Shown: positions 1 to 64,000 of the stretch, in pieces
Layout: every line of letters begins with the position of its first letter
Position numbering within the stretch: position 1 is the first letter of the stretch
Sequence record: NC_022968.1
Length of the DNA stretch: 64,000 nucleotides
Origin: Escherichia phage 4MG
Direction: 5' to 3' (one strand)
The notes under the pieces: model-generated
Seen by the model: only the letters and a program-made list of their open reading frames with translations
Told to the model about the DNA's origin: nothing
The model's database searches: none
Made by a program: the position numbers and the translations under genes

Positions 1-213
1 CGAATTCGCGATTCGATAGATTTCGGCAGAGTTGTGGTCTGCGGAAACATACGTTAAGTATCATCACCTATATGATTAAGTTCGAGGCAGTTTAACCTCC
101 AGCCTCGGCAGAGGCAAGATGTTTCCAACTTCGCTAACCAAAAACAGCATTTAAAAACTTTATCAGTTAACAGTGGGAATTACAAGATGTTTTTCATAAT
201 TCCCAAAGTTATT

Positions 214-861
214 TTAGATTGATCCCTCAATCTCTACTTCAGTCTTCGCGTTAGACTCGGACAACACAAAGTCAACGTTGGATTTGAAGTCTTCGATCTC
301 TGTTTCCAGAGCGCGAATTTTGTCTACCAGACCCAGCGGGTCAACGATAGAAGGAGTCCCCATGCTACGAACTGGACCTTCTACAACCGCCAACTGTGCA
401 GCGTCAGGCGCTTTATCACGTTGGATGTATCCGGCGCGAGCTGCTTCAAGCTTCGCTTCGAATTCCTGCGTATCGCGGTTCAGGCGAACCTGAGCGCTGT
501 TATACTGAGACTTCAACTTGCCAAGCAGAAGCTCTTTGAAAACGATAGTACGTTTACGCTCAATTGCCTGAGCAACAGTCATGGACTGGCCTGCGATCTC
601 AACGGTTGTTACCGCGTTAGACTGAACAACTTTCGCCTTCAGGTCGTCGCGAACAGCCAGAAGATCCTGAACACCCTGGAAGTCTGCCTGAGCAGCTTTC
701 TCGAATTCCTCAACGCTCTGGATAGAGCCTGGGATCTGACGGTTTGCGTCAGTGCCTTTCGCGATGTGGATCGTGTTCAGCGCTTCGATACGCTTCTGAA
801 TCTTTTCCTCAACCTTAGTCAGGGTAGCCAGAGCGCGGGTTACAGACATCTTAGTAGTCAT
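214..861 (-). CDS. hypothetical coiled-coil protein (215 aa)
   Basis: Track ORF; GAGGAGA SD upstream of ATG; Ala/Glu/Lys/Gln-rich heptad-like sequence, no catalytic motif seen. Confidence 0.5.
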   Translation of the reverse strand: MTTKMSVTRALATLTKVEEKIQKRIEALNTIHIAKGTDANRQIPGSIQSVEEFEKAAQADFQGVQDLLAVRDDLKAKVVQSNAVTTVEIAGQSMTVAQAIERKRTIVFKELLLGKLKSQYNSAQVRLNRDTQEFEAKLEAARAGYIQRDKAPDAAQLAVVEGPVRSMGTPSIVDPLGLVDKIRALETEIEDFKSNVDFVLSESNAKTEVEIEGSI

Positions 862-936
862 AGAATTCTCCTCTCATGAAATTTAAAATTTAAGTTACTT
901 CAAATATTTGCCGACATCCGTGTCGGCACAGCGGTA

Positions 937-1548
937 TTAGTTTTTGCCAGTGTTGACAACAACGCCTTGGCGGTTTGCATCAGCTTTCGCGATTTCCAGA
1001 CGGGTTTCGCGTTCTGCTTTCAGATCTTCACGGGCAGCTTCAAGCTGTTCGGTCAGCATTGCGATACGATCTTTGTCTGCCTTGGTATTGGCATTCAGTT
1101 CAGCAATTGCAACCTTGTGAGATGCTTCCAGATTCGCCTTAACAGCGTTCAGTTCAGCATATACTTTCTGTTTTGCATCTGCAACAGCGGTGTTGATTGC
1201 ATCTTCGTTGCTGTCCTTAGCAACAGCCAGTTCGTTACGCAGACCATCAACGACACCCGGTTCGATAGCGACGAGGCCACGAGCCTTCAGCAGTGCGTTC
1301 AGAACGCCGTCTTCATTTTCCAGAACCTTGATCTTCAGCTTAGACTTTTCTTCAGCGAATTTCTCATCAAACTGAGCTTCAATCTGACCAAGCTCTTGCT
1401 GTTTAAACTGAATTTCCTGACTGATGCGCTCAGAACCATCTGCCAGAGATTGCAGGTCAGCGACGACCTTACTCAGACCAGAGGCAGCGGTTGCAACAGC
1501 TTTGGTAGCACGTTCAGTTACAGAAATTACAGTTTTAGAATCAGACAT
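937..1548 (-). CDS. hypothetical coiled-coil protein (203 aa)
   Basis: Track ORF; AAGGAGA SD upstream; composition similar to neighbour 214-861. Confidence 0.5.
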   Translation of the reverse strand: MSDSKTVISVTERATKAVATAASGLSKVVADLQSLADGSERISQEIQFKQQELGQIEAQFDEKFAEEKSKLKIKVLENEDGVLNALLKARGLVAIEPGVVDGLRNELAVAKDSNEDAINTAVADAKQKVYAELNAVKANLEASHKVAIAELNANTKADKDRIAMLTEQLEAAREDLKAERETRLEIAKADANRQGVVVNTGKN

Positions 1549-1588
1549 TAAGTTCTCCTTTGCATTAAATTGAGTTTAGATACTACAC

Positions 1589-1726
1589 TTACACGTTTTG
1601 TTTGTCAAGCGAATCTTTAATTATTTCTTCGGTTGTTGGATTGTTTTCAAACCACGACCAATAATACCAGGCAATAATCAAAGAACAAATCACCGACATA
1701 ACAACAAAAATTACACCACCGCTCAT
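1589..1726 (-). CDS. small hydrophobic peptide (45 aa), putative membrane protein
   Basis: Not in track (<60 aa); ATG overlaps stop of 1723-1911 (ATGA coupling); hydrophobic core VIFVVMSVICSLIIAWYYW. Confidence 0.35.
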   Translation of the reverse strand: MSGGVIFVVMSVICSLIIAWYYWSWFENNPTTEEIIKDSLDKQNV

Positions 1727-1911
1727 CGTACAACGTCCTTGATTGAATCACAGACTTCGCCAACAGCATCGGCAGTTGGAGATACGATCATCTCATCAGC
1801 AGCATTGATTGCTTCACCTGCAAGCTCCACAAATGGGGTAGCTACAGCGGCAGTCACTTCAACTGCGGTTCCAACAACATCACCAGCCATGCGTAACAGA
1901 GATCCGAACAT
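1723..1911 (-). CDS. hypothetical small protein (62 aa)
   Basis: Track ORF; AAGGAGA SD about 7 nt upstream of ATG. Confidence 0.4.
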   Translation of the reverse strand: MFGSLLRMAGDVVGTAVEVTAAVATPFVELAGEAINAADEMIVSPTADAVGEVCDSIKDVVR

Positions 1912-1927
1912 TTTGTTCTCCTTTTAA

Positions 1928-2011
1928 TGGTGGACGGAGGTAAGGATTCGAACCTTACGTGATGCGCCCCTAAGCTGGGGGTCCAGGGATTCCTCACCTG
2001 TAATTAAGCAT
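1928..2011 (-). other. tRNA-like element (pseudo-tRNA or unusual tRNA), isotype unresolved
   Basis: Minus-strand T-arm TAAGG-TTCGAAT-CCTTA and 3' terminal ACCA directly downstream of tRNA-Lys; no 5' acceptor strand complementary to the 3' strand found by hand. Confidence 0.3.
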
Positions 2012-2031
2012 TACTCCCAAAGTCCATTGTT

Positions 2032-2107
2032 TGGTGGGGCATGAAGGATTCGAACCTTCGACCTTCGGCTTAAGAGGCCGCTACTCTAACCGCTGAGTTA
2101 ATACCCC
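2032..2107 (-). tRNA. tRNA-Lys (anticodon CUU)
   Basis: Hand-folded 76-nt cloverleaf: acceptor GGGGUAU/AUGCCCC, D-stem ACUC/GAGU, anticodon loop CUCUUAA, T-arm GAAGG-UUCGAAU-CCUUC, encoded CCA. Confidence 0.8.
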
Positions 2108-2220
2108 GAAATTTGGCCAGTGTTTTTCAAGACGTTGCACGGAATCGTCACGGTTGCCGCAGCCCTTTATTTTAAGACGCATCGCCGCAGCCAGCTTCGT
2201 CTATCCCCATGCCGGAGGAA

Positions 2221-2550
2221 TTACTTCTTCTTACCTTTCGGCGCTACGGCTTCAACAACCTTAGCGTCTTTAGCTTTACCAGCGCGTTCACGCTTGGTCT
2301 TGCCAGTGCGAACACGGTGTGAGGCAGAAATCACCTGACCGCCTTCAACGCGGGAAACAGATTCCCATACGAATACAACGTTGCCGTCTTCATCACGACG
2401 CTTCTTGCGAATGGAAACGGTTTTTGTAACACCGCCCAGGCGAACATCGTGTGGTGCAGAGTGAGTCTGCGTTGACTTCGACTCAAACTGGAAAGGCTGT
2501 TTGATTGCGTCGATTGCAGAAACTTTCTTAGTTGCGTTTTTCTTAGCCAT
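2221..2550 (-). CDS. hypothetical basic protein (109 aa)
   Basis: Track ORF; AGGAGA SD upstream; Lys/Arg-rich termini, no motif recognised. Confidence 0.5.
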   Translation of the reverse strand: MAKKNATKKVSAIDAIKQPFQFESKSTQTHSAPHDVRLGGVTKTVSIRKKRRDEDGNVVFVWESVSRVEGGQVISASHRVRTGKTKRERAGKAKDAKVVEAVAPKGKKK

Positions 2551-2619
2551 GTTGTATTTCTCCTCTATTTGCTAATGCCTTGTTGACGTTGGTAATACTA
2601 AACTTTCGTACTTCCTTTG

Positions 2620-2787
2620 TCAATCGTTTTTTAAATCTTTTTTCGGTTCTTTGTGAAGGCCGCGTGAAATGTCGTAACGGTCATACACAGAGTTGCTGTT
2701 GCCTACAGATGTTACCTTTCTGGAATCCCAGTTGAAGAACATTCTGTTTGGTTTGCTCATTCCGAAAAACTCATAAATCTTGTTCAT
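2620..2787 (-). CDS. hypothetical small protein (55 aa)
   Basis: Not in track; GGAGAG SD then ATG immediately downstream of tRNA-Met on the same strand; low-complexity-free sequence. Confidence 0.3.
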   Translation of the reverse strand: MNKIYEFFGMSKPNRMFFNWDSRKVTSVGNSNSVYDRYDISRGLHKEPKKDLKND

Positions 2788-2801
2788 GGTCTCTCCTCGT
2801 T

Positions 2802-2878
2802 TGGTAGTTCTGGCAGGGATTGAACCTGCGACCTCTTCCTTATGAGGGAAGCGCTCTAACCAACTAAGCTACAGAACC
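2802..2878 (-). tRNA. tRNA-Met (anticodon CAU; elongator Met or lysidine-type Ile2 cannot be distinguished)
   Basis: Hand-folded 77-nt cloverleaf: acceptor GGUUCUG/CAGAACU (G1-U72 wobble), D-stem GCUU/GAGC, anticodon stem CUUCC/GGAAG with loop CUCAUAA, T-arm GCAGG-UUCAAUC-CCUGC, encoded CCA. Confidence 0.8.
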
Positions 2879-3083
2879 ATCTCGTCTTGTTGAGGTGAAT
2901 ACTACGCACTATCTTTTCTATTGTCAACGTCTTTTTCATTATTTTCGCAAATAAAACAAAACGTCGCTCTTTTAGGCCCTATGTACTCTTTACCGCACTG
3001 CTTGCAAGCCCTGTGGTGATACATTCCACGAAGGCTTTCATGGGGCCAATCCCTCTCTGAGAAAGCAATACACTGGTCCATCT

Positions 3084-3203
3084 TTAAACGCCCCAGTTTT
3101 CTTCAGAGGAAATACCCTCTCCGAAACCAACGAAAACATCTACGTCTTCAGCTTGGCGAATTCCTTCACCGTAACCAATAAAGCCGTCAAATTCGTCTTT
3201 CAT
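3084..3203 (-). CDS. hypothetical small acidic peptide (39 aa)
   Basis: Not in track; AAGGAG SD 7 nt upstream of ATG; weak support. Confidence 0.25.
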   Translation of the reverse strand: MKDEFDGFIGYGEGIRQAEDVDVFVGFGEGISSEENWGV

Positions 3204-3266
3204 CGTTTTGCTCCTTTTCGTTTTGAACGTGTAATCGCCGCTTCAGCACGGCGCTGTTTGCGGTTT

Positions 3267-3512
3267 TTAGACTGTCCGGAAGATTCGGAGAGCGTACTTG
3301 ATCGTGGAATCACCGTCAACGGGGTAGAAATAGTATAAGCCGCCTTCTTCTCCGAAGGATGCAACATATTTCCAGGTTTCAATGCCGTAGCCAGTCGTAG
3401 TAAAAGCGATATCATCAGCTTCTTCAGTCGCTTCGTCCAGGGTTGGGTGATGTGATTCGTGCTCAAGATACTCTCCATTATCAGATTTGTGTACAAGTTT
3501 AAGTTTAAACAT
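3267..3512 (-). CDS. hypothetical acidic protein (81 aa)
   Basis: Track ORF on the block strand; no motif recognised. Confidence 0.4.
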   Translation of the reverse strand: MFKLKLVHKSDNGEYLEHESHHPTLDEATEEADDIAFTTTGYGIETWKYVASFGEEGGLYYFYPVDGDSTIKYALRIFRTV

Positions 3513-3591
3513 AATGACCTACCGTTAGTTAATTAAGAAATCGAGTTGTTTCGATAACTTAGATCTTATCAGCGGTCACTATTTTTGTCAA

Positions 3592-3837
3592 TCAAACAAT
3601 GCCAGAGTCCTTGACACCCCGCGAATACTCTGCTATAGCCAGCTTTTGCTCTGGCGTTAGCTCTTCTTCATCCTCTTTCGGGTTCTCGATCTCAAGGAAA
3701 TGTTCCTCAAGTCCGTCAAGAACATCTGGTTCCCACGCTTTCTTCTGGTCTGTGTGTACAGAAGCACGATTAAAATCGTTTTTTGCAACGTAATTACGCA
3801 CTGAAATCAGACCCCTTAATCTGTTTTTCGGTTTCAA
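3592..3837 (-). CDS. hypothetical protein (81 aa)
   Basis: Track ORF on the block strand; overlaps end of 3794-4105. Confidence 0.4.
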   Translation of the reverse strand: MKPKNRLRGLISVRNYVAKNDFNRASVHTDQKKAWEPDVLDGLEEHFLEIENPKEDEEELTPEQKLAIAEYSRGVKDSGIV

Positions 3838-4105
3838 CGAGGTCTACATTCCCCGTTTTCGTGTTTACCCAGCGGGTTTCTGTCTTTGTTGCGTGCATTG
3901 TATGTCCACAACCAAAGGAAATGATGCAAACACCTGGGCCGTGGGCTTCAAGATCAGCTTCAAATTCCTGTTTACAGACTTTACACTCCATCATCACTGG
4001 TCCAAACATCTTAGGCTCCTTAATATAATATGGATTTGTTGGTGTGTTATTACACGTAAGGCAATCTCGTACTGGGACTTCATGCCACTTGCATGGATTT
4101 TCCAT
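3794..4105 (-). CDS. hypothetical Cys-rich protein, zinc-ribbon-like (103 aa; true start may be internal Met)
   Basis: Track ORF; CKVCKQ ... CGH cysteine pairs. Confidence 0.4.
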   Translation of the reverse strand: MENPCKWHEVPVRDCLTCNNTPTNPYYIKEPKMFGPVMMECKVCKQEFEADLEAHGPGVCIISFGCGHTMHATKTETRWVNTKTGNVDLVETEKQIKGSDFSA

Positions 4106-4144
4106 AGCCTACCTATCAGAAAAGCCCCCGAAGGGGCTTGTGGA

Positions 4145-5827
4145 TTACAGTTGAGCGGCTGCTCGTTCACGAATCGTTGTCAGGTCTTCATCGACAATCA
4201 GTTTGCCGTTGTAGAACACACGACGCAGTTCGTTATCGTCAGACTGTACATCTTCAAGCTGACAATTGTCAATCAGTTCTAGCTGACCAAACATATTGCG
4301 AACAACCTTCAGGAAACCTTTTGCAGACTTCTTACCGAGGTCAGTCTTAGGTTCTTTGACAACCATGATCTGCTGACCATCAATAACCGCACCAGTTGCC
4401 TTCACAGCCATACCCAGTGAATCGCGGGTTGTGTACTGGGTAGTAAAGGAACCAACACCGTACACGATATTGCTGGATGCAAAGCCTTTATCTTTCAGAC
4501 GTTCAAAGATGTCTTTTGCACGAGCAACAGTGATAGAGTCACCGTAGATCAGGCCAACATGACTATCCAGAACTTTGTAACCCTTGGAGTTAACTTCACC
4601 ACCAAAGATTTCCCACAGACACTGGATTGCACCTTTGACTTCATGGTCTTGCAGATCGGAAGGCTCAAGATCAAGGTAATCCGTATCTTCATCGAATTCG
4701 ATGTTGTAATACTTACCTTTGACTGATACAACTTCACCTTTCTCGCTTTCCCATGCTGCGTCTTTGGCTTCAGACAGCGTTTCGAAATCACCAATATAAC
4801 GATACCCCGCAATGATATGTTCCGGAATGCCTGAATCAGGACGGAACACAACACGACCGTCACGAGCCATGATTTCTTCTTTCAGAATCAGTGCTGCACG
4901 GGTAATAATCGCCCAGAAGTCATAGCTGTCTGCTACGTAGGAAACAAAACCTTTCGGGAAAATTTCCGTGATGTAGCGTTTCAGGAATTCAACTTCAGCC
5001 AGGAAACGCAGTTCATCCAGGGACAAATCAGGATTTTCAGTTTTCAGGCGACCGACGATAAAGCCAATGTTAGTTGTTGCAACACTGTGTTCTGATGCAG
5101 GAATAGAACCAGCAACGAACTTACCTTTCATGTTGTAATAACGGTTCGCATACAGAATCGCAGGAATGGTATCTGTACCCATTGAGTTGATCAGTTGACC
5201 AAACTCACTCTGTGCCGCGTCGTGAGTACCAGATTCACCGCGATAAGCGAAGCAGTGGTTCTGGAACGGAACATGCAGGTTGTTATCACAAGTTTCGGCA
5301 GCGTATGCTTCAGACAGTTTGCGATACTGCCAGAAGGTAGTTGCAGTTGTGATGGTTTTCCATGTCTCTGCGGAGATCACGCTTTCCAGGAAGTTCGGCA
5401 ACCAGTAAAAATCAGGGTGCGTGTTCTGAATGGTGAACAGCGGAACCTGTACCGGGGACAGAGTGCCTTCAGGAATCGAACGGATTTCCAGTGGCAGGTA
5501 ACCAAGGTCATGCAGCTTTTCAAAGCCCCAGGTTTCAACCATGTCCGGGCCGATGCTCAGTTCACAAATTTCTTTGTACTGTGCGATAGCCGCTTTCTTT
5601 TTCATTTTGAAAAAGTTTTCGTTGAACAGGTCGATCAGGAACCATTTGATGAAACCTTGCAAGCCAGCCATCATCACACGCTGATCGTTATCAGCGAAGT
5701 GAATGAAGTGCTTTGCATTGCGTGGTGTCATGTTGTCCTGAACAATTTCAGAACGTCGGTCATACATGGAGATGTGTGAAGGTTTGTAAAAGTCAGCGAA
5801 TACGAGTGGGCTTTCTTTATGCAGCAT
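4145..5827 (-). CDS. nicotinamide phosphoribosyltransferase (NAMPT) family protein; candidate nicotinamide ADP-ribose transferase of an NAD+ reconstitution pathway
   Basis: 560-aa track ORF with AAGGAGA SD; NAMPT motif set FADFYKPSH, PLEIRSIPEGT, FTIQNTHPDFYWLPNF, AYRGESG, ASEHSVATT, VADSYDFW, FRPDSGIP. Confidence 0.88.
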   Translation of the reverse strand: MLHKESPLVFADFYKPSHISMYDRRSEIVQDNMTPRNAKHFIHFADNDQRVMMAGLQGFIKWFLIDLFNENFFKMKKKAAIAQYKEICELSIGPDMVETWGFEKLHDLGYLPLEIRSIPEGTLSPVQVPLFTIQNTHPDFYWLPNFLESVISAETWKTITTATTFWQYRKLSEAYAAETCDNNLHVPFQNHCFAYRGESGTHDAAQSEFGQLINSMGTDTIPAILYANRYYNMKGKFVAGSIPASEHSVATTNIGFIVGRLKTENPDLSLDELRFLAEVEFLKRYITEIFPKGFVSYVADSYDFWAIITRAALILKEEIMARDGRVVFRPDSGIPEHIIAGYRYIGDFETLSEAKDAAWESEKGEVVSVKGKYYNIEFDEDTDYLDLEPSDLQDHEVKGAIQCLWEIFGGEVNSKGYKVLDSHVGLIYGDSITVARAKDIFERLKDKGFASSNIVYGVGSFTTQYTTRDSLGMAVKATGAVIDGQQIMVVKEPKTDLGKKSAKGFLKVVRNMFGQLELIDNCQLEDVQSDDNELRRVFYNGKLIVDEDLTTIRERAAAQL

Positions 5828-5880
5828 GTTTTGTTTCTCCTTTGTGTGTTTTGATGGGGTGATTCTACACCCCGTTTCGT

Positions 5881-6414
5881 TTAGATGTCAAGTGAAAAAT
5901 CTAAAGATTTAGATTCTTCTGTTACAACCGTTGTTTCTTTAACCAGACGACAGCCTTTCACCTTGATTTCTTTGGCTGGTGACCACTTAGTCGCACGGAT
6001 ATAGAATGTGTTTGCACGAATAACCATGAACCGGGCTACATCTTCAGGTGGTTCCTCGTTAATAAAAATCGCAACACTTTCGTATGCAGGCCACTTCATA
6101 GGGTTTTCATCGGTAACATCGGAATGTATACCATTACCGTTGTTAGTGCGACCCGGTGTAGGCCAGATAGTACAAGGTCGATAGCAGGCGTGGTCATCAG
6201 GAACCTGAATAACGTGATTTTCTAACCACGAGCAAATTTTTTCCAGGTCAAAATCATAATGGTCTTCTTTCAGGTCTTCAATATCTGTACGATATTCAGC
6301 CCCAACACCACACTCACCGATTTGCCCGGTAATATGAGCGCACATGTCACGCTCAAAGTTTCCTGCGTATGAGTCAGTATCGACAACAAAAATAAAACGA
6401 GTTGATTCAGTCAT
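5881..6414 (-). CDS. hypothetical protein (177 aa) embedded between the NAMPT-like and Prs-like genes
   Basis: Track ORF; stop/start abuts 6414-7214; no motif recognised (no Nudix box, no P-loop). Confidence 0.5.
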   Translation of the reverse strand: MTESTRFIFVVDTDSYAGNFERDMCAHITGQIGECGVGAEYRTDIEDLKEDHYDFDLEKICSWLENHVIQVPDDHACYRPCTIWPTPGRTNNGNGIHSDVTDENPMKWPAYESVAIFINEEPPEDVARFMVIRANTFYIRATKWSPAKEIKVKGCRLVKETTVVTEESKSLDFSLDI

Positions 6415-7214
6415 TAAAAATTCTCCGTCCAGTCATGGTATGCGTAGATTTCATCAACCCCGCCATCGAGGATGATTTGTTTCCCGAATGAGAAAATGCC
6501 GTGCGTAACGTAAAGGATAACACGTTTTGCACCATTCTCTTTCAGGGCTTTAGCCAGGGCGATGAAGGTACGACCACCATCACAGATATCATCGACGACA
6601 ACGCATTCGCGTCCTTCAACATCACCAAAGATTGCTGTCCCCGTAATTTCGTTTGTTTTCAGGTCACGAACCTTACCAGCTTCAACCAGAGGGAGTCGCA
6701 TACGGTCGGCAACCTTCTGTGCCTTCTTGCGAGCGCCTGCGTCTGGTGCAACAATGGTCACATCTTTCCCGGCAAGTTGATCATGGAATTCTGCAACAAG
6801 AATCTCTTGTCCACGAATCTGAACATTGTCCAGCAGTGCAGCAGAAACATCACTGTGTGGGTCATCAACAATCACTTTGTCGAAGCCAAGCGAGTTGACG
6901 AGGTTTGCAAAAACCTTGATAGATAGTGACTGTCCAGGTTGCATCACGCGATCCTGACGGGCATACGGGATGTATGGCAGGTGCAGGGTAAACTCAGCAT
7001 GGTTATGCAGCCCTTCAAGACGGGAACATGCATCCACCAACATAGCTAATGCCATGACATCGGTGGAGTTTTTGATTTTTGCAGTGATATCGACGAAACC
7101 AATACCGCCTTTTGGGGCATGTTTCAGATCAATCTCAACCTGTTCCTCACCACCCTTGAAGGTGAAGTGGTTAACAGGCACTTCCAGTTTGTTCAAGCGT
7201 AATTCAATACTCAT
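6414..7214 (-). CDS. ribose-phosphate pyrophosphokinase (Prs) family protein; candidate ADP-ribose pyrophosphokinase
   Basis: 266-aa track ORF, AGGAGA SD; Prs motifs PYIPYARQDR and VVDDICDGGRTF, GAKRV; shorter than cellular Prs. Confidence 0.88.
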   Translation of the reverse strand: MSIELRLNKLEVPVNHFTFKGGEEQVEIDLKHAPKGGIGFVDITAKIKNSTDVMALAMLVDACSRLEGLHNHAEFTLHLPYIPYARQDRVMQPGQSLSIKVFANLVNSLGFDKVIVDDPHSDVSAALLDNVQIRGQEILVAEFHDQLAGKDVTIVAPDAGARKKAQKVADRMRLPLVEAGKVRDLKTNEITGTAIFGDVEGRECVVVDDICDGGRTFIALAKALKENGAKRVILYVTHGIFSFGKQIILDGGVDEIYAYHDWTENF

Positions 7215-7215
7215 T

Positions 7216-7533
7216 TTATTTCTCCTCTATCCAATCGTGAATTTCGTAAACCGTTTTGTTGTGGCCCATATTGGTGCGTGTTGTATCCTTTGTCAACCAT
7301 TTTATTTTCTCAAGGTTACCCACACACCGGGCAACAGTCGCCCTCGATAATCCTGTGGCATCAGCGATACTATCAAGTGACTCATGGTAAGTTTTCCGGA
7401 GAGACTTGAAGTAATGATACTGATGACGCATGTAGAGGTACACAATCTTGTCGTTGGACGAGGCGCAGGTCACCGACAGCAACTTCAGTTCGAAGTTACC
7501 GTAGATGTGCTTACCTGACGCGATGTACCCCAT
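7216..7533 (-). CDS. helix-turn-helix DNA-binding protein, putative transcriptional regulator (105 aa)
   Basis: Track ORF, GGAGGAGAG SD; HTH-like segment SIADATGLSRATVARCVGNL; first gene of leftward block next to divergent control region. Confidence 0.5.
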   Translation of the reverse strand: MGYIASGKHIYGNFELKLLSVTCASSNDKIVYLYMRHQYHYFKSLRKTYHESLDSIADATGLSRATVARCVGNLEKIKWLTKDTTRTNMGHNKTVYEIHDWIEEK

Positions 7534-7757
7534 GTCTCTCCTCCATAGCCTATACTCAAATTGACACTAAGCCTAGTCTCAAATTGATAACAGAAATAAA
7601 TACTATATAAAATAAATAAAACAATACTCTTTTAAAAAACAATAAAACATAAGATCTAAAAACAAGATCTTTTAGTATGATCTATATATTCTACTATCAA
7701 AGAGTCGCTGACTCGATGGAACGCAGTATGAATGAACAAAAATGTGCTGTCAAGTGG

Positions 7758-7785
7758 TTGACTTGAGATTTTGTTCATGTAGAAT
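7758..7785 (+). promoter_or_regulatory. sigma70-like promoter TTGACT-N16-TAGAAT for rightward block
   Basis: Hexamers read directly; 26 nt upstream of first + gene; coordinates +/-2. Confidence 0.5.
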
Positions 7786-7811
7786 GCTCGTATTGTTAAA
7801 GGAGATTGTTA

Positions 7812-8135
7812 ATGTTGTCAAGTAAACAAACAAAAGATATTGGTGATATGGTATGTGGAAAACCTCGTCGTAAACCTGAACAGACTGACGAGGAGAAGTC
7901 AAGACTTATGTTAATTCGTGATGTTTTTCATGAAACAATGAAAGAACAAAATGTGTGTGTTGTGTTACCAGATGGTAAGTCCGAGCAGGAAGTGTTCGGA
8001 GATTACCTCACGTCATTGCGTGGTCGATTAAGACGTAGAAATGTGACTGTGGTGTGGTATAAAGACTTGACAGTGGAACACATCGAGAGTAATAATTGTG
8101 TGGTGGATCTCAGTGAGATTCGTATAACGCTCTAG
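7812..8135 (+). CDS. hypothetical protein (107 aa)
   Basis: Track ORF (ATG at 7812 after AAAGGAG SD); no motif. Confidence 0.5.
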   Translation: MLSSKQTKDIGDMVCGKPRRKPEQTDEEKSRLMLIRDVFHETMKEQNVCVVLPDGKSEQEVFGDYLTSLRGRLRRRNVTVVWYKDLTVEHIESNNCVVDLSEIRITL

Positions 8136-8252
8136 GAAGCGTTGTAAGACGTTTTTATTGTGTGGTAGTACACTTGGGTTACCAACACCTGTTTAATTCA
8201 ATACAGGGCCGCTCAGAGGCTCTGAGGGCTATTGTGGAGGGTTAATTTGGAT

Positions 8253-8522
8253 ATGAAAAGCATTAGCAGTGAAAACTCCATCTACAAAGATGCGTATGAC
8301 GCTTTGGTGGGGTTCATGAAAGCTGCTGAGAAGCGGTATGGTGTGAAACTATACCTTGACAGCAAGGTTGACTGGGGTAAGACATGGATGGACTCCAGTG
8401 TGTACATTCATGGTGATCGCCATGTGGTTAATTTGGTGTGCATGAAACTGATTGTGTGGCAACACCAACAGAAGATTCTGGACGGTATTCTGTACGCTTA
8501 CCCGGCATCGGAGATGAAATGA
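8253..8522 (+). CDS. hypothetical protein (89 aa)
   Basis: Track frame, ATG after GGAGGG SD. Confidence 0.45.
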   Translation: MKSISSENSIYKDAYDALVGFMKAAEKRYGVKLYLDSKVDWGKTWMDSSVYIHGDRHVVNLVCMKLIVWQHQQKILDGILYAYPASEMK

Positions 8523-8803
8523 AAAAGGATATCAAGAAACCAGTTCGTGAGAAGTTCGATACCGAGGCGTTTGTGTTCACAACCGATATTGGTGTGATCA
8601 AAGAGGCGCTTCAGCGACTACATGACCAGGAGGCAGATCCTGAAGCAGAACCACTGACCAAAGACCAGATCTACTGGATGGGTTGGTGGGAGCTTAACAT
8701 GCCGGAGGTTGATCGTCGTAAGATCGAAAAGGTACTCACCTGCGCTAAAGAGAATGCGGCCTTGGGCCTGTATAAGAAAACCACAAAGAGGAAGAAAAAA
8801 TGA
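8519..8803 (+). CDS. hypothetical protein (94 aa), Lys-rich C-terminus
   Basis: ATGA overlap with upstream stop; frame of track ORF 8438-8803. Confidence 0.45.
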   Translation: MKKDIKKPVREKFDTEAFVFTTDIGVIKEALQRLHDQEADPEAEPLTKDQIYWMGWWELNMPEVDRRKIEKVLTCAKENAALGLYKKTTKRKKK

Positions 8804-9039
8804 GCAGACTTTCAAAGCTTCACAGACGAAAGAACATGCTGAAAGAAAAGCAGAAAAATATCACCGCAACTTTCCAAGTGTGCCGTGAAGCTATGAAGGC
8901 AAATCTGATAACGCCTTCACAGAGGCAGATTATCCGTGATATACTCCGGCCTGTGCTGCACGACCTGGAGGGCGAGGTTCGTGATGTTTTATGCCACATT
9001 CAAGAAGAACTTGAAAAATTAAATCAGGAGAATACATGA
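8800..9039 (+). CDS. hypothetical protein (79 aa)
   Basis: Track ORF; coupled start. Confidence 0.45.
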   Translation: MSRLSKLHRRKNMLKEKQKNITATFQVCREAMKANLITPSQRQIIRDILRPVLHDLEGEVRDVLCHIQEELEKLNQENT

Positions 9040-9629
9040 TCGACCACGTTACATCAGACACGCATTGGTGGCACACCAATATTCTGGGTTTTCCCTCGTG
9101 TGATAAATTCCGGAAAAACCTGTACGGTCCAAAGGAAGTCCGTGAAAGTCTGTATGCCATGAATGCTGGCATGATTGAAATCTGGAATAAGCACGTCAAA
9201 CCAGATGATGTCGTAGCACACCTCGGTGATTTCGTGATTGCTTACGGACGCTACATGGAGCCTCGCGTTCGTGACATCTTGGAAAAGATCAACGGAAAGA
9301 TCATTCTGGTTGGTGGAAACCATGACAACCGAGATACGAAACGTATCTTCCGTGAGTTTGGTCACGAAGTTGTTGATTATAAAGAGATTAACTTCAGCAC
9401 TGGAAAAGAGAAGGTGCATGTGTGTATGTCTCACTATCCGTTTGCATCGTGGAATAAAGCTCACCACGGGTCAGTTATGCTGCACGGTCATAGCCACGGC
9501 TCCTATACAGCCCCTGGTGGACGTATTCTGGATGTGGGTTGGGATGTACATGGTCGTCCTCTGACGATGCGTGAAGCCGTCCTGATGTGCCTTGAAAAAC
9601 CAATTTACACTGCTGATCACGGAGAATAA
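9036..9629 (+). CDS. calcineurin-like metallophosphoesterase (candidate RNA/DNA-end phosphatase)
   Basis: Track ORF 197 aa; motifs HLGDFV, GGNHDNRD, HGHSHG typical of metallophosphatases. Confidence 0.7.
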   Translation: MIDHVTSDTHWWHTNILGFPSCDKFRKNLYGPKEVRESLYAMNAGMIEIWNKHVKPDDVVAHLGDFVIAYGRYMEPRVRDILEKINGKIILVGGNHDNRDTKRIFREFGHEVVDYKEINFSTGKEKVHVCMSHYPFASWNKAHHGSVMLHGHSHGSYTAPGGRILDVGWDVHGRPLTMREAVLMCLEKPIYTADHGE

Positions 9630-9630
9630 T

Positions 9631-9987
9631 ATGCACAACAAAGTACGTAATTTCTTACCTAAGAAAACATCTAAGTCTTTTTATGCTACGATACACATTG
9701 CTGGGGATCTGGAATCAGCAAGACCATTGCTCCGTCAATGGACTATGCGTGGTGCTTGTGTACAACTAGTCGGGTGTGATTACATCTACACTGGCGGCTC
9801 TGAACGGGGTATGACAGTTCGCATCATGCAGTATCCTCGTTTTGAACGACCGGAGCACGAGATCCTTGAAATGGCGGTTGAACTTGCTAACTTTTTAGCT
9901 CAGGAACTCTGCCAGATCAGTTTCAGCATTGAAACTCCTTACAATACAACGTATTACCAAGCAGAAGGTTACGAAAAGCGATCATGA
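9631..9987 (+). CDS. hypothetical protein (118 aa)
   Basis: ATG after GGAG SD; frame of track ORF. Confidence 0.4.
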   Translation: MHNKVRNFLPKKTSKSFYATIHIAGDLESARPLLRQWTMRGACVQLVGCDYIYTGGSERGMTVRIMQYPRFERPEHEILEMAVELANFLAQELCQISFSIETPYNTTYYQAEGYEKRS

Positions 9988-10187
9988 AAATTCACAACAT
10001 AACCAAGGACAGGATTCATTTCATAATGGATTCAGGGGCTTACGGTTCAATTTCAAAGGTGGATGCCATGAAGTTTCTGTATGCTTCAAATATTCCTCAG
10101 GCAAAGCTTGACTCCCGTTCAGGAGAGTGTATTATTGACTCTATTACGAATACACAAGAACTGTGGGAGATATATCATGAAATTTAA
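9984..10187 (+). CDS. hypothetical protein (67 aa)
   Basis: Track ORF; coupled start. Confidence 0.4.
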   Translation: MKIHNITKDRIHFIMDSGAYGSISKVDAMKFLYASNIPQAKLDSRSGECIIDSITNTQELWEIYHEI

Positions 10188-11097
10188 CGTAGATGATCTG
10201 GTTGCTAAAAAGCTGGTAACCAAAAAGACTTACACCGAAGGCCCGTTCGCGGGTCTGTCTGTACTGAAATATAAGAACAATGTGTTCTGGGATAACCTGT
10301 GGCACACAGATGCGCGTCTGCTTGAGTGCCGTGGCATGGTTGTTGATGCAGAGGACAACGTTGTTATCTGGCCTTTCACGAAGATTTTCAATCGCTTCGA
10401 GAACAACACTGATGTCCCACAGGACAAGTTGGTGTGCGTACCTCGTAAAGTCAATGGCTTTATGGCAGCAATGAGTGTTTACAATGGTGAAGTAATTGTG
10501 TCTACCACAGGAACACTTGATTCTGAGTTTGCACAAATGGCAAAAGATAAGATCACTGGTTCCATGCCTGAAGGGATGCTTGACTATTTCGTGAAGAATG
10601 CTGGACCTTGCACACTTATCTTTGAAATATGTGATGAGAGTGATCCCCACATTGTCGCAGAAGAAGCGGGTGCTTATCTGATTGGTTGCCGGGTCCACTT
10701 AAGTGGTGGTATGCTTCCAGAGTGGGACCTTGATAGAGTTGCAAATCGTTATGGTTGGAAACGTGCTGACTGGGACAACATGATCTTCAGCGATGTTGTT
10801 AAGGCTTCCAAGTCAGTTAATCATGAAGGTTTTGTTGTTCGTGATGTTGACACCAATGAGCTACTGCTGAAAATTAAGTCTCCACATTACCTGGCGAAGA
10901 AGTTCCTGATGCGTGGTAGCCAGAACAAGTGGGACCTGATTTGGGACAACCCGAAAGAAGCCAAAAAACGTATCGACGAAGAGTTCTACGAACTTCTTGA
11001 CTGGCTGCGCTGGGCTTACGAAAAAGATGAGTGGGCGGCTAAGGACTCTCAGTATCGTCGTATGATTATTGAAAAATATTTTGAGGATCGCAAATGA
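10177..11097 (+). CDS. RNA ligase-like nucleotidyltransferase (Rnl2-like)
   Basis: 306 aa; covalent nucleotidyltransferase motifs KVNG (motif I), NHEGFVVRD (motif IV), LKIKSPHY (motif V). Confidence 0.55.
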   Translation: MKFNVDDLVAKKLVTKKTYTEGPFAGLSVLKYKNNVFWDNLWHTDARLLECRGMVVDAEDNVVIWPFTKIFNRFENNTDVPQDKLVCVPRKVNGFMAAMSVYNGEVIVSTTGTLDSEFAQMAKDKITGSMPEGMLDYFVKNAGPCTLIFEICDESDPHIVAEEAGAYLIGCRVHLSGGMLPEWDLDRVANRYGWKRADWDNMIFSDVVKASKSVNHEGFVVRDVDTNELLLKIKSPHYLAKKFLMRGSQNKWDLIWDNPKEAKKRIDEEFYELLDWLRWAYEKDEWAAKDSQYRRMIIEKYFEDRK

Positions 11098-11330
11098 CAC
11101 TCATGTCAATCAAGAACAAACTTGACCGGGCTGTTTCCATAATTACCAGACTTATCATTGGGTTATCTGTGTTTATCTTCTTATTTGCACTGATAATCTT
11201 TGTGAATTGGGTTATCGAAACTCTGGGTGGTAAAGTAATATTCGGTGGAATTCTGCTCATCATTGCGGTGATTGGCTGTTATGGTGTTGGATGTTCCATC
11301 TACCCACACAAAGAAAAGGGTGAAAAATGA
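11094..11330 (+). CDS. small membrane protein (78 aa)
   Basis: Track ORF; two hydrophobic helices. Confidence 0.45.
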   Translation: MTLMSIKNKLDRAVSIITRLIIGLSVFIFLFALIIFVNWVIETLGGKVIFGGILLIIAVIGCYGVGCSIYPHKEKGEK

Positions 11331-11671
11331 TCATCTGGCTTGATGACTTGAGAGACCCAAAAGACTACGGGTATCCTGATGCCTTGTGGTTCAAGACCTC
11401 TCAGAAGTTTATGGATTTTCTTGATAATCGGTCAAAGTTCTATCGTTATGTCACAGAGTGGCATTTTGATAATGACCTAGGTGAAGATTCAGAAAAGGAG
11501 GGCTATGACTGCCTACTGGCCTTGGAAGAGAAGCTTGTGTATGGGAAACTTCCTGTGCATGATGCTAAACTCTATGTCCATACGTCTAACCCTTCTGCGG
11601 CACAAAAGTTCATGCTTGCAAAAGAGAGCTTCTTGAAGTATCGTATCACGATCTTAAGAAACAATTACTGA
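11327..11671 (+). CDS. hypothetical protein (114 aa)
   Basis: Track ORF; coupled start. Confidence 0.45.
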   Translation: MIIWLDDLRDPKDYGYPDALWFKTSQKFMDFLDNRSKFYRYVTEWHFDNDLGEDSEKEGYDCLLALEEKLVYGKLPVHDAKLYVHTSNPSAAQKFMLAKESFLKYRITILRNNY

Positions 11672-11680
11672 GGAGAAGAG

Positions 11681-12088
11681 ATGGAAAAGACTCTGATCAT
11701 CCTGCGTGGTGTGTCTGGTGCTGGTAAGTCTACAGTAGCAGATATGCTGGCAGAGGATTTGTGGCCTGTCTATGAAGCAGATAAATTCCACTACACAGAA
11801 GATGGCGTGTACGACTGGAAACCTGAAAACATGCAGGCTGCACACGCATGGTGTCAGTCAGAGGTCAAAGATATGATGGGGTGGAATATCAGCAGGATCA
11901 TCGTATCTAACACCTCTACCAGTGAAAAAGAACTGAAGCCGTATCTTGATCTCGCAGCGGAGAACGGGTATCGTGTCATCAGCTTGGTGGTAGAAAACCG
12001 TCATGGCAATGACTCCATTCACAGCGTTCCGCAGGAAACCCGCGATGCTCAAGAGCGTCGTCTGCGTAACTCATTGAAATTACAGTAA
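11681..12088 (+). CDS. P-loop kinase, polynucleotide 5'-kinase-like
   Basis: 135 aa; Walker A GVSGAGKST at N-terminus; sits between RNA ligase-like and Sir2-like genes. Confidence 0.55.
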   Translation: MEKTLIILRGVSGAGKSTVADMLAEDLWPVYEADKFHYTEDGVYDWKPENMQAAHAWCQSEVKDMMGWNISRIIVSNTSTSEKELKPYLDLAAENGYRVISLVVENRHGNDSIHSVPQETRDAQERRLRNSLKLQ

Positions 12089-12098
12089 GGGGAAACAA

Positions 12099-12875
12099 TT
12101 GAGGCGTTTAATTGTTATTAGTGGTGCAGGCTTCTCTGCTGAAAGCGGTGTTCGTACATTCCGTACTGATACAGACTCCGGAAAGGCTTTGTGGGATGAG
12201 TACGACCTTGAAGAGGTCTGTAATATCCATGCTTTCCGTGGTAATTTCTATCACAAAACGCACATGTTTTATAACAAGCGTCGTGTAGAACTGCAAACTG
12301 TGCATCCGAATGCTGCACATATGCGTGTTGCTGAGTGGTATAAAAACTACCCAAAACAGGTTGTTAATCTGACGACAAACGTAGATGACCTGCTGGAACG
12401 TGCTGGTGTTCCTAAGGAAGATACTCTGTATATCCACGGATATCTGAAAGAACTTCGGTATAAACTTCACGAAGATTCTGAAGAGCAGTTAGTTGACATT
12501 GGTTACAATGAAGTAGATCCTGATGAATTTCACTGGTGCAAACCAAATGTGGTCTTCTTTGGTGAGGCTGCTCCAGCATATAACGACCTATACTCAACCC
12601 TAGATAGCCTGACATCTGAAGACATGGTGATTGTTGTTGGATGCTCAAACACAGTTATCAACTTCAACTGGGAGCTTTTCCCAGCATCAAGGATGGGTAC
12701 TAAGATTGTTGTGGTTAACCCTAATGTTCGCTACGATGAACAGTTGATGTACGAAGACGCTGGTGTTGTTGTATACCGAACTGGTGCTGTAGATGCGTTC
12801 AGCAACCCTGGTCTCATCAAAATGGTTGAGGATCACCTTGAAGGTAAAACCTCATTGCAGAAGAAGGAGAAATAA
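12099..12875 (+). CDS. Sir2-family (sirtuin-like) NAD+-dependent protein
   Basis: 258 aa, TTG start after AAGGGG SD; GAGFSAESGVRTFR NAD-binding signature, YIHGYL, VVGCSNTV, VVVNPN; no Cys4 zinc module. Confidence 0.7.
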   Translation: MRRLIVISGAGFSAESGVRTFRTDTDSGKALWDEYDLEEVCNIHAFRGNFYHKTHMFYNKRRVELQTVHPNAAHMRVAEWYKNYPKQVVNLTTNVDDLLERAGVPKEDTLYIHGYLKELRYKLHEDSEEQLVDIGYNEVDPDEFHWCKPNVVFFGEAAPAYNDLYSTLDSLTSEDMVIVVGCSNTVINFNWELFPASRMGTKIVVVNPNVRYDEQLMYEDAGVVVYRTGAVDAFSNPGLIKMVEDHLEGKTSLQKKEK

Positions 12876-14179
12876 TGTCAATTAGTTTAGACACACCAAC
12901 ACTATACGCCATTAACAAGGACGGATCGTATCAAGTTTGGAATGTAACCACAGAAGGTGATGAGGTTGTCGTTTCTTTCGGTAAGGAAAATGGAAAGATT
13001 CAACAAAAGCGCACCAAGTGTGAAATGAAAAACATTGGTCGTTCCAATGAAACCACCGCTGAGTTCCAGGCCGTCCTGGAGGCCCGGTCTAAGTGGGAGA
13101 AACAGGTCCGTTTAGGTTATCGTGAGACCAAAGAGGAGTTACAGACGGAAGAGAACTTCTCTCCTATGCTGGCACACGATGCGATCAAACGGTCAAAGTC
13201 AATCGTCTATCCTGCGTATATTCAGCCAAAGCTCGATGGTGTTCGTGCTCTTGTGACGCTTGACAAGGACGGCATCCCGGTGTTTAATAGCCGTGGCAAC
13301 AAAACATACCCAGTACAGGGCGCTTTATTGCAGCAAGTTAAAGAACTTGCAGAGCACACAGGGTTTGACAAGTTCGATGGTGAACTGTATATTCATGGTC
13401 TAAGCCTTCAGAAGATTGTTGCTTTGGCTAAGAAGTGGCGCACCCCTGAACAGATTGAAGCTGAGATCGAGAAAGACTATCAGGCTGATATCAAGCGCTG
13501 TAATAAGGCGGTTGCCGATGGTGAGCATCTCTGGAAAGACTTTGATGGTAATGTGTGGGCTGTTTCCACGTATAAACCAGTAAAAGACGTTGACCGCTTC
13601 AGTGGTTATTCCAGTCTTGACCTAGAGTATCACATCTTTGACATTCCTGTGAATGCACAAAGCCCTTGGTACTCTTATGAGCATGATAAGACCAGACATC
13701 AAGATCTGTTGGTGGTTGCCGATGCTGTTGAATGTGAACTTAACGTACCTATGGTGAAAGTTATCCACGGGATCGTGGTATCTTCTGAAAGGGAAGTTAA
13801 ATGGTCCATCGGTAAATACATGGAGCAGGGATTTGAAGGTTCAATCATCCGAAACTTCAAAGGTGTCTACGAATTTGGTCAACGATCCTCTGATCTCCAA
13901 AAATGGAAACAGTTCCAGGATGGTGAGGCAAAAGTTCTTGATTCTGTAGAGGATAAGAACGGTGAGGGTGTCCTGCTCTGTGAAGAAAGAGATGGTACTC
14001 GATTCAACTGCAAAATGAAAGGCACTCACGCAGAGCGTTCTCAGGCGAAGATGCTATTGTTGGTTGGCGATTTCATCAACTTTACATTCCAGTCGCGTAC
14101 TGATGATGGTGTACCTCAGTTCCCGGTGGGGCAGAGTGTACGTGAACTTGATACATTAACATGGGAGCCAGTATACTAA
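12875..14179 (+). CDS. ATP-dependent DNA ligase
   Basis: 434 aa; motif I KLDGVR, motif IV-like FEGSIIR; size typical of phage ATP ligases. Confidence 0.8.
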   Translation: MSISLDTPTLYAINKDGSYQVWNVTTEGDEVVVSFGKENGKIQQKRTKCEMKNIGRSNETTAEFQAVLEARSKWEKQVRLGYRETKEELQTEENFSPMLAHDAIKRSKSIVYPAYIQPKLDGVRALVTLDKDGIPVFNSRGNKTYPVQGALLQQVKELAEHTGFDKFDGELYIHGLSLQKIVALAKKWRTPEQIEAEIEKDYQADIKRCNKAVADGEHLWKDFDGNVWAVSTYKPVKDVDRFSGYSSLDLEYHIFDIPVNAQSPWYSYEHDKTRHQDLLVVADAVECELNVPMVKVIHGIVVSSEREVKWSIGKYMEQGFEGSIIRNFKGVYEFGQRSSDLQKWKQFQDGEAKVLDSVEDKNGEGVLLCEERDGTRFNCKMKGTHAERSQAKMLLLVGDFINFTFQSRTDDGVPQFPVGQSVRELDTLTWEPVY

Positions 14180-14625
14180 TGGGATTCTATAAACGTAAAC
14201 CTCAGGAAGTTGAAGCACACGTATTCAACGGATCGAGCACAGGGGTTGGTCAGGTGACCAAGTGGATCGAGACCGGGGTCTGGAAAGACGCTGAGATCCA
14301 CACACGGGATATCCGAAATATGGACGTGAATGGCGTTCAGGCGTTTCCTGGTGATTACATAGTAAAAGTGGGTGACCAGTTCACAGCAATGTCCCCACAA
14401 GCGTTCAGCGACCTTTATGAGGCTGTTAGCGATGAAGATCGTCTTCCAGGGGACTACAAAGCAAAGAACGTAGTGATGGGTGACAAAGTTGAGATGTGGG
14501 GTAAAGACTACATCGTAAAAGGTCACAAAATCAGTGGTGACGATATTATCCTCACCCTTGATGACGGATCTAACATTCAGCTTCGCGGCGAAGCAACCGT
14601 GAAGGTAACAGAGGTACGTGCATAA
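14179..14625 (+). CDS. hypothetical protein (148 aa)
   Basis: ATG after GGGAG SD in frame of track ORF. Confidence 0.45.
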   Translation: MGFYKRKPQEVEAHVFNGSSTGVGQVTKWIETGVWKDAEIHTRDIRNMDVNGVQAFPGDYIVKVGDQFTAMSPQAFSDLYEAVSDEDRLPGDYKAKNVVMGDKVEMWGKDYIVKGHKISGDDIILTLDDGSNIQLRGEATVKVTEVRA

Positions 14626-14996
14626 TGATCTGGTACTGGCTGGCGCTCTTAGGCGCAACACTGGTCACAGGGGGCGGTATTTATACCGCTTTCCGTTTCC
14701 GGAAAGACAAGCTCGATGACTTTATCGACTGGATTCAGGGTAAAGTAAAACGACTGCTGTTGATTTGGGCTGTGGTGTTGGGCCTGGTAACGCTGGCCCT
14801 TACCAAACCGTTGTGGAACACCATGACCTGTCAGTTCGACGGCATGGCCTACAAGGTGAATACGTCTTATTCTTGGTATAAGAATGGGACATATGGCGAC
14901 AAATGCCTGTTCGTTGCTAAGAACGGTGCTCTTTTGCCATTACGAATTATCCGTGACCAACCGGAAGGTGATCACGCAACAGATGTAATTAATTAA
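14625..14996 (+). CDS. membrane protein (123 aa)
   Basis: Track ORF; two predicted TM helices. Confidence 0.45.
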   Translation: MIWYWLALLGATLVTGGGIYTAFRFRKDKLDDFIDWIQGKVKRLLLIWAVVLGLVTLALTKPLWNTMTCQFDGMAYKVNTSYSWYKNGTYGDKCLFVAKNGALLPLRIIRDQPEGDHATDVIN

Positions 14997-15005
14997 GGAG
15001 AATCA

Positions 15006-15695
15006 ATGAGTAAGGTTTACGAAACACTTTTAGCGATGACAAAACCAACAGATCTGTACGCATATGCGGAGCATGTTATCGAATGGAACCATGTTGCATA
15101 TCGTGCTCGCAATAATGTGGCAACACCATTCGATCTGCAATGGGGCTTTATTCGTGAAGAATTCAACGAACTCGTTGACGCACTCCGTGTTGGTGACCGT
15201 ATCGAAACTGTTGACGCTGCCTGTGATCTCTTTGTTGTAGCTTCATACGCTTGCCAGTTGAAGAGTCCTGAGTATCTTCGTGAAGCCTGTATTCCTTCAC
15301 CGACACTGACGTTCACTATTGGCGATCTTGAGCACAACCTGTATGGCAATATGCGAGACCCGGTTTATGTTCTTAAGCTGGTAACTGCATTATGTTATCG
15401 CCTTGATATTAATCTTGACTACAATATGCGACAGGTGTTACATTCAAACGATACCAAATACCCATATGTGCAAGATATCCTTGCCTTGTGGCCTGGTAAG
15501 GCGAAAGCCGAAGCTTTACGTCAAGAATGTAAGGCAATCGAAGATCGTTCCAATGGTCGTTATGAGGGTGTTGGTTTCCGCGAGGTAATTGATATCCGCA
15601 ACCCGGATGTTAAAGGTTCACGCCTTGTCTTCTTCGATAGAAACGGAAAAATCATGAAGCCAAGCACTTTCGAAAGTCCGAAAATTATTGCTTGA
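15006..15695 (+). CDS. mazG: MazG-like nucleoside triphosphate pyrophosphohydrolase
   Basis: 229 aa; EExxE-type motif REEFNELVDA followed by ETVDAACD. Confidence 0.55.
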   Translation: MSKVYETLLAMTKPTDLYAYAEHVIEWNHVAYRARNNVATPFDLQWGFIREEFNELVDALRVGDRIETVDAACDLFVVASYACQLKSPEYLREACIPSPTLTFTIGDLEHNLYGNMRDPVYVLKLVTALCYRLDINLDYNMRQVLHSNDTKYPYVQDILALWPGKAKAEALRQECKAIEDRSNGRYEGVGFREVIDIRNPDVKGSRLVFFDRNGKIMKPSTFESPKIIA

Positions 15696-15719
15696 CAATG
15701 GATAAGGGGTCTGTATAAT
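15692..15719 (+). promoter_or_regulatory. strong sigma70-like promoter TTGACA-N16-TATAAT
   Basis: Consensus hexamers read directly, 30 nt upstream of 15750 ORF; coordinates +/-2. Confidence 0.55.
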
Positions 15720-15749
15720 GGCCCCTATCAAGACAGAGAGGAGAAAGCA

Positions 15750-15971
15750 GTGGAAGAAATTATTGATTACCCAGAGATTATTGCGTTAGCTAATCGCCTC
15801 GGCATTACTATCGTCAGTCGTGGTCCAAATACACGTTATCTGATCCGCTTCACCATGAAACGTCGCTGGGGTGGCGCTAAGAAGTACGCTTACGAATGTA
15901 CGCTTGGCACACTGACAGCGTATGTTGACCAGATTGAGCGCTCTGGTGGAAAGATTGTCGGCATTGATTAA
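15750..15971 (+). CDS. hypothetical protein (73 aa)
   Basis: Track ORF. Confidence 0.45.
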   Translation: MEEIIDYPEIIALANRLGITIVSRGPNTRYLIRFTMKRRWGGAKKYAYECTLGTLTAYVDQIERSGGKIVGID

Positions 15972-15977
15972 AAGTGT

Positions 15978-16005
15978 TTGACAAAAAGAATTAAAAAGCT
16001 ATACT
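15978..16005 (+). promoter_or_regulatory. sigma70-like promoter TTGACA-N16-TATACT
   Basis: Hexamers read directly upstream of 16039 ORF; coordinates +/-2. Confidence 0.5.
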
Positions 16006-16038
16006 GAACAGACTAAATAAACAGAGGAGAAACAAAAC

Positions 16039-16401
16039 ATGGCACGTACCGCAAAAATCAAAGTAGCACTGATCACCTCCCTGCCTTCTGACCCGGCATC
16101 CCGCGAGCGTCTGAAGTCAACCGTTAACGAAATCGTTGATCTACAGCGTCAAATCGCTGACCTGAAAGACCAGATCAAGGACATTCGTGCTGTGGAAAAA
16201 GAAAACCACAACATCTCTCCTAAGTTCCTGAATTCTCTGGTAAAACGTGAGTACGATGTGCGTTATGAAGCAGAGAAGAAGACTGCTGCACTCGATGCAG
16301 AGCAAGAGATCTTCACCGAAGCGGATATCCTGTTCGGTCGCGGCAAGCCTGCAAATGTCGCACAAACCGAAGAAGATGACGGTGCTGAGGACGCTGAATA
16401 A
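16039..16401 (+). CDS. hypothetical protein with acidic C-terminal tail (120 aa)
   Basis: Track ORF, GAGGAGA SD; coiled-coil-like, tail EEDDGAEDAE. Confidence 0.5.
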   Translation: MARTAKIKVALITSLPSDPASRERLKSTVNEIVDLQRQIADLKDQIKDIRAVEKENHNISPKFLNSLVKREYDVRYEAEKKTAALDAEQEIFTEADILFGRGKPANVAQTEEDDGAEDAE

Positions 16402-16592
16402 TGAAACACTACCTTAACGCTGTTGGTATCTTCCTGTTTATCTGCATCACCTTTGGCGTCGGTGTTCCGACGCTGGTGTCAGCGAAAGATACCCTGATGC
16501 TGTGTGCTGGTTTTGCATGGATCATCGCAACACCTGCAATCGTGTGGTATTGGGCGAGAAAAGCGTTCTTCCCTAAAAAATCGGAGGCGTAA
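16401..16592 (+). CDS. small membrane protein (63 aa)
   Basis: Track ORF; two hydrophobic segments. Confidence 0.45.
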   Translation: MKHYLNAVGIFLFICITFGVGVPTLVSAKDTLMLCAGFAWIIATPAIVWYWARKAFFPKKSEA

Positions 16593-16756
16593 TGTTACTA
16601 AACCTGAAAGCGTCTACCTGGGAAAAGTTGCAGCACTTAGCGCGAGTTAAGAATAAGTCTGCTGCTGCCCTTGTAGCAAAAATTGTTGACGAACATGTTG
16701 ACGAGAAAGTAAAAACTACCTATAAAATTGAAGAGGAGAACCAAACCAATGCTTAA
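16592..16756 (+). CDS. ribbon-helix-helix-like small DNA-binding protein (54 aa)
   Basis: Not in track; TAATG coupling; N-terminal pattern LNLKASTWEKLQHLARVKNKSAAALVAKIV resembles Arc/CopG RHH fold. Confidence 0.4.
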   Translation: MLLNLKASTWEKLQHLARVKNKSAAALVAKIVDEHVDEKVKTTYKIEEENQTNA

Positions 16757-17639
16757 GAATATCAAACGTGTGATTTTTGCTGGCCTGATCGCTCTGGGTG
16801 CCGTTGGCCTGACTGGTTGTGAACGTGCAACTGTCCCGGCAGGTTATGTGGGTGTGAAGGTTGACCTGTATGGCGACGAAAAGGGTGTTCAGCAGCAGGA
16901 AGTGGGTGTTGGTAAATACTGGCTGACCTGGAACGAAGAAATCTATCAGTTCCCTACATTCAACCAGTTAAACAACTACGACCAACCGTTTAACTTCCAG
17001 ACCAAGGATTCTATGACGGTCTCTGCGAAGGTTGGTGTTGAGTATTACGTTGACCGCTCCAAGGTCACCAAGATCTTCCAGACCTACCGTAAAGGTGTTC
17101 AGGAAATCACTGATGTCAACATTCGTCAGAACATCTCTGATGCACTGATCAAAGAAGCGGGTACGATGGATATCGGTACGCTGGCTGGCGATGGTAAATC
17201 TCAGCTTCTGGATCGTGTGACGAAGACCCTGAAAGCGAAGCTTGACCCGATTGGTATCGTGATCGTGAAACTGTCTTACACTGATGATCTGCGTTATCCA
17301 CCACAGGTAACCGCATCCATCAACGCGAAGATCGAAGCGACTCAGAAAGCGCTGCTGCGTGAAAACGAAATCCAGCAGACCAAAGCTGAAGCTCAGAAAC
17401 AGATCGAAGCCGCTCGCGGTGAAGCTGAATCTAAGCGACTGCAAGCTCAGGGTGAGGCAGATGCTAAAGTAGCACTGGCAAAAGGTGAAGCAGAATCCAT
17501 CCAACTGCGTGGTGATTCTCTCCGCAAAAACCCAGAAATTATGCAACTGGAAGCGATCAACAAGTGGAACGGTGTGACCCCGGTCTATATGACCAGCGGT
17601 TCTCAGACCCCATTCGTTACCCTGCCAGCAGGTAAATAA
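16749..17639 (+). CDS. SPFH (band-7/prohibitin-like) domain lipoprotein
   Basis: 296 aa; lipobox LTGC after hydrophobic signal; SPFH-like core followed by long Ala/Glu/Gln coiled coil. Confidence 0.7.
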   Translation: MLKNIKRVIFAGLIALGAVGLTGCERATVPAGYVGVKVDLYGDEKGVQQQEVGVGKYWLTWNEEIYQFPTFNQLNNYDQPFNFQTKDSMTVSAKVGVEYYVDRSKVTKIFQTYRKGVQEITDVNIRQNISDALIKEAGTMDIGTLAGDGKSQLLDRVTKTLKAKLDPIGIVIVKLSYTDDLRYPPQVTASINAKIEATQKALLRENEIQQTKAEAQKQIEAARGEAESKRLQAQGEADAKVALAKGEAESIQLRGDSLRKNPEIMQLEAINKWNGVTPVYMTSGSQTPFVTLPAGK

Positions 17640-17702
17640 GAGTTGACAAAAGGCCCGGTGATAGATTATCATCGGGTCTCAACTTAACAAAGGAGATACA
17701 AA

Positions 17703-17897
17703 ATGATCCGCACAACAATTCTTTTAGCAGTAGCTCTGCTCTCTTCTCCGGCGTTCGCCACAGTTAATACACTCTCTTTGGTAGATGAATACACCGATGG
17801 GAGTTCTAAAGTATGCATCTACAGCGACGGTAACCGTACCGAAAGCGTTGTGAAAGAAGGTGCTGGCTCATGTCCGTCTAAAAAGACGTTCCACTAA
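17703..17897 (+). CDS. small secreted protein (64 aa)
   Basis: Track ORF; signal peptide ending AFA. Confidence 0.45.
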   Translation: MIRTTILLAVALLSSPAFATVNTLSLVDEYTDGSSKVCIYSDGNRTESVVKEGAGSCPSKKTFH

Positions 17898-17908
17898 GAG
17901 GATGAACC

Positions 17909-18415
17909 ATGAGAGTAACTGATCAGCATGTTTTCTTCTTCACTTATCGTGATATGTTCAGCAACCACTTTCGACAGATAATTCCTATTCGTTGTGGTGG
18001 CTATGAGTTCTTCACGGTGGAGCACTTTATGATGTTCCAAAAAGCAATGCTCTTTGATGACAAAGAGATTGCTGCACGTATTGCCACAGTTGATAATCCA
18101 AACGAGGCAAAAGCGCTGGGTCGTAAAGTCAGGGACTTTGACAACAGTGTTTGGGAAGAAAACAGAATGGACATTGTAACAAACGGTCTTGTTCTGAAAA
18201 TGAAGGCTAACCGCTCTATTCTGGAGTCTGCACTGACTCACAGAGATGCTGGGCGGCGATTTGTAGAGGCATCCCCGTATGATGCAATCTGGGGTGTAAA
18301 ACTGAATGAATATGATCCACGCATTGATGATCCTGCTAACTGGCAAGGTCTTAATCTTCTCGGTGAGTGCTGGGAAAGAGCAATTGATGTTGTGATCGCA
18401 GCTTCGTGGAGGTGA
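17909..18415 (+). CDS. NADAR-domain (YbiA-like) protein
   Basis: 168 aa; motifs MFSNHF, TVEHFMMFQKA, DAIWGV, GLNLLGECWERA matching the YbiA/NADAR pattern. Confidence 0.75.
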   Translation: MRVTDQHVFFFTYRDMFSNHFRQIIPIRCGGYEFFTVEHFMMFQKAMLFDDKEIAARIATVDNPNEAKALGRKVRDFDNSVWEENRMDIVTNGLVLKMKANRSILESALTHRDAGRRFVEASPYDAIWGVKLNEYDPRIDDPANWQGLNLLGECWERAIDVVIAASWR

Positions 18416-18416
18416 G

Positions 18417-18854
18417 TTGAAATTAGAGATTGAACTTGTTCCAAAAACAGCTTGGTTTACTAACTTACGCTCTCACCTCACTAAATCCCAATGGGATGTC
18501 GTAAGAAAGAAATGCTATGCCAAAGCCAATTACAGATGTGAGATTTGTGGTGGTAAAGGGAATAAGCACCCTGTTGAGTGTCACGAAATCTGGGACTTTG
18601 GTAATGGTAAGATCACGCTGAAAGGTCTTATCGCGCTCTGCCCGTCATGTCACGAAGTAAAACATATCGGCCTTGCTGGTATTCGTGGAAGAGGAGAGAT
18701 TGCCCTTCGTCACTTCATGAGGGTCAACAATGTCTCCCGACAGGTTGCAGAGAAATACGTGAGCGAGGCATTTGCCTTGTATCATGAACGGAGTAAGCGA
18801 GAGAAATGGGAACTGGATGTCCGGTATTTGGACGAGTATTTGAGTAACGATTGA
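18417..18854 (+). CDS. HNH endonuclease (homing-endonuclease-like)
   Basis: 145 aa; CEICGG ... HPVECHEIWDF ... CPSCHEVKH HNH/zinc motifs. Confidence 0.7.
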   Translation: MKLEIELVPKTAWFTNLRSHLTKSQWDVVRKKCYAKANYRCEICGGKGNKHPVECHEIWDFGNGKITLKGLIALCPSCHEVKHIGLAGIRGRGEIALRHFMRVNNVSRQVAEKYVSEAFALYHERSKREKWELDVRYLDEYLSND

Positions 18855-18862
18855 GAGGGCTA

Positions 18863-19984
18863 GTGGGATATCCGTATGATAAAGATTGGAAAAATAAAGT
18901 CACGAATGACTGTGTGATCGCTTTAGACCTTGACCAGACTTGCTTTGTGTCTGCTGCTGGCGCTGAGAAGCGCACAATTAAGGCAACACACATCGCCTCT
19001 GGCAGGGAAAAGATCTTCAAAAACAGAACAGAATTCTGGGGTTCCACCAAAAGGGTGGTGGGCGGTTGGCTAAAAGACCAAAACGCCAATATGGAAATTA
19101 AGGCAAAATCCGAGGGTCGTGAATTCACACCTTGGGGACGCGATGACTTCCTGATTGAGGATATTCAGACTCCGGAACCTGTTGAAAACTGTCTGCACAT
19201 CCTGAAAACAAAGATCAACGCGATCTTTGAGCACTTAGAGATGGACAGCCAGTATGGTATGGGCGTGTTGGGTGGGGAAAATAACTTCCGTCTACTACTG
19301 CCTGCACCAGAACGCTATAAGGGTAACCGTGAGGACACCCTACGTCCTAAACTGTTACAGGAAACGCGTGATTACGTCAAGAAGAAGTACAAGGCAAAGG
19401 TAATTGACGGAGTAGAGGCAGATGATTATCTTTCTGTCCTGATGAATACCGGGTGGGAGTTCTACCAGGCGACTGGCAAGTTCAACTACATGGTTGCATC
19501 CTTCGACAAAGACCAGAAAGGAACGCCGGGGCTTCTGTTCGACACCATGCGGGACAGTGAAGAGAGATCATGGAAACATCCTATCCCTATGGTCATTGAT
19601 GACTCTATGGGTGAGATTTGGATGGAAGGTAATAAGGTTAAGGGTTGGGGACGTAAGTTCTTCGGCTACCAGATGCTCTGTGGCGATAGCTCAGATAACA
19701 TCAAGCCTTATCAGTGCTTTGACATCTCCGGACGATTTGGTGATACCGCCGCATTCAACCTAATCGGTCATTTACAGACTGAAAAGGATATGTGGACAGC
19801 TATTGTTGACCAGTATAAGACCTGGTTCCCTCAGGGTGTGGAGTTTACATCGTGGGATGGAACACAGCGTAAAATGAGTGCTGGTCAGTGGGCTTCGATC
19901 ATCTTCCAGATGGTATACATGAAGCGCACAGCCAACGATCCAACAACTCTGGCAACAGAACTGCGTCGTGTGGGGGTTTTATGA
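18863..19984 (+). CDS. 5'-3' exonuclease / flap endonuclease (RNase H-like)
   Basis: About 373 aa; N-terminal CVIALDLDQT, catalytic GVEADDYLSVL and helix-3-turn-helix CGDSSDNIKP motifs; GTG start after GAGAGGG SD. Confidence 0.8.
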   Translation: MGYPYDKDWKNKVTNDCVIALDLDQTCFVSAAGAEKRTIKATHIASGREKIFKNRTEFWGSTKRVVGGWLKDQNANMEIKAKSEGREFTPWGRDDFLIEDIQTPEPVENCLHILKTKINAIFEHLEMDSQYGMGVLGGENNFRLLLPAPERYKGNREDTLRPKLLQETRDYVKKKYKAKVIDGVEADDYLSVLMNTGWEFYQATGKFNYMVASFDKDQKGTPGLLFDTMRDSEERSWKHPIPMVIDDSMGEIWMEGNKVKGWGRKFFGYQMLCGDSSDNIKPYQCFDISGRFGDTAAFNLIGHLQTEKDMWTAIVDQYKTWFPQGVEFTSWDGTQRKMSAGQWASIIFQMVYMKRTANDPTTLATELRRVGVL

Positions 19985-20286
19985 TTGATGGGATGATCAT
20001 GGAAGCAGTAATGAGGGACTCCAAGGCCCTCGCTGTTTCTTCTCTGAAGCCTAAGTTCATAGTTGGAACAGGTATTTGGCGTATGCTTGAGACAGACCAC
20101 GGTGACTACGTGGTCTTCACAGATGACTTTATTGACCCGGATAAGGCCTTCACGGTACTTCTTCTTGAAGATTGTGAGCTTGTTGAAGGTGAGAAGTTGC
20201 TGTTGTTGACAAGCGTTGCCTATGGAGACCTTGAATGCTCCCTTGTTCTTTTCCGTGAAAATGCTGTGGATGGGAATGATGAGTGA
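19981..20286 (+). CDS. hypothetical protein (101 aa)
   Basis: ATGA overlap with upstream stop; frame of track ORF 19888-20286. Confidence 0.4.
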   Translation: MIDGMIMEAVMRDSKALAVSSLKPKFIVGTGIWRMLETDHGDYVVFTDDFIDPDKAFTVLLLEDCELVEGEKLLLLTSVAYGDLECSLVLFRENAVDGNDE

Positions 20287-20914
20287 TTTCCCATATGTAC
20301 TGATGTCTGTTGACCAGTCGCTATCCCATTGTGCTGTTGTTATCTGGCGCGATGGGGTGCCAATCTACAGGGAGATGATCAGGACAGGGTCTACAAAGAG
20401 TAAAGGGAAGCAAAGCCCGGATGTCTACTACTTTGACACTGTTTATGAGCAGATAGAGCACATCTGTAAGCGCATAAATGAACTCTGTGAAGAGTATTCA
20501 CCCGATGACTATGTGATGGAAGCACTAAGTCTTGGATCGATTGGTAGCGCAACAAGGGACCTTGCTGGACTGTTTTATTGTATTGCTCTCAGTCTGGATG
20601 ATTGCGGTAATCATTTTATTGAATACTTCAATATCCACACTGTTGCACCAACTTCTGTTAAGTCTTTTGCCCGTAGTCTGCTCCCGGAAGATGAGCAATG
20701 GGAAGTTAAGGAAAAGCTTGACAAAAAGAAGAATAAAATGGTATCATCCAAGTCCAAAGTTAAGATGGACAAAGCCATGATGGTTAAGGCTGTCAATTAC
20801 GACTGCCCTGGCTGGTTGGATGGTGTTACTCTTGCAGCAGGAAAGGCTGACTATGCAGATGCATATTTGATTGGGAAAAAGTTCTTGGAGGACCTATCCG
20901 CAGGAAAAGAGTAA
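20276..20914 (+). CDS. hypothetical protein, possible RuvC-like resolvase fold
   Basis: Frame of track ORF; acidic residues in LMSVDQS, VMEALS, ADYADAYLIG resemble RNase H-like resolvase layout; weak. Confidence 0.4.
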   Translation: MMSDFPYVLMSVDQSLSHCAVVIWRDGVPIYREMIRTGSTKSKGKQSPDVYYFDTVYEQIEHICKRINELCEEYSPDDYVMEALSLGSIGSATRDLAGLFYCIALSLDDCGNHFIEYFNIHTVAPTSVKSFARSLLPEDEQWEVKEKLDKKKNKMVSSKSKVKMDKAMMVKAVNYDCPGWLDGVTLAAGKADYADAYLIGKKFLEDLSAGKE

Positions 20915-20955
20915 AGAGTCCTGCATCTAAACCCAAGGCAAGGAAGAAACCTGTC

Positions 20956-21444
20956 GTGGTGCCATTGACGGCAGAACTTTGGGTTAAGGATGCAAGACAG
21001 ATAGCAGCATTCAGGGAGAAGTTAATTCTGGAACAAGGCGGTCTTGATCCTGTACTTGGTGAGCCACTTCGCAAACCATGTCTCGATCATGATCACTTCG
21101 ACGGAAAGTGTCGAGGAGTCCTTAGCCAGTGTGTGAATACGTTTGAAGGATATGTCCTGAAGGCTTGGATGAAGTACGTTTCTGCTTACACAGAGACCTC
21201 GTTGTCCACAGCGCTTAGAAATCTTGCTGACTACTTGGAACAAGATTTCAGTGGGTATCCTATTCATGCTGGCTACAAGGACGACATGCTGAAGTTTTTG
21301 AGAAGATGTACCAATGAGAAGATCATTGAAAGGGCTGAGTCGGATCTCGGCCTCATCATTCCGAAAGGAACTCAGAAGCATGACAGCATCACACTTTACC
21401 TTACGGAGTTTGTCAGACAGACGGAGGAAAGATTTGCTGAATAA
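20956..21444 (+). CDS. endonuclease VII-like Holliday junction resolvase
   Basis: 162 aa; PCLDHDHFDGKCRGVLSQCVN matches the T4 endonuclease VII H-N-H/zinc core. Confidence 0.7.
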   Translation: MVPLTAELWVKDARQIAAFREKLILEQGGLDPVLGEPLRKPCLDHDHFDGKCRGVLSQCVNTFEGYVLKAWMKYVSAYTETSLSTALRNLADYLEQDFSGYPIHAGYKDDMLKFLRRCTNEKIIERAESDLGLIIPKGTQKHDSITLYLTEFVRQTEERFAE

Positions 21445-21646
21445 TTTGAGTAAGCCCCTGAAGTTCTATTACAAGAACTGGCGCGGGGAATACGGTTACC
21501 GTACCGTGGTGGACCCGGTGATGTGGTATGGGTCTACAGAGTTTCACAAAAAGCCTCAATGGATGATCAAGGCATATGATGTCGAGAAAGATGCCGTGCG
21601 AGACTTTGCTGTGAATGATATCGTTGAATTTATCCGAGAGGTGTAA
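21380..21646 (+). CDS. hypothetical protein (about 88 aa)
   Basis: Frame of track ORF 21314-21646; ATG with AAAGGA SD; overlaps end of 20956-21444. Confidence 0.35.
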   Translation: MTASHFTLRSLSDRRRKDLLNNLSKPLKFYYKNWRGEYGYRTVVDPVMWYGSTEFHKKPQWMIKAYDVEKDAVRDFAVNDIVEFIREV

Positions 21647-22620
21647 TGCTGAGTGCAGAAGAAATCCTTGATTTAAAAGCTAAAGGCCTGAGTAACCGTG
21701 AAATTGCTCGTCGTTATCTGGGAAAAGAAAGCAAGGAATCCCACATCCGTCTTATTCTTAAGGCGCATGAGTATAACAAGGAAGCTGAGAGAGTGATCAG
21801 TGATGTTATTGAGCAGCATCCCGGTGCTAAGATCTTCCTCGGTGACGTAGAAGTATCACCAACACTGGCTTGGGTCTTTAACCGATTCAAGGCGTTTGTA
21901 ACACCTTCCCACGTAGAGCATGAACCTTACATGTACACATGGGCTGGTAAGTGGTTACATAACCCTGCGATCATCAGTCGCAAACTTCCTGACTACGAAA
22001 CGTTCAAAACAGATATCCACGACGACCGTGAACTGGTTGAAGAACTGTGGCATATTTTGGATGAGTGTGATATCTTCATCGCACACAACGCTCGCTTCGA
22101 CAAAGGTTGGGCTAACCAGCGTTTCGCGTTCCACGGAATGAAACCGCCATCTCCGTACATCGTGATCGATACGCTTGCAGAACTCAAGTCAGCATTCTCC
22201 TTGCCTTCTAACGCTCTGGAAGCTGCGTGTAATTACTTCCAACTGGACGCTCGTAAGCGCCACCACGAAGGTATCACGCTGTGGATTCGTTGTTTCCACG
22301 GAGAGATTGAAGCATTCGAAGAAATGGAATACTACAACATCGGGGATATCCCGACACTTGAAGGTATCTACTTGAAAGTCCGTCCTTTCATGAAGAAACA
22401 CCCTAACGTGACCCTGTACAATGATGAAGACGAAAACACGGTCCTGCGCTGTGTCCGTTGTAACTCTGATCAGGTTGTTGAGATGCCGGGTAAGGTCGGT
22501 ACTACGTACCTGTCTAAGTTCCAGGCATACCGTTGTGAGTGCTGCGGTTCTGTGATGCGTGACCGCCGTAACATCCGTACTAAGGAAGAAATGGCTAACA
22601 CGCTTGTGAATATCATTTAA
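21646..22620 (+). CDS. DEDD-family 3'-5' exonuclease with C-terminal zinc ribbon
   Basis: 324 aa; Exo I LGDVEV, Exo II IAHNARFD, C-terminal CVRC ... CECC. Confidence 0.55.
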   Translation: MLSAEEILDLKAKGLSNREIARRYLGKESKESHIRLILKAHEYNKEAERVISDVIEQHPGAKIFLGDVEVSPTLAWVFNRFKAFVTPSHVEHEPYMYTWAGKWLHNPAIISRKLPDYETFKTDIHDDRELVEELWHILDECDIFIAHNARFDKGWANQRFAFHGMKPPSPYIVIDTLAELKSAFSLPSNALEAACNYFQLDARKRHHEGITLWIRCFHGEIEAFEEMEYYNIGDIPTLEGIYLKVRPFMKKHPNVTLYNDEDENTVLRCVRCNSDQVVEMPGKVGTTYLSKFQAYRCECCGSVMRDRRNIRTKEEMANTLVNII

Positions 22621-22637
22621 GGGCTTCGGCCCTTTTG
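22621..22637 (+). terminator. intrinsic terminator (GGGCTTCGGCCC + TTTT)
   Basis: UUCG tetraloop hairpin and T-run immediately after stop at 22620. Confidence 0.6.
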
Positions 22638-22651
22638 CAAAGGAGAGAAGA

Positions 22652-23257
22652 TTGGATATTATTGTTCTTAACGCCCCGCCACAAAGCGGTAAAGATGAGA
22701 TCTCTGCGTATCTGTGCAAAGGTAATCCCAACATCAACCACGAAGAGGTAAAGGAACTCCTGTTTGAGGTTGCTATTCGTTCAGCGGGGATTTCCCGTGA
22801 GTTGTGGGATGCAATGTATACTCGTCGGTATAAAGAGATCCCAAGCCCATATCTGATGATTGATGGTGTGAATGTATCTCCACGTCAGTGGATGATCCAT
22901 TGCTCTGAGAAGGTTATCAAGCCGTTGTTTGGTAAGTCTGCATTTGGTAAGGCCGCTGTAGAGCACCTGAAAAAGACCTATGCGAATGATGAAGTCATTG
23001 TGTATTCTGATGGTGGTTTCAGGGAAGAAATCAAAGAGTTATCCGATTACGCATATTCAACTGGTGGTGAATTCTTCCTTGCACGTATCCACCGAAAAGG
23101 TTATGATTGGGGTAATGACAGTCGTAACTGGTTGTACCTTGATGGTATCAGAGGCCACGAACGTGACTTTGACAACAAAGAGGGCGGCATGATAGACTGT
23201 GCTGAAGAGGTTCTCGAATGGGCGAGAACTATTAGCTACGGAGAAGAGAATGCGTAA
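22652..23257 (+). CDS. P-loop protein, deoxynucleoside monophosphate kinase-like
   Basis: Track ORF (TTG start); N-terminal LNAPPQSGKDE resembles T4 dNMP kinase P-loop. Confidence 0.45.
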   Translation: MDIIVLNAPPQSGKDEISAYLCKGNPNINHEEVKELLFEVAIRSAGISRELWDAMYTRRYKEIPSPYLMIDGVNVSPRQWMIHCSEKVIKPLFGKSAFGKAAVEHLKKTYANDEVIVYSDGGFREEIKELSDYAYSTGGEFFLARIHRKGYDWGNDSRNWLYLDGIRGHERDFDNKEGGMIDCAEEVLEWARTISYGEENA

Positions 23258-23852
23258 ACCGCTAAATATCGGTATTGATGTTGACCTGACTTTTGTCGAT
23301 TCAGGGTCCCCTTGGATTCTATGGATGGAACAGGTGTATGGTGTGAGTGCTGACTACAAGCTTCCACCACCAAACCCACAAGGGAAACTCTACTACAACG
23401 TTTCCAAGTATTTTCCACCTGCAAAGGTAAATCAGGTTCCACCATACGAGTTCTGGGAAGACCCATACCTCTATGACAAACTGAAGCCTCTGCCTGGTGC
23501 AGTTGAAGCAGTAGCGGCTTGGGCCGAAGCTGGACACTTCAACCAGTTTGTGTCTTACTGTAAGAAAGGCCACTTCTCGTCTAAGGTGCGATTCCTGAAA
23601 CGTGAAACGGAAGAGTTTTTCAGTATCGAGCCAGGCTCAGGCCACGGGTTCTATGCAACGAAAAACAAAGCTGGTATCAAACTCGATGTCATCATTGATG
23701 ACCGCAACGAGTTCCTGAATCAGTTCGGTCCTGAAGTGATCAAGATTAAGTTCAAGACACCTTACGATCAGTCCGAAGAACTTCGTGTCTCGATTGACCT
23801 TGAGACCGATAACTGGGACGACATCCGGAAGTTTGTTCTGGACATTGCATAA
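23250..23852 (+). CDS. HAD-family phosphatase, 5'(3')-deoxyribonucleotidase-like
   Basis: ATG after GGAGAAGAG SD; HAD motif I GIDVDLT and motif IV VIIDDR. Confidence 0.55.
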   Translation: MRKPLNIGIDVDLTFVDSGSPWILWMEQVYGVSADYKLPPPNPQGKLYYNVSKYFPPAKVNQVPPYEFWEDPYLYDKLKPLPGAVEAVAAWAEAGHFNQFVSYCKKGHFSSKVRFLKRETEEFFSIEPGSGHGFYATKNKAGIKLDVIIDDRNEFLNQFGPEVIKIKFKTPYDQSEELRVSIDLETDNWDDIRKFVLDIA

Positions 23853-24046
23853 TGAAGAGATGCCCCACAGGAGACTTCGTTGTCCACTATGGGGATTGGG
23901 TGGAGGTTTTCACCGAGGACGGAACCTTCCTCATATCCTTCAAAGCAACAAGCGACATGTGTCAGGACATCCTGACACGTTATCTGGTGTTTAAAGCAGG
24001 AATGAACCCTGAGACACCATATCGAATCAAAAGGAGAGGCAAATGA
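23852..24046 (+). CDS. hypothetical protein (64 aa)
   Basis: Track ORF; coupled start. Confidence 0.4.
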   Translation: MKRCPTGDFVVHYGDWVEVFTEDGTFLISFKATSDMCQDILTRYLVFKAGMNPETPYRIKRRGK

Positions 24047-24366
24047 CATTAAAACAAGAATCTTTCGACATCCTGAAAAATGAATTGCAACGCCGTGTGG
24101 ATAAGGTTCCACAGGTTATGGGGTTTGATGCCTATGGTATCACCGCCGCAGATATGGGTCTCGATGCCGATTTCATTAACCGACTGATCACTGAAGCCTA
24201 CCTTGGTATCTTCACTGCCGAAGAAGCTGAAGAAATGATCGCATTCCAGCAACGCTTTGCTGATCGCACCGCGATCCTTGAAAAGGTTGTGGAAGAAGCT
24301 GTTGGAAAGGTAATGGAAGCCAACAAAGAAAACATCCTGAAAAAACTGCAAGAAGGGGTTAAGTAA
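24043..24366 (+). CDS. hypothetical protein (107 aa)
   Basis: Track ORF; coupled start. Confidence 0.45.
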   Translation: MTLKQESFDILKNELQRRVDKVPQVMGFDAYGITAADMGLDADFINRLITEAYLGIFTAEEAEEMIAFQQRFADRTAILEKVVEEAVGKVMEANKENILKKLQEGVK

Positions 24367-25331
24367 TGACAGAAGCTGTAATCGCTCGCGTAGTAGCGGA
24401 TAGTGTTTCTCCGCAGGGACAACGTATTACAACTTTTGAGCTTGAATACCCGCGTATCATCCACAGTGAGTTGATGACGCACCGACTATTCAGTCGTAAT
24501 GCTATGAGTAGCCGTGCAATTCCGATCAAGAAGATGATCGAGCAGGTTCAGCAAAATCCAGCAATGCCTGTTAAGTTCGGGAAGAACCAGCCCGGTATGC
24601 AAGATGCAGGTGACCATAACCAGTTGATCGATGCGGGTTATGAACCCGCAACTTGGTGGGGACTAGCAGGGCTGAGTGCAGCACGATTTGCTGAGGCATT
24701 TGCAGAAGCTGGGTATCATAAGCAGATTGCAAACCGCCTTCTGGAGCCATTCCAGCGTATGAAGACGGTCCTGACTGCTACCGACTTCGAGAACTTCTGG
24801 TGGTTGCGTGTGGATAAGGATGCAGATCCTACCATCTTCGCACTGGCTGAAGCCATGAAGAAGGCCTTTGATGAGTCCTTACCAGAACTTCTGGAACCGG
24901 GACAGTGGCATACGCCGTATGTTGATCACGTCTACGAATACGAAGACATTGACGACAAAGAATGTGTTGTGTTTGTTGGGTATTGTGTTCTTGACGAGAA
25001 CGACAAGCCTGTTATGCTTACCGTTGAGGAAGCAAAGGCAATATCTGCCTCGTGTTGTGCTCAGGTCTCTTACCGTGTCCTGAACAACACAAAAGATAAG
25101 GCGCTGGACATTTATGGGAAACTTTTGAGCGGTAATAAGGTTCATGCTTCTCCGTTCGAACACCAGGCTACGCCACTTGTTCATGCTTCCTGTGATGAAC
25201 TGGAGAATGGGGCATTCGCTTGGGAAGAGGGCGTTACCCACGTTGACCGGAATGGGATGTTCTGGAGTGGTAATTTCCGTGGTTGGTCACAACACCGCCA
25301 GTTAGTTCCCAACAACGTAGTTTCAGGTTGA
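24366..25331 (+). CDS. thyX: flavin-dependent thymidylate synthase (ThyX)-like
   Basis: 321 aa; signature MTHRLFSRNAMSSR fits the ThyX RHR-x2-S-x-N-x3-S-x-R pattern with Thr in place of first Arg. Confidence 0.65.
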   Translation: MTEAVIARVVADSVSPQGQRITTFELEYPRIIHSELMTHRLFSRNAMSSRAIPIKKMIEQVQQNPAMPVKFGKNQPGMQDAGDHNQLIDAGYEPATWWGLAGLSAARFAEAFAEAGYHKQIANRLLEPFQRMKTVLTATDFENFWWLRVDKDADPTIFALAEAMKKAFDESLPELLEPGQWHTPYVDHVYEYEDIDDKECVVFVGYCVLDENDKPVMLTVEEAKAISASCCAQVSYRVLNNTKDKALDIYGKLLSGNKVHASPFEHQATPLVHASCDELENGAFAWEEGVTHVDRNGMFWSGNFRGWSQHRQLVPNNVVSG

Positions 25332-25357
25332 CAAAGGTTCCAGTAATCCGTATCTTG
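25329..25357 (+). promoter_or_regulatory. sigma70-like promoter TTGACA-N17-TATCTT
   Basis: Hexamers read directly between thyX-like stop and next ORF; coordinates +/-2. Confidence 0.4.
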
Positions 25358-25412
25358 GTTGTATGAATTGCGGGGAGAGTTTCTCCCCGATTATAGGCAG
25401 AATGGAGAATAC

Positions 25413-25889
25413 ATGAGTAAAACAAAACGCAAACCTACCCAACACATTTCGGTCACTTTGGACTTCCTGAGAACCGTTCCTGGATTCGATGTGACACAAG
25501 AAAGTGGACTCCGCGCTGCCCTTTATGCAGTAGGATTCCAAGTCTCCGACAGTGAGGGTAATCCTAAGCAAGTAACTATGCTTAACAACAAAAATGTACG
25601 ATGTGCTAATTTGCCATATTTGTACCGTAAGACCACGATCTTTGTCGGTGACATGCGTCCGGACTATCCGTATGCAAAAATTTATAACGGCGTTGACATC
25701 CTTGATGTCGGTGTGTATTCAGAGCGCGACATGGAGTTCGTTATCGACTTGCCTTATGACATCCCGGTAAACGAAAAAGTCAACACCCGTAAGTACACAA
25801 AACGCGGTGACCGCCCAGACTCGTTCGATATTACGTTCAATAGTGAAGATGAAGCACGTCTGAGTGACGCATTTGGTCTGGGGGACTAA
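25413..25889 (+). CDS. hypothetical protein (158 aa)
   Basis: ATG after GGAG SD in frame of track ORF. Confidence 0.45.
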   Translation: MSKTKRKPTQHISVTLDFLRTVPGFDVTQESGLRAALYAVGFQVSDSEGNPKQVTMLNNKNVRCANLPYLYRKTTIFVGDMRPDYPYAKIYNGVDILDVGVYSERDMEFVIDLPYDIPVNEKVNTRKYTKRGDRPDSFDITFNSEDEARLSDAFGLGD

Positions 25890-26119
25890 TGAGTAAAGAG
25901 AAGACCAAGTGGAAAGACCGTGGCTTTGATGATAAGCATCACTACGCCGGGTGGCTCTACTTCAATGATTTGACCGATGACAGTAAGATGTACGATGATG
26001 TTTACTATGATCAATATTCTGGTAAAATAATCAATGTCACTGCTCCGTCTGAAGAAACACCTCAAGACGAGGAAGTTGACGAAGCCGATAAATATCTTGC
26101 TCAATTCGAAGAGAAATAA
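25889..26119 (+). CDS. hypothetical acidic protein (76 aa)
   Basis: Track ORF; coupled start. Confidence 0.4.
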   Translation: MSKEKTKWKDRGFDDKHHYAGWLYFNDLTDDSKMYDDVYYDQYSGKIINVTAPSEETPQDEEVDEADKYLAQFEEK

Positions 26120-26128
26120 GGAGAAAGT

Positions 26129-28444
26129 TTGATCAATACAGTTGTAAAGAGTGATGGAACAGAAGTTGTGTTCGAGCCGGAACGTCTTAACAAAGCAGCA
26201 ATCTTTGGTGATGACGGCAATGGCAACTGGTCACATATCTCAATGGACGCTTACAAGCGTCTGTATGACGGTTGCACCACTCGTGAAGTAAACCAGGCAT
26301 TGATCGACGCTTGTGTAAGTCGTAAAGATGAAGCTCACTCCCGCATGGCTGGACGTGTTCTCATCGGGCAGATCTACAAAGAGGCGTATGGTGGTTTTAC
26401 AAAGATCCCTACGCTGTTTAACTTCTACCACTACATGACCAATATCGGCTACTGGGAAGATATGGGTTATGACTCTTTCGACCTGATTAAGCTGGAAGAA
26501 GCTATTGATCACTCGAAAGACCTGAGTTATGGTTATGCGGTTCTGAAACAGTTCCGCGATAAGTACGGTATCAAGGACAACATCAACGATGTTCTGTTTG
26601 AATCTCCGCAGATGATGTTCATGGGTATCGCAATGGCAGTAATGAAACGTATGCCGAAGGAACGCCGTATCAATGACGTTATCCAACTGTACACGTACCT
26701 GTCTGATCTGAAGATCAATGCTCCAACGCCGTACCTGAATGGTCTGCGTACTGGTCGCACTGGCTATGCGTCATGTTGCATCATCAAAGCAGACGACACA
26801 GCTAAGAGCATCGGTGTTGCTCGTGAAGTTGCGTACACAATGACGGTTGCACAGGCCGGGATTGGGTATTACCTGTCCTCCCGTTCAATCGGTGATGGTG
26901 TCCGTGGCAATACGATCAAACACATGGGTAAAATCCCATATTACCGTGGGATTGACTCTGGTGTGAAAGAGAACCGTCAGTCAACTCGTGGTGGCTCTGC
27001 AACAGTTTCGTTCTTGGCTATCGACCCACAAGTCGAAGACCTGATGAAGCTGAAGAACCCGCTCACAGTGACCTCTAAACGCCTGAACACAATGGATTAC
27101 TCCATCGGTATTAACCAGTCGTTCATGAACCGTGTGGCTAAGAACCTTGACTGGATGCTGGTCTCTTACAAGGATGCACCTCAGTTACACGAGGGTATGT
27201 TTAAGATGACCATGCAGGAGTTCGATGCGGAAGTTGCTCGTATCGCAGCGGATAAGAAGATCCCTAAGACTTGGGTTAAAGCCCGTGACTTAGCTCTGGA
27301 GATCATCACACAACGAGCAGAAACAGGTCGCCTGTACGTGTACTGGCCTGATGAGATGAACCGACACACGCCGTTCCTGGAGACAATTTACTCCTCTAAC
27401 CTGTGTCAGGAAATCTGTCTGCCGACCAAGGGCTACAAAGATATGCGTAATATCTTCAACCCTGTTGCAGACGATGGTGAGGTTGCGCTATGCTTCCTGT
27501 CCTCTTTGGTTGCTGGTCGTGTTACTCCTGAAGAGTACGAGGATGTTGCTTACTACACCGTCCTGATGATCGATAACGTTATGGATATCATGGAATATCC
27601 GTATGAGAACATGAAGCACACAGCCGAATCTCGTCGTTCGATTGGTGTTGGCCTGACTAACCTTGCTCACTACATCGCGAAACACAAAGTCGCGTATGGT
27701 TCTCCGGAAAGCAAGCAGTTGGTTCACGATCTGGCAGAACTGCACAGCTACAGCCTGCACAAGGCAAGCTTGCGACTGGCGAAAGAGCGTGGTGTGGCAC
27801 CGTGGATGCATAAGACCAAATACCCTCAGGGTTGGTTGCCTATCGACACCTATAACAAGGCAGTTGATAGTGTTGTGAAGAATCCGAGTCTGAAGCAGGA
27901 CTGGGAAACTCTGCGACAGGAAATCATCAAGAATGGTGGTATTCGTAACAGTGTTCTGGAAGCGTATATGCCGAACGAAAGTTCCTCATTGGCTACCAAC
28001 ACAACCAACGGTCTGTATCCGGTACGTGATCATGTGATCTTCAAGAAATCGCCTCAAGGCTCTGTGCTGTTTATTGTGCCTGAGTATGAAGAACTGAAGG
28101 ATTACTACACCTCTGCGTGGGATATCAACACAAACGACCTGATTGACATTTACGCCATCATTCAGAAGTTCGCAGGCCAGGCAATCAGTGCTGACCTCTA
28201 CATCGACTACACCCAGTTGAAAGACGGGAAGATTTCGATGAAAGACCAGATTGGTTATCTGATCCGTGCGACGAAGATGGGGATGAAGACCTGGTACTAC
28301 CTGAACTCGAAGGTTGGTGCTGGCGACTCCCTCACCGCAGAACTTCAGGCGAAGAAAGAAGCAGAAGAGGCCACCCGCAAGGATTATCCTCTGATCGCTG
28401 ACAACTCTGTCGAAGATCCGTACTGTGAAGGTTGTGCATTGTAA
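26129..28444 (+). CDS. nrdA: ribonucleotide reductase large subunit (class I, NrdA)
   Basis: 771 aa; TTG start after AAGGAGAAAG; active-site region SNLCQEICLP and overall class I alpha layout. Confidence 0.88.
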   Translation: MINTVVKSDGTEVVFEPERLNKAAIFGDDGNGNWSHISMDAYKRLYDGCTTREVNQALIDACVSRKDEAHSRMAGRVLIGQIYKEAYGGFTKIPTLFNFYHYMTNIGYWEDMGYDSFDLIKLEEAIDHSKDLSYGYAVLKQFRDKYGIKDNINDVLFESPQMMFMGIAMAVMKRMPKERRINDVIQLYTYLSDLKINAPTPYLNGLRTGRTGYASCCIIKADDTAKSIGVAREVAYTMTVAQAGIGYYLSSRSIGDGVRGNTIKHMGKIPYYRGIDSGVKENRQSTRGGSATVSFLAIDPQVEDLMKLKNPLTVTSKRLNTMDYSIGINQSFMNRVAKNLDWMLVSYKDAPQLHEGMFKMTMQEFDAEVARIAADKKIPKTWVKARDLALEIITQRAETGRLYVYWPDEMNRHTPFLETIYSSNLCQEICLPTKGYKDMRNIFNPVADDGEVALCFLSSLVAGRVTPEEYEDVAYYTVLMIDNVMDIMEYPYENMKHTAESRRSIGVGLTNLAHYIAKHKVAYGSPESKQLVHDLAELHSYSLHKASLRLAKERGVAPWMHKTKYPQGWLPIDTYNKAVDSVVKNPSLKQDWETLRQEIIKNGGIRNSVLEAYMPNESSSLATNTTNGLYPVRDHVIFKKSPQGSVLFIVPEYEELKDYYTSAWDINTNDLIDIYAIIQKFAGQAISADLYIDYTQLKDGKISMKDQIGYLIRATKMGMKTWYYLNSKVGAGDSLTAELQAKKEAEEATRKDYPLIADNSVEDPYCEGCAL

Positions 28445-28451
28445 TTCTTAT

Positions 28452-28470
28452 GGGGCTTCGGCCCCGTTTT
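28452..28470 (+). terminator. intrinsic terminator-like hairpin (GGGGCTTCGGCCCC + GTTTT) between nrdA and nrdB
   Basis: UUCG tetraloop stem-loop followed by T-run, 12 nt before nrdB start. Confidence 0.5.
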
Positions 28471-28481
28471 AGAGGGGAATA

Positions 28482-29570
28482 ATGGCTGTATTTAACGTTG
28501 AGAACACCGCTCATAAAACTGGTGACTATCCGCTGTTCTTAGGGCAGCAAATGGGGATGTATGACTCCATCAACAAAAAGTACCCGCAACTGTTCGACCT
28601 GTACAAAAAGCAGAAAGAGCAGGACTGGTCTGAAGATGAAGTTGAACTGAACCAATCCATTACCGATTTCGCGACCTGTAGCAAATCAACCTACGATGTC
28701 ATGGTCCAGACGATCATGTGGCAGTGGGAAGCCGACAGCGTTGCAGCACAGGCGATTATTTGTCTGTTCGCACCATTCATCACCAATAGTGAACTGTTTG
28801 CTATGATGATGAAGCAATCTGAGATTGAAGTTCTTCATGCTTTAACGTATTCTGATATTGTCCGTCAGTGTCTGCCAAACTCACGACAGATCATTGAAGA
28901 CATTCAGAATAACCAAGCTGTTCTCGAACGCTCTGGTGTAATCGTGAAGTATATGCGTGAACTGGAAGTTCTCGGTGCAAAATACCGTATCGATCCTGAG
29001 TCCGTGGACAAAGAAGAGATTCGCCGTGGTATTCTGCGAGCGCTGTTCTCTCTGCTTGGTCTTGAAGGTATCGAGTTCATCTCCAGCTTTGCATGTACCT
29101 TTGCACTGGCAGAACAGGGTGTGTTCGTTCAGGTCGGTCAGCTTGTCCAGAAAATCATGCTGGATGAAATGCTGCACACCAAGATGGACTTCGGTGTTAT
29201 TGACATTCTCCTGAAAGACCCTGTGTGGAAAGATAGTTTCTACGCTATCAAGTCAGAACTGAAGGCGATCCTCGATGAGGTACGTACAAACGAGTATGCA
29301 TGGGGTGATTACCTGTTCAGTGAAGGCCGTGCGATCATCGGGCTTAACGCTCCATTACTGAAGGACTGGACAGACTGGAACTGCGCCCCGATCTACGATT
29401 ACTACGGTATCGAACGTGACTTCGAAGCACCAAAACGCGATCCTCTTCCGTTCATGGACACTTGGATGAACCCAAGCAAACAGCAGAATGCGAATCAGGA
29501 ACAAACCAACACCGATTATCGTGTCAACGCGGCAATTGATGACACTGAAGGCGAAACCTGGGATTTCTAA
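28482..29570 (+). CDS. nrdB: ribonucleotide reductase small subunit (NrdB)
   Basis: 362 aa; di-iron/radical region IEVLHALTYSDIV, ferritin-like layout; directly follows nrdA. Confidence 0.85.
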   Translation: MAVFNVENTAHKTGDYPLFLGQQMGMYDSINKKYPQLFDLYKKQKEQDWSEDEVELNQSITDFATCSKSTYDVMVQTIMWQWEADSVAAQAIICLFAPFITNSELFAMMMKQSEIEVLHALTYSDIVRQCLPNSRQIIEDIQNNQAVLERSGVIVKYMRELEVLGAKYRIDPESVDKEEIRRGILRALFSLLGLEGIEFISSFACTFALAEQGVFVQVGQLVQKIMLDEMLHTKMDFGVIDILLKDPVWKDSFYAIKSELKAILDEVRTNEYAWGDYLFSEGRAIIGLNAPLLKDWTDWNCAPIYDYYGIERDFEAPKRDPLPFMDTWMNPSKQQNANQEQTNTDYRVNAAIDDTEGETWDF

Positions 29571-29580
29571 GGAGAAAAAT

Positions 29581-29937
29581 ATGACAGTGCAAGACAACGT
29601 TCCACTTAAACCGCTACGCTTAGTGGCTTACGACCCACAGAAACTCCATCTTTTCCTTGGTGGCGAACGGGTTAGTGGATTCATGCCATACCGTAAGATT
29701 TCCTTGCGCCGTGGTCTGAACGGCACGTTTGAAATGGAAATTTTCCTAAGTGGGGTGTCTTCTTGGGTCCCTAAGTTGCGTCAACTTTTAGGTTATGAAA
29801 TGGCTATCAGTGTTCAGTATCCAAATGAATTTGCTGATAATCTTGGTTTTGAGGATGTTGGTGTCCTCTCCGGATTCGACCTGCACTTCACCAACGAAGT
29901 TCCGGAAATTGTGTTCTACTTTAAAAATAAGGATTGA
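29581..29937 (+). CDS. hypothetical protein (118 aa)
   Basis: ATG after AAGGAGAAAAAT; frame of track ORF. Confidence 0.45.
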   Translation: MTVQDNVPLKPLRLVAYDPQKLHLFLGGERVSGFMPYRKISLRRGLNGTFEMEIFLSGVSSWVPKLRQLLGYEMAISVQYPNEFADNLGFEDVGVLSGFDLHFTNEVPEIVFYFKNKD

Positions 29938-29938
29938 T

Positions 29939-30205
29939 ATGAGTATCAAAGACAATACCTTCGTGATCTATGGCAAAGATAGCTGCCCTCACTGTGTTCG
30001 TGCGAAAGAATTCGCAAAGTCAAAAGGTCTTGACTTCCTGTACATGACCCTTGACAAGAACTATACAAAGGAAGAACTGGTTGCCAAATGTGCTCCAGTG
30101 ATCCCGACAACCGTCCCACGCGTATTTATGGAAGTAGACGGTACTGAGCGTTATGTAGGGACCGCAGATGAGTTTATCGCATTTGTGAAATCTCATAACA
30201 TCTGA
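29939..30205 (+). CDS. glutaredoxin/NrdH-like redoxin
   Basis: 88 aa; CPHC active site in thioredoxin-fold context, adjacent to nrdAB. Confidence 0.7.
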   Translation: MSIKDNTFVIYGKDSCPHCVRAKEFAKSKGLDFLYMTLDKNYTKEELVAKCAPVIPTTVPRVFMEVDGTERYVGTADEFIAFVKSHNI

Positions 30206-30234
30206 TTGACAGTCGTCTAAAAACCATATAAGAT
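30206..30234 (+). promoter_or_regulatory. sigma70-like promoter TTGACA-N17-TAAGAT
   Basis: Hexamers read directly after redoxin stop; coordinates +/-2. Confidence 0.4.
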
Positions 30235-30282
30235 TAACTAAGCCCATCCTCATGTTGTTGGTGGGCCACAAAGGAGAAAAGA

Positions 30283-30423
30283 ATGAGCAAACGTACTCTG
30301 CGTAAGGCATATCAAAAGGAACTGGCACTGGAACTGCGTGGTAAAAAGCGTAAGACTAAACGTGCCACTGAAGACGAACTCCTGCAACTGGTAGCTGACG
30401 CTGCTGCCCGTAGCACATACTGA
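30283..30423 (+). CDS. small basic protein (46 aa)
   Basis: Not in track; AAAGGAGAAAAGA SD then ATG; Lys/Arg-rich. Confidence 0.35.
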   Translation: MSKRTLRKAYQKELALELRGKKRKTKRATEDELLQLVADAAARSTY

Positions 30424-30431
30424 GGTAACCC

Positions 30432-30857
30432 ATGACTGACGTTATCAATGATGAAGGACAAACATTCGTCCCAATGCCACAATCAGAGCTTGACACTATT
30501 CTGTTTGGTGACCACGAGCAACTGGCCCGTGACTTTGTTGGTCTTGTATTCCCACGACTGATTAATCAGTTCAGTGAACAGACTCAATACCAGATCGAGG
30601 CAATGCGCCAGATGAAGTCTAGTTCAAAAGACCCGGCTTTCGAAAAGGAACTGAATGCCGCTCAGGTTCGCCTGAAAAAGGCTCTTTCCGAAGAGGTTAT
30701 GCAAAAAGTTATGGATAAGATGGTCTATCTCCTGAAAGAAGAGCTTGCGCCACATGAGCTGGCCTATGCTATCTACCAGGAACGTATTACCATCAAGATC
30801 TCTGGGATTGCCGCCCAACTTGAAACGGCTTTTGAAGAGGCGCTAGGAGAGGGTTAA
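30432..30857 (+). CDS. hypothetical protein (141 aa)
   Basis: Track ORF. Confidence 0.45.
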   Translation: MTDVINDEGQTFVPMPQSELDTILFGDHEQLARDFVGLVFPRLINQFSEQTQYQIEAMRQMKSSSKDPAFEKELNAAQVRLKKALSEEVMQKVMDKMVYLLKEELAPHELAYAIYQERITIKISGIAAQLETAFEEALGEG

Positions 30858-30876
30858 TCCGTAAGGAGGTCTTCTT

Positions 30877-31431
30877 TTGAAACTAACGCTTGAACAACTC
30901 AACAAGATTTTTCCAGTAGGTGCATCCGCTGGGCGTAACGCAAAGTTCATTGATGCACTGAACGACTTGTTTGAGAAGGGTGGTATTAATACTGTCAACC
31001 GTATCGCCGGATTCCTCTCCCAAATTGGTGTGGAGTCTGCCGAGTTCCGTTACGTCAAGGAGCTTGGGAAGGATTCGTACTTTGATAAGTATGATACTGG
31101 CTCTATCGCAAAGCGTCTTGGTAACACCCCAGAGAAGGATGGGGATGGGGCCAAGTACAAGGGGAGAGGCCTGATTCAGGTAACCGGACTTGCAAACTAC
31201 AAAGCTTGCGGTAAGGCACTTGGTCTGGACCTCGTTAACCACCCAGAATTGCTTGAACAGCCTAAGTATGCAGTTGCCAGCGCTGGTTGGTATTGGAACA
31301 TGAGAAACATCAACGCCGCTTGCGATGCTGATGATATCGTTAAGATTACCAAGCTGGTAAACGGTGGTACAAACCACCTGGCCGAGCGCACAGCCTATTA
31401 CAAAAAGGCAAAATCTGTTCTAACCTCGTAA
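30877..31431 (+). CDS. endolysin, glycoside hydrolase family 19 (chitinase-like) fold
   Basis: 184 aa, TTG start after AAGGAGG; GRGLIQVTGLANY and ASAGWYWNM resemble GH19 catalytic signatures. Confidence 0.6.
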   Translation: MKLTLEQLNKIFPVGASAGRNAKFIDALNDLFEKGGINTVNRIAGFLSQIGVESAEFRYVKELGKDSYFDKYDTGSIAKRLGNTPEKDGDGAKYKGRGLIQVTGLANYKACGKALGLDLVNHPELLEQPKYAVASAGWYWNMRNINAACDADDIVKITKLVNGGTNHLAERTAYYKKAKSVLTS

Positions 31432-31442
31432 GGAGAACCAAT

Positions 31443-32243
31443 ATGGGAAGAAGCAAAGAGGCTCGTGCAACAAAACTGAGCGCCCGTCAACAGCAACGTG
31501 CTGAACGTCAGGCCGCTAGTCAGGCAAAGCACCACCCGAAATTCGATGAGGAACGAAAAAGCGCACCACCGCTAGTTGCTCTGAATGAAAAGCAGCAGGA
31601 TTACCTTCACAAGTTGCAGACATGCAACATTATCATCGCGAAGGGGATCTTCGGAACAGGTAAAACCTACCTTGCATCCGCTCATGCTGCCGACTTGCTG
31701 CGTAGAAACGAACTCGACAAGATCATTGTCGCTCGTCCATACGTGCAGACGGGTAAAACCTCCGGCTTCAAACCGGGTACTTCACTGGAAAAGCTGTTCC
31801 CTTACGTCCGAAATATGCTGGATACCATCCGTAAGCGTATGGGTGATGGGGCTTACTACAATGCCCTGAAGGACGGCTTGAATGGGCGTATCGAAGTTCA
31901 GGAACTGGAAAGCATCCGTGGTCGTTCATTCGACGAAAAGAGCTTCCTGCTGATCGACGAAGCGCAGCAGAGCACCCCGGAAGAAATGCTGAGTATCATC
32001 ACTCGTATTTCTGATAACTGTACGCTCGTAGTCATGGGTGATGCAAGTCAGAAAGATATTCATGGTCAGTCAGGCCTTGAATGGTTGATCGAGTTCACTC
32101 AGCGTCACAATCTTGCAGGCGTGGGATCTGTTTCCTTTGATGACCCGAATGAGGATATCGTTCGTGGTGGTATGGTTCGCGACATCGCTCTTGGCCTCAT
32201 GGCTGACCGCGAAGAGAAGCGCTATACCCCGATGGCTTCTTAA
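31443..32243 (+). CDS. phoH: PhoH-like ATPase
   Basis: 266 aa; Walker A GIFGTGKTY and PhoH-like layout. Confidence 0.7.
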   Translation: MGRSKEARATKLSARQQQRAERQAASQAKHHPKFDEERKSAPPLVALNEKQQDYLHKLQTCNIIIAKGIFGTGKTYLASAHAADLLRRNELDKIIVARPYVQTGKTSGFKPGTSLEKLFPYVRNMLDTIRKRMGDGAYYNALKDGLNGRIEVQELESIRGRSFDEKSFLLIDEAQQSTPEEMLSIITRISDNCTLVVMGDASQKDIHGQSGLEWLIEFTQRHNLAGVGSVSFDDPNEDIVRGGMVRDIALGLMADREEKRYTPMAS

Positions 32244-32253
32244 CAGGAGGATT

Positions 32254-32886
32254 ATGGCATATTACACTGGGGTAGGATCTCGCGAAACACCCCCAGAGGT
32301 TATCAGCGTCATGGAAGACGCTGCTTTCCGATTAGCAAGACTTGGATTCACACTGCGAAGTGGAAAAGCCGGGGGTGCTGATGAGGCATTTCAGGTAGGA
32401 ATGCAAAAATATTACGAATCTCTTGACAATGGAAAACAAGAAGAGTATCGTACACGCTTGGCAGAGATTTACATACCGTGGGACGGGTTTGCAGCAGATA
32501 ATGACAAGCTCTGGGATTATTGGGATTATCCTTTGAGTTATGTCGATTACCTAATGCCGGAGCAAAAAGTGGTCAGGGACTCACTGGTCGAGGAAATTCA
32601 TCCTAATTTCGAGGCACTTAAGAAGAAGCGTGGTGCTTTTGCACTTCACTCTCGCAACGTGCATCAGGTTTTGGGTGCAAATATTCTTGAGCCGCGCCCC
32701 TCTGCGTTTTGCCTGTACTATGCATCCGAGGATAAGCATGGTAATCCGAAAGGTGGTACGGCTACTGCGGTAAATCTTGCCAAAAAATATGGCGTGAGAA
32801 CGCTTAATCTAAACACTCCGGAGCGCTTGGCCTTACTTGAGCAGTTCCTGACCAATCTTGAGAGGAAAAGAGGTGTCCAGGTTTAG
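32254..32886 (+). CDS. DprA/Smf-like Rossmann (SLOG) domain protein
   Basis: About 210 aa; GVGSRETP ... RSGKAGGADEAFQVG matches DprA Rossmann-domain motifs; lacks DprA flanking domains. Confidence 0.45.
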   Translation: MAYYTGVGSRETPPEVISVMEDAAFRLARLGFTLRSGKAGGADEAFQVGMQKYYESLDNGKQEEYRTRLAEIYIPWDGFAADNDKLWDYWDYPLSYVDYLMPEQKVVRDSLVEEIHPNFEALKKKRGAFALHSRNVHQVLGANILEPRPSAFCLYYASEDKHGNPKGGTATAVNLAKKYGVRTLNLNTPERLALLEQFLTNLERKRGVQV

Positions 32887-33181
32887 AGATAAGCTGAATC
32901 AGTCCTATTGTCTCGTGAAATATGACAAAAAGGGCTGGGTTCTGGCTAAAAAGACAGGAAAACGGATTTATGTCACTGAAAGTAATGGTGAAATCCGCTA
33001 TATCTGCACCACAGATGATACTGACCAGTTCAAACATCTTACCGAGTCCTTGGAATATGAGTCAAGGAAGACCCTTGTAGTGGGTGATGTGGTGAGATTG
33101 GACAATTTTGGGCCATATCATGTGGTTGATTCCGGTTACCGTGGGGATGACGGTGAAGTGAAATATCTGATAGCTCGATAG
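32873..33181 (+). CDS. hypothetical protein (about 102 aa)
   Basis: GTG after GAGAGGAAAAGAG in frame of track ORF. Confidence 0.4.
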   Translation: MSRFRDKLNQSYCLVKYDKKGWVLAKKTGKRIYVTESNGEIRYICTTDDTDQFKHLTESLEYESRKTLVVGDVVRLDNFGPYHVVDSGYRGDDGEVKYLIAR

Positions 33182-33188
33182 GAGGAGT

Positions 33189-33671
33189 ATGACAGTTAGT
33201 ATTCATGGGGTTATCTCCCATCGAAAACTGATGGAGTTGAAGAATTGTGGGGTTGTTTCTCCGGGGCTGTTTGATGCTGAAGCGGAAAGCCTCTTCAATT
33301 TTTATCGTAAGGTTGTGGCTCAGTCTCTGTATGAGATGAACGATGGGTTCTTTACCCGAATGATTTATAACACTGCCGCAGCAGAACGCGATGCACGGTG
33401 GATGTTCCCGGATCGTCGTGATTTGCTGAATCACCTGATCTACCTGGATGGTAAATCCAAGTATGTGACTGTCGAAAAGGAAGAACTTGACAAGTTCACA
33501 ATGCTGCACACCGCAGCCGTAGCCTCTGAAAGGGCGAGAAAAGTTCTCGTGACATTCAAGTACAGCGACCAGGTACTTGTCGATGACGAAACAGGGTATT
33601 ACATCGACTGGCTGATGAAGAATGCATACATTCTGAAAGGCTATATTGCAAACGCTCGTGAGGAGGATTAA
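33189..33671 (+). CDS. hypothetical protein (160 aa)
   Basis: Track ORF. Confidence 0.45.
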   Translation: MTVSIHGVISHRKLMELKNCGVVSPGLFDAEAESLFNFYRKVVAQSLYEMNDGFFTRMIYNTAAAERDARWMFPDRRDLLNHLIYLDGKSKYVTVEKEELDKFTMLHTAAVASERARKVLVTFKYSDQVLVDDETGYYIDWLMKNAYILKGYIANAREED

Positions 33672-33672
33672 T

Positions 33673-34596
33673 ATGGAACAGAACAAGAACTTTTTCGGAA
33701 TGCCGGGATTCAGTGGCAACGTGTACAGCTACCCTGTCCACTCTCACGATCATGTTATCTACATTGATGACCTGTCATGGTTAGAAGATCATCAGGACCG
33801 CTTGCAGGTAATTCGCCAGGCATCTCCTGATGATACCATTCGTGTGGTAATTAACAGTCCTGGTGGGGTTGTTTCTATCGCAATGGCTTATGTAAGTGCT
33901 ATTCGTGAAAGCCAGGCGTCGATTGTTACCCACGCAGAAGGTAACGTGTGTTCTGCTGGTACTGTTCTGTGGCTTGCCTGTAAGGATCGCACGGTCTCTC
34001 CCCTGACTATGTTCATGTTCCACAACTACCAGGGCGGTACGTATGGTGACGGTGCAAACATGTACAGCCAGATTGCCTTTGAAAAGCACTACTTTGATCG
34101 CCTGATGGATACCTTCTACACCGGGGTTCTGACAGAGACTGAAATTGCTACGATCAAAGGTGGTGGTCAGGTGTGGATGGATGAAGTTGAGATCCTGAAG
34201 CGCACCCCAGCGGTTCTGCTCGATGAACGAAACATTAAGCGTATGCAAGAGGGGCAGCGTCCGATCATCTCCGGTGAGAAGCCGAAAGAAAAGACCGTGG
34301 TCGAGAATGTTGATCTGAATAACCTCCCTGAAGACGGCGTGCCAGAAAGCATTTTCCTGAGAATTGAAGTTGAGGGTGAGACCTTTAAGTTCGACGTATC
34401 GACTCTCCAGGCAAAAGACTTTGATCCTTTCAACGTTGCTGAACTGCAAACCATCTACTCTCAGATTGGTGCAATCGCCTCAGGGTCAGAGGAAGCCTTG
34501 ATTGTGAATACTCGAAACCGTCAGGACCTGATCGATGCGATTCTCGCCGCTTCTGAAGAGATTATGGCTGATGTGCTGGAGAAAATGGGGAAATAA
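33673..34596 (+). CDS. ClpP-like (S14 family) serine peptidase
   Basis: About 307 aa; VVINSPGGVVSIAMAYVSAI and CSAG nucleophile-like motif; C-terminal extension. Confidence 0.55.
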   Translation: MEQNKNFFGMPGFSGNVYSYPVHSHDHVIYIDDLSWLEDHQDRLQVIRQASPDDTIRVVINSPGGVVSIAMAYVSAIRESQASIVTHAEGNVCSAGTVLWLACKDRTVSPLTMFMFHNYQGGTYGDGANMYSQIAFEKHYFDRLMDTFYTGVLTETEIATIKGGGQVWMDEVEILKRTPAVLLDERNIKRMQEGQRPIISGEKPKEKTVVENVDLNNLPEDGVPESIFLRIEVEGETFKFDVSTLQAKDFDPFNVAELQTIYSQIGAIASGSEEALIVNTRNRQDLIDAILAASEEIMADVLEKMGK

Positions 34597-35276
34597 TGTC
34601 TGCGCCTTTGAAGAAGAAGGGGGAACGTAGGGATTATGACGTGTATGAGACACCAGAATGGGCTGTCACGGCCCTTTTGGATGTTATCCCTATCAACCCA
34701 CACTGGAAATATTTAGAGCCGTGTAGAGCGTCTGGGAGATTCTACAACCACATGCCAATAGGTTCAGCCTGGGGTGAAATCCGTCATGGTGTGGATTATC
34801 TCAACACAGAGTACAAGCATGTGGATTGTATCATCACAAACCCGCCTTATTCTTTGGCTCAGGAGTTCGTTACAAAGGCCCTTGAAGATGCGGATGTGGT
34901 AATTATGCTCCTCAGGTTAGGATTCCTTGAAAGCCAGATCCGGAACAAGTGGTGGCAGGACAATAAACCGTCCAGCCTGATGGTCTTATCACAAAGGCCT
35001 TCATTCACCGAAGACGGTAAGACTGATGGTTCTGGGTACGCTTACTTTGTGTGGGATAAGAAGAACCGCCTTAACCTTGAACCATTCTATTTCTTGGAGG
35101 GTCAAAGCGATGAGTGTCGCAAACAAGATGCGAGAGATCGCAAACAACGCAGAAAAGCAAACGCCAGCAGAAATGAAGGACATCTTCGAACAGATAGTGA
35201 GCGGGATAGCTCAGTGTGCGAGGAAGGGGATGTACGGGATGGGACTCTCAATGGACTTCCCGGTGGAGATGAGTGA
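34596..35276 (+). CDS. DNA methyltransferase (N6-adenine/N4-cytosine type)
   Basis: 226 aa; catalytic IITNPPY motif; C-terminal 55 aa look non-globular. Confidence 0.7.
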   Translation: MSAPLKKKGERRDYDVYETPEWAVTALLDVIPINPHWKYLEPCRASGRFYNHMPIGSAWGEIRHGVDYLNTEYKHVDCIITNPPYSLAQEFVTKALEDADVVIMLLRLGFLESQIRNKWWQDNKPSSLMVLSQRPSFTEDGKTDGSGYAYFVWDKKNRLNLEPFYFLEGQSDECRKQDARDRKQRRKANASRNEGHLRTDSERDSSVCEEGDVRDGTLNGLPGGDE

Positions 35277-35388
35277 TTACCTGCCTCATATTGTTGGGGA
35301 TCTTCGTAATGGAGGTTTCACAGTTGACATCATCGGATACCAGCCGACAATGCAAGGCACTTCGATAAACTTCTTTGTTACCTGGTAA
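35110..35388 (+). CDS. hypothetical protein (92 aa) overlapping 3' end of methyltransferase ORF
   Basis: ATG after GGAGGG SD; different frame from 34596-35276. Confidence 0.4.
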   Translation: MSVANKMREIANNAEKQTPAEMKDIFEQIVSGIAQCARKGMYGMGLSMDFPVEMSDYLPHIVGDLRNGGFTVDIIGYQPTMQGTSINFFVTW

Positions 35389-35393
35389 ATTAA

Positions 35394-35413
35394 CCCGCTT
35401 CGGCGGGTTTTTT
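35394..35413 (+). terminator. intrinsic terminator (CCCGCTTCGGCGGG + TTTTTT)
   Basis: UUCG tetraloop hairpin plus T-run right after stop at 35388. Confidence 0.6.
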
Positions 35414-35424
35414 CGTTTTTGTGC

Positions 35425-35453
35425 TTGACATCAATTTTACCGAGGATTATTAT
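35425..35453 (+). promoter_or_regulatory. sigma70-like promoter TTGACA-N17-TATTAT
   Basis: Hexamers read directly, just downstream of terminator; coordinates +/-2. Confidence 0.5.
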
Positions 35454-35474
35454 CTACCCAACAAAGGAGAACAC

Positions 35475-35747
35475 ATGAAATTTTTCATCTATTACCGACC
35501 ACTGGAAACGATTCGATTCAAAGAGTACATGGGTGACTTGATCCATCTCTCCACTGAAGAGAAAGAATATTCCCCGGATGGGAAAGTTTGGAAAATTAGA
35601 CGTTGCAATCGTCCACAGAGTGTGTATACTCGTTTAGTAAAGATGCTGGCACATGGTGGGATGGAGAGTGACATGGTTTACCCTCTTGACGGCAAACGGT
35701 CAGTAAGAGATCTTGTTAACTACATGAATAAATGGGAGAACAAATAA
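35475..35747 (+). CDS. hypothetical protein (90 aa)
   Basis: ATG after AAAGGAGAAC; frame of track ORF. Confidence 0.45.
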   Translation: MKFFIYYRPLETIRFKEYMGDLIHLSTEEKEYSPDGKVWKIRRCNRPQSVYTRLVKMLAHGGMESDMVYPLDGKRSVRDLVNYMNKWENK

Positions 35748-35965
35748 TGTCAAAACGCCTTACGAAAGAGCAAGCGATTATCATCACCGGGTTTACAGGG
35801 CGCACAGCTTGTGGTTTTAGCCTTTTTCACGAGGATGTTGAAAAGCGTCTTGGGCGTCCTGTTTGGACGCATGAGTTTGCCAACAAACAATTCTCTGAAG
35901 AGCTTCGCGATCTCTATCGTGAAGATTACCTGGCGATCTGTTACAGTGAGGAGGAAGCAGAATGA
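35747..35965 (+). CDS. hypothetical protein (72 aa)
   Basis: Coupled ATG in frame of track ORF. Confidence 0.4.
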   Translation: MSKRLTKEQAIIITGFTGRTACGFSLFHEDVEKRLGRPVWTHEFANKQFSEELRDLYREDYLAICYSEEEAE

Positions 35966-36351
35966 GCGAACTGAATGCTCGTGAAAAGCTGTTAGCCATT
36001 GCTGACTGGTTGGGTTGGCAGAATGAAGATCTATCTTTCGGCCTGAAGTCTCCTGAAGATGCAGTCAAGCTGTACAACTACTGGCAGGAACGTGCCGACA
36101 CCCTACCTGAAATGGCAGACGAGGTAGAGGACGACGAAGGTCGTTATGTGTTCATGTTCCGTAAACATGCCTTGGGCTATGACCCGCTTGGACAGGATGT
36201 TGAGATCCTTGCAAGCCTTGCACGGGACAAGTATGAAGAGAACAACGAAACACCGTGCTGTGATTTCAATGGACTCCGTAAACACGTTCGTACAATGTAC
36301 ATGAACGATGCCGAGTGGAAACTGCAAAAGGAGTATGGCCTTGTTCGATGA
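35962..36351 (+). CDS. hypothetical acidic protein (129 aa)
   Basis: Track ORF. Confidence 0.45.
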   Translation: MSELNAREKLLAIADWLGWQNEDLSFGLKSPEDAVKLYNYWQERADTLPEMADEVEDDEGRYVFMFRKHALGYDPLGQDVEILASLARDKYEENNETPCCDFNGLRKHVRTMYMNDAEWKLQKEYGLVR

Positions 36352-36493
36352 AAAATTTGAAGCGTGGTTCAATGAGAACTACCCTCATGTGACCGATCCA
36401 ATCACTCGTGCCATTGCTCACTGTGCGTGGGATGCCCGGTGGGAGCTTCTGGTTGAAGAATTCCGTGAAGTTCACGGGGAGAAACAAAAATGA
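36335..36493 (+). CDS. hypothetical small protein (52 aa)
   Basis: ATG after AAAAGGAG in frame of track ORF. Confidence 0.35.
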   Translation: MALFDEKFEAWFNENYPHVTDPITRAIAHCAWDARWELLVEEFREVHGEKQK

Positions 36494-36741
36494 ACGGGGT
36501 CTCCATCAAGTATCGAGCATACTGGGGTGGGACTCGAAAACAACCGCTCGCAGGGTTCTCTGTAGGCAACAAACCCTGGGTGACTGTTCGCGAGAACTAC
36601 GAAAAGCCTCTGCTTGTTCTCTGCACATGTGGGGCAAACGACTGGACCGATAACGGTCGCACAATGAATGAATACGAATGTGGCTGTTGTGGCGAATTCG
36701 TACTAACAGAACCTAAACAGGAGAAACACAATGACCAATAA
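36490..36741 (+). CDS. hypothetical Cys-rich protein (83 aa)
   Basis: Track ORF; CTCG ... CGCCGEF cysteine cluster. Confidence 0.4.
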   Translation: MNGVSIKYRAYWGGTRKQPLAGFSVGNKPWVTVRENYEKPLLVLCTCGANDWTDNGRTMNEYECGCCGEFVLTEPKQEKHNDQ

Positions 36742-37042
36742 AACGTACACCGTTGTAAAAGACCAGTGCCATGAAAACATGGGTACTCCGTCTACCGTGG
36801 GTCAGTCAGTGACCACAATTGTGGCAGTTCCTTCTGGAACACAGATCGTGATAGTAGACCAAAACGGAGCCAAAGGCTTTTCACGGGTTCGTCGTGATGT
36901 TTATCTTACTCTTGGCGGTACATCACGAATTGCAGACAGATTCGGAAATGTTTCAGATTGTACATTCTCTGTGTACATTGGTGGGGTCGCCTATAATGGT
37001 AACGATGTGTACACCGCAGAGGAACTGGGGATCACCGAATGA
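36731..37042 (+). CDS. hypothetical protein (103 aa)
   Basis: Track ORF. Confidence 0.4.
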   Translation: MTNKTYTVVKDQCHENMGTPSTVGQSVTTIVAVPSGTQIVIVDQNGAKGFSRVRRDVYLTLGGTSRIADRFGNVSDCTFSVYIGGVAYNGNDVYTAEELGITE

Positions 37043-37305
37043 AAGTAACCGCGTTTTTAAAGTACGATTTATACCCGTACTACATTGTTCTTGAAGGGGA
37101 ACTCCAAGAGAACTTTGATGTGAAAACCAGTTGTGGAACCTATTCCCACACAAAAGTTCTGCGTGTTAAGCCTTTCTCTGAGTACGATTTACACTCTAAA
37201 ATACACAGAGATATCAAACAACAGCATGATCGTTGTCTTCGTAAATTAAAAGTTGACTTGTTGAAGCAAAATGGTATAGACTTCATCAACACAGAAAATT
37301 TCTAA
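37039..37305 (+). CDS. hypothetical protein (88 aa)
   Basis: Track ORF. Confidence 0.4.
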   Translation: MKVTAFLKYDLYPYYIVLEGELQENFDVKTSCGTYSHTKVLRVKPFSEYDLHSKIHRDIKQQHDRCLRKLKVDLLKQNGIDFINTENF

Positions 37306-37314
37306 GGAGAAAAG

Positions 37315-38568
37315 ATGAAAGTATATCTGGTAGGTGGCGCAGTACGTGACGGTTTGCTTGGTCGTGAAGTTCATGACCGTGACTACGTGGTTGTGGGTGC
37401 AACGCACGAAGAAATGATCAATAAAGGTTTCACCCAGGTTGGCGCTGCTTTTCCAGTATACCTGCATCCTGAAACCAACGAAGAGTATGCTTTGGCCCGT
37501 ACCGAGCGCAAGACGGGCAACGGTCATACAGACTTCGAAACATTCTTCAGCCCGGACGTGACTTTGGTTGAGGATTTGTCTCGTAGAGACCTGACGATCA
37601 ACGCTATGGCTAAAGATTTGGAAACAGGAGAGATCATCGACCCGTTTGGTGGTCAGTATGATATCGAAAAGAAAATTCTGCGTCATACAACGCTGGCATT
37701 CCTTGACGATCCTCTCCGCATCCTGCGTGTGTACCGATTCAAAGCACAACTGGGCAAAGACTGGGAAATCCATGCCGACACTAAAGCTCTGTGCTTTAAT
37801 AACCGTTATGGGCTGTCCCACATCAGCGGTGAGCGTAAGTGGAAAGAGATGGAGAAAGCCCTTGGTTCTGACAACTTCCGGGCATATGCTGAAGCAATGG
37901 CAGAGCTTGGTGAGTTGCCAGAACTGGATGCCCTGCGTGGAGTAGCACAACCACCAGAACACCACCCGGAAGGTGATGCTTTCGTTCATACACTGCTGTG
38001 TTTGGATGTGGCTGACCTTTACGAGGCTAACCCGTATACCAAATTTGCAGTGCTGTGCCATGACTTCGGTAAGGCGATCACTTTCCGTAAATACGGCAAT
38101 CTGATCGGGCATGAAGAGGCAGGTCTGGAACCAGTACGTACATTGTGTGAGCGTATCCGTGTGCCTAACGACTTCCGTGATGTTGCACTGTACGTAACAG
38201 AGCACCACACCCGTGTTCACTGTATCGCCCCTCGTGGCGGCAATAAGGGTGCAAAGCCACGGTCACTGATGAAACTGTTTGAGGCAGCAGGTAATGTGGC
38301 GAGCGCCAAAACAGCGATGAAGGTTGGTTCTTTGGCAGATGCGTGTTTCTGCGATGCAAAAGGTCGTGGTCCAACAAAAATTGCAGAGCCGTATCCGCAG
38401 GGTTATGTTCTGATGGATGCTTTCCGTTGCATGAAGGCTGTTGACACTAAGGTGATCTCTGCTGAGTGCCTTGCAAAAGGTAAGAGCGGTATCGAGATTG
38501 GTGAAGCTATTCGTGTTGCACGTATTGATGCTATCCGTAGCATCACCCAGCGTGAAATTAAGTGGTAG
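37315..38568 (+). CDS. tRNA nucleotidyltransferase (CCA-adding enzyme) with HD domain
   Basis: 417 aa; class II head MKVYLVGGAVRDGLLGREVHDRDYVVVG, RRDLTINAMA, and HD-type CHDFGK motif. Confidence 0.85.
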   Translation: MKVYLVGGAVRDGLLGREVHDRDYVVVGATHEEMINKGFTQVGAAFPVYLHPETNEEYALARTERKTGNGHTDFETFFSPDVTLVEDLSRRDLTINAMAKDLETGEIIDPFGGQYDIEKKILRHTTLAFLDDPLRILRVYRFKAQLGKDWEIHADTKALCFNNRYGLSHISGERKWKEMEKALGSDNFRAYAEAMAELGELPELDALRGVAQPPEHHPEGDAFVHTLLCLDVADLYEANPYTKFAVLCHDFGKAITFRKYGNLIGHEEAGLEPVRTLCERIRVPNDFRDVALYVTEHHTRVHCIAPRGGNKGAKPRSLMKLFEAAGNVASAKTAMKVGSLADACFCDAKGRGPTKIAEPYPQGYVLMDAFRCMKAVDTKVISAECLAKGKSGIEIGEAIRVARIDAIRSITQREIKW

Positions 38569-38576
38569 GAGAGACT

Positions 38577-39038
38577 ATGACCCTATTTGATTTTCCAAAA
38601 CCGAATGGCAAGACGGTGCAGGAGAAGTACGAATATGCCAAGTTCCTAGTGTTGTGCAAGGAGCCTACACTGGAACTTCTGCGATTCCTTGAAAGGGAGA
38701 AAGATAATTTTACGTACCGTCATCTTATGGTTGGTGGTTACACGTTTAGCTATGACCTTGTGTGGAGCAAAGGACTGCTCTTTGATAATCTTTCCCGGCA
38801 GGATACTACCTATCCACACTACGGTGTGGGCGGGTATGTAAGCAATGTCACCAGCAGGTACTATGGTTTTTCGTGGGCGAACCCTTATGAGGCATCTTTG
38901 TTGGAAAAGGCTGTTGACAACCTTATATTGTGGTCGGAAGAGCGTACAAGACTGGCAGAGATCCAGAGGGAAAAGGATATTCAAAATGCTCACCGAACTC
39001 GTGTCAAAGAATGGTTGAATACCCATGAAGAAAGCTGA
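38577..39038 (+). CDS. hypothetical protein (153 aa)
   Basis: ATG after AGGAGAG in frame of track ORF. Confidence 0.45.
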   Translation: MTLFDFPKPNGKTVQEKYEYAKFLVLCKEPTLELLRFLEREKDNFTYRHLMVGGYTFSYDLVWSKGLLFDNLSRQDTTYPHYGVGGYVSNVTSRYYGFSWANPYEASLLEKAVDNLILWSEERTRLAEIQREKDIQNAHRTRVKEWLNTHEES

Positions 39039-39231
39039 CAAGGAAGAGTACACATACGAGAAACACCATTTCTACGCAGACAAACATGCAGGGAAGCAGG
39101 TCTGCGCCTGGTGCGGCCTTGTAGCCTTGAGAAACAAGGCAAGTGACTGGTGCGTTGACAAGGGGTGCAACTACAAACTGCACCCGTCTTATCGCAGCGC
39201 CATGTACAAATTTACGCAATTCTTCAAATAG
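39025..39231 (+). CDS. hypothetical Cys-containing small protein (68 aa)
   Basis: Track ORF; CAWCG ... C ... C pattern. Confidence 0.4.
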   Translation: MKKADKEEYTYEKHHFYADKHAGKQVCAWCGLVALRNKASDWCVDKGCNYKLHPSYRSAMYKFTQFFK

Positions 39232-39239
39232 GAGAGCAT

Positions 39240-39560
39240 ATGTTCTGGTGGATTGATAATGTTGTAGGGCCATATATGTTCTTCGTGAACGAGTGGTTTG
39301 AGTGGCTGACGCTTGGTGTACTGATCGTGTCTTCTGCATTGATAGGTAAATTCTTCCATCCAAGAAGTTTTGATAGCTGGGAGGACTATTTCTGGCCCGT
39401 GTTGTTTATCACGGTGGCGACAGTGCTTATTCCAACTGCATCGGTACTGATAATGTTTATACTTCCGATAATCGCCGTTGTCCTCTTGATCGCAGCGGTA
39501 GGTGGTGGAATATTCTGGGCTGTGCAGAATAACTTCTGGATAAAAAGGGGAAAACAATGA
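39240..39560 (+). CDS. membrane protein (106 aa)
   Basis: ATG after AGGAGAG; three hydrophobic segments. Confidence 0.45.
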   Translation: MFWWIDNVVGPYMFFVNEWFEWLTLGVLIVSSALIGKFFHPRSFDSWEDYFWPVLFITVATVLIPTASVLIMFILPIIAVVLLIAAVGGGIFWAVQNNFWIKRGKQ

Positions 39561-39775
39561 CTATTGAACTTGTAATTTACCTGTGCATCGGTATACTGTG
39601 CATGGTCGCTGTAATAGCTGCTGATTGGTTCTTGGCAGATAGATTATCTGGACAAGGAATTGGTATTGGGCTGCTGGCTGTTGTGTTCTGGCCTTTATTT
39701 GGGATTTGCCTTATTGGTGGCCTGATAGCTGCCCTGTTTGAAGAAGATTTTGTAATCGCAAGGAGAAAGAGATGA
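39557..39775 (+). CDS. membrane protein (72 aa)
   Basis: Track ORF; two hydrophobic helices. Confidence 0.45.
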   Translation: MTIELVIYLCIGILCMVAVIAADWFLADRLSGQGIGIGLLAVVFWPLFGICLIGGLIAALFEEDFVIARRKR

Positions 39776-40260
39776 AGACACGCATGTACTGCGTAGTAAA
39801 CCAATATATTGCTGGCATCCATGCCGGGATTCAGTCGGCACACGCGATGTCGGAGATGTTCCTTGATTACTCTCAGCGCCGTAACAATGCCGGAAACCTG
39901 TTGTGGGACTGGGCTGATCGCGACAAGACCGTAATCGTGCTCAACGGTGGCTACCAGTCTTCATTGCAGGAACTATGTGAGAAACTGAAGCCTCTGAGCG
40001 GCACTTACCCTTGGGCTTCCTTCTGTGAGGAACAGGATGCCCTGAACGGTGCGATGACCGCAGTTGCTGTTGTGCTGCCTGAGTATATGTACTCACCGCA
40101 ATACGCAGAAGTTGTTGACTTGGTGAAATTACCAGGTTACAATCCACCACAAGTTGCTAATCAGTATCGTGACGAGATGGGAAATACCATCCACAACTAT
40201 ACGCAACCTGAAAAAGACCTGATCACAATGATCAAATCATTCCGACTGAAAGGAGAATAA
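39772..40260 (+). CDS. hypothetical protein (162 aa)
   Basis: Track ORF; no motif recognised. Confidence 0.45.
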   Translation: MKTRMYCVVNQYIAGIHAGIQSAHAMSEMFLDYSQRRNNAGNLLWDWADRDKTVIVLNGGYQSSLQELCEKLKPLSGTYPWASFCEEQDALNGAMTAVAVVLPEYMYSPQYAEVVDLVKLPGYNPPQVANQYRDEMGNTIHNYTQPEKDLITMIKSFRLKGE

Positions 40261-40262
40261 AT

Positions 40263-40598
40263 ATGATCTACACTATCTTTTTACTCTGGACCCTCTTTGG
40301 CCTTGGCATCTGTACATATTCTTGGCTGAAAGGCGAAGATACCGTTGCCGACCCGAAATCGTTTGGTGTATTCGTTGTTCTGGCAATGGTCGAGGGGCTG
40401 ATGTTGGTAACAACCCTGATCCCACCAAGCGCGGGTCTGTTTGCAGGGTGCTTGTTTGGTTTCTGGCTGTTCCGTCACCTGGTGGCAGCAAAAGCAATTC
40501 TCACCGGGAAGACCTGCAAAAACAAGAATATGGGTTATGGCATTCTTGTTAACGCCGTGTTCCTTGGCCTTGTGACCATCTCTTACTTCGGAGGGTAA
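40263..40598 (+). CDS. membrane protein (111 aa)
   Basis: Track ORF; multiple hydrophobic helices. Confidence 0.45.
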   Translation: MIYTIFLLWTLFGLGICTYSWLKGEDTVADPKSFGVFVVLAMVEGLMLVTTLIPPSAGLFAGCLFGFWLFRHLVAAKAILTGKTCKNKNMGYGILVNAVFLGLVTISYFGG

Positions 40599-40599
40599 T

Positions 40600-40776
40600 A
40601 TGAAAGTTGAAGAACTGAACCCGGAAATCCTTGTAGCCATGATAAATGCAGCGAGCAACATCGCCGCTGCTAAAATCAGGACAATTGGTGACGAATTCAA
40701 CCGTGACCACAACTTTTTTAGCCGGGAATTTGGACGTGTTATCGAAGGCGTAATGAAAGAGGTCAACAAAGAATGA
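40600..40776 (+). CDS. hypothetical small protein (58 aa)
   Basis: Not in track; fills gap with coupled start and ATGA overlap with next gene. Confidence 0.35.
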   Translation: MKVEELNPEILVAMINAASNIAAAKIRTIGDEFNRDHNFFSREFGRVIEGVMKEVNKE

Positions 40777-41114
40777 AAGACGTTCGTGGTGAAACCCTGA
40801 ATGTTGGTGATGAGGTTTATATCTACTGGGGGTATAACCAATTGCGCCCAGCCGTGGTAAAGCAGATCACTAAAAACAAGGCCAAAGTGTTTTGTGACGG
40901 GTCACTCTCCAAATGGAAGTCAGGTGAGTGCATGATCAAGGCAGAAGAACCAACAGGCTACTACCCTGACGAGGTGATCATGCTTCTTGAAGAGATTCGT
41001 CGTATTCGGGATGAGGCTCCGATGAATAAAGAGGGTCTTCCAACAAAACAACTGTGCCAGGGGCTTCTGAATTTTTGGGATATGAAGCGCCCAATGAAAC
41101 TGGTTACCTCTTAA
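40773..41114 (+). CDS. hypothetical protein (113 aa)
   Basis: Track ORF. Confidence 0.45.
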   Translation: MKDVRGETLNVGDEVYIYWGYNQLRPAVVKQITKNKAKVFCDGSLSKWKSGECMIKAEEPTGYYPDEVIMLLEEIRRIRDEAPMNKEGLPTKQLCQGLLNFWDMKRPMKLVTS

Positions 41115-41122
41115 GGAGAGAT

Positions 41123-42196
41123 ATGAAAACTTTTGATATGATGCGATGCTACTCAGGTAGCCTCGCGTATGGGACTAATCTCCCAACATCGGATGTTGAT
41201 ATCCGTGGTCTGTTCTGTGCGGAACCTAAGTTCATCCGTACTCCATTCTTCAATATCAAAGAGCAGACGCTCGCTGATGAAGAGGATGGTAAGATCTACG
41301 AACTGACAAACTTCATGAAGTTGTTTGTGGAGATGAACCCCAACATCATCGAACTGATGTTTGTTGATGAAAAAGATATCATTTCCAGTTCAGACGCTTA
41401 CGCATACCTGCGTACAATGGCACCTGAGCTTATGTCAAGTAAGGTTGCATTTAGCTTCTCTGGTTATGCTATGGCACAGCTTAAGCGTATCCGTGGTCAT
41501 GATAAGTGGATCACCAATCCGCAACCGGAGGAAAAGCCAACGCAAAAGGACTTCTTCCGTTTAGTCCACAACTACAGTGAGCACCCTTTCCTTGCTGGTG
41601 TAATTAAGCACGAACGCTTCATGGAGGCCATGACAAATCTGAACGATATGTGCGTCCTCGTTCCTTATGGCAACGACATCTATGGTGTGATGGAGAACTT
41701 CAGTAGCTCAGGTATGTTCAACGCAGATGGTTCTATTCGTCATGTTGACTACCAGCAACTGTCTGATACAGACAAGCGCCGGAAACCTGTGTTCATTGTA
41801 AAGTATCTGGCAGAAGAGCACAAACAGGCAAAGGAGAAGCACCGTAACTACTGGGCCTGGAAGCAGAACCGTAACGAAGTGCGTCATCAGCTTGAAGTGA
41901 ACTTTGGGTACGACACCAAACACGCCATGCATCTTGTACGTCTGATGCGCATGGCTGAAGAGATCCTGACTGATGGAAAGGTTCTGGTGAAGCGTCCTGA
42001 CGCTCAAGAACTCTTAGATATCCGTGGTGGCAAGTGGACTCTTGACGAGCTTCTTAAATGGGCTGATGAAAAAGATCATTACATTCGCGAAGTTCTGTAC
42101 AAAAAGACAGACCTGCCGAAGTACACCGATCTTGAGTTAGCTTCTCGTGTTCTCATGACAGCGCAGGATATCTGCTGGGCGAGTATGGATGTTTGA
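41123..42196 (+). CDS. polymerase-beta superfamily nucleotidyltransferase of unknown specificity
   Basis: About 357 aa; GSLAYGTNLPTSDVDIRGL fits the G[SG]-x(9-13)-D-h-[DE] nucleotidyltransferase signature; helical C-terminal domain. Confidence 0.6.
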   Translation: MKTFDMMRCYSGSLAYGTNLPTSDVDIRGLFCAEPKFIRTPFFNIKEQTLADEEDGKIYELTNFMKLFVEMNPNIIELMFVDEKDIISSSDAYAYLRTMAPELMSSKVAFSFSGYAMAQLKRIRGHDKWITNPQPEEKPTQKDFFRLVHNYSEHPFLAGVIKHERFMEAMTNLNDMCVLVPYGNDIYGVMENFSSSGMFNADGSIRHVDYQQLSDTDKRRKPVFIVKYLAEEHKQAKEKHRNYWAWKQNRNEVRHQLEVNFGYDTKHAMHLVRLMRMAEEILTDGKVLVKRPDAQELLDIRGGKWTLDELLKWADEKDHYIREVLYKKTDLPKYTDLELASRVLMTAQDICWASMDV

Positions 42197-42401
42197 GGCA
42201 ATCGTAGGCATAATTGGGGTTGCATATGCTGTGATTGCTGTGGTATACTCCGTGAAGATGGAGAACGATAAGGTTCTTAAGCAGGTATATAAAGCAAAGT
42301 CAGATCATGACTGGTCAGAAATATGCTTTGCGGTCGGGTTCGCCTGGCCGCTGGCTACTTTGCTCCACTATGTTATGAGGAGAAGAAATGCGTCAGCTTG
42401 A
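42189..42401 (+). CDS. small membrane protein (70 aa)
   Basis: Track ORF; hydrophobic N-terminus. Confidence 0.4.
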   Translation: MFEAIVGIIGVAYAVIAVVYSVKMENDKVLKQVYKAKSDHDWSEICFAVGFAWPLATLLHYVMRRRNASA

Positions 42402-42564
42402 ATTTTCAGGAAAAATGCTTGAGCTTGTTGCTGAGTGGATGGATGACTATAAACGTCAACGTAGCTTCAGCGACGAGCCTGAGAACTGGCCTTATGAGCG
42501 CACCCAAGAAGACTGGATGAGTGACTTCTTTGTGTGGCTCCAGTGTAAGGGGTATCCGGTATGA
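42388..42564 (+). CDS. hypothetical small protein (58 aa)
   Basis: Not in track; coupled to neighbours. Confidence 0.35.
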   Translation: MRQLEFSGKMLELVAEWMDDYKRQRSFSDEPENWPYERTQEDWMSDFFVWLQCKGYPV

Positions 42565-42791
42565 GCTTCGGGACACTAACAGCAGAGCAGGCACAGATCC
42601 TGCAAGACCGTTATAAAGAACAGCAAGGTATTGAGAAGGTCGTATGGCCCTCACCAGGTAACTCCGGTGTTATCAAATGCCTGCATGACCAATGTCCTAA
42701 TTGCGGGGGAACAGGTGTTCGCAAAGACGGCTTAGGACTGTGCTTCCACGGGATAGCCTGTCCTTGCCCTAAATGCAGTTTTACTTGCTGA
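42561..42791 (+). CDS. zinc-ribbon-like Cys-rich protein (76 aa)
   Basis: Track ORF; CPNCGG ... CPCPKC. Confidence 0.4.
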   Translation: MSFGTLTAEQAQILQDRYKEQQGIEKVVWPSPGNSGVIKCLHDQCPNCGGTGVRKDGLGLCFHGIACPCPKCSFTC

Positions 42792-42798
42792 GGTATTA

Positions 42799-43449
42799 AT
42801 GGAAGAGATGCTATTGGTTGGTGGTGGAAAATCACCTGGGGTCACTGTCCTTGATATTGACCCATCAAAACAAACCCTTGGACAAACAAACCTTGTAGAT
42901 GTCTACGGGCATCCGTTTACAAAGGTTGGGGCTGGCAATGCCATAATTCAGGATGTCTCTGGTCAAGGAAGGGTCATGTCCTTCCCAGGATCAGCATACT
43001 TCGAGACACCAATGACGGCAGACATAAGCATGGCAGTAGGTAAATTTGAAGTTCGTTCTGAGTTTTATCTCAACAATACCGCAACTATGGCAGTATGGGG
43101 TACAGGGGATTATGTCTCTACAGGAAATATTGTTGGTGGGGTATTGCAGGTGGCGAACCTGTCTGGAGGTTCTCAGTATTTTGTTACAGACAATATTGGA
43201 AACTTTGTGAGGGCATTCTTCAGTCCGGCTGCTCCGGGGTGGAATGATTTCTCAATGATTTGGGACTCAACAACCAAAGTTATGAAAGTAGTGAATAACA
43301 ACAATCCTTTAGCGACACAACAATACATAATTCCATATGGCTTTGGAAACGGGACAAAGTTGAGTGTCGGGGGAAGCTATCCACGAGGAGTCGGTTCTTA
43401 TACCCTACAGGGATACCTGAAGCGGTTGCGGATCATTAAGTTATCATGA
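42799..43449 (+). CDS. LamG/concanavalin-like beta-sandwich protein (paralogue of 47782-48435)
   Basis: 216 aa; beta-rich, Gly/Thr-rich; shares N-terminal M-x-E-M-L ... GKS-P and C-terminal Y-L-K-R-L-R-I pattern with 47782 ORF. Confidence 0.35.
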   Translation: MEEMLLVGGGKSPGVTVLDIDPSKQTLGQTNLVDVYGHPFTKVGAGNAIIQDVSGQGRVMSFPGSAYFETPMTADISMAVGKFEVRSEFYLNNTATMAVWGTGDYVSTGNIVGGVLQVANLSGGSQYFVTDNIGNFVRAFFSPAAPGWNDFSMIWDSTTKVMKVVNNNNPLATQQYIIPYGFGNGTKLSVGGSYPRGVGSYTLQGYLKRLRIIKLS

Positions 43450-43522
43450 TTCATCCTGTCTCCTATATAATATCTTGACTAACCATGATAAAATGGAGGT
43501 TAATAATATGATAGGAGGTAGT

Positions 43523-44011
43523 ATGTTTCAGAAATTAGTTCGTGAACACCCTACCCTACAAGAACACTGGCAGACCCTGCTGGAAAAGGGGTTCATAGAG
43601 AACTCTAAGGGTTGCATCGCGCTTGTACGCAAGTACGCCGCTGATGAAAGAGTGCTTATTATCAGGGATGCTAAAAACAGTATCCTTTATACCATTCGTG
43701 TAGGGCGATTGGAAGTTACTCGTGGCGTAGACACACAAAACCCGGTGACGTATACATTCCGTGTGGGTGATATGGGGAAGCTCGACCCAGAGCATCTGGA
43801 AGAGGCATTTGACCAATATGAGGGTTTTGAGACTTCCATCCGTGATCTCTATCGTACAATCGACAGGATCATTAACGAGTATAAGAAGTCTCTTGGATGG
43901 GGATACAGAATCAAAGATTGGTTCAGAAACCCGCCGAACAAGGTGTTCTTTGCTGTATTCGTTATCTATGCAATAATTAGCATGGTTGTGTATTTCTATC
44001 CACTTTTCTGA
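43523..44011 (+). CDS. hypothetical protein with C-terminal transmembrane anchor
   Basis: ATG after AGGAGG; hydrophobic C-terminus VFFAVFVIYAIISMVVYFYPLF. Confidence 0.45.
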   Translation: MFQKLVREHPTLQEHWQTLLEKGFIENSKGCIALVRKYAADERVLIIRDAKNSILYTIRVGRLEVTRGVDTQNPVTYTFRVGDMGKLDPEHLEEAFDQYEGFETSIRDLYRTIDRIINEYKKSLGWGYRIKDWFRNPPNKVFFAVFVIYAIISMVVYFYPLF

Positions 44012-44016
44012 GGAGA

Positions 44017-44418
44017 TTGTCTATGAGGGACAGAGGAGATTATTACCGTAAGTACGCCGAGCGGAGGCGAATGATAGACCGTGAGCGTCGTTCTACGCCA
44101 GAAGGAAAGGCAAGGCAGTTACAGATCAGGCTTGAGCGTATCGAGGCTGAGAAACGTGCAACCATGCACAGTGAGTGGGACATCTTTGTAAGAGAAGAGG
44201 CCAACCATCTTTGCAACGTGAGGATGTGTGAAACTGGCATCCGTTGGGAGCCAGACCACATGCTGCCCCTCCGGGCAAAGATTGTCTCCGGCCTTAACTG
44301 TGGTGATAATATCCAGGTAATCCCTGCAAAGATGAATCGTAGCAAAAAGAACCACATGATTTATACCAACCGCTTTGAGTGGATTAAGGATTTGGAGACC
44401 GTATGCAGGATGAAATGA
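44017..44418 (+). CDS. HNH endonuclease
   Basis: 133 aa; HLCNVRMCE ... EPDHMLP ... NCGDNIQVIPAKMNRSKKNH HNH-type motifs. Confidence 0.6.
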   Translation: MSMRDRGDYYRKYAERRRMIDRERRSTPEGKARQLQIRLERIEAEKRATMHSEWDIFVREEANHLCNVRMCETGIRWEPDHMLPLRAKIVSGLNCGDNIQVIPAKMNRSKKNHMIYTNRFEWIKDLETVCRMK

Positions 44419-44897
44419 TTAGACTGTTTGTAAAAGACACCAGCCACGAGGTGATAAGCAAACTCCCCGGAATATCTAGTGCTGTTGCACAGGTAAAGTC
44501 CGGGGTTTGTGGGGCAATTGTTTTTGTCGTGAAGTCAAAACACAACATTGATTCTGAAGGCATACTCAATCCAAGATTGGTTATCACAAAGAGTGCTGGT
44601 AAGAATGAGCAGATATTTATGATAGCCACGAGTAAGGATGAGAAGATTTGGATTCATCCGGACGAAGTTTTCATTGGTAACACCCAGGTCTACAACCGGG
44701 ACATGTTCTTTGATGCTTCTGCTCCAACTGAGGAAGAAGTCCAAATGCTGAGAATGGCTAAAGGTGCGGATTTGGATGCCCTTATGAAGGCATTTGGGAA
44801 AGTCCCCGGAAGGATTATGGAAAGGATAATGTCCGGGACTTTTGTGGAAGAGTACACAGCGGTAACCAAAGAAAAGGTAATCGTTTTAATGGGATAA
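44403..44897 (+). CDS. hypothetical protein (164 aa)
   Basis: Track ORF. Confidence 0.45.
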   Translation: MQDEMIRLFVKDTSHEVISKLPGISSAVAQVKSGVCGAIVFVVKSKHNIDSEGILNPRLVITKSAGKNEQIFMIATSKDEKIWIHPDEVFIGNTQVYNRDMFFDASAPTEEEVQMLRMAKGADLDALMKAFGKVPGRIMERIMSGTFVEEYTAVTKEKVIVLMG

Positions 44898-44923
44898 CCC
44901 GCCTTGAGCGGGTTTTCTTTTAT
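44896..44923. terminator. bidirectional intrinsic terminator (AACCCGCCTTGAGCGGGTT flanked by A-run and T-run)
   Basis: Hairpin sits between convergent genes 44403-44897 (+) and 44920-45234 (-). Confidence 0.5.
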
Positions 44924-45234
44924 CTGTCTTTTGACATTTTCTCAATAACGAGCCTGTCAGAATCATCCAACAGCATGAGGTGCTCTAAAGGAATGTCAAT
45001 TGTTACTGGCATACCCCTAACGTGACATTCAAACCAGATGTCGTCTGGTGGGTATGGGATACGATCAGGTCCAAACTTTGATCGTTGGATCACAAAGCAT
45101 TCACGACCATTAAGTTGCCCGGTAAGAGGGTTTTTAGGGCTGAATCCGTACAGAAGGCAAATGGTGTCCTCGCGTACACGGTTATCTGGTTCATTGCGGT
45201 CTGGACGACCACCCTTATCTTCGAGTAATTGCAT
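44920..45234 (-). CDS. hypothetical protein (104 aa)
   Basis: Track ORF on minus strand inside the + block. Confidence 0.45.
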   Translation of the reverse strand: MQLLEDKGGRPDRNEPDNRVREDTICLLYGFSPKNPLTGQLNGRECFVIQRSKFGPDRIPYPPDDIWFECHVRGMPVTIDIPLEHLMLLDDSDRLVIEKMSKDR

Positions 45235-45539
45235 TATTTGACTCCAAAGTTGAGTTTGCCATTGAGCTTCTGCACACGATGCGGCAGTATTTCTTCATAC
45301 CACCAATCTTTCTCATGAAGACGGTATGATACGTGGGTCCCATAAGTATCTTCCTGACCGTTCTCACCCTTGATGCGGTAAGTCCTGGTGAAGATGTCAC
45401 GGATTGTTGCTTCAAACTGACCATCGATCAAGACGATCTCATTGTATTTGTACTTATCTTGTTCTAAGATTTCTTGAGACATTATGTTTCTCCTTTGTGT
45501 TGGTAAGGTAAGATTATCAGTGAAATTATTTTTAGTCAA
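45234..45539 (-). CDS. hypothetical protein (101 aa)
   Basis: Track ORF; AAGGAGAAACA SD; coupled to 44920-45234. Confidence 0.45.
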   Translation of the reverse strand: MTKNNFTDNLTLPTQRRNIMSQEILEQDKYKYNEIVLIDGQFEATIRDIFTRTYRIKGENGQEDTYGTHVSYRLHEKDWWYEEILPHRVQKLNGKLNFGVK

Positions 45540-45543
45540 TAGT

Positions 45544-45572
45544 TGACATCATCTTTATTCCTGCCATAATGG
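45544..45572 (+). promoter_or_regulatory. sigma70-like promoter TTGACA-N16-CATAAT
   Basis: Hexamers read directly in divergent gap before 45602 ORF; coordinates +/-2. Confidence 0.45.
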
Positions 45573-45601
45573 TTGAACACAAACCGTTTCAAGGAGAAAC
45601 C

Positions 45602-46750
45602 ATGAAAAGCATTAAACTGAGCATTGCACCAACCTACGTAGCCCATTGGTCATGGTGGGAGGGCGTTCGTGAACTCATTCAGAACGCCATTGACGCTGGT
45701 GACCACGAAGTTGTGTTCATTAAGGACACCATTTCAATTGCATCCTACGGTGGTAAGCTGCCTATCCAATCCCTCCTGATGGGTAAGACCACTAAGGAAG
45801 ATGATGATACCAAGATCGGTAAGTTTGGCGAGGGGATGAAGGTAGGTTTCCTGTGCCTGTTACGTGAAGGTGCAGACATTACCATGTACAACGGTCGAGA
45901 TCTGTGGAAACCAGAGCTTGCGATGGATGATGTGTTCGACGAGAAGGTTCTCTCTGTCAATATCGAGGAGGGGCGTTTCCCTAATCGCTCTGAGGATTGT
46001 GTTACCATCCATATCAAGAATGTTCCTGAACACGCCATACGTGAAATAAAGAACAACTATGCCCCGGAACGTGCTAATCTTGAGGTGGTGTTTGAAGCAG
46101 AGGGCTATGGTAAGGCCTACGCGAAAAAGAACGAGCGTGATTACAAGGATTGCCGTCTATACGTTAATGGCCTGTACGTAACCACCGTTGAGGGTAAGTA
46201 CAAGTTCGATTATGACTTCCCGGCAGACCGATTCACTCTGGATCGTGACCGTAACCAGGCAAGTGAGTTCGAAGTTCGCTGGAATGCAACCCGTCTTCTG
46301 TCACAATCTGACGATGTGCTTATGCTGGCAGACCTGGGTGTTGGTCAGTACGATGACCTTGAGCACTTCGATAGTCAGAACGAGTCAAGCTATTATGTTC
46401 GTGGTTATGAACAGGACACTCTCGAAGAACGGGCGGTATCCATCTTCCGTGAACAAAATGGTTGGAAGGCATTCCCTATCAATGCCAATTGGTCTGATAG
46501 TCGTAAACGATTAGTTACTGAAATGGCGATCAGCCACGGCAAAACTCCGGTGACAGTCAAGAAAGCAGCCTACCAGATGCTGAAACACGAGTTTTCTGTG
46601 CCTGAGGAGATCAACGAAATGGTTGAATTCAAGGCTCTTAGCTACCTTGAGAAATTCCTTGCAAAACACGGTCGAAAACTGTACAGTAAGCCGCGTAAGG
46701 ACCTGGAAAAAACAATCCATATGCTAAAAGTGGCTAAAGGGGAAGCATGA
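45602..46750 (+). CDS. GHKL-type (histidine kinase/MutL/Hsp90-like) ATPase-fold protein
   Basis: About 382 aa; N-box ELIQNAIDAG and G2-box-like GKFGEGMKVGF; the D-x-G-x-G box is not evident. Confidence 0.45.
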   Translation: MKSIKLSIAPTYVAHWSWWEGVRELIQNAIDAGDHEVVFIKDTISIASYGGKLPIQSLLMGKTTKEDDDTKIGKFGEGMKVGFLCLLREGADITMYNGRDLWKPELAMDDVFDEKVLSVNIEEGRFPNRSEDCVTIHIKNVPEHAIREIKNNYAPERANLEVVFEAEGYGKAYAKKNERDYKDCRLYVNGLYVTTVEGKYKFDYDFPADRFTLDRDRNQASEFEVRWNATRLLSQSDDVLMLADLGVGQYDDLEHFDSQNESSYYVRGYEQDTLEERAVSIFREQNGWKAFPINANWSDSRKRLVTEMAISHGKTPVTVKKAAYQMLKHEFSVPEEINEMVEFKALSYLEKFLAKHGRKLYSKPRKDLEKTIHMLKVAKGEA

Positions 46751-46908
46751 CATACTCGATCTACGGCAGAATGTCAAAAGACTCGGCCTCCCGCGAGGGG
46801 GCCTGGTACTGTTTGAAAACTAAGGTTTCTGTTGACAATGTTCAGCAGGTTATGGAATACTACGCTAAGACATGGCGATATGTGGAGAAAAGAAATGAAA
46901 TTGAGTGA
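46747..46908 (+). CDS. hypothetical small protein (53 aa)
   Basis: Not in track; ATGA overlap with upstream stop. Confidence 0.3.
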   Translation: MTYSIYGRMSKDSASREGAWYCLKTKVSVDNVQQVMEYYAKTWRYVEKRNEIE

Positions 46909-47143
46909 AATCAAAAAGGTCCTTGAGCAGTCCCGCTCTAATGGTATTTATTTTCACGATAAGGGTTGGAATCAGGACCCAGGAAGTGTTCGTGGACTGG
47001 CCTACCTCTCTAAGGATGGTCATTTGTTCATGACCTACTTACACCCACTTAAAAATAGGCGTGTGGTACGTCCATTCACGCCGGACATGGAAAACATGCT
47101 CAGACCGTCAGAGGGCCTTGTCATCTGGGAGGGTTCTGTATGA
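46895..47143 (+). CDS. hypothetical protein (82 aa)
   Basis: ATG in frame of track ORF 46832-47143. Confidence 0.4.
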   Translation: MKLSEIKKVLEQSRSNGIYFHDKGWNQDPGSVRGLAYLSKDGHLFMTYLHPLKNRRVVRPFTPDMENMLRPSEGLVIWEGSV

Positions 47144-47334
47144 AAATTTCAAGCAATATGAAGAACTTCCTCATCGGCTTTCCGGTAGTGATTTTCGTTC
47201 TGGTAACTCTCGGCTTCCTGATCTCAACTTTCGGCCCAGGCTCCCTATTAATCCTTGGATTTTTGGCATTTTTCGGGATGATCGGGATTGTTGTTGGGGA
47301 TTTTATTCGTGATAAGTTCGGGGTCTGGAAATGA
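47140..47334 (+). CDS. small membrane protein (64 aa)
   Basis: Track ORF; two hydrophobic helices. Confidence 0.45.
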   Translation: MKISSNMKNFLIGFPVVIFVLVTLGFLISTFGPGSLLILGFLAFFGMIGIVVGDFIRDKFGVWK

Positions 47335-47507
47335 CAGAACAAGAACTACGTGTGCAACAGGCAGGTGACCTGTTGCATTACATTGAGAAAACGCTGCTGT
47401 TTGAGGCGGTTTTTAATTACTGGGAAGACCGTTGTCGGGTTGCAGACAAGATTAAAGAGCTTCACGAAATGGCTGTAGAGCCACGGGAGCCGTATGCAAA
47501 GTCGTGA
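47331..47507 (+). CDS. hypothetical small protein (58 aa)
   Basis: Not in track; ATGA overlap with upstream stop. Confidence 0.3.
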   Translation: MTEQELRVQQAGDLLHYIEKTLLFEAVFNYWEDRCRVADKIKELHEMAVEPREPYAKS

Positions 47508-47742
47508 TTATCGTGAGCTACTGAAAGAGATCCACGGGGATTCTATTGATAACTGGTATCTCCCAGAAGAAGAGTGGGGAAAGGAGAACGCTATGGGCGG
47601 TGAAAATATTCTGGAGTTCATTAACCACGAGGTGTGGAAAGACACCGACACAGGGCAATGGCGATTCAAGGACAAGCTTTTCAAGCGAGAGGGTCAGGCC
47701 CGTAAAGCGGCACGTCTGTACTTTCGCAAGAAATTCTCCTGA
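47494..47742 (+). CDS. hypothetical protein (82 aa)
   Basis: Track ORF. Confidence 0.4.
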   Translation: MQSRDYRELLKEIHGDSIDNWYLPEEEWGKENAMGGENILEFINHEVWKDTDTGQWRFKDKLFKREGQARKAARLYFRKKFS

Positions 47743-47781
47743 TTTTGTGATAAAATAAAGGTTTACAAATAGGAGGAAATA

Positions 47782-48435
47782 ATGTTAGAAGCGATGTTAA
47801 CAGCGGGTAAGAGTGCCCCAGTTGTGGGTAATAAGACTCTTCTTCTGCTACAGGCAGATAAAGGCGGTGTCGATCAGGCAAAAAGTGACAGGGTGTTCTC
47901 TAAAGTGGCGACAGTTAGTACCACAACCACAGCAAAGTTCAACAACAAGCAGTTTGATTGCCTGTCTGCGGCAAGTTATTTTGAAATAATGGCGGCAAAC
48001 AAAACAGACCTTGTTTTTGGGTCAACAGATGACTACACTATCGAATTCTGGTGTAAGAACTCCAGTGTTGCATCCTCGTGGTGGTTGTATTTTGGAACCG
48101 GAACACAAAGTTGCTTGAAGGTATATCAGAGCGTTGTCTACTTACAGGATCAACTGAGGTATCTAAGTTTTAACTCAAACTTCTGGCCTTTATCAACATG
48201 GGCGCATATAGCAATTGTTAACAAGGACGGTATAACAAAGCTTTATATCAACGGGTCAACCGCTGTGACTGGGGCTGGTTTTGCTTCTGGGGGTTGGAGT
48301 CTCCCATCTGTCTATGCGCGAATTGGGTATGGTGAGGCTACAGCGTTTGCATACATGGACCAAATCAGGATCAGTAAGGTTGCCAGGTATAGCGGTAACT
48401 TCTCTGTTCCAACAGCACCCTTTATTCTTGATTAA
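47782..48435 (+). CDS. LamG/concanavalin-like beta-sandwich protein (paralogue of 42799-43449)
   Basis: 217 aa; beta-rich; AGGAGGAAATA SD. Confidence 0.35.
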   Translation: MLEAMLTAGKSAPVVGNKTLLLLQADKGGVDQAKSDRVFSKVATVSTTTTAKFNNKQFDCLSAASYFEIMAANKTDLVFGSTDDYTIEFWCKNSSVASSWWLYFGTGTQSCLKVYQSVVYLQDQLRYLSFNSNFWPLSTWAHIAIVNKDGITKLYINGSTAVTGAGFASGGWSLPSVYARIGYGEATAFAYMDQIRISKVARYSGNFSVPTAPFILD

Positions 48436-48456
48436 GGCCCTTAGGGGCCTTTTTTG
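48435..48456 (+). terminator. intrinsic terminator (AGGCCC-TTAG-GGGCCT + TTTTT)
   Basis: Hairpin and T-run immediately after stop at 48435. Confidence 0.6.
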
Positions 48457-48459
48457 TTG

Positions 48460-48488
48460 TTGACATCCAGAAAAATAGCTGGTACGCT
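48460..48488 (+). promoter_or_regulatory. sigma70-like promoter TTGACA-N17-TACGCT
   Basis: Hexamers read directly after terminator; coordinates +/-2. Confidence 0.4.
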
Positions 48489-48515
48489 CTTGGTAGATAA
48501 CTAACAGGAGAAACT

Positions 48516-48632
48516 ATGGACACTATTTTAACAATCATCTTCCTTCTTGTGATGGTAGGTGTTGGTTTACGAGGACTGCCCTTCTGGGCCTGGGTTGTTT
48601 TGGCACACGAATCTAAAAGGAGGGATCGATGA
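48516..48632 (+). CDS. tiny membrane peptide (38 aa)
   Basis: Not in track; AGGAG SD; hydrophobic ILTIIFLLVMVGVGL. Confidence 0.3.
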   Translation: MDTILTIIFLLVMVGVGLRGLPFWAWVVLAHESKRRDR

Positions 48633-48823
48633 AGCGAAGATACCGAGTTGTTACAGCAATTTCAGAGGGCGGCACTGAAATGTTTGTGCTACAGACCCGG
48701 AATATCTTCTGGCCCTTCTGGGCTGATGTGAGTCGGCATATGTACGAGGAATATGCTACAAGGGCCTTAGAGACAGAGAAGAAAAAAGATGCCTACAAGG
48801 GACGTGTCGTTCGCTTAGGCTGA
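48629..48823 (+). CDS. hypothetical protein (64 aa)
   Basis: Track ORF; coupled start. Confidence 0.4.
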   Translation: MKRRYRVVTAISEGGTEMFVLQTRNIFWPFWADVSRHMYEEYATRALETEKKKDAYKGRVVRLG

Positions 48824-48871
48824 TATTTGCTGCCGTCAGGCAGCGCCGCAAAAATCCAATAGGAGATTTTC

Positions 48872-49039
48872 GTGAAAAGAGGTGTAACTTTTGAGAAAGC
48901 GGTAGCCCTCGTTGAGGACACGCTTTCCAAAACAGGGGCCGGAAAATACATTAACGAGTACGTGGTGAAAATTATGGAGATCACGTATGATATGGGCTTC
49001 AAAGCCGGGGCAAAGACCTTAGAGAAGGAGAGGAAATGA
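48872..49039 (+). CDS. hypothetical small protein (55 aa)
   Basis: Not in track; GTG after AGGAG SD; ATGA overlap with next gene. Confidence 0.3.
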   Translation: MKRGVTFEKAVALVEDTLSKTGAGKYINEYVVKIMEITYDMGFKAGAKTLEKERK

Positions 49040-49281
49040 ACATTTTTATTGACGAGCGTCGTGGAACGCCGATCACCCAGGAAGAGCGCGAGTGGATCGA
49101 GAAAGAGATCCGTGAACTCGAAGCGTACCGTGTAGATGAGGATGCGCTAGCCGCTGAAGCGCAGTCTATGAGGGAGGAAGGCATGTCTGCTTTTGATCGT
49201 GACGTGATCATTATGTGTATTGATGCTGATATCTACGGAATGAAACGAACCCTCGAACAGGGTCGTGTTATTTTGTGGTAA
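49036..49281 (+). CDS. hypothetical acidic protein (81 aa)
   Basis: Track ORF. Confidence 0.45.
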   Translation: MNIFIDERRGTPITQEEREWIEKEIRELEAYRVDEDALAAEAQSMREEGMSAFDRDVIIMCIDADIYGMKRTLEQGRVILW

Positions 49282-49286
49282 TTCGC

Positions 49287-49315
49287 TTGACAGCCAGTTA
49301 ATGCTGGCTTAAAAT
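49287..49315 (+). promoter_or_regulatory. sigma70-like promoter TTGACA-N17-TAAAAT
   Basis: Hexamers read directly upstream of membrane-peptide cluster; coordinates +/-2. Confidence 0.5.
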
Positions 49316-49354
49316 CACTGCATACAAAACAAATCCATAAAGGAGAAATAAAAC

Positions 49355-49522
49355 ATGCTGTCATTAACCACTATCGCTTTTACCCTGAACCTTATCGCGG
49401 CGGTACTAAATACCTACATCGGTTTCCAGGGAAAGTCTACGTTCAATCTCGGCCTTGCGATGTTTAACTGGCTCCTGACAGGGGCATTTCTGGCTGCGTT
49501 GGCACACGAGACAGGGTTATAA
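49355..49522 (+). CDS. tiny membrane peptide (55 aa)
   Basis: Not in track; AAGGAGAAATA SD; hydrophobic; coordinates +/-1. Confidence 0.35.
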   Translation: MLSLTTIAFTLNLIAAVLNTYIGFQGKSTFNLGLAMFNWLLTGAFLAALAHETGL

Positions 49523-49662
49523 TGAAAGCTCATCGCTGGAACGTACCAAAAACGAAAAAGATGACAGACATTCAGTACCTGTTCGGCGTTGCCGGGGTGC
49601 TTATGTGTGTGGTAGCATTCATTGGTTTTTGGTTGCTCATCCTTGCGGCGCTGCTGTCATGA
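49522..49662 (+). CDS. tiny membrane peptide (46 aa)
   Basis: Not in track; coupled start; hydrophobic C-terminal half; coordinates +/-1. Confidence 0.3.
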   Translation: MKAHRWNVPKTKKMTDIQYLFGVAGVLMCVVAFIGFWLLILAALLS

Positions 49663-49760
49663 AGCCGATGAGCGAGTACCTGCTGTGCTTCCTGTACTTC
49701 GTTATGGTCTTTGCCATTGGAAGCGTTGTCTGGGGCATGTTTATTTTCCTTACCAACTGA
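49659..49760 (+). CDS. tiny hydrophobic peptide (about 33 aa)
   Basis: Not in track; coupled start; my reading of this stretch was ambiguous by one nucleotide. Confidence 0.2.
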   Translation: MKPMSEYLLCFLYFVMVFAIGSVVWGMFIFLTN

Positions 49761-49769
49761 GGATAAAAG

Positions 49770-49952
49770 ATGACACATGAAGATTATGTAAAAGATATGG
49801 ATGACAAATCCCTGCGACAGCATGTTGAGCATGGAAGACAATTCCTCATTGACCACCCTGAGCCGGAGGCCCTGAAAGGTCGTAGTCAGGTCCGTAAGTG
49901 GGTTGAGTGTGCAGAGCGTGAACTGAAACGGCGATTCCCTGATGAATCGTAG
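49770..49952 (+). CDS. hypothetical protein (60 aa)
   Basis: Track ORF. Confidence 0.4.
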   Translation: MTHEDYVKDMDDKSLRQHVEHGRQFLIDHPEPEALKGRSQVRKWVECAERELKRRFPDES

Positions 49953-50250
49953 CATCACCTATGCCGATATCAGCGCGTTGACCAGAGACCTTCTTCAAAG
50001 AACCTATCCTAAAGGGAAGGCTCTTTGCATTCGTGCTGACTCTGACTTCTTCCGTGTTGGGGAGTCTTACGATATCGTCCGTATCGATCACTGGGAAGAT
50101 ACAGTCCACATAGCCACCGGGAATTATTTTGACGATGTTCTGGTCTGCGGAAGAACAATGTACGAAGGCATTGTTGCGGCTAAGGTCGAGAACGAAGAAA
50201 ATGTTTACGTGTTTGATATTTGTGAGAGGAGACAAAAACGTGAAAGTTAA
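49942..50250 (+). CDS. hypothetical protein (102 aa)
   Basis: Track ORF. Confidence 0.45.
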   Translation: MNRSITYADISALTRDLLQRTYPKGKALCIRADSDFFRVGESYDIVRIDHWEDTVHIATGNYFDDVLVCGRTMYEGIVAAKVENEENVYVFDICERRQKRES

Positions 50251-50470
50251 TGTAACACAGAAGAACAAAGCCAGAGCGATCATTGGTGAACTGGAGGCTG
50301 GCGACGGATTCCTTTTTGACGGGTATCCATATATGGTTTGTGAGAACGGCTTGCTGGTGAACTATAAAGGCTACGTGCCTGCGGTTTGCCTTCGTAATGC
50401 AAGAATTGTGACCATCCGATTTGAAACGGAGGTCCAGTTAACGCAGATCGATGTGGAGTACACCGTATGA
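50238..50470 (+). CDS. hypothetical protein (77 aa)
   Basis: GTG start in frame of track ORF 50129-50470. Confidence 0.35.
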
Positions 50471-50859
50471 GTGAAATGCGAATAACCGATGACCCTATCA
50501 AGGCCATTGAGGGGACAGTTGGTGATATTACCATCACAGGGACTGGGGTTTACTACCCAGCACACAGAACGATCAGCATCAGCCAACCGAATGCAAATCG
50601 GCCAGACGACGAAGATTTTGTCCTGATGTGCGACGTTTCAGATTTGCCTAAACTGATCGCTGCCCTGAAAGAAATCCAGAAAGCATATGAGGGGCCGATC
50701 TCCTATAGTGGAGAACGATCTGCACACTACGCTAGTGGCTGGGATGATTGCATGAGACATCACAGAGGCCCACAACTACCAGACGGTTACCGTGGACCCT
50801 TGGGTGTTGTAAATAGCGAATATGATGAAGGCTGGAATGATGCCTGGGATTTCTTATAG
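50467..50859 (+). CDS. hypothetical protein (130 aa)
   Basis: Track ORF; coupled start. Confidence 0.45.
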   Translation: MSEMRITDDPIKAIEGTVGDITITGTGVYYPAHRTISISQPNANRPDDEDFVLMCDVSDLPKLIAALKEIQKAYEGPISYSGERSAHYASGWDDCMRHHRGPQLPDGYRGPLGVVNSEYDEGWNDAWDFL

Positions 50860-50867
50860 GAGATGCC

Positions 50868-51287
50868 ATGATTGATTATGATATGCTGAATGAGTATTTC
50901 CTCCATGAACGCCATGAGCGGTTGATGGTTGTTTACAAAGAGGGCAGTGTTTCACAGGCAGAGCTATATCGCAGACAAAAGTACCTGAAGGCTTACTACT
51001 TCGTCAGTGATAAGCGAGAACTGCGGATGATGATCTGCGGAATCCGGTTCAGTGGTGTCATCATTGAGCCTGGTGCAGACCTGACCTACGAGAATTTCCG
51101 TTACTCGATGAGCCGTATGCGGTCAGAAGATGATGACCTGTTATTTGTGATGGACGATAAACATAAGGAACGTCTGGACGATATCATGGAAGAGTTCTGG
51201 GAAAGTTCCAGCAACAAAGAACTCATGGATAAATTCAAGGAGCGGATCAAGTTTGTAAAAATGGAGGATACGAAATGTCAGCATTAA
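50868..51287 (+). CDS. hypothetical protein (139 aa)
   Basis: Track ORF. Confidence 0.45.
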   Translation: MIDYDMLNEYFLHERHERLMVVYKEGSVSQAELYRRQKYLKAYYFVSDKRELRMMICGIRFSGVIIEPGADLTYENFRYSMSRMRSEDDDLLFVMDDKHKERLDDIMEEFWESSSNKELMDKFKERIKFVKMEDTKCQH

Positions 51288-51466
51288 TGGTTGTGCTCTG
51301 GGTATTGTGGTTTGTGATCGCCGTGCGACTGAACTTCGAATTCGTTGGAATGCGGAGCATGGTTCAGTTCTTCCCGGAAGGCTGGCGTTGGTGGATGTTG
51401 CCAGTACAACTGTTGACACTCTTCAACTTCGCCATGTGTGTACTCTTCAATCCGTTTTCGGGGTGA
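51275..51466 (+). CDS. small membrane protein (63 aa)
   Basis: Track ORF; hydrophobic helices. Confidence 0.45.
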   Translation: MSALMVVLWVLWFVIAVRLNFEFVGMRSMVQFFPEGWRWWMLPVQLLTLFNFAMCVLFNPFSG

Positions 51467-51470
51467 TACC

Positions 51471-51899
51471 ATGATAAAACATTGCCACAATTGCAGTGCC
51501 TGTTGTGAAGTTATCGCTATAGACAACATCACACACGAAGACTTCCACGAAAAGATCAGGACCGGAAGAATATCCGCTATCCACGGGGAGATGATGAAAC
51601 CAATCTCCAGGGATGAGGCCTACAAACGGAATCCTCTTGTTGTTACAGGTCGTGAGGAAGTTGGTAAAGGAACAAAACACTTCACCAGCTACTTTACCTG
51701 CACAAAGCTGAAAGACAACAAGTGCTCAATGTACGAGGATCGCCCGTACATGTGCAGCGGGTATCCGTTCTATGACCGGGAGCCTGTTGACACACAATCC
51801 CACGCTTCTCTGTGCAAGACACAGCTACGCAGGAAGGACACCCCGTACTCACCAACATGTACGTATGTCCCAACACTAATCGCGGTCAGAAATATCTAA
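51471..51899 (+). CDS. Cys-rich protein, putative metal-binding (CxxCxxCC)
   Basis: ATG in frame of track ORF; CHNCSACCEV plus later Cys pairs. Confidence 0.4.
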   Translation: MIKHCHNCSACCEVIAIDNITHEDFHEKIRTGRISAIHGEMMKPISRDEAYKRNPLVVTGREEVGKGTKHFTSYFTCTKLKDNKCSMYEDRPYMCSGYPFYDREPVDTQSHASLCKTQLRRKDTPYSPTCTYVPTLIAVRNI

Positions 51900-51923
51900 C
51901 CCACACAATAATGGAGCTTAAAG

Positions 51924-52481
51924 GTGACTAAGAAAAGAACAGAACTCAAGTTGTATAGACTAGTTTTCATGCTGGACCATATCAAAGAGTGCGATGTTGA
52001 TGAGACTGGGTATTTGATATATCCAACAACAGACAATAAGTTGTACGACATATACATACTTGCTGAAAATAAAGAAAGTGTCATATTCAGGGCGGGAAGC
52101 TCCATAGCGGATCGCCAATCCTATTTTGGGATTGGTAATTTTTGGGGTGATGTAGAGGTCCTGAAAGTGGAAGAGATCCCCAGTGAAGACTATAAGGAAT
52201 ATATCATCACCGACACCCCTTTTGAAGGGGGTGGATTAAAGGTCTGGTGTTCAGGACCTGGTTATGAAAAGAGTAAATGGGAAGAGCTATGCGATGTCAA
52301 AGAAGGTACTAATATGCTCCGTGTATCAGACCTCAATGCTCACGCCGGGTGTGGTGCAGTACCTGCCAAAACGATAGAGGCTGCGCTTGAGAGATACAGG
52401 CTAGAAAGGGCAGAGCAAGAGCGCAGACACAAGGAGCGGGAGGAACGGAAGCTCAAGAGGCAGGCAAAGAAAGTAAAGTAA
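51924..52481 (+). CDS. hypothetical protein with basic coiled-coil C-terminus (185 aa)
   Basis: Track ORF. Confidence 0.45.
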   Translation: MTKKRTELKLYRLVFMLDHIKECDVDETGYLIYPTTDNKLYDIYILAENKESVIFRAGSSIADRQSYFGIGNFWGDVEVLKVEEIPSEDYKEYIITDTPFEGGGLKVWCSGPGYEKSKWEELCDVKEGTNMLRVSDLNAHAGCGAVPAKTIEAALERYRLERAEQERRHKEREERKLKRQAKKVK

Positions 52482-52491
52482 CACACAACAA

Positions 52492-52519
52492 GGGAGCCTG
52501 AAGAGGCTCCTTTTCTTTT
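52492..52519 (+). terminator. intrinsic terminator (GGAGCC-loop-GGCTCC + TTTTCTTTT)
   Basis: Hairpin and T-run right after stop at 52481. Confidence 0.55.
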
Positions 52520-52603
52520 ATCTAAAGTGGCACATCAATTTCCCTTGACCTGAAGTGTCCCGTCGATTATACTCCATCTATCAATTACACGAGGAGAAAT
52601 TTT

Positions 52604-52717
52604 ATGACTGGACTTGAATTTTTAGTGCTAAGTGCGTGGGTGTGCTTCATGCTGTTCGGAAGCATTGGCCTGCTTCTGTGGGTATCTGTTGGTCCAGTGG
52701 CTAAGAAGGACGAATGA
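52604..52717 (+). CDS. tiny membrane peptide (37 aa)
   Basis: Not in track; GAGGAGAAATTTT SD; hydrophobic. Confidence 0.3.
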   Translation: MTGLEFLVLSAWVCFMLFGSIGLLLWVSVGPVAKKDE

Positions 52718-52893
52718 TGGAACTGATTATCTTGTGGGGACTGCTGATCCTCTGTGTTGTCCTGATAGTGCTTGCTATCTGCGCCATCTTCAGCGATGAC
52801 GATGACGACACGCCTTCCTCCGGCTCAGGCACTGTTGATACCGCTATGCTGATCACCACACAACAGGCTATGGTTGTCACCATGATTTTATAA
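52714..52893 (+). CDS. small membrane protein with acidic tail (59 aa)
   Basis: Not in track; coupled start; hydrophobic N-terminus then DDDDD. Confidence 0.3.
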   Translation: MMELIILWGLLILCVVLIVLAICAIFSDDDDDTPSSGSGTVDTAMLITTQQAMVVTMIL

Positions 52894-52905
52894 GGAGAAC
52901 ACAAC

Positions 52906-53133
52906 ATGTTTATATTCAGCAAAGAAGTGGTCAACACCCTTCTGAAAGAGGCCCACCAGGAATTAACAAGGGTTGAGGATGCCCTGCTTGCACTTCACGA
53001 CAGGGGGTACGGAATGTGCTCTGAAGAGTTCGTTTCCCTGATGGAGTATCGCAGACTGACAAAGAATTCCATTGAAGATCTGGAGAAGAAGTTCAAAAGA
53101 CTTGGGCTGATTGAGGAGATCCTGAAGAAATGA
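52906..53133 (+). CDS. hypothetical protein (75 aa)
   Basis: Track ORF; AAGGAGAACACAAC SD. Confidence 0.45.
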   Translation: MFIFSKEVVNTLLKEAHQELTRVEDALLALHDRGYGMCSEEFVSLMEYRRLTKNSIEDLEKKFKRLGLIEEILKK

Positions 53134-53369
53134 AAGAGCACGAGTTCAAAATACGTTTCGACAAAGCCACAGGTGAGTGGCGTGTATGGGTGAAGGTTCC
53201 GTTCCTGTTCTTCTGGACCTGCTGGCAGGTTGTTTTCAAAACCCAGAATGGCATATACGGAAATCCGTTCTTTGATAGCGAAAGAGACTGCGAGAAAGGC
53301 ATCGAGAAGTGGAAGCTGGAAAACGCACCGGACTATGAGCGTTACAACACAACCCACCGCAAACTCTAA
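53130..53369 (+). CDS. hypothetical protein (79 aa)
   Basis: Track ORF; coupled start. Confidence 0.45.
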   Translation: MKEHEFKIRFDKATGEWRVWVKVPFLFFWTCWQVVFKTQNGIYGNPFFDSERDCEKGIEKWKLENAPDYERYNTTHRKL

Positions 53370-53378
53370 GGAGAACAC

Positions 53379-53666
53379 ATGGCTTTCCACAAGGTTGTAA
53401 AAGCGCCTGCGAAACGGGCGCATATAAAGAATTACCCACACAAGAAGTCTGAAGCGAGAGACCGAAGAGTGAAGTGGTTATGGGACTATACAAAATCACT
53501 TCTTGGGGTTATCCTCGTAAACAGCGGCTATCATAAGTTTCACTTCTACGAACAATGGAGTGCTGTGAAAAAAGAGCTTAAAGAACTCGATGCTTACGAT
53601 GAGCGAAACACCTGGCTCATTATCTCAGATGTTAAGTGGGAGCACAACAGATTTTATCGGTGGTGA
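53379..53666 (+). CDS. hypothetical basic protein (95 aa)
   Basis: Track ORF; AAGGAGAACAC SD; last gene of rightward block. Confidence 0.45.
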   Translation: MAFHKVVKAPAKRAHIKNYPHKKSEARDRRVKWLWDYTKSLLGVILVNSGYHKFHFYEQWSAVKKELKELDAYDERNTWLIISDVKWEHNRFYRW

Positions 53667-53679
53667 CCACACAAAAGGG

Positions 53680-53708
53680 TTGACGTAAACTGTCAGCCCT
53701 GTTATAGT
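53680..53708 (+). promoter_or_regulatory. sigma70-like promoter TTGACG-N17-TATAGT firing into the ORF-free island
   Basis: Hexamers read directly 14 nt after last + gene; no ORF with SD follows; coordinates +/-2. Confidence 0.45.
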
Positions 53709-54433
53709 CATTATACGCCACATCTCCTGAAGCGGGAGGATACAATCACCAGACCTGCGTGAAAGGTTGTACACCCTGTTAACATTCTGTCATGTCGATA
53801 AAACACCATTTCATAAACATATACCCCACAACATGTCGATGCTATAAACATGTCTGAAGTGACCCAGCAAATTAGCCGGGGACTAATCGCCTTGCGATAT
53901 ACCCACCCCTCCCCCGCCCGGAGGGAAACGTAAACAGGCCCCTCTCTTTGTGTTTTCTGGCACGAAAATATCCTGAAGAGGCAGGGCCTCGAAGACAGGT
54001 GTTTCTGGGCGCAATCTCTATGTCTGATGTGTTAGACGGACAATCACAGCCCCTCCGGGTTGTCAAGGATCTTTACAAAATATCTGAGAGGTCTGACCAC
54101 GAGACCCTATCGAGTTTTTGGCACGATGATTGCATGATGATTACGTGGCGCAACTAATGATTACAAGTGCAACTATTAGCAATGTGACAGTTTACACCTG
54201 TTACAGCACGATTTGCTCTTGACTTGCTTATATTTGTGTGAATGAGCCTATTTAACATAATACACGTTATGCGAACCACAGATCACCGGGAGACAGGCCA
54301 TATAGTCACATATGTTATCATTGCATCAGTGAACCATACCACAAGGCAACCAATAGCCTGCTACATGTTACCACCACGACAGTTTCACGCTGTTATTATT
54401 CATTTTGTGGGGTGTTTTGTCGATGAGAATACA

Positions 54434-54446
54434 AATGATAATCATT
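54434..54446. promoter_or_regulatory. Fur-box-like palindromic 13-mer AATGATAATCATT
   Basis: Identical to the central 13 nt of the E. coli Fur consensus GATAATGATAATCATTATC; second identical copy at 54584-54596. Confidence 0.4.
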
Positions 54447-54583
54447 CTGAATACGATTTCGATTTCAGTTTCGAAATGAAAACCATTCTCAAATGGAAAA
54501 TATTTTGTAAATCTGCCATAAAAAGCTTGACACAGAGGGAAAAATGTGTTTAGCATTTAAGCCTATCTTGAGCATCCAACCGC

Positions 54584-54596
54584 AATGATAATCATT
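54584..54596. promoter_or_regulatory. Fur-box-like palindromic 13-mer AATGATAATCATT (second copy)
   Basis: Exact repeat of 54434-54446, 150 bp away. Confidence 0.4.
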
Positions 54597-54782
54597 AACG
54601 TTAAGCCTTGCTACGCCTGGCTTTAATAGACTTTTCCTATCAATAAAAAGCTTGACAGTTTACACCTTTTCATGCTCAAGAAAACCGCTTTTCATCGGGC
54701 ATCTAGCCCGGTTTACAACATGATTAATCATGATTTGTCAATCATTAAACATGATTAAACCGCTTTTGATCTTCATAACCTG

Positions 54783-54802
54783 GCGACACAATAACACGAG
54801 GG
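54783..54802. repeat. left arm of perfect 20-bp inverted repeat GCGACACAATAACACGAGGG
   Basis: Exact reverse complement of 54976-54995; arms 173 bp apart with nested 11-bp inverted repeat. Confidence 0.7.
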
Positions 54803-54975
54803 CGATCATGCGATAGCGTGATCGGTGTTATCGTGGCGAGGTTATAAAATACTTCAACTATGCAATAGTTGCATTATGAATTATTCATTGTTCTAGTCAT
54901 CTTGTCTGTTAACGCTTAGGCGCTAACGAGCCACGATAACGCGAACGAAAACGATATTTATTATCGTTTGAGTTA

Positions 54976-54995
54976 CCCTCGTGTTATTGTGTCGC
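54976..54995. repeat. right arm of perfect 20-bp inverted repeat CCCTCGTGTTATTGTGTCGC
   Basis: Exact reverse complement of 54783-54802. Confidence 0.7.
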
Positions 54996-55131
54996 TCGCT
55001 CCGCTCGCGCCACTCACCCCGATAACGCGAACGATATTTTTATTTGACAAAAGATGATTACTATGCTCAAAAAAGACAGTTCACACAAAGGGTTAGATGA
55101 GAAAAGTTATCATTTCAGGGCTTTTGCTTCG

Positions 55132-55327
55132 TATTCACTCAATTTGCATAAAAACACGGTGTTTATTCACTTGATAACCTGCGTTATCATTTTTGGGGTG
55201 TGAGTGAGTCAAAGGCGGGTAATGATACACGATTAAACGCAATATAACGCGTTTTGAGAGGGTTTATCTGTTAGGCTTGCCGTTGTATGGCTTCAAAGAG
55301 ATCTCTTTAAATTCACTTTTTTGCATA
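55132..55327 (-). promoter_or_regulatory. regulatory cassette C: two conserved boxes (ATTCACT-N-TTGCATA type) about 179 bp apart, with AAAGAGATCTCTTT palindrome
   Basis: Boxes at about 55132-55150 and 55311-55327; paralogous to cassettes at 56538-56732 and 61218-61414. Confidence 0.5.
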
Positions 55328-55376
55328 AAGACGGGTAAAGATTTAGTGTTTTGTTTGGGGTGTTGGTATGATATGC

Positions 55377-55400
55377 AAAAAGCCGGGGATTATCCCGGCC
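55377..55400 (-). terminator. intrinsic terminator of leftward block (GCCGGGGA-UUA-UCCCGGC + UUUUU on minus strand)
   Basis: Hairpin and U-run immediately downstream of last minus gene (stop at 55420). Confidence 0.6.
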
Positions 55401-55419
55401 TTACTTGGTGTGACTTTGA

Positions 55420-55635
55420 TCAGATAAACATTGCAGCATAATGATCGTAAAGGTCTTGCGCTTGTCTGGCAGGCCAGCGGCTTTCATCCACCGGGACACG
55501 TAGATCAATCGGGCGGCGATCTTTCAATCCGTTAACATGAAAAAATGTTTCACCTGTAAGCTGTACGATCTCCAGTTTAACGAGGTTGTCAGAATCTTTT
55601 ACGGTCTGCTGAATGAGAATAGTAGTCATTTGCAA
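55420..55635 (-). CDS. hypothetical protein (71 aa)
   Basis: Track ORF; coupled to upstream gene. Confidence 0.45.
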   Translation of the reverse strand: MQMTTILIQQTVKDSDNLVKLEIVQLTGETFFHVNGLKDRRPIDLRVPVDESRWPARQAQDLYDHYAAMFI

Positions 55636-56001
55636 TTACTCCACAATTGTGATGGTTTGACCTGGTAACAGGAAATTCCCGGTTTTATCGTCAAAAATTC
55701 CGGTTGCACTTGTTACGGTGACCGTTTCGCCTGATGTCACGATCATAACTTGGGATTCAGTTGGATAATCAAAGGTGTAAAGGCGAGGTGTTAACGGCTT
55801 GCCGCTTTCTTTCGAATAGTTAACATCATAATCATAAACGGCTTGACATTTGATCGCTACCGTTTCGGCCTTGTAATAGTGGTTATCATAGCCATAGCCA
55901 CGCATAAACGGCGCGGATATTTCCAGGACTTCACACAGCGAACCACGAAACAACATATCGCCTTTTTTCAGGTCTAAAAGGTTGATTTTCTTAAGATCCA
56001 T
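55636..56001 (-). CDS. hypothetical protein (121 aa)
   Basis: Track ORF; GAGAGG SD after stem-loop. Confidence 0.45.
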   Translation of the reverse strand: MDLKKINLLDLKKGDMLFRGSLCEVLEISAPFMRGYGYDNHYYKAETVAIKCQAVYDYDVNYSKESGKPLTPRLYTFDYPTESQVMIVTSGETVTVTSATGIFDDKTGNFLLPGQTITIVE

Positions 56002-56024
56002 TTTGTTTACCTCTCAAAGTGTAA

Positions 56025-56043
56025 CGGGGCGACTAGCGCCCCC
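56025..56043 (-). repeat. intergenic GC-rich stem-loop (CGGGGCG-ACUAG-CGCCCCG)
   Basis: Lies between stop of 56052-56429 and SD of 55636-56001. Confidence 0.5.
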
Positions 56044-56051
56044 GATGATTA

Positions 56052-56429
56052 TTACTGATAAGCGGGATCGTTGGTGATGTCGATCCAATGAGTTAAATCA
56101 ATTTTGCCTTTTTCTTTCATTTTCTCGATCAGGCGGTCGGCTAATGTCTCAGAACGAACATAAACATTCTCGCTAAAATCCTGGCCTGTTTCATCGTCGA
56201 TCATTTCGCAATATTCGATTTTACCGATGAAAGCATGATTCAAGGCGTAAGTTTTACCAGTAAACCAGTTGTGTAAATGAATCTCGCATTTATAATCATC
56301 GCTACGGCCTTCAGTAGTCATAACGTCGATCAGATCACCTTTGAAAACTGAAAGATTCCACATGAGATCTTTAGTTTTACCGCCAAAATCTTTAGTTTCT
56401 ACGGTTGAAGCCAGGTTAATGATCGACAT
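56052..56429 (-). CDS. hypothetical protein (125 aa)
   Basis: Track ORF; AAGAGG SD; first gene after cassette D. Confidence 0.45.
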   Translation of the reverse strand: MSIINLASTVETKDFGGKTKDLMWNLSVFKGDLIDVMTTEGRSDDYKCEIHLHNWFTGKTYALNHAFIGKIEYCEMIDDETGQDFSENVYVRSETLADRLIEKMKEKGKIDLTHWIDITNDPAYQ

Positions 56430-56485
56430 TTGATTTACCTCTTAGTCTGTTTTGTTTGATTTCGTTTGTTTGCCCTACGAGATAA

Positions 56486-56514
56486 ATATTACTATAGGGG
56501 GATCAGCACGTCAA
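56486..56514 (-). promoter_or_regulatory. sigma70-like promoter on minus strand, TTGACG-N17-TAATAT
   Basis: Read on reverse complement; about 50 nt upstream of ATG at 56429 and about 25 nt downstream of conserved box. Confidence 0.5.
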
Positions 56515-56537
56515 TAGCTCTTTACATAACTTTACAC

Positions 56538-56732
56538 TATTCACTGTTTGCATCTTTATGCATCGCTATGCAATTCATTTCATGGTGAAATTACTTTTTA
56601 GGCGTTTTTCCGTGTCAAGCTATTTTTATATAGCCTTTAAACGTCCTGTAACGCGTTTTAAGCGGTTTTGCGTCCAGGCTGTACCCTAGCCCGTTTTAAC
56701 GGAGATCTCCCCATATTCACTATTTTGCATAG
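56538..56732 (-). promoter_or_regulatory. regulatory cassette D: two conserved boxes about 175 bp apart, with GGAGATCTCC palindrome and Fur-box-like motifs nearby
   Basis: Boxes at about 56538-56553 and 56713-56732; internal segment shares AACGCGTTTTAAGCGG-like motif with cassettes C and E. Confidence 0.5.
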
Positions 56733-56884
56733 GATTTGAGGGTGTAGTGATAATCATTCTCATCGCCCAGCGATTAGCCCCCGGCTAACTATCTAAATGA
56801 TAGTGATTCTCATTACCGGAATAACAGGCACCTCCGGTGGCTTTCCTCCGGTGTCCATCGTTGCCGCTTCCACAAAAGAATAAC

Positions 56885-56912
56885 AAAAACCGGGACAGAA
56901 AACAAGCCCCGG
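56885..56912 (-). terminator. candidate intrinsic terminator on minus strand (CCGGGG...CCCGG hairpin + UUUUU)
   Basis: Immediately downstream of stop of 56926-57243; loop is long (about 13 nt), so weaker call. Confidence 0.35.
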
Positions 56913-56925
56913 AATTGTAAAGATT

Positions 56926-57243
56926 TTAGCGGATATTTATCCCGGCGGGTAGCCAGTAGCCAGAATAATGATCATGAGGTGTGAACCCGTGGGACGGCTT
57001 TATATATGTAACTGATAACCATTCTCGATCATCCAGATAAAGCGCCTCATCTATTGCCACCACAAAACACAATTCACCTTCACGATCTTTAACGGTTGCG
57101 ATAGCGTGTTTTTCTATCGCCTTTTCAAGTGCAGCCAGGCCGCGCCGGAATTGTTCCGGGCGTGTGCGGTAACCTAAGTTATCCTCAGGGCAAAGTCTGT
57201 TTAAGGTAGCCCAGCTAACCGCAATCATTTTTTGAAGTGTCAT
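56926..57243 (-). CDS. hypothetical protein (105 aa)
   Basis: Internal ATG of track ORF with AAGAGG SD; abuts stop of upstream gene. Confidence 0.4.
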   Translation of the reverse strand: MTLQKMIAVSWATLNRLCPEDNLGYRTRPEQFRRGLAALEKAIEKHAIATVKDREGELCFVVAIDEALYLDDREWLSVTYIKPSHGFTPHDHYSGYWLPAGINIR

Positions 57244-57253
57244 TGTCTGCCTC

Positions 57254-57730
57254 TTATCTGTAACGGTGCATTGATTCACGATAGACCGATCCGCCGTCGA
57301 ACTTCTCCGCACTTCTCAGGGCGTCCACTAGCTCGCACATTTTGCGGAGTACATACGAACAATGATCATTAAAGTCAATGGCTTTTTTAATCATTTCCTC
57401 TTTACTCTCCCCATCAATAAAGACAAGTTGATCAAGGGCGTTATAGTGATCAAGCCAGGCGCGGATCGCGTCATGCTCCAGGGGGCGATCTGTCTGGCTA
57501 AAACTTGACAGGCCGAAAGATTCAAAAGTGTTTACATTGTCCATTAATTCATCATAAGCGGTTTCCCAGCTACTAGCCCAGAACTCAACCGCATCAGATT
57601 GAAAATCAGGATCATCAGGGTCAATAAAACAGATTGAAAAAAGTTGCAGGCCTTCACGCTTTGTTAAGGTATAGCGAGCACTATCAAGGGCGCGTGTTTT
57701 GGTGTCTTCTGGGGTGATTTCATATTTCAT
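57254..57730 (-). CDS. hypothetical acidic protein (about 158 aa)
   Basis: Frame of track ORF; start chosen at MKYEITPED; start uncertain. Confidence 0.4.
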   Translation of the reverse strand: MKYEITPEDTKTRALDSARYTLTKREGLQLFSICFIDPDDPDFQSDAVEFWASSWETAYDELMDNVNTFESFGLSSFSQTDRPLEHDAIRAWLDHYNALDQLVFIDGESKEEMIKKAIDFNDHCSYVLRKMCELVDALRSAEKFDGGSVYRESMHRYR

Positions 57731-57872
57731 TCTTTGATACCTATAAACGGAAAATGTGAGAGATCTGCGGGGCGTAAGTGTTGACTTTGAACCCATTCAC
57801 CAGACATCAGAGCCAGGACACGGGAACCGCGCCAGCGGTAGCGATTCCCATTCAAAAGGTTAACGTAAATGA

Positions 57873-58100
57873 TCATGCGCCGTAAAGACCATCACTATTA
57901 AAATCATCCTCAAAAGAGGCCAAGTATTCGAAAAATTCAAACTCCATCGCGACAACATGTTTAACCAAATCAGCATTTTTGTATTCAGCCGGGGACAGGC
58001 GGATCGGCGCGTCACTATATAGATCCGTAAGTTCGATGTATTCCCCGACCTTTTGAGCGGTTACCGTGTTTTTCTTGTTGTCGAAAATTACTTGTTTCAT
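57873..58100 (-). CDS. hypothetical protein (75 aa)
   Basis: Track ORF. Confidence 0.45.
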   Translation of the reverse strand: MKQVIFDNKKNTVTAQKVGEYIELTDLYSDAPIRLSPAEYKNADLVKHVVAMEFEFFEYLASFEDDFNSDGLYGA

Positions 58101-58321
58101 GATATACGCTCAATAATAATGATTGCTTGCGGGATAGAATCAGGAGTAACGATCAGGGCTTTTGATTGACGAATTTTAAAGCCTAGTTTCGCTTTGCACA
58201 CCGTGGCGGTCATTTTCCGCATTTCAGGATCTACGTTTGCACCTTCACAGAACCATACAGCCTTTTCACCTGCGATAAGGTTGCGTAAAAATTCAGTTTG
58301 CCCGGTTTGATTCTTTAACAT
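58097..58321 (-). CDS. hypothetical protein (74 aa)
   Basis: Track ORF; AAAGGTAAAC SD after stem-loop. Confidence 0.45.
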   Translation of the reverse strand: MLKNQTGQTEFLRNLIAGEKAVWFCEGANVDPEMRKMTATVCKAKLGFKIRQSKALIVTPDSIPQAIIIIERIS

Positions 58322-58342
58322 TTCGTTTACCTTTCAAAGTAT

Positions 58343-58361
58343 GCCGGGGACGTTCCCCGGC
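58343..58361 (-). repeat. intergenic stem-loop GCCGGGGA-CGU-UCCCCGGC
   Basis: Perfect 8-bp stem, about 20 nt upstream of ATG at 58321. Confidence 0.55.
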
Positions 58362-58368
58362 TTGCTGA

Positions 58369-58629
58369 TTAGATTGATTTTTCGATATCGGCTAAAATCT
58401 CTTTTGCAAGAGTATAGTTTACATTCAGATCCCGCGCTATGTCTTCGGCTAACAGTTTACGACCTACGTTACCGAAACTTAACATTCTTTTAACTTCTGG
58501 TAACCCTTTGCCCCAATAGTTATAGCAGGAATCACCGATATATTTTGAGTAAAACGCGTTATCGTTGCGAACTCCACCTAAAACAGCGACATTAACAGAG
58601 ATAACGTGTTTAAAATTGTGCTTTTCCAT
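58369..58629 (-). CDS. hypothetical protein (86 aa)
   Basis: Track ORF; AAAGGTAAAC SD after stem-loop. Confidence 0.45.
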   Translation of the reverse strand: MEKHNFKHVISVNVAVLGGVRNDNAFYSKYIGDSCYNYWGKGLPEVKRMLSFGNVGRKLLAEDIARDLNVNYTLAKEILADIEKSI

Positions 58630-58649
58630 TTTGTTTACCTTTTCGGCTT

Positions 58650-58670
58650 GCCGGGGAGGTATTCCCCGGC
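58650..58670 (-). repeat. intergenic stem-loop GCCGGGGA-GGUAU-UCCCCGGC
   Basis: Perfect 8-bp stem, about 20 nt upstream of ATG at 58629. Confidence 0.55.
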
Positions 58671-58714
58671 CTCAAAAAGATATTAACCGATCCGCGCCTT
58701 GCTTGCAAGCGTTT

Positions 58715-59059
58715 TTATTCATCTTCCCCGTAATCATCGCCAATGTTGAAAATGTCCAGCATATCACCAGCAGCGATCCACAGCAGGTACATTTCCAGGG
58801 TATGGCGATCCATATTATCGATCCCGTCTACCCCTTCACGCTCGATCCCGGTTTCAGCCAGATAATCCCGGATCATTTGATCGGTGTAGGCGCTAAACTG
58901 TAAACCGTCCCGGAAATAGGGCAGGGCTTCAACGGTGGAGGCTTCACAATCCCCAGAGTGGGCGATCTCTTCTACCTGGTCACGGTCACGGAAAATCAGA
59001 CACAACCGACCACAGGAGGAAGACCAATAAACGTTTTTCTTTTTCATGATTAAGCCCAC
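58715..59059 (-). CDS. hypothetical acidic protein (114 aa)
   Basis: Track ORF. Confidence 0.45.
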   Translation of the reverse strand: MGLIMKKKNVYWSSSCGRLCLIFRDRDQVEEIAHSGDCEASTVEALPYFRDGLQFSAYTDQMIRDYLAETGIEREGVDGIDNMDRHTLEMYLLWIAAGDMLDIFNIGDDYGEDE

Positions 59060-59283
59060 ACTTTAGCATAAGAGAAGAGATCGGAAATATAGCCACGATA
59101 CCCGCCGCGCTTGTGATTGCTTGCGTTATTCTTCCAGGCAACAACCACAGATCCCGAACGTTTTACACCACAGAAGATCCCGCGATCCCCACCTTTTCCG
59201 GCTTCTACCCATTGCCCCGGCTGCAATTTTGCAACGTTGGTTTGAGCGTCCCAGATATCCACGGTTTTAGTGTATCGTGCCAT
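59050..59283 (-). CDS. hypothetical protein (77 aa)
   Basis: Track ORF; AAAGGTAAAT SD after stem-loop. Confidence 0.45.
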   Translation of the reverse strand: MARYTKTVDIWDAQTNVAKLQPGQWVEAGKGGDRGIFCGVKRSGSVVVAWKNNASNHKRGGYRGYISDLFSYAKVWA

Positions 59284-59303
59284 AATATTTACCTTTCATT
59301 ATG

Positions 59304-59323
59304 ACCGGGGACAATCCCCGGCC
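59304..59323 (-). repeat. intergenic stem-loop CCGGGGA-CAA-UCCCCGG
   Basis: About 20 nt upstream of ATG at 59283; followed on minus strand by CATAAT. Confidence 0.55.
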
Positions 59324-59335
59324 TGTTAGAATACT

Positions 59336-59677
59336 TTAGCCGATCTGGTTTTCAGAGTCAACCGGGAAAACATCATTTACAATCTCAACAACTACCGCGA
59401 AAACATCCAGAGCATCACGGATCGGCAGGCTATCCGCTTGCTTTACATAGCCTTTCACGCTTTCAAGCTGATAAGAGATGTAATGAGCTTTGCAGGGTTT
59501 TTGTGTGCCGTGATCAATGCTGTTTTCCGTGCGGATCATGATATCCAGGCGATCCCCGTTCACAGCGTCATTGATATGACAAAAACGCAATAACGTTTTA
59601 TCATCGAAACGACGAAAATCACATTTTGCTTTGTCAGTAACGCCAGCCAGGAAGAAAAATTTATTTGCCAGTTCCAT
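59336..59677 (-). CDS. hypothetical protein (113 aa)
   Basis: Track ORF; GAGG SD. Confidence 0.45.
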   Translation of the reverse strand: MELANKFFFLAGVTDKAKCDFRRFDDKTLLRFCHINDAVNGDRLDIMIRTENSIDHGTQKPCKAHYISYQLESVKGYVKQADSLPIRDALDVFAVVVEIVNDVFPVDSENQIG

Positions 59678-59692
59678 TTTTAAAACCTCGTT

Positions 59693-59809
59693 TTAGAATA
59701 AAGATAATAACAGCAGGAAGATCACGAAAGACCACACCAGACGACACATGATCCGCGCCTCAGTGTAAACCGGGTTTTCGGTAGTGTATTCTACTTTGTA
59801 ACCTTTCAT
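59693..59809 (-). CDS. tiny membrane peptide (38 aa)
   Basis: Not in track; GAGGTG SD; hydrophobic C-terminus LVWSFVIFLLLLSLF. Confidence 0.3.
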   Translation of the reverse strand: MKGYKVEYTTENPVYTEARIMCRLVWSFVIFLLLLSLF

Positions 59810-59826
59810 GATTCACCTCACCAGGT

Positions 59827-59847
59827 GACCGGGAACCGCTCCCGGCC
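59827..59847 (-). repeat. intergenic stem-loop CCGGGA-ACCGC-UCCCGG
   Basis: Between 59889-60185 and the 59693-59809 peptide ORF. Confidence 0.5.
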
Positions 59848-59888
59848 TTGTCTGATAATTATTGATCAACCGTTCCCCGTTGTCAAAT

Positions 59889-60185
59889 TTATTTTTTGGC
59901 CTCTTGTGTGGCGTACATTTCAACCAAACTTTGAGCGCTCAAATTATCCACAAAAAAGGATGTCACGGCAACCGCCGGATCACCTTCCACGGCTTCACCT
60001 TCCGGCATTGGTTCGACTTCCGGCGATGGTATGCAAGCCGGATTAATCCAGCGGCGATCCTCGGAATAGCCACGCGCTACAATGTAGCAGGTTAGCGGAT
60101 CGTCGTATGATTCAACAATAAAATCATCACACTGTTTAAGCGCAAGGGCGCTATAAAAACACATTCCGGCGAATACTTCAAACAT
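59889..60185 (-). CDS. hypothetical protein (98 aa)
   Basis: Track ORF. Confidence 0.45.
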   Translation of the reverse strand: MFEVFAGMCFYSALALKQCDDFIVESYDDPLTCYIVARGYSEDRRWINPACIPSPEVEPMPEGEAVEGDPAVAVTSFFVDNLSAQSLVEMYATQEAKK

Positions 60186-60194
60186 GATCTTTAC

Positions 60195-60413
60195 CTACTT
60201 TTTGAGGGTGAGGATAGGGCGTTTATCGCCTTCTTTAACTCCGGGATCTAGCTCATCACAGATCCCGATCTGCTCGCCTTTGCCTAACGTGTATTCGTTT
60301 TCGTACACGTTGCAAGCCTGCTCGGTGGGGAATGTTTTTTTAACATCCCAGCTACATTCTAACTTCATTGAAGTTAGCGAGATATGGCAGGCCATAACGA
60401 TAAACCCGAACAT
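60195..60413 (-). CDS. hypothetical protein (72 aa)
   Basis: Track ORF. Confidence 0.45.
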   Translation of the reverse strand: MFGFIVMACHISLTSMKLECSWDVKKTFPTEQACNVYENEYTLGKGEQIGICDELDPGVKEGDKRPILTLKK

Positions 60414-60649
60414 TACGCCACCTCTTCAAAAGTCGATTCCCAGGCCCCGTGATAATCAACGCCGTTTTCGGTGTCCTCATCACAAGAGTGGATATTATCA
60501 AAAAGTTCGCCGGATGTATAGCCCTCATTCAACATTTCGAAAATTCTTTCTTGTGCTGATTCTTCTAAAAAATCCGCGTGGCGGTCTAATACTTCACCGT
60601 TATTATCTGACTTTTTCCACCAATAAGAGATTTTGATTTCGCGTTTCAT
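60413..60649 (-). CDS. hypothetical acidic protein (78 aa)
   Basis: Internal ATG (MKREIKISYWW) of track ORF with GGAG SD. Confidence 0.4.
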   Translation of the reverse strand: MKREIKISYWWKKSDNNGEVLDRHADFLEESAQERIFEMLNEGYTSGELFDNIHSCDEDTENGVDYHGAWESTFEEVA

Positions 60650-60756
60650 TTTTCGGACTCCAGAATGATATGGATAGCGACAACAGAGCAAGCCGCTACG
60701 ATGAAAGATACCAGCGCCGCCACACACCAAAGGTTTGTATAATCTAACATTTTCAT
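60646..60756 (-). CDS. tiny membrane peptide (36 aa)
   Basis: Not in track; AGAGAGG SD; ATGA overlap with downstream gene. Confidence 0.35.
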   Translation of the reverse strand: MKMLDYTNLWCVAALVSFIVAACSVVAIHIILESEK

Positions 60757-60826
60757 TACCTCTCTTTAAGTGGTGGCATTATTGCCGCCTATGAATAAAG
60801 ATACCATAAGCGGCGCAGATTGCAAG

Positions 60827-61117
60827 TTATTTTTTGATCTGGTTTGTGCGGTTATAGTCCTCATACCGTACACGGGACACGGTGACCGATTGAGGGAGGA
60901 GGCAACGCACACGATCCGCGCGGTTGTCATATTTCTGGATATGTGCCGGGGTATTGTTGCGGGTAAACTTCACGCGTAAACGTAATTTTGTTGGATCACG
61001 GTCATCGATCCCGGTGACCACACCGAACCCAATTTGACCATAATTATGATAAACCATTTTGCCCAAGTATTTGTTTTCAAGAGCATTTTTAGTCAGAGCA
61101 TTCATTACTTTACACAT
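60827..61117 (-). CDS. hypothetical protein (96 aa)
   Basis: Track ORF; AAAAGGTAAAT SD; first gene after cassette E. Confidence 0.45.
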   Translation of the reverse strand: MCKVMNALTKNALENKYLGKMVYHNYGQIGFGVVTGIDDRDPTKLRLRVKFTRNNTPAHIQKYDNRADRVRCLLPQSVTVSRVRYEDYNRTNQIKK

Positions 61118-61168
61118 GATATTTACCTTTTGGTTGTGTGGGCTTCACTATGTCGCCCTACGTGTTAA

Positions 61169-61196
61169 ATATTAACAGATTCACGCCAGGACGCAA
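61169..61196 (-). promoter_or_regulatory. sigma70-like promoter on minus strand, TTGCGT-N16-TAATAT
   Basis: Read on reverse complement; about 50 nt upstream of ATG at 61117, downstream of conserved box. Confidence 0.45.
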
Positions 61197-61217
61197 GAAA
61201 ATTATTAAATCTTTACA

Positions 61218-61414
61218 ATATTCACTGTTTTGCATAAGTATTCAATGATATGCAAATAGTTTCACGTTGTTACTAAATTTAAGCCCTTTTGAGCGTGGCG
61301 CGGTTTCGTGATACCGCTTTAAAGCTCCTGTAAGCCTCTCTAAGCGCTTCAACGTCGAACCCTGGCAAGTGCATCACCTCGCGGAGAAGTCCCCAAATTC
61401 ACTTTTTTGCATAG
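61218..61414 (-). promoter_or_regulatory. regulatory cassette E: two conserved boxes about 177 bp apart
   Basis: Boxes at about 61218-61236 and 61395-61414; paralogous to cassettes C and D. Confidence 0.5.
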
Positions 61415-61440
61415 AAAAAAGGCCGGGGATCGTCCCGGCC
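61415..61440 (-). terminator. intrinsic terminator on minus strand (GGCCGGGACGAUCCCCGGCC + UUUUUU)
   Basis: Hairpin and U-run immediately downstream of stop at 61446. Confidence 0.6.
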
Positions 61441-61445
61441 TCTTG

Positions 61446-61649
61446 TTAGTCAGTTTGTACGGCTTGCCACTGTAAAGCACGTTTGCGATCCGCCAACCGT
61501 TTATTGAGATTTGGATCATAACGGTCTGGCGTCCAGGTTTTGGCAACGCGTTCCGGCTTGTGTAATTTGTCGTTACGTTGGCGGCGCTCGTTTACTTCAC
61601 CATAAGCCAGGCGATCACGCTTGCTTGTCATCTTCTCAATATTTCGCAT
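61446..61649 (-). CDS. hypothetical basic protein (67 aa)
   Basis: Track ORF. Confidence 0.45.
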   Translation of the reverse strand: MRNIEKMTSKRDRLAYGEVNERRQRNDKLHKPERVAKTWTPDRYDPNLNKRLADRKRALQWQAVQTD

Positions 61650-61663
61650 TCTAAACCCTCGTT

Positions 61664-62011
61664 TTATTTTCGTTTGTTGTATACATGTTCAATGATCCGG
61701 CCTTGCTGTTCTGCTAGCTCATTAGCTCGCCATTCTATGATCTCGGTTATCTGCTCTTTTGTGCCTTCTTTGTGATACGTGATAAACCCGCCACGCTTTT
61801 TCACTTCACACAATAGCCCGTTACCCTCAAGATCATTTAATGCCCCAGATCGCCGGGTGTGGTAGTGCTTACCGTGGAACCTATATTCAATATAATGATA
61901 CACTTTCCCGATCCTGTATTCGTAGTAAATCCAGAGCACTCCCCGCCATAGCCTGGCGGGGATCTTCCAGTAAATAGCAGCAGCAGCTACCAAAAACAGG
62001 ATTTTAAACAC
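61664..62011 (-). CDS. hypothetical protein with N-terminal hydrophobic segment (115 aa)
   Basis: Track ORF. Confidence 0.45.
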   Translation of the reverse strand: MFKILFLVAAAAIYWKIPARLWRGVLWIYYEYRIGKVYHYIEYRFHGKHYHTRRSGALNDLEGNGLLCEVKKRGGFITYHKEGTKEQITEIIEWRANELAEQQGRIIEHVYNKRK

Positions 62012-62013
62012 TG

Positions 62014-62580
62014 TTAATAATCCTCTAACATTTCGCGCAGGGCTTCCAGTTCCTCACCTGTAAAGATCTTGCGGAGTTCCTCGCCTGTTTTCTGGCAAGC
62101 AAGATAAATCTCTAAACCTTTGCGGCTATCCTCATCATAACCCATGTTAGCGCAAAAATCAGCATGAGTTTCTGATCCACAATCAGCATCAGCTAGCAGG
62201 CAGTAAAGCACGTTTGCGGCGCAAGGTGTCGCAACATATACACGGTAACCGAAAGACATTGCTTTATTATTGTTGCGTTTGTAATCGTCGCGTGTCCAGT
62301 TTTTCTGATCCACTTGTGCAACTTTCGCGCCAACTTTCGCAAGCTCTCGCGCATCAGTCGGAGTTACGCCACCGTTACGGCCTACACGGTGCCCGGTTCC
62401 CGTTTTAAATTCAGTGCGGTAAACGTTAGCGCCCTTTTCGAAACTCACAAAAAACAGATCCGCTTCCCACTTAGGATCATTGTTAACGCCGCCATATTGA
62501 GCATTAAAAGTAATGCCCTTTTCTTTCAGGAAGTTAGAAACGGCTACGTCTTGATCGTTGAAAGTGATTTTGTTATTCAT
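62014..62580 (-). CDS. hypothetical protein (188 aa)
   Basis: Track ORF; largest gene of the right block; no motif recognised. Confidence 0.5.
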   Translation of the reverse strand: MNNKITFNDQDVAVSNFLKEKGITFNAQYGGVNNDPKWEADLFFVSFEKGANVYRTEFKTGTGHRVGRNGGVTPTDARELAKVGAKVAQVDQKNWTRDDYKRNNNKAMSFGYRVYVATPCAANVLYCLLADADCGSETHADFCANMGYDEDSRKGLEIYLACQKTGEELRKIFTGEELEALREMLEDY

Positions 62581-62675
62581 GATATTTTACCTTTTGTTTG
62601 GTTTGGCATTATTGCCGGGTTATTTCTCTTACTTGGTGGAGCTATCTTAAAGCCCCACCTATTAAGAGTCAACAA

Positions 62676-62861
62676 CTATTTAATAATTTCTTTGCCGAAA
62701 GAATCAAAAGAGGCGATCACTTTTAGATTATCATCTAACAGCTTGCCGGGGATCTTTAGATTGTTGATCCGTTGGCTAGCCTCTTGTTTAACGTCCTCAA
62801 TAGTGCGGCTTGCCGAATTGAAGATCGTTAAAACTTGCCCGTTATCCATGCTTACAACCAT
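62676..62861 (-). CDS. hypothetical protein (61 aa)
   Basis: Track ORF. Confidence 0.4.
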   Translation of the reverse strand: MVVSMDNGQVLTIFNSASRTIEDVKQEASQRINNLKIPGKLLDDNLKVIASFDSFGKEIIK

Positions 62862-62862
62862 T

Positions 62863-63258
62863 TCACACCGCCTTTAAATAATTGTTAGTTACTCGGTAAA
62901 CGTGGCGATAAGCTTGTTTTTTGGTGTGCGGCGCATAGGTCATAGACTGATAAGCCAGATCATAACCGATTTTTTCAAGCCAGTAAAGCGCGGCGCTTTG
63001 CCCTTCATTGTGTGATTGTTCCCGGCGGCGTGGCGATTCCAGGACGGTGACGCCGAACCCGGTATAACCATTTTGCACGGACAGAAGATCCCCACGGTGA
63101 AGCGTGGCGCGGTATTTGTTGATCGTGTTACCGTTGACATCTCGCCCAAAATCAAAGGAATCAATGACCACGAAAAAATCCCCGGTTGTCTGGCGTGAAA
63201 CTTCTTTCAGGCGGTTAACAGCGTCATACAGATTGATTGAGGTTTTAAACTTTGCCAT
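62863..63258 (-). CDS. hypothetical protein (131 aa)
   Basis: Track ORF; AAAGGTAAAG SD after stem-loop. Confidence 0.45.
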   Translation of the reverse strand: MAKFKTSINLYDAVNRLKEVSRQTTGDFFVVIDSFDFGRDVNGNTINKYRATLHRGDLLSVQNGYTGFGVTVLESPRRREQSHNEGQSAALYWLEKIGYDLAYQSMTYAPHTKKQAYRHVYRVTNNYLKAV

Positions 63259-63288
63259 TTTCTTTACCTTTAGTCAGTGCCGGGAACC

Positions 63289-63306
63289 GTCCCGGCTTGA
63301 GTAGAA
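63289..63306 (-). repeat. intergenic stem-loop GCCGGGA-ACCG-UCCCGGC
   Basis: About 25 nt upstream of ATG at 63258. Confidence 0.5.
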
Positions 63307-63337
63307 TTATCGGCTTTTCTTGCCGGGGTGTCAATAC

Positions 63338-63631
63338 TTACAGAAGATTTTTTAATTCTTCGTAAGTGGCGGCGCTAATCTCGGTTACAGATTTAACACG
63401 TACAACATGAGCGCCACAATCAGACCAATAACCGCTTTCGTTCACTTCGTCGATATCATCGAAAGAATAATGGGCGGCGGCGCAACGGTTTTCCGCTTCG
63501 TTGGTTGCATCTTCCAGGGAGTGATCAACAATAAGATCCACGGTCGGGAATTCTTTCCCATCATACATGCAATAGATACGGGCAAGGAAAAATTTTGCTG
63601 GGGCGGTAGTGGTTTTGTTTGTAGTAGTCAT
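63338..63631 (-). CDS. hypothetical acidic protein (97 aa)
   Basis: Track ORF; AAAAAAGGTAATAC SD after stem-loop. Confidence 0.45.
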   Translation of the reverse strand: MTTTNKTTTAPAKFFLARIYCMYDGKEFPTVDLIVDHSLEDATNEAENRCAAAHYSFDDIDEVNESGYWSDCGAHVVRVKSVTEISAATYEELKNLL

Positions 63632-63652
63632 TTTGTATTACCTTTTTTGTGT

Positions 63653-63671
63653 GGCGGGAACTATTCCCGCC
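63653..63671 (-). repeat. intergenic stem-loop GGCGGGA-ACUAU-UCCCGCC
   Basis: About 20 nt upstream of ATG at 63631. Confidence 0.5.
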
Positions 63672-63711
63672 TTGATTTGTAATATAATCGATCTAGCTTA
63701 GGATTGCAAAT

Positions 63712-63909
63712 TTATTTTGCAACATAATCCGGGTTAGGTGTACGGCGTTCAATGATCCGGGCTTCGTACCCGTTGCGGCGATAATCTTTCTTTGTTGCTC
63801 TCGCATCAGACCAATTTGCCTCGGCGCAGGAATCCTCCCAGCCGTTGCAGGTTCTTTCCTGTACGATGATTTCATAAAGCCATTTATTAACACGCGGAGC
63901 CTTTGCCAT
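63712..63909 (-). CDS. hypothetical protein (65 aa)
   Basis: Track ORF; GAGGTAAAC SD. Confidence 0.45.
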   Translation of the reverse strand: MAKAPRVNKWLYEIIVQERTCNGWEDSCAEANWSDARATKKDYRRNGYEARIIERRTPNPDYVAK

Positions 63910-63940
63910 TTCGTTTACCTCGTTTTGTTTCGGTTTTGGT

Positions 63941-63970
63941 ATTATGCGCCGGATTCCCGGCGCTTGTCAA
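63941..63970 (-). promoter_or_regulatory. candidate sigma70-like promoter on minus strand (TTGACA-N18-CATAAT) with stem-loop GCGCCGGGAAUCCGGCGC in the spacer
   Basis: Read on reverse complement at right edge of window, about 30 nt upstream of ATG at 63909. Confidence 0.4.
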
Positions 63971-64000
63971 ATTTATTTTCTTGCCATATGAGCAGCAAGC

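Follow-up and report, generated by a model that had tools for sequence, protein, structure and literature searches.

A putative non-decoding tRNA mimic with a conserved fold behind the tRNA-Lys gene of a Seunavirus-like phage

Six nucleotides behind a tRNA-Lys(CUU) gene, on the minus strand of the 64,000-nt stretch of Escherichia phage 4MG analysed here (NC_022968.1; hereafter the window), lies a 98-nt RNA gene, element A, that appears to be a selected tRNA look-alike, neither a third tRNA nor junk, because its fold is preserved across related phages. The source phage is a Seunavirus-like member of the Vequintavirinae. The reading of element A as a tRNA-derived, non-decoding tRNA mimic, rather than a third tRNA, is given a probability of about one half, and the favoured, though unproven, role is that of a decoy or cofactor in the contest between phage and host over tRNAs.

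A sequence-only reading of the window had recorded a third tRNA-like element at 1928-2011 with a perfect T arm, an ACCA 3′ end and an acceptor stem that could not be paired. The existence of the element stands, as do the T-arm motif (1940-1958, minus strand) and the ACCA ending at 1928, the sequence after the T arm being CUCCGUCC-ACCA, but the 5′ limit does not. By stopping at 2011, that reading removed the 5′ strand GGAC-UUUG-GGAG (2025-2014) and consequently missed the acceptor stem, which forms, as 4+4 bp flanking a 4-nt bulge, once the 14 nt up to 2025 are added. The component parts are listed in Table 1; position i of the RNA corresponds to window coordinate 2026-i.

Table 1. Element A, its component parts and other features of the window discussed in the text
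Feature	Coordinates	Strand	Basis or remarks
Element A, 98-nt tRNA-like RNA gene	2025-1928	-	Extracted and aligned with 3 other variants; covariance model 122.7 bits
Acceptor 5′ strand, outer half GGAC	2022-2025	-	Pairs with GUCC 1932-1935; 100% of cells paired
UUUG bulge, 4 nt, acceptor 5′ strand	2018-2021	-	Same in 4/4 variants
Acceptor 5′ strand, inner half GGAG	2014-2017	-	Pairs with CUCC 1936-1939
U-A dinucleotide, tRNA U8-N9 position	2012-2013	-	Invariant; model alignment to ordinary tRNAs puts U-A on U8-A9
Helix P2, 5′ strand AUGC	2008-2011	-	Pairs with GCAU 1962-1965; encloses H2 and H3; found by RNAalifold
Joiner UUAAUUA, single-stranded	2001-2007	-	Invariant
Hairpin H2, D-arm-like, CAGG / loop UGAGGAAUC / CCUG	1984-2000	-	Loop of 9 nt, contains GG
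Hairpin H3, anticodon-arm-like, 5-bp stem ACCCC/GGGGC, 7-nt loop CAGCUUA	1966-1982	-	Loop invariant
Helix P2, 3′ strand GCAU	1962-1965	-	Pairs with AUGC 2008-2011
T arm, 6-bp stem GUAAGG/CCUUAC, canonical loop UUCGAAU	1940-1958	-	A:U to G:C in Hena1
Acceptor 3′ strand CUCC-GUCC	1932-1939	-	Pairs with both 5′ halves
Discriminator A and genome-encoded CCA	1928-1931	-	Invariant in 4 variants
Spacer AACAAU, 6 nt, tRNA-Lys CCA to G1 of element A	2026-2031	-	AACAAU or AACAAC in every element-bearing phage
tRNA-Lys(CUU), canonical	2032-2107	-	ARAGORN; Rfam tRNA model 69.5 bits
tRNA, anticodon CAU, elongator type	2802-2878	-	ARAGORN; Rfam tRNA model 72.6 bits
109-aa basic protein	2221-2550	-	phrog_6662, E=4.9e-53; upstream of element A, same predicted transcription unit
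62-aa ORF	1723-1911	-	phrog_9123, E=6.6e-32
Predicted sigma-70-like promoter TTGACA-17-TAGTAT	2595-2623	-	Consensus match only
Cca with HD domain (CCA-adding enzyme)	37315-38568		Pfam scan of window ORFs
RlaP RNA-repair nucleotidyltransferase	41054-42196		Pfam scan of window ORFs

The fold is supported by comparison among phages. Searches by blastn with the window and Hena1 versions returned 9 phage records and four sequence variants, representing three lineages and two phage genera and free of indels among themselves; the error-ridden and unverified record of Salmonella phage 19 was set aside. At 86% identity between the genera, 16 of the 17 variable columns belong to eight base pairs, seven of which stay paired in each of the variants, and none of the loops varies. 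The fold comprises 27 pairs and is 98% paired, with eight pairs changed on both sides against 2.8±1.2 in shuffles (0/500 reach 8) and none in any of the slid controls. Both halves of the bulged acceptor, paired in 100% of cells, carry compensatory changes: the outer pair A3:U92 becomes G:C in GAP31 and Hena1, and the inner pair G10:C89 becomes A:U in the GAP31 group. Within H2, an A:U pair is replaced by G:C in GAP31 and by G.U in Hena1, while H3 has a C:G to U:A exchange in Hena1 and a basal pair (44:60) that is paired in two of the four variants. Compensatory support for P2 comes from Hena1 alone, in the form of two double changes (A:U to G:C and C:G to U:A). On folding energy P2 is equivalent to a local hairpin, UAAU/AUUA, that might have served as the D arm (-26.7 and -26.1 kcal/mol, respectively), but the local hairpin was rejected for having no compensatory change against the two of P2. 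The stability of the single-sequence fold does not exceed that of shuffles (z = -0.95).

Element A shares many features with canonical tRNAs, including the G1-G2 start, the U-A after the acceptor, a T loop conforming to UUCRANY (UUCGAAU) and a discriminator followed by CCA (A-CCA), the last two in all four variants. A hairpin of D-arm geometry with GG in its loop and another of 5 bp with a 7-nt loop are likewise present, and model R1, when run on ordinary tRNAs, aligns H2 to the D arm and H3 to the anticodon arm; its place in a tRNA operon, with another tRNA ending 6 nt before it, is equally tRNA-like. The architecture nevertheless departs from the canonical one, with the acceptor/T-arm half retained and the body rebuilt. 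Instead of an uninterrupted 7-bp acceptor on a 5-bp T stem, a bulged 8-bp acceptor (4+4 bp) sits on a 6-bp T stem, and 11 extra nt separate the U-A from the D-like hairpin, of which 4 pair with the stretch preceding the T arm. Neither hairpin offers a canonical anticodon loop (7 nt, U33, purine 37): H3 has A33 and U37, and the H2 loop UGAGGAAUC is 9 nt long. Having no U33, no purine 37 and no standard cloverleaf, element A should not decode.

Standard software likewise does not fold it as a tRNA. ARAGORN at default settings finds neither a tRNA, with introns allowed or not, nor a tmRNA; the Rfam tRNA model RF00005 gives no match at its gathering score nor at E<=10, and no other Rfam family matches either. 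The public annotations of six relatives have no tRNA at the site, including that of FENT2, though its tRNA-Lys entry carries isotype and score. Lowering the ARAGORN threshold to 80% yields a proposed tRNA-Ser(GGA), a type II fold that was rejected: its acceptor is paired in only 64% of cells, against 100% for the bulged acceptor, lacks compensatory changes and includes two columns that never pair. The sequence-only suggestion of a type II tRNA awaiting computational folding fails on this count, and its alternative of a degenerate tRNA, in the sense of decay, is contradicted by the placement of variable columns in base pairs. Its third option, a tRNA-derived regulatory RNA, fits best, in the form of a tRNA-derived structured RNA. 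Coding was also considered, but a 47-aa ORF (1854-1997) and a FENT2 CDS annotated over element A were judged spurious, because the substitutions track base pairing and not codons.

Among known tRNA-like RNAs, the tRNA-like domain of tmRNA has a similar topology, running from the acceptor 5′ strand through a short linker to a helix that encloses an insert (the equivalent of P2), and then to the T arm, acceptor 3′ strand and ACCA. The insert of element A, however, measures only 42 nt and bears neither pseudoknots nor a tag reading frame, and its third acceptor pair is A:U or G:C rather than G.U. A tmRNA or mini-tmRNA assignment was accordingly rejected, as ARAGORN -m finds none even at the 80% threshold and the Rfam tmRNA families give only a permuted-tmRNA match whose 10.7 bits fall below the gathering score of 47. 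The bacterial Y RNA YrlA is, like element A, a non-coding tRNA mimic in which an acceptor-like stem is combined with a T arm and a D arm, and some YrlA RNAs reside in phages or are substrates of RNase P and the CCA enzyme (PMC4201824). Unlike element A, YrlA is circularly permuted, has both termini in a Ro60-binding stem, carries the motif GNCGAAN0-1G and is encoded next to a Ro60 gene. Element A does not have these traits of sequence and order: its 98 nt do not contain the motif, and its D-like hairpin comes ahead of the T arm, so that the order is not permuted. A Pfam scan of 22 window ORFs revealed neither a Ro60/TROVE nor an RNA ligase domain, and no TROVE protein is annotated in the first 62 kb (1-62 kb) of SalP219, a near-identical relative.

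A precedent in setting is offered by the species 1 (rnaC) and species 2 (rnaD) RNAs of phage T4, which are also small RNAs encoded among phage tRNAs. Species 1 RNA is stable, has a T arm near its 3′ end and is co-transcribed with the T4 tRNAs (PMC2330249); both T4 RNAs share this stability and co-transcription, which element A is predicted to have as well. The T arm of rnaC, CCGGG-UUCGAAU-CCCGG, lies beside an imperfect terminal stem and resembles that of element A, yet homology is not detectable: R1 scores rnaC at 19.4 bits, a value driven by the T arm and within the range of ordinary tRNAs. Moreover, rnaC is 139 nt long with a different interior and no encoded CCA, while element A has P2 enclosing two hairpins.

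As to its parent, global alignment to the 25 tRNAs of a relative did not discriminate. Local alignment of the 5′ two-thirds of element A gave the phage tRNA-Ser(GCU) as the best match, with 25 of 29 aligned positions and z=3.4 (p ~0.003 before correction for 25 comparisons). Descent from a type II tRNA-Ser(GCU)-like gene is thereby weakly suggested. Other odd yet recognizable tRNAs occur in the same phage lineage, namely an 87-nt tRNA-Lys(UUU) with a D-loop hairpin and a tRNA-Asn with a long variable arm.

The distribution of element A is patchy. Scans of IMG/VR for homologues returned only Hena1 itself along with ordinary type II tRNAs or chance matches, and metagenome scans returned nothing real. 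No host copy exists in 5,426 E. coli genomes, and neither the 27-nt 3′ half nor the loop pattern has a match in 185,579 species genomes; an attP-like copy of a host tRNA 3′ half and a host-derived RNA were rejected on this basis. Element A is missing from the close relatives PVP-SE1, LNA4 and Mydovirus, and hence is dispensable for growth on their hosts. Where present, it always comes after tRNA-Lys(CUU). Its downstream neighbour varies, being an ORF in the window and SalP219 and another structured RNA in GAP31, EC152, FENT2 and Hena1, and element A is therefore not tied to a downstream gene. The same hypervariable site holds an element B in relatives, composed in order of a long terminal stem, a T arm, a hairpin and a D arm, and it is to this element, not to element A, that the permuted, YrlA-like layout belongs. 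A candidate YrlA motif in element B was discarded, since GACGAAAG in Mydovirus corresponds to GAAGAAAG in Hena1 and the match is not conserved.

The small ORFs that the sequence-only reading saw interleaved with the tRNAs are real phage protein families (phrog_6662, 6110, 9123 and 14349). Three TTGACA-17-TAGTAT matches lie on the minus strand, at 2899-2927, 2595-2623 and 1580-1608, the middle one of which would drive a unit consisting of the 109-aa ORF, tRNA-Lys, element A, the 62-aa ORF and a 45-aa ORF. Element A would be made within this early polycistronic transcript. RNase P would then cut 5′ of G2025, after the spacer behind tRNA-Lys, and the 3′ end would be trimmed to the encoded CCA, leaving a stable RNA of ~98 nt. 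The 14-bp acceptor/T stack with its bulge is a non-standard substrate for RNase P or the CCA enzyme, however, and counts against tRNA-like maturation. Within the mature RNA, P2 stacked on H3 may replace the limb of the tRNA L shape formed by the D and anticodon stems, and the H2 loop might use its GG to contact the T loop. Rather than decoding, element A would bind proteins that recognize tRNA shape or tRNA ends. The same genome has a toolkit for conflict over tRNAs comprising ~25 tRNAs, Cca-HD and RlaP, the last of which restores damaged tRNA ends (PMC12776372), and phage tRNAs are known to counter tRNA-cleaving defences (PMC10264068; PMC11555353; PMC12409363). An extended version of this proposal, speculative and rather unlikely as a whole, has a type II tRNA-Ser-like gene exapted, its decoding lost and its body rebuilt into a new tRNA-shaped fold, to act in trans as a counter-defence RNA, either as a decoy that sequesters a host nuclease or toxin whose target is the tRNA body or the CCA end, or as a dedicated cofactor or substrate of Cca-HD or RlaP; together with element B, it would mark a hotspot of interchangeable tRNA-mimic cassettes in the Vequintavirinae.

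Other explanations of the same facts deserve consideration. Element A might be a chargeable tRNA of aberrant shape, whether a type II tRNA-Ser with GGA in H2 or GCU in H3 or a Lys-like CUU species, whose odd body escapes host tRNA nucleases. Such a tRNA would accommodate the sub-threshold ARAGORN call, the GCU and CUU contained in the H3 loop, the local similarity to tRNA-Ser(GCU) and the company of other odd tRNAs in the lineage, and SerRS does not read the anticodon. It is nonetheless very unlikely, given the poorly paired Ser(GGA) acceptor (the bulged one has two compensatory changes to its none), the lack of U33 in either candidate loop, the failure to match the Rfam tRNA model, and a discriminator A where tRNA-Ser has G; SalP219, moreover, already possesses Ser(GGA), Ser(GCU), Ser(UGA), Lys(CUU) and Lys(UUU) tRNAs. 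That element A is a functionless, decaying tRNA pseudogene in a plastic intergenic site is hardly credible. Its patchy presence among close relatives, its being missed by standard tRNA finders and its unexceptional single-sequence folding energy would all suit a pseudogene, but decay would give unpaired changes and indels, and what is seen between genera is substitution confined almost wholly to base pairs, invariant loops and no indel in four variants.

A further possibility is a cis-acting processing or stability module, akin to tRNA punctuation, that serves only to recruit RNase P and 3′ processing to separate tRNA-Lys from the downstream message or to protect the 5′ end of that message. 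Support for this view comes from the location of element A, which has tRNA-Lys on its upstream side and, on its downstream side, the 62-aa ORF, whose Shine-Dalgarno sequence begins 6 nt past the ACCA, and from the sharing of one predicted transcription unit by all three; tRNA-like processing signals are familiar elsewhere, as in mitochondrial punctuation and mascRNA. It is judged improbable because PVP-SE1 keeps the same tRNA-Lys and ORF arrangement without element A, because GAP31, EC152, FENT2 and Hena1 follow it with another structured RNA in place of the 62-aa ORF, and because processing alone would not require three invariant loops, the UUAAUUA joiner and the UUUG bulge. A Y RNA-like scaffold or cofactor, tethering or regulating an RNA-repair or decay enzyme (phage Cca-HD or RlaP, or host PNPase or Ro60), is also quite unlikely. 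The window does encode Cca-HD and RlaP, the element B of relatives has its permuted layout at the same site, and the YrlA RNAs of bacteria are tRNA mimics that RNase P can cleave and that can acquire CCA (PMC4201824). Against these points, element A has neither the GNCGAAN0-1G motif nor a permuted strand order, the scanned ORFs contain no Ro60/TROVE or ligase domain, and Cca and RlaP are expected also in relatives that lack element A, so that they would provide no co-occurrence signal.

Phage tRNA clusters are now seen as weapons with which phages oppose host defences that cleave or modify tRNAs, and non-decoding, tRNA-shaped RNAs have been known in such clusters since the 1970s, from the T4 species 1 and 2 RNAs. 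To these, element A would add a small, covariation-supported fold that comes and goes between otherwise near-identical phages, which thus constitute natural plus/minus pairs for testing the function of the RNA. It also exposes an annotation gap, being missed by standard tRNA finders and Rfam and covered by a CDS in one public genome (FENT2); should it prove only a processing relic, its value would lie in better annotation.

The two tRNA genes of the window are ordinary. ARAGORN calls exactly two in the 64 kb, bearing out the two clean tRNAs, Lys(CUU) and CAU, already recognized. For the latter, initiator, elongator and lysidine-dependent Ile identities had been entertained. It has a G1.U72 pair and no GGG/CCC in the anticodon stem, features on which an initiator is excluded from sequence, leaving Met or Ile2; identities of 81% to E. 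coli tRNA-Ile(GAU), 78% to metT and 65% to ileX do not discriminate between these two. The apparently minimal tRNA set is an artefact of the window edge, as relatives carry ~25 tRNAs. SalP219 has 25 annotated (24 by ARAGORN). Its main cluster starts 390 nt downstream of the orthologue of window ORF 214-861; by this spacing, the main cluster of the source phage would begin ~180 nt beyond window position 1. The T-arm-like pattern GGTTCRANNCC occurs four times in the window against 0.95 expected, three of these within 900 nt on the minus strand.

A scan for T-loop hairpins placed a third such hairpin at 1941-1957(-), on the same strand as both tRNAs, and the motif GGTTCRANNCC occurs four times in the window against 0.95 expected. 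The perfect T arm and ACCA end described in the sequence-only reading are present on the minus strand (GUAAGG-UUCGAAU-CCUUAC-CUCCGUCC-ACCA, ending at 1928), and the 3' end of its element 1928-2011 holds, but its 5' limit does not. No acceptor stem had been seen because that interval ended at 2011, while the RNA begins at 2025 with GGAC-UUUG-GGAG, in which GGAC pairs with GUCC and GGAG with CUCC, leaving over a 4-nt bulge. This gene, element A, comprises 98 nt (RNA position i is window position 2026-i) and starts 6 nt (AACAAU) past the CCA of tRNA-Lys.

Phages of the Vequintavirinae (genera Seunavirus, Henunavirus and Mydovirus) match the region at 74-95% identity, and blastn finds element A in nine phage records, namely Salmonella phages 41, SalP219 and 19, Cronobacter phage GAP31 (two), Enterobacter phages EC152 and FENT2, and Erwinia phage Hena1 (two). 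No additional homologue was found in IMG/VR, metagenomes or 185,579 species genomes (two scans each), nor any match in E. coli genomes. With the unverified, indel-ridden record of phage 19 set aside, these records yield four usable variants, which align without gaps. Of 17 variable columns, 16 make up eight base pairs, and the named structure of 27 pairs is paired in 98% of alignment cells. Both-sided changes occur at all eight pairs, compared to 2.8+/-1.2 in shuffles (0/500 reach eight) and zero in all slid controls, with at least one compensatory change in each helix. The loops and joiners UUUG, UA, UUAAUUA, UGAGGAA(U/A)C, CAGCUUA and UUCGAAU are invariant bar one loop position. Folded on its own, the sequence shows no exceptional energy (z = -0.95); the case for the predicted structure is comparative. 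One helix, P2 (AUGC/GCAU), has a rival in a local hairpin at RNA 13-16/22-25, which is equal in energy and shows no compensatory changes; P2 carries two double changes and is favoured rather than proven, because both come from the single lineage of Hena1. The anticodon-arm-like hairpin H3 runs straight into the 3' strand of P2, and the two could therefore stack as a 9-bp limb.

The possibility that software would fold this element into a standard tRNA was not borne out. ARAGORN does not call it by default, with introns allowed or in tmRNA mode, and the Rfam tRNA clan has no match on 1850-2130 even at E<=10, where the sole Rfam neighbour is the permuted tmRNA (10.7 bits against a gathering score of 47). 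None of six public relatives has an annotated tRNA at the site. With the ARAGORN threshold dropped to 80% for sub-threshold calls, a tRNA-Ser(GGA) with two acceptor mismatches is proposed, but its acceptor is paired in only 64% of alignment cells and shows no compensatory change, and this fold was rejected. A covariance model built from the four-variant alignment and run on ordinary tRNAs equates the D arm with the hairpin H2 and the anticodon arm with H3. On this reading element A is a tRNA altered in three respects: its acceptor is bulged, 11 extra nt stand past U8-A9, and four of these pair with the segment that separates H3 from the T arm. Decoding is unlikely because the anticodon-like loop carries A33 and U37. 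The 5' two-thirds, from the acceptor end through the anticodon stem, resemble the phage's own tRNA-Ser(GCU), agreeing with it at 25/29 positions of the alignment (z=3.4, with p about 0.003 before correction for the 25 comparisons). A type II tRNA is a plausible ancestor, though not an established one.

The best-supported reading is that element A is a selected, non-decoding tRNA mimic that would be matured by tRNA-processing enzymes. Its closest known counterpart, alike in kind and not in sequence, is T4 species 1 RNA (PMC2330249). This stable RNA, encoded among the tRNAs of T4, has a T arm close to the 3' end, and no function is yet known for it. A putative role in conflict over tRNAs, as decoy or repair cofactor, is favoured on the basis of genomic context and the published action of phage tRNAs against tRNA-cleaving defences (PMC10264068, PMC11555353, PMC12409363); among the results of this analysis, none connects element A with such a defence or a repair system. 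Two reading frames annotated or predicted across it, a hypothetical-protein CDS in FENT2 (L007:344-472(-), XQW42413.1) and an overlapping 47-aa ORF (window 1854-1997(-)), are almost certainly spurious, since substitutions track base pairing.

The site following tRNA-Lys is hypervariable among relatives. It is empty in PVP-SE1, holds element A in the window, phage 41 and SalP219, holds element A with a second structured RNA (element B) in GAP31, EC152, FENT2 and Hena1, and holds element B without element A in Mydovirus phages and LNA4. The partner of element A is thus tRNA-Lys and not the downstream gene, which counts against a purely cis role. Element B, alone or directly after element A, is conserved, structured and about 105 nt long. 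It opens with a 13-bp terminal stem whose pairs covary from genus to genus; next come a T arm (ACGGG-UUCGACU-CCCGU) and a variable hairpin, and the last part, GAUAGCUUA...GG...AAGU, resembles U8-A9 and a D arm. The layout is thus tRNA-like but circularly permuted, like that of the YrlA Y RNAs. The YrlA motif GNCGAA is unconserved in element B, and Rfam has no match to it.

Features of the window, of element A (RNA numbering) and of element B (L-numbers are relatives' sequence records, with record-local coordinates)
Feature	Location	Strand	Basis
tRNA-Lys(CUU)	2032-2107	-	ARAGORN; Rfam tRNA model 69.5 bits
tRNA(CAU)	2802-2878	-	ARAGORN; Rfam tRNA model 72.6 bits
Promoter-like TTGACA-17-TAGTAT	2927-2899	-	hexamer match
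Promoter-like TTGACA-17-TAGTAT	2623-2595	-	hexamer match
Promoter-like TTGACA-17-TAGTAT	1608-1580	-	hexamer match
CCA-adding enzyme with HD domain	37315-38568	+	PF01743, PF12627, PF01966
RlaP RNA-repair nucleotidyltransferase	41054-42196	+	PF10127
Element A acceptor helices	RNA 1-4/91-94 and 9-12/87-90		
Element A P2	RNA 15-18/61-64		proposed by RNAalifold
Element A H2	RNA 26-29/39-42		
Element A H3	RNA 44-48/56-60		
Element A T stem	RNA 68-73/81-86		
Element B, Mydovirus	L002:913-1040; also L003, L033, L035	- (L002)	
Element B, other phages	GAP31 L006:~260-400; Hena1 L008; LNA4 L100	- (L006)	

Genes of the first 6 kb of the window lie on the minus strand. The three promoter-like sites are identical in their hexamers, each immediately upstream of a tRNA or small gene, which suggests that they are a set of early promoters, strong and used by the host polymerase; the transcript from the predicted promoter at 2623-2595(-) would cover a 109-aa ORF, tRNA-Lys, element A and two small ORFs. 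A 113-nt untranslated gap (2108-2220(-)) separates the 109-aa ORF from tRNA-Lys and holds the motif CUUGAAAAACAC, which every relative keeps immediately 5' of this tRNA. Elsewhere, the CCA-adding enzyme and RlaP form a tRNA-end repair kit of the phage; where the 3' end of an RNA is damaged, RlaP adds nucleotides to it, and tRNAs repaired in this way regain function (PMC12776372). Three further genes appear NAD-related: 4145-5827(-) and 6414-7214(-), whose SalP219 orthologues are annotated as nicotinamide phosphoribosyltransferase and ribose-phosphate pyrophosphokinase, and 12099-12875(+), a SIR2-family protein (PF02146).

Across the 64 kb ARAGORN calls two tRNAs and no more, the Lys(CUU) and CAU tRNAs that had been seen to fold cleanly, and the Rfam tRNA model adds none at its gathering score. 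The small ORFs noticed between the RNA genes do match phage protein families, of unknown function. The notion of a minimal tRNA set fails, as the cluster in relatives extends past two protein genes (window 937-1548 and 214-861). SalP219 has 25 annotated tRNAs across 8 kb, its tRNA-Thr beginning 390 nt beyond the orthologue of ORF 214-861, and by synteny the main cluster would start about 180 nt outside window position 1.

Bacterial initiator tRNAs carry a C1xA72 mismatch and three G:C pairs. The CAU tRNA, for which an initiator identity had been entertained, has G1.U72 and U29:A41 instead and is for this reason assigned, from its sequence, to the elongator type. It may be either Met or lysidine-dependent Ile: identity to E. 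coli tRNAs is 81% for Ile(GAU), 78% for elongator Met and 65% for Ile(CAU), and the orthologue is annotated Ile in SalP219, whose cluster includes a further CAU tRNA at its far end, and Met in other relatives.

Variant tRNAs were observed among the relatives. The tRNA-Lys(CUU) of LNA4 (L100:424-499(-), an unverified record) has the anticodon loop CACUUAA, with A33, in place of CUCUUAA; either a sequencing error or a genuine loop variant may account for this. SalP219 carries an 87-nt tRNA-Lys(UUU) (L091:16815-16901), annotated in the record and missed by ARAGORN, with a small hairpin (GAC-GUAU-GUC) inserted in the D loop. It looks like an escape variant from the PARIS nuclease AriB, since tRNA-Lys(UUU) is a target of AriB, which reads the D loop (PMC12409363). 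Asn(GUU) is also among AriB targets, and the 83-nt tRNA-Asn(GUU) of SalP219 (L091:16962-17044) bears a variable-region hairpin (GAGU-GAAA-ACUC) unusual for Asn.

Follow-up and report, generated by a model that had tools for sequence, protein, structure and literature searches.

A probable NARP1-type Adps–Namat pair and the uncharacterised gene between its members in a Seunavirus-like phage

The window, the whole 64,000-nt (64-kb) stretch of DNA analysed here, came from a Seunavirus-like phage (Vequintavirinae). Its DNA was about 88% identical to Cronobacter phage GAP31; at about 88% DNA identity to the best matches, the phage is distinct from both GAP31 and PVP-SE1. The window was syntenic to GAP31 22.9–86.9 kb only. 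A co-directional block on the minus strand contained four genes: a winged-helix (wHTH) gene (7216–7533, 105 aa), which is the first of the block; a Prs-like gene (6414–7214, 266 aa), here called Adps; ORF177 (5881–6414, 177 aa, PHROG 23621), which is uncharacterised; and a NAMPT-like gene (4145–5827, 560 aa), here called Namat. The junctions of the wHTH–Adps–ORF177–Namat block were tight or overlapping. The wHTH gene stopped 1 nt before the Adps start, and the ORF177 start overlapped the Adps stop. An earlier note on this DNA had reported the last three ORFs, with a single unknown ORF between co-directional Prs-like and NAMPT-like genes, and had quoted motifs from the translations. All three ORFs were present on the minus strand, the middle one being ORF177, and every quoted motif was found.

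An AT-rich region upstream of the block (7725–7821, minus strand) gave two sigma-70-like promoter matches in a consensus scan: TTGACA-18-AACAAT at 7821–7792 and TTGACA-17-CATACT at 7753–7725. This region was the divergence point of the minus-strand and plus-strand gene blocks, and the GC skew changed sign near 8 kb. Judged by their consensus fit, the two matches are putative promoters of the block. A promoter-like element with a hairpin preceded Namat (5856–5891, minus strand). It consisted of TTGACA (5891–5886), an 18-nt spacer, and TAGAAT (5867–5862), a near-consensus match of 11/12 in the scan; the hairpin (GGGGTG 5873–5868/CACCCC 5861–5856) overlapped it a short way 5' of the Namat ribosome-binding site. 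Element and hairpin were kept in GAP31, and in PVP-SE1 without ORF177, with compensatory stem changes (GGGTGC/GCACCC). The putative element is a candidate promoter, attenuator, or processing site. Directly 3' of the Namat stop, a hairpin (AAGCCCC-TTCG-GGGGCTT) was followed by a T-rich tail (4118–4139, minus strand). In the minimum free energy structure, a stem of 7 bp was capped by a TTCG loop; the z-score of the 51-nt stretch was weak (−1.04), and the hairpin was absent from the output of a simple scan. An intrinsic terminator is plausible here, not proven.

The wHTH protein matched Pfam HTH_IclR (E = 3.5e-5) and PHROG 8102; its match to wHTH-PRTase_assc (PF24409) was weak and sub-threshold (E = 2.8e-4). 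The gene upstream of the orthologous PVP-SE1 locus was a different one (186 aa), with only the wHTH in common (E = 1e-7). A wHTH gene precedes the window operon, whereas none precedes the validated Bas63 and SPbetaL1 operons, and none adjoins the NARP1 operons of Bas63, ICP1, or SPbetaL1, which ruled it out as a conserved NARP1 component. The wHTH gene is a lineage-specific neighbour, not a defining part of NARP1.

The 266-aa protein carried the Pfam domains Pribosyltran_N, Pribosyltran, and Pribosyl_synth and matched PHROG 619 (E = 2e-96), which is far beyond chance and bears out the Prs-family assignment made earlier. E. coli Prs, at 315 aa, exceeds it by 49 aa, in line with the "about 50 aa" given in the earlier note. 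Its identity was 85–86% to GAP31 Adps, 41% to Bas63, 38% to ICP1, and 32% to E. coli Prs. Competing HMMs, with the Adps model trained without the lineage of the window phage, scored the protein at 292 bits for Adps and 101 bits for Prs; the order was reversed for E. coli Prs (130 vs 677). In a neighbour-joining tree, Prs and Adps were split with 100/100 bootstrap and the protein fell in the phage Adps group; the Prs outgroup was gammaproteobacterial only, so this clade test is coarse. The protein failed all NCBIfam Prs equivalog cutoffs, as did Bas63 Adps. For NF002320 it scored 144 bits, with a cutoff of 297 and an E. coli Prs score of 533. The only NCBIfam Prs model passed by either protein was the broad subfamily TIGR01251; since NCBIfam lacks models specific to Adps or Namat, it is informative only on the failed Prs equivalogs. 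A canonical ribose-phosphate pyrophosphokinase was rejected on these scores and on the absence of a full-length C-terminus.

Loss of the PRPS C-terminal alpha11–alpha12 module has been described as a defining signature of Adps (PMC13586617). This module was missing from the 266-aa protein, which ended 30 aa after the THG motif; 65–67 residues follow it in the two cellular Prs measured, and 40–57 in other Adps. The catalytic beta-hairpin Lys was K181, equivalent to K185 of ICP1 and K162 of SPbetaL1. The acceptor residues F19, R86, H120, D158, D208, and D209 were present (F18, R87, H121, D161, D212, and D213 in ICP1). The PP-loop (C211-D-G-G-R-T-F217, CDGGRTF), a remodelled donor site in Adps, was identical to that of validated Bas63; it is CDGAASF in ICP1 and IDTGGTL in E. 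coli Prs. Two ICP1 contacts were not conserved: F92, for the ADPR adenine, was M91, and F223, of the ATP lid, was A219. Bas63, validated in vivo, likewise lacks them (M102 and E230). Judged from these residues, the aromatic contacts are not family-wide. [quoted passage not shown]

The 560-aa protein matched Pfam NAPRTase (E = 1.6e-27) and PHROG 448, "nicotinamide phosphoribosyl transferase" (E = 6e-194). These values, far beyond chance, uphold its placement in a NAMPT-like family. The published Namat signature is GSXphiXphiXphiTRD, in which the aromatics at positions 3 and 7 contact adenine. The SCH motif of the 560-aa protein was G459-S-F461-T-T-Q-Y465-T-T-R-D469 (GSFTTQYTTRD), of the same length as those of validated Namats (GSYTYQYMTRD, GSFTYQYNTRD, and GSYTYQYVTCD). 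Both adenine-stacking aromatics were present; position 5, usually aromatic, was Thr. The PRPP-preferring KVP40 Nampt has GGGLLQQLDRD at the clamp position, without the Namat signature. According to the SCL rule, the third residue after TPR is R, K, or Y, and with K or Y the fourth residue stacks on adenine. The SCL was TPR-N-A-K39-H40, in keeping with the rule at the sequence level and with H40 as the putative stacking residue, vs TPR-S-D-K42-W43 in Bas63; KVP40 also has Lys there, so this feature alone is non-discriminating. The catalytic and NAD-contact residues D12, Y14, F193, R196, D219, H247 (SEHS), R329, and D331 were kept; the reference catalytic core of SPbetaL1 Namat is D13', Y15', F189, R192, D215, the catalytic His, R306, and D308.

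In a PDB search, the best solved structures for the 560-aa protein were 9w5x/9w5w (E = 2.8e-124, 418 bits), in whose printed alignment the SPbetaL1 Namat motif GIGSFTYQYNTRD appears. Cellular Nampt structures scored far below, at 165–184 bits (Xanthomonas Nampt 4.5e-53; human/mammalian NAMPT about 1e-46). The protein was 88–90% identical to GAP31 Namat and 31% to KVP40 NadV. An Adps homologue lay within 10 genes, being one gene upstream on the same strand. The earlier note had described an extra insertion of about 70 aa. The extra residues were real, though not as a single insertion: vs SPbetaL1 Namat there were three, at aa 43–47 (5 aa), 254–277 (21 aa), and 342–384 (about 43 aa), and the validated Bas63 Namat (593 aa) was expanded at the same three sites. 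In vitro, SPbetaL1 Namat also converts PRPP to NMN, about half as actively as human Nampt, and NAD+ is its sole product when both substrates are supplied. The 560-aa protein is predicted to prefer ADPR-PP over PRPP and to form NAD+ directly, as shown for SPbetaL1 Namat only.

Fold similarity would not tell Namat and Nampt apart, nor Adps and Prs; the sequence-level discriminators are decisive. The results suggested that the pair is very probably Adps and Namat, the two-enzyme NAD+ rebuilding module NARP1. The basis of this reading is homology, together with the signature residues, the clade in which the Prs-like protein falls, and the layout of the operon. The definition and mechanism of NARP1 come from a Bas63 deletion and SPbetaL1 enzymology (Osterman et al. 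2024, bioRxiv 10.1101/2024.02.11.579819). The NARP1 pair itself is already known, and the same pair in very close relatives was catalogued in that paper: the GAP31 and PVP-SE1 Adps rows read "Namat nearby: Yes", and their Namats are "Adps-associated" (Tables S1/S2). The GAP31 and PVP-SE1 orthologues of the pair were 82–90% identical in amino acid sequence. The profile and structure comparison proposed earlier, against Adps/Namat and Prs/NadV references, placed the Prs-like protein in the Adps group and gave SPbetaL1 Namat-type structures as the best matches. The earlier preference for the ADP-ribose route over conventional Prs and Nampt was thus supported by the clamp motif, the Adps-vs-Prs tests, 9w5x/9w5w, and the GAP31/PVP-SE1 listing.

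By this mechanism, host NADases (SIR2-HerA, DSR1/2, type I Thoeris, Kongming, short Argonautes, and others) would cleave NAD+ to ADP-ribose and nicotinamide. Adps would move the beta,gamma-pyrophosphate from ATP onto the 1'' hydroxyl of ADP-ribose to form ADPR-PP, and Namat would put nicotinamide in place of the pyrophosphate of ADPR-PP, giving NAD+ directly. These steps are drawn from experiments on homologues 30–47% identical to the window proteins; the corresponding enzymatic activities and anti-defence phenotype are predicted for the window phage.

In the NARP1 operons of Bas63 (JohannRWettstein, genes 79–80) and SPbetaL1, the same two families occur, again with Adps upstream of Namat. The identity of the window pair was 41–42% to Bas63 and 30–47% to SPbetaL1. 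The Namat clamp motif and catalytic residues were common to all three, and Bas63 also shared the Adps PP-loop, the catalytic Lys, and the sites of the Namat insertions. Adps and Namat are adjacent in Bas63 and SPbetaL1, whereas the window pair is separated by ORF177. GAP31 had an orthologous, syntenic, and identical four-gene layout (amino acid identities: wHTH, GAP31_179, 96%; Adps 85%; ORF177 90%; Namat 88%). The Salmonella phage PVP-SE1 (Seunavirus) had a 67-nt spacer in place of ORF177. An extra middle gene also occurs in NARP1-AP of Vibrio phage Gary, with the order Adps–Adpp Macro-domain phosphatase–Namat (bioRxiv 10.64898/2026.01.28.702374).

The ORF177 family is large, phage, and uncharacterised, with about 1,760 representative clusters at 50% identity; a literature search found no description of it. 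Its fold was confidently predicted and matched no known fold. The ORF177 profile had no match in PDB up to E = 10, a BFVD search gave one unnamed match, and Pfam scans of each family member gave scattered noise only. The N-terminal 200 aa fusion partner of one member (P0075) had no Pfam match. ORF177 was ruled out as Adpp under the NARP1-AP criterion, no Macro-domain ADPR-1''-phosphate phosphatase being found in the wHTH–Adps–ORF177–Namat operon. It was also ruled out as RyDEP, an RyR R12-domain glycosidase, with no PF02026 match. A conserved loop Gly and an aromatic had suggested the aRES inhibitor aRad1. This small protein, about 70 aa long in its two printed members, has a conserved Trp and a loop of the form GFI-x-TGQ; aRad1a and aRad1b were unrelated to ORF177 in sequence, and the GNFER motif of the ORF177 family was absent from the supplement of the aRad1 paper.

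ORF177 might, tentatively, be an accessory of NARP1, Adpp-like in position or RyDEP-like in logic, which would add to NARP1. It would then convert or capture another NAD+-derived molecule for Adps and Namat or for other NAD+ salvage enzymes. The overlap of its start with the Adps stop is consistent with such a three-gene pathway, as are the invariant polar motifs DTD, GNFER, and DDH-C-RP on the confidently folded core. The Adps–X–Namat layout also recurred in three diverged operons with co-varying X/Adps/Namat identities (90/85/88, 60/74/55, and 49/48/39%). The layout in Salmonella phage 21 was rejected as an independent instance, being an UNVERIFIED copy of this four-gene arrangement with many frameshifts. 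NAD+ synthesis or salvage genes adjoined the family in 7 of 58 lineages, to be read against a background rate estimated from published prevalences, not a measured control. Neighbours included Nampt, NADAR, Macro, and SIR2 (lineage L149); NadR, PnuC, and Macro (L128); Adps and an Adpp-like gene (L145); Nampt (L122); and NAD kinase (L111). An unbiased count of Pfam families among 112 directly adjacent genes was headed by NAD+ biosynthesis families. Against this, in about 49 of the 58 lineages no NAD gene could be recognised within about 4 kb, PVP-SE1 keeps NARP1 without ORF177, and a known ADPR- or NAD-binding fold was not detected for ORF177. Co-location could also simply arise where unrelated anti-defence genes gather in accessory islands. 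A functional tie of the family to NAD+/ADP-ribose metabolism, perhaps as a new phage NAD+ reconstitution accessory after Adpp and RyDEP, is therefore offered with low confidence. ORF177 might act enzymatically on, or bind, another NAD+-derived product or immune signal; alternatively, it might inhibit a host enzyme that consumes NAD+.

Conventional salvage, in which the Prs-like protein would form PRPP from ribose-5-phosphate, the NAMPT-like protein would form NMN from PRPP and nicotinamide, and a phage NadR-like NMNAT encoded elsewhere in the genome would turn NMN into NAD+ (NARP2-like), is very unlikely. The default database annotations are Prs and Nampt, and relatives encode a NadR-like NMNAT/RNK (GAP31_248; CTP_transf_like and AAA_28), which is paired, however, with PnuC in a match to the separate NARP3 pathway. 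The PRPP-to-NMN activity of SPbetaL1 Namat also favours this route, whereas its formation of NAD+ alone when offered both substrates argues against it. The Namat clamp motif, absent from KVP40 Nampt, and the place of the Prs-like protein in the Adps group, without Prs C-terminal/regulatory elements and below the Prs equivalog cutoffs, argue against it as well. Bas63 still overcame defence in a host without nadR and pncC. A side flux through NMN may nevertheless accompany the ADP-ribose route, SPbetaL1 Namat making NMN and relatives encoding NMNAT.

The earlier note had argued for the ADP-ribose route from the lack of a visible NMNAT. No NMNAT, NadR, or PnuC gene was found in the 64-kb window; tblastn with a NadR-like NMNAT gave no match, and an annotated nucleotidyltransferase, suspected as a hidden NMNAT, was of the RlaP RNA-repair type. 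The observation held, but its logic was weak: GAP31 has a NadR-like NMNAT at 134.8 kb, outside the window's span. An NMNAT elsewhere in the genome, named earlier as evidence against the reading, is thus seen in relatives, yet would wrongly reject the supported NARP1 assignment. Because NARP1 appears to co-occur with NARP3-type genes in this phage group, NMNAT presence or absence is no guide to the ADP-ribose or PRPP route. NARP2 (KVP40 Nampt and Nmnat) and NARP3 (Bas30 PnuC and NadR-like; PMC13464706) serve the same goal, NAD+ restored under immune depletion, and KVP40 Nampt is homologous to the window Namat but lacks the ADPR-PP clamp; neither system fits the window locus, which has the Namat clamp and none of NMNAT, NadR, and PnuC.

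Outside the window's span, the GAP31 NadR-like NMNAT and PnuC, a NARP3-type pair, lie a few genes apart, and GAP31 also has an Adpp-like Macro protein. NARP1 appears to be one of several NAD+ counter-defences stacked in the phage group, the others being a NARP3-type pair of NadR and PnuC, a NADAR protein, and an unlinked Adpp-like phosphatase. NARP1 is known from more than 850 genomes, to which the window pair adds a further Seunavirus-like phage. With the published rules (the Namat clamp, the truncated Adps C-terminus, and the PP-loop), sequence is enough to re-annotate "Prs/NAMPT" pairs. ORF177, with its confident structure model and invariant motifs, can be tested as a candidate for a new phage function linked to NAD+, and natural operons with ORF177 (GAP31) and without it (PVP-SE1) exist for comparison.

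The three co-directional open reading frames described in the earlier note were confirmed on the minus strand, and every motif quoted there was found in the translations. They comprise a NAMPT-like gene (4145–5827, 560 aa), a middle ORF (ORF177; 5881–6414, 177 aa), and a Prs-like gene (6414–7214, 266 aa). Both family calls were borne out: the 560-aa protein matched Pfam NAPRTase (E 1.6e-27) and PHROG 448, "nicotinamide phosphoribosyl transferase" (E 6e-194), and the 266-aa protein matched three Prs-family Pfam domains and PHROG 619. DNA identity of the window to Enterobacter phage EC152 and Cronobacter phage GAP31 was ~88%, and the stretch of GAP31 syntenic with it runs from 86.9 to 22.9 kb. 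The phage is Vequintavirinae/Seunavirus-like.

NARP1 is a phage pathway in which a Prs-like enzyme (Adps) and a NAMPT-like enzyme (Namat) rebuild NAD+. Adps of phage SPbetaL1 converts ADPR and ATP to ADPR-PP, and SPbetaL1 Namat converts ADPR-PP and nicotinamide to NAD+; the Prs-like/NAMPT-like operon of phage Bas63 defeats SIR2-HerA, and does so even when the host has neither nadR nor pncC; and NARP1 was reported in 859 phage genomes (Osterman et al., bioRxiv 10.1101/2024.02.11.579819). According to the structural paper, Namat holds adenine in a "selectivity clamp" composed of the SCH motif GSXphiXphiXphiTRD (aromatics at 3 and 7) and the SCL loop. The window protein was aligned with Bas63 and SPbetaL1 Namat, the ICP1 homologue, and the PRPP-preferring KVP40 Nampt, using sequences from GenBank records. 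The SCH motif was GSFTTQYTTRD (F461, Y465) in the window protein, GSYTYQYMTRD in Bas63, GSFTYQYNTRD in SPbetaL1, GSYTYQYVTCD in the ICP1 homologue, and GGGLLQQLDRD in KVP40 Nampt. All catalytic and NAD-contact residues were kept in the window protein, and its SCL is K39-H40, with K42-W43 as the Bas63 counterpart. The nearest solved structures were 9w5x/9w5w (E 2.8e-124), whose printed sequence contains the motif GIGSFTYQYNTRD of SPbetaL1; the E-values for Xanthomonas Nampt and human/mammalian NAMPT were 4.5e-53 and ~1e-46. The extra residues previously described as one ~70-aa insertion are real and are divided among three insertions (5, 21, and ~43 aa). Bas63 Namat (593 aa) is expanded at the same three sites. 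In ICP1 (MW794154.1), the Namat homologue adjoining the structurally characterised Adps (L001, 4988–6307) carries no annotation beyond "hypothetical protein". In its annotated form (439 aa), the ~55 N-terminal residues that hold D13/Y15 and the SCL region in other Namats are missing, which could be explained by a wrongly called start or by a genuine truncation.

For window Adps, identity was 41% with Bas63 Adps, 38% with ICP1, 30% with SPbetaL1, and 32% with E. coli Prs. Because the values for both classes are similar (30–41% vs 32%), raw identity cannot separate Adps from Prs. Structural papers show that the PRPS acceptor surface and a catalytic Lys are retained in Adps, that its PP-loop is remodelled, and that the C-terminal alpha11-alpha12 module is absent (PMC13586617). 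The catalytic Lys (K181) and acceptor residues were present in window Adps, its PP-loop CDGGRTF was exactly that of Bas63, and 30 residues follow THG, versus 67 in E. coli Prs. Neighbour-joining placed 16 phage Adps and 11 Prs from gammaproteobacteria on opposite sides of a split with 100/100 support. With an Adps HMM trained without the lineage of this phage, window Adps scored 292 bits versus 101 bits with the Prs HMM; the scores of E. coli Prs were 130 and 677 bits, respectively. NCBIfam has no dedicated Adps model, and the window protein and Bas63 Adps failed all its Prs equivalog cutoffs. The ICP1-specific aromatic contacts F92 and F223 were not kept in window Adps, and Bas63 likewise lacks both.

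The SCH motif, the Adps-side HMM and tree results, the PP-loop, and the shortened C-terminus upheld the proposed ADP-ribose route. The window Adps and Namat were 82–90% identical to their GAP31 and PVP-SE1 orthologues. In Osterman et al., the Prs-like proteins of these two phages are marked "Namat within 10 genes: Yes" (Table S1) and the NAMPT-like proteins "Adps-associated" (Table S2). Since such close orthologues are catalogued in the discovery paper, the pair is of an already published kind: from its sequence it is a predicted NARP1, in a lineage already catalogued by the discoverers. PHROG 12872 (547 positions) was matched by both window Adps (profile 3–222) and the C-terminal half of Namat (profile 255–539). 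Shigella phage Ag3 FJ373894_00125, listed in Table S1, reads as an Adps N-terminus fused onto a Namat C-terminus. Either Adps and Namat are naturally fused there, or a deletion or annotation artefact is responsible.

The earlier note had reached the ADP-ribose route from the lack of an NMNAT gene. No match was found in the window by tblastn with a NadR-like query, and the one window "nucleotidyltransferase" was ruled out as an NMNAT, being an RNA-repair enzyme of the RlaP type. The complete GAP31 genome has several NAD-related genes outside the window-syntenic span (L012, 32818–35886; L010, 5801–6295). GAP31_248 is a nicotinamide-nucleotide adenylyltransferase (CTP_transf_like and AAA_28; NadR-like without HTH), and the PnuC transporter GAP31_243 lies a few genes away. 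A Macro-domain protein, unlinked to the GAP31 NARP1 operon, was 42% identical to the validated phosphatase Adpp of Vibrio phage Gary (E 6e-36). Because GAP31 encodes GAP31_248, an NMNAT is likely elsewhere in the genome of the window phage. The argument from NMNAT absence is thus weak; its conclusion survives on the other grounds, and an NMNAT elsewhere is no argument against the ADPR route. NadR-like plus PnuC is the published NARP3 pathway (PMC13464706). Since GAP31 carries NARP1, a NARP3-type pair, and an unlinked Adpp homologue, its phage group appears to stack several NAD+ counter-defences. In the window, an NAD/ADP-ribose-related NADAR-domain gene (17909–18412, plus strand; Pfam E 6e-34; 95% identical to GAP31_157) lies ~11.5 kb from the NARP1 operon.

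The start of ORF177 overlaps the Adps stop. A near-consensus promoter-like TTGACA-18-TAGAAT element overlapping a hairpin (5856–5891, minus strand) lies 30–70 nt 5' of the Namat start. Both are kept in GAP31 (L002) and PVP-SE1 (L097), with compensatory stem changes (GGGGTG/CACCCC in the window phage vs GGGTGC/GCACCC in PVP-SE1). This element may act as a promoter inside the operon, in attenuation, or as a processing site. Downstream of the Namat stop lies a GC hairpin that has a TTCG loop and a T-rich tail. A wHTH gene (7216–7533, minus strand, 105 aa) ends 1 nt short of the Adps start. Its product, which may regulate the operon, had a sub-threshold match to Pfam "wHTH-PRTase associated" (PF24409, E 2.8e-4). 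In PVP-SE1, a different wHTH gene replaces it at the same position, and no wHTH gene was found beside validated NARP1 operons. Genes for tRNA-Lys (CTT; 2032–2107) and tRNA-Met (CAT; 2802–2878), both on the minus strand and in agreement with the GAP31 annotation, lie shortly downstream of the module. A probable RNA-repair set on the plus strand (9036–12088 and 41054–42196) includes a metallophosphoesterase (9036–9629), an ORF without Pfam match syntenic with the GAP31-annotated "RNA ligase 1" (10081–11097), an AAA_33 P-loop kinase (11681–12088), and, apart from these, the RlaP-type nucleotidyltransferase (41054–42196).

ORF177 had a single match, PHROG 23621, itself of unknown function. Its family contains 1,763 representative clusters (706 at E <= 1e-30) with the invariant motifs DTDxYAGNFER and DDHGCxRP..PTPG. 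Family members (X) take the Adps-X-Namat position in several operons; the PVP-SE1 NARP1 operon, unlike that of the window, lacks ORF177. Identities to the window for X, Adps, and Namat were 90%, 85%, and 88% in GAP31; 60%, 74%, and 55% in L098 (L104 was similar); and 49%, 48%, and 39% in L101. Because X identity tracks that of its neighbours, long co-inheritance with Adps/Namat is suggested.

The neighbourhood of the family was sampled at 68 loci (58 lineages), scoring neighbours within ~4 kb. An NAD+ synthesis/salvage gene was found in 7 of the 58 lineages and any NAD/ADPR-related gene in 9. The arrangements included Macro ... PnuC ... NadR-X (L128), X ... Adps ... Adpp-like (L145), and X-NAD kinase (L111); L122 also has a member beside Nampt. 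In L149, NAD/ADP-ribose genes form a compact island around a member (Nampt-membrane protein-X-NADAR-NDT-like-Macro ... SIR2). In an unbiased count of Pfam families among 112 directly adjacent genes, the NAPRTase, Prs-like, and cytidylyltransferase-like families ranked highest, and PTH2 was the sole non-NAD family occurring twice. From the published prevalences (NARP1 4.3%, NARP2 1.1% of phages; Osterman et al.; PMC13464706), we estimate that well under 1–2% of random loci would have such neighbours. Since in most of the 58 lineages no NAD neighbour could be recognised, co-location in accessory or anti-defence islands is a possible alternative. Beyond the published pair, the new aspect of the locus is its unexplained middle ORF with a recurrent NAD+ neighbourhood.
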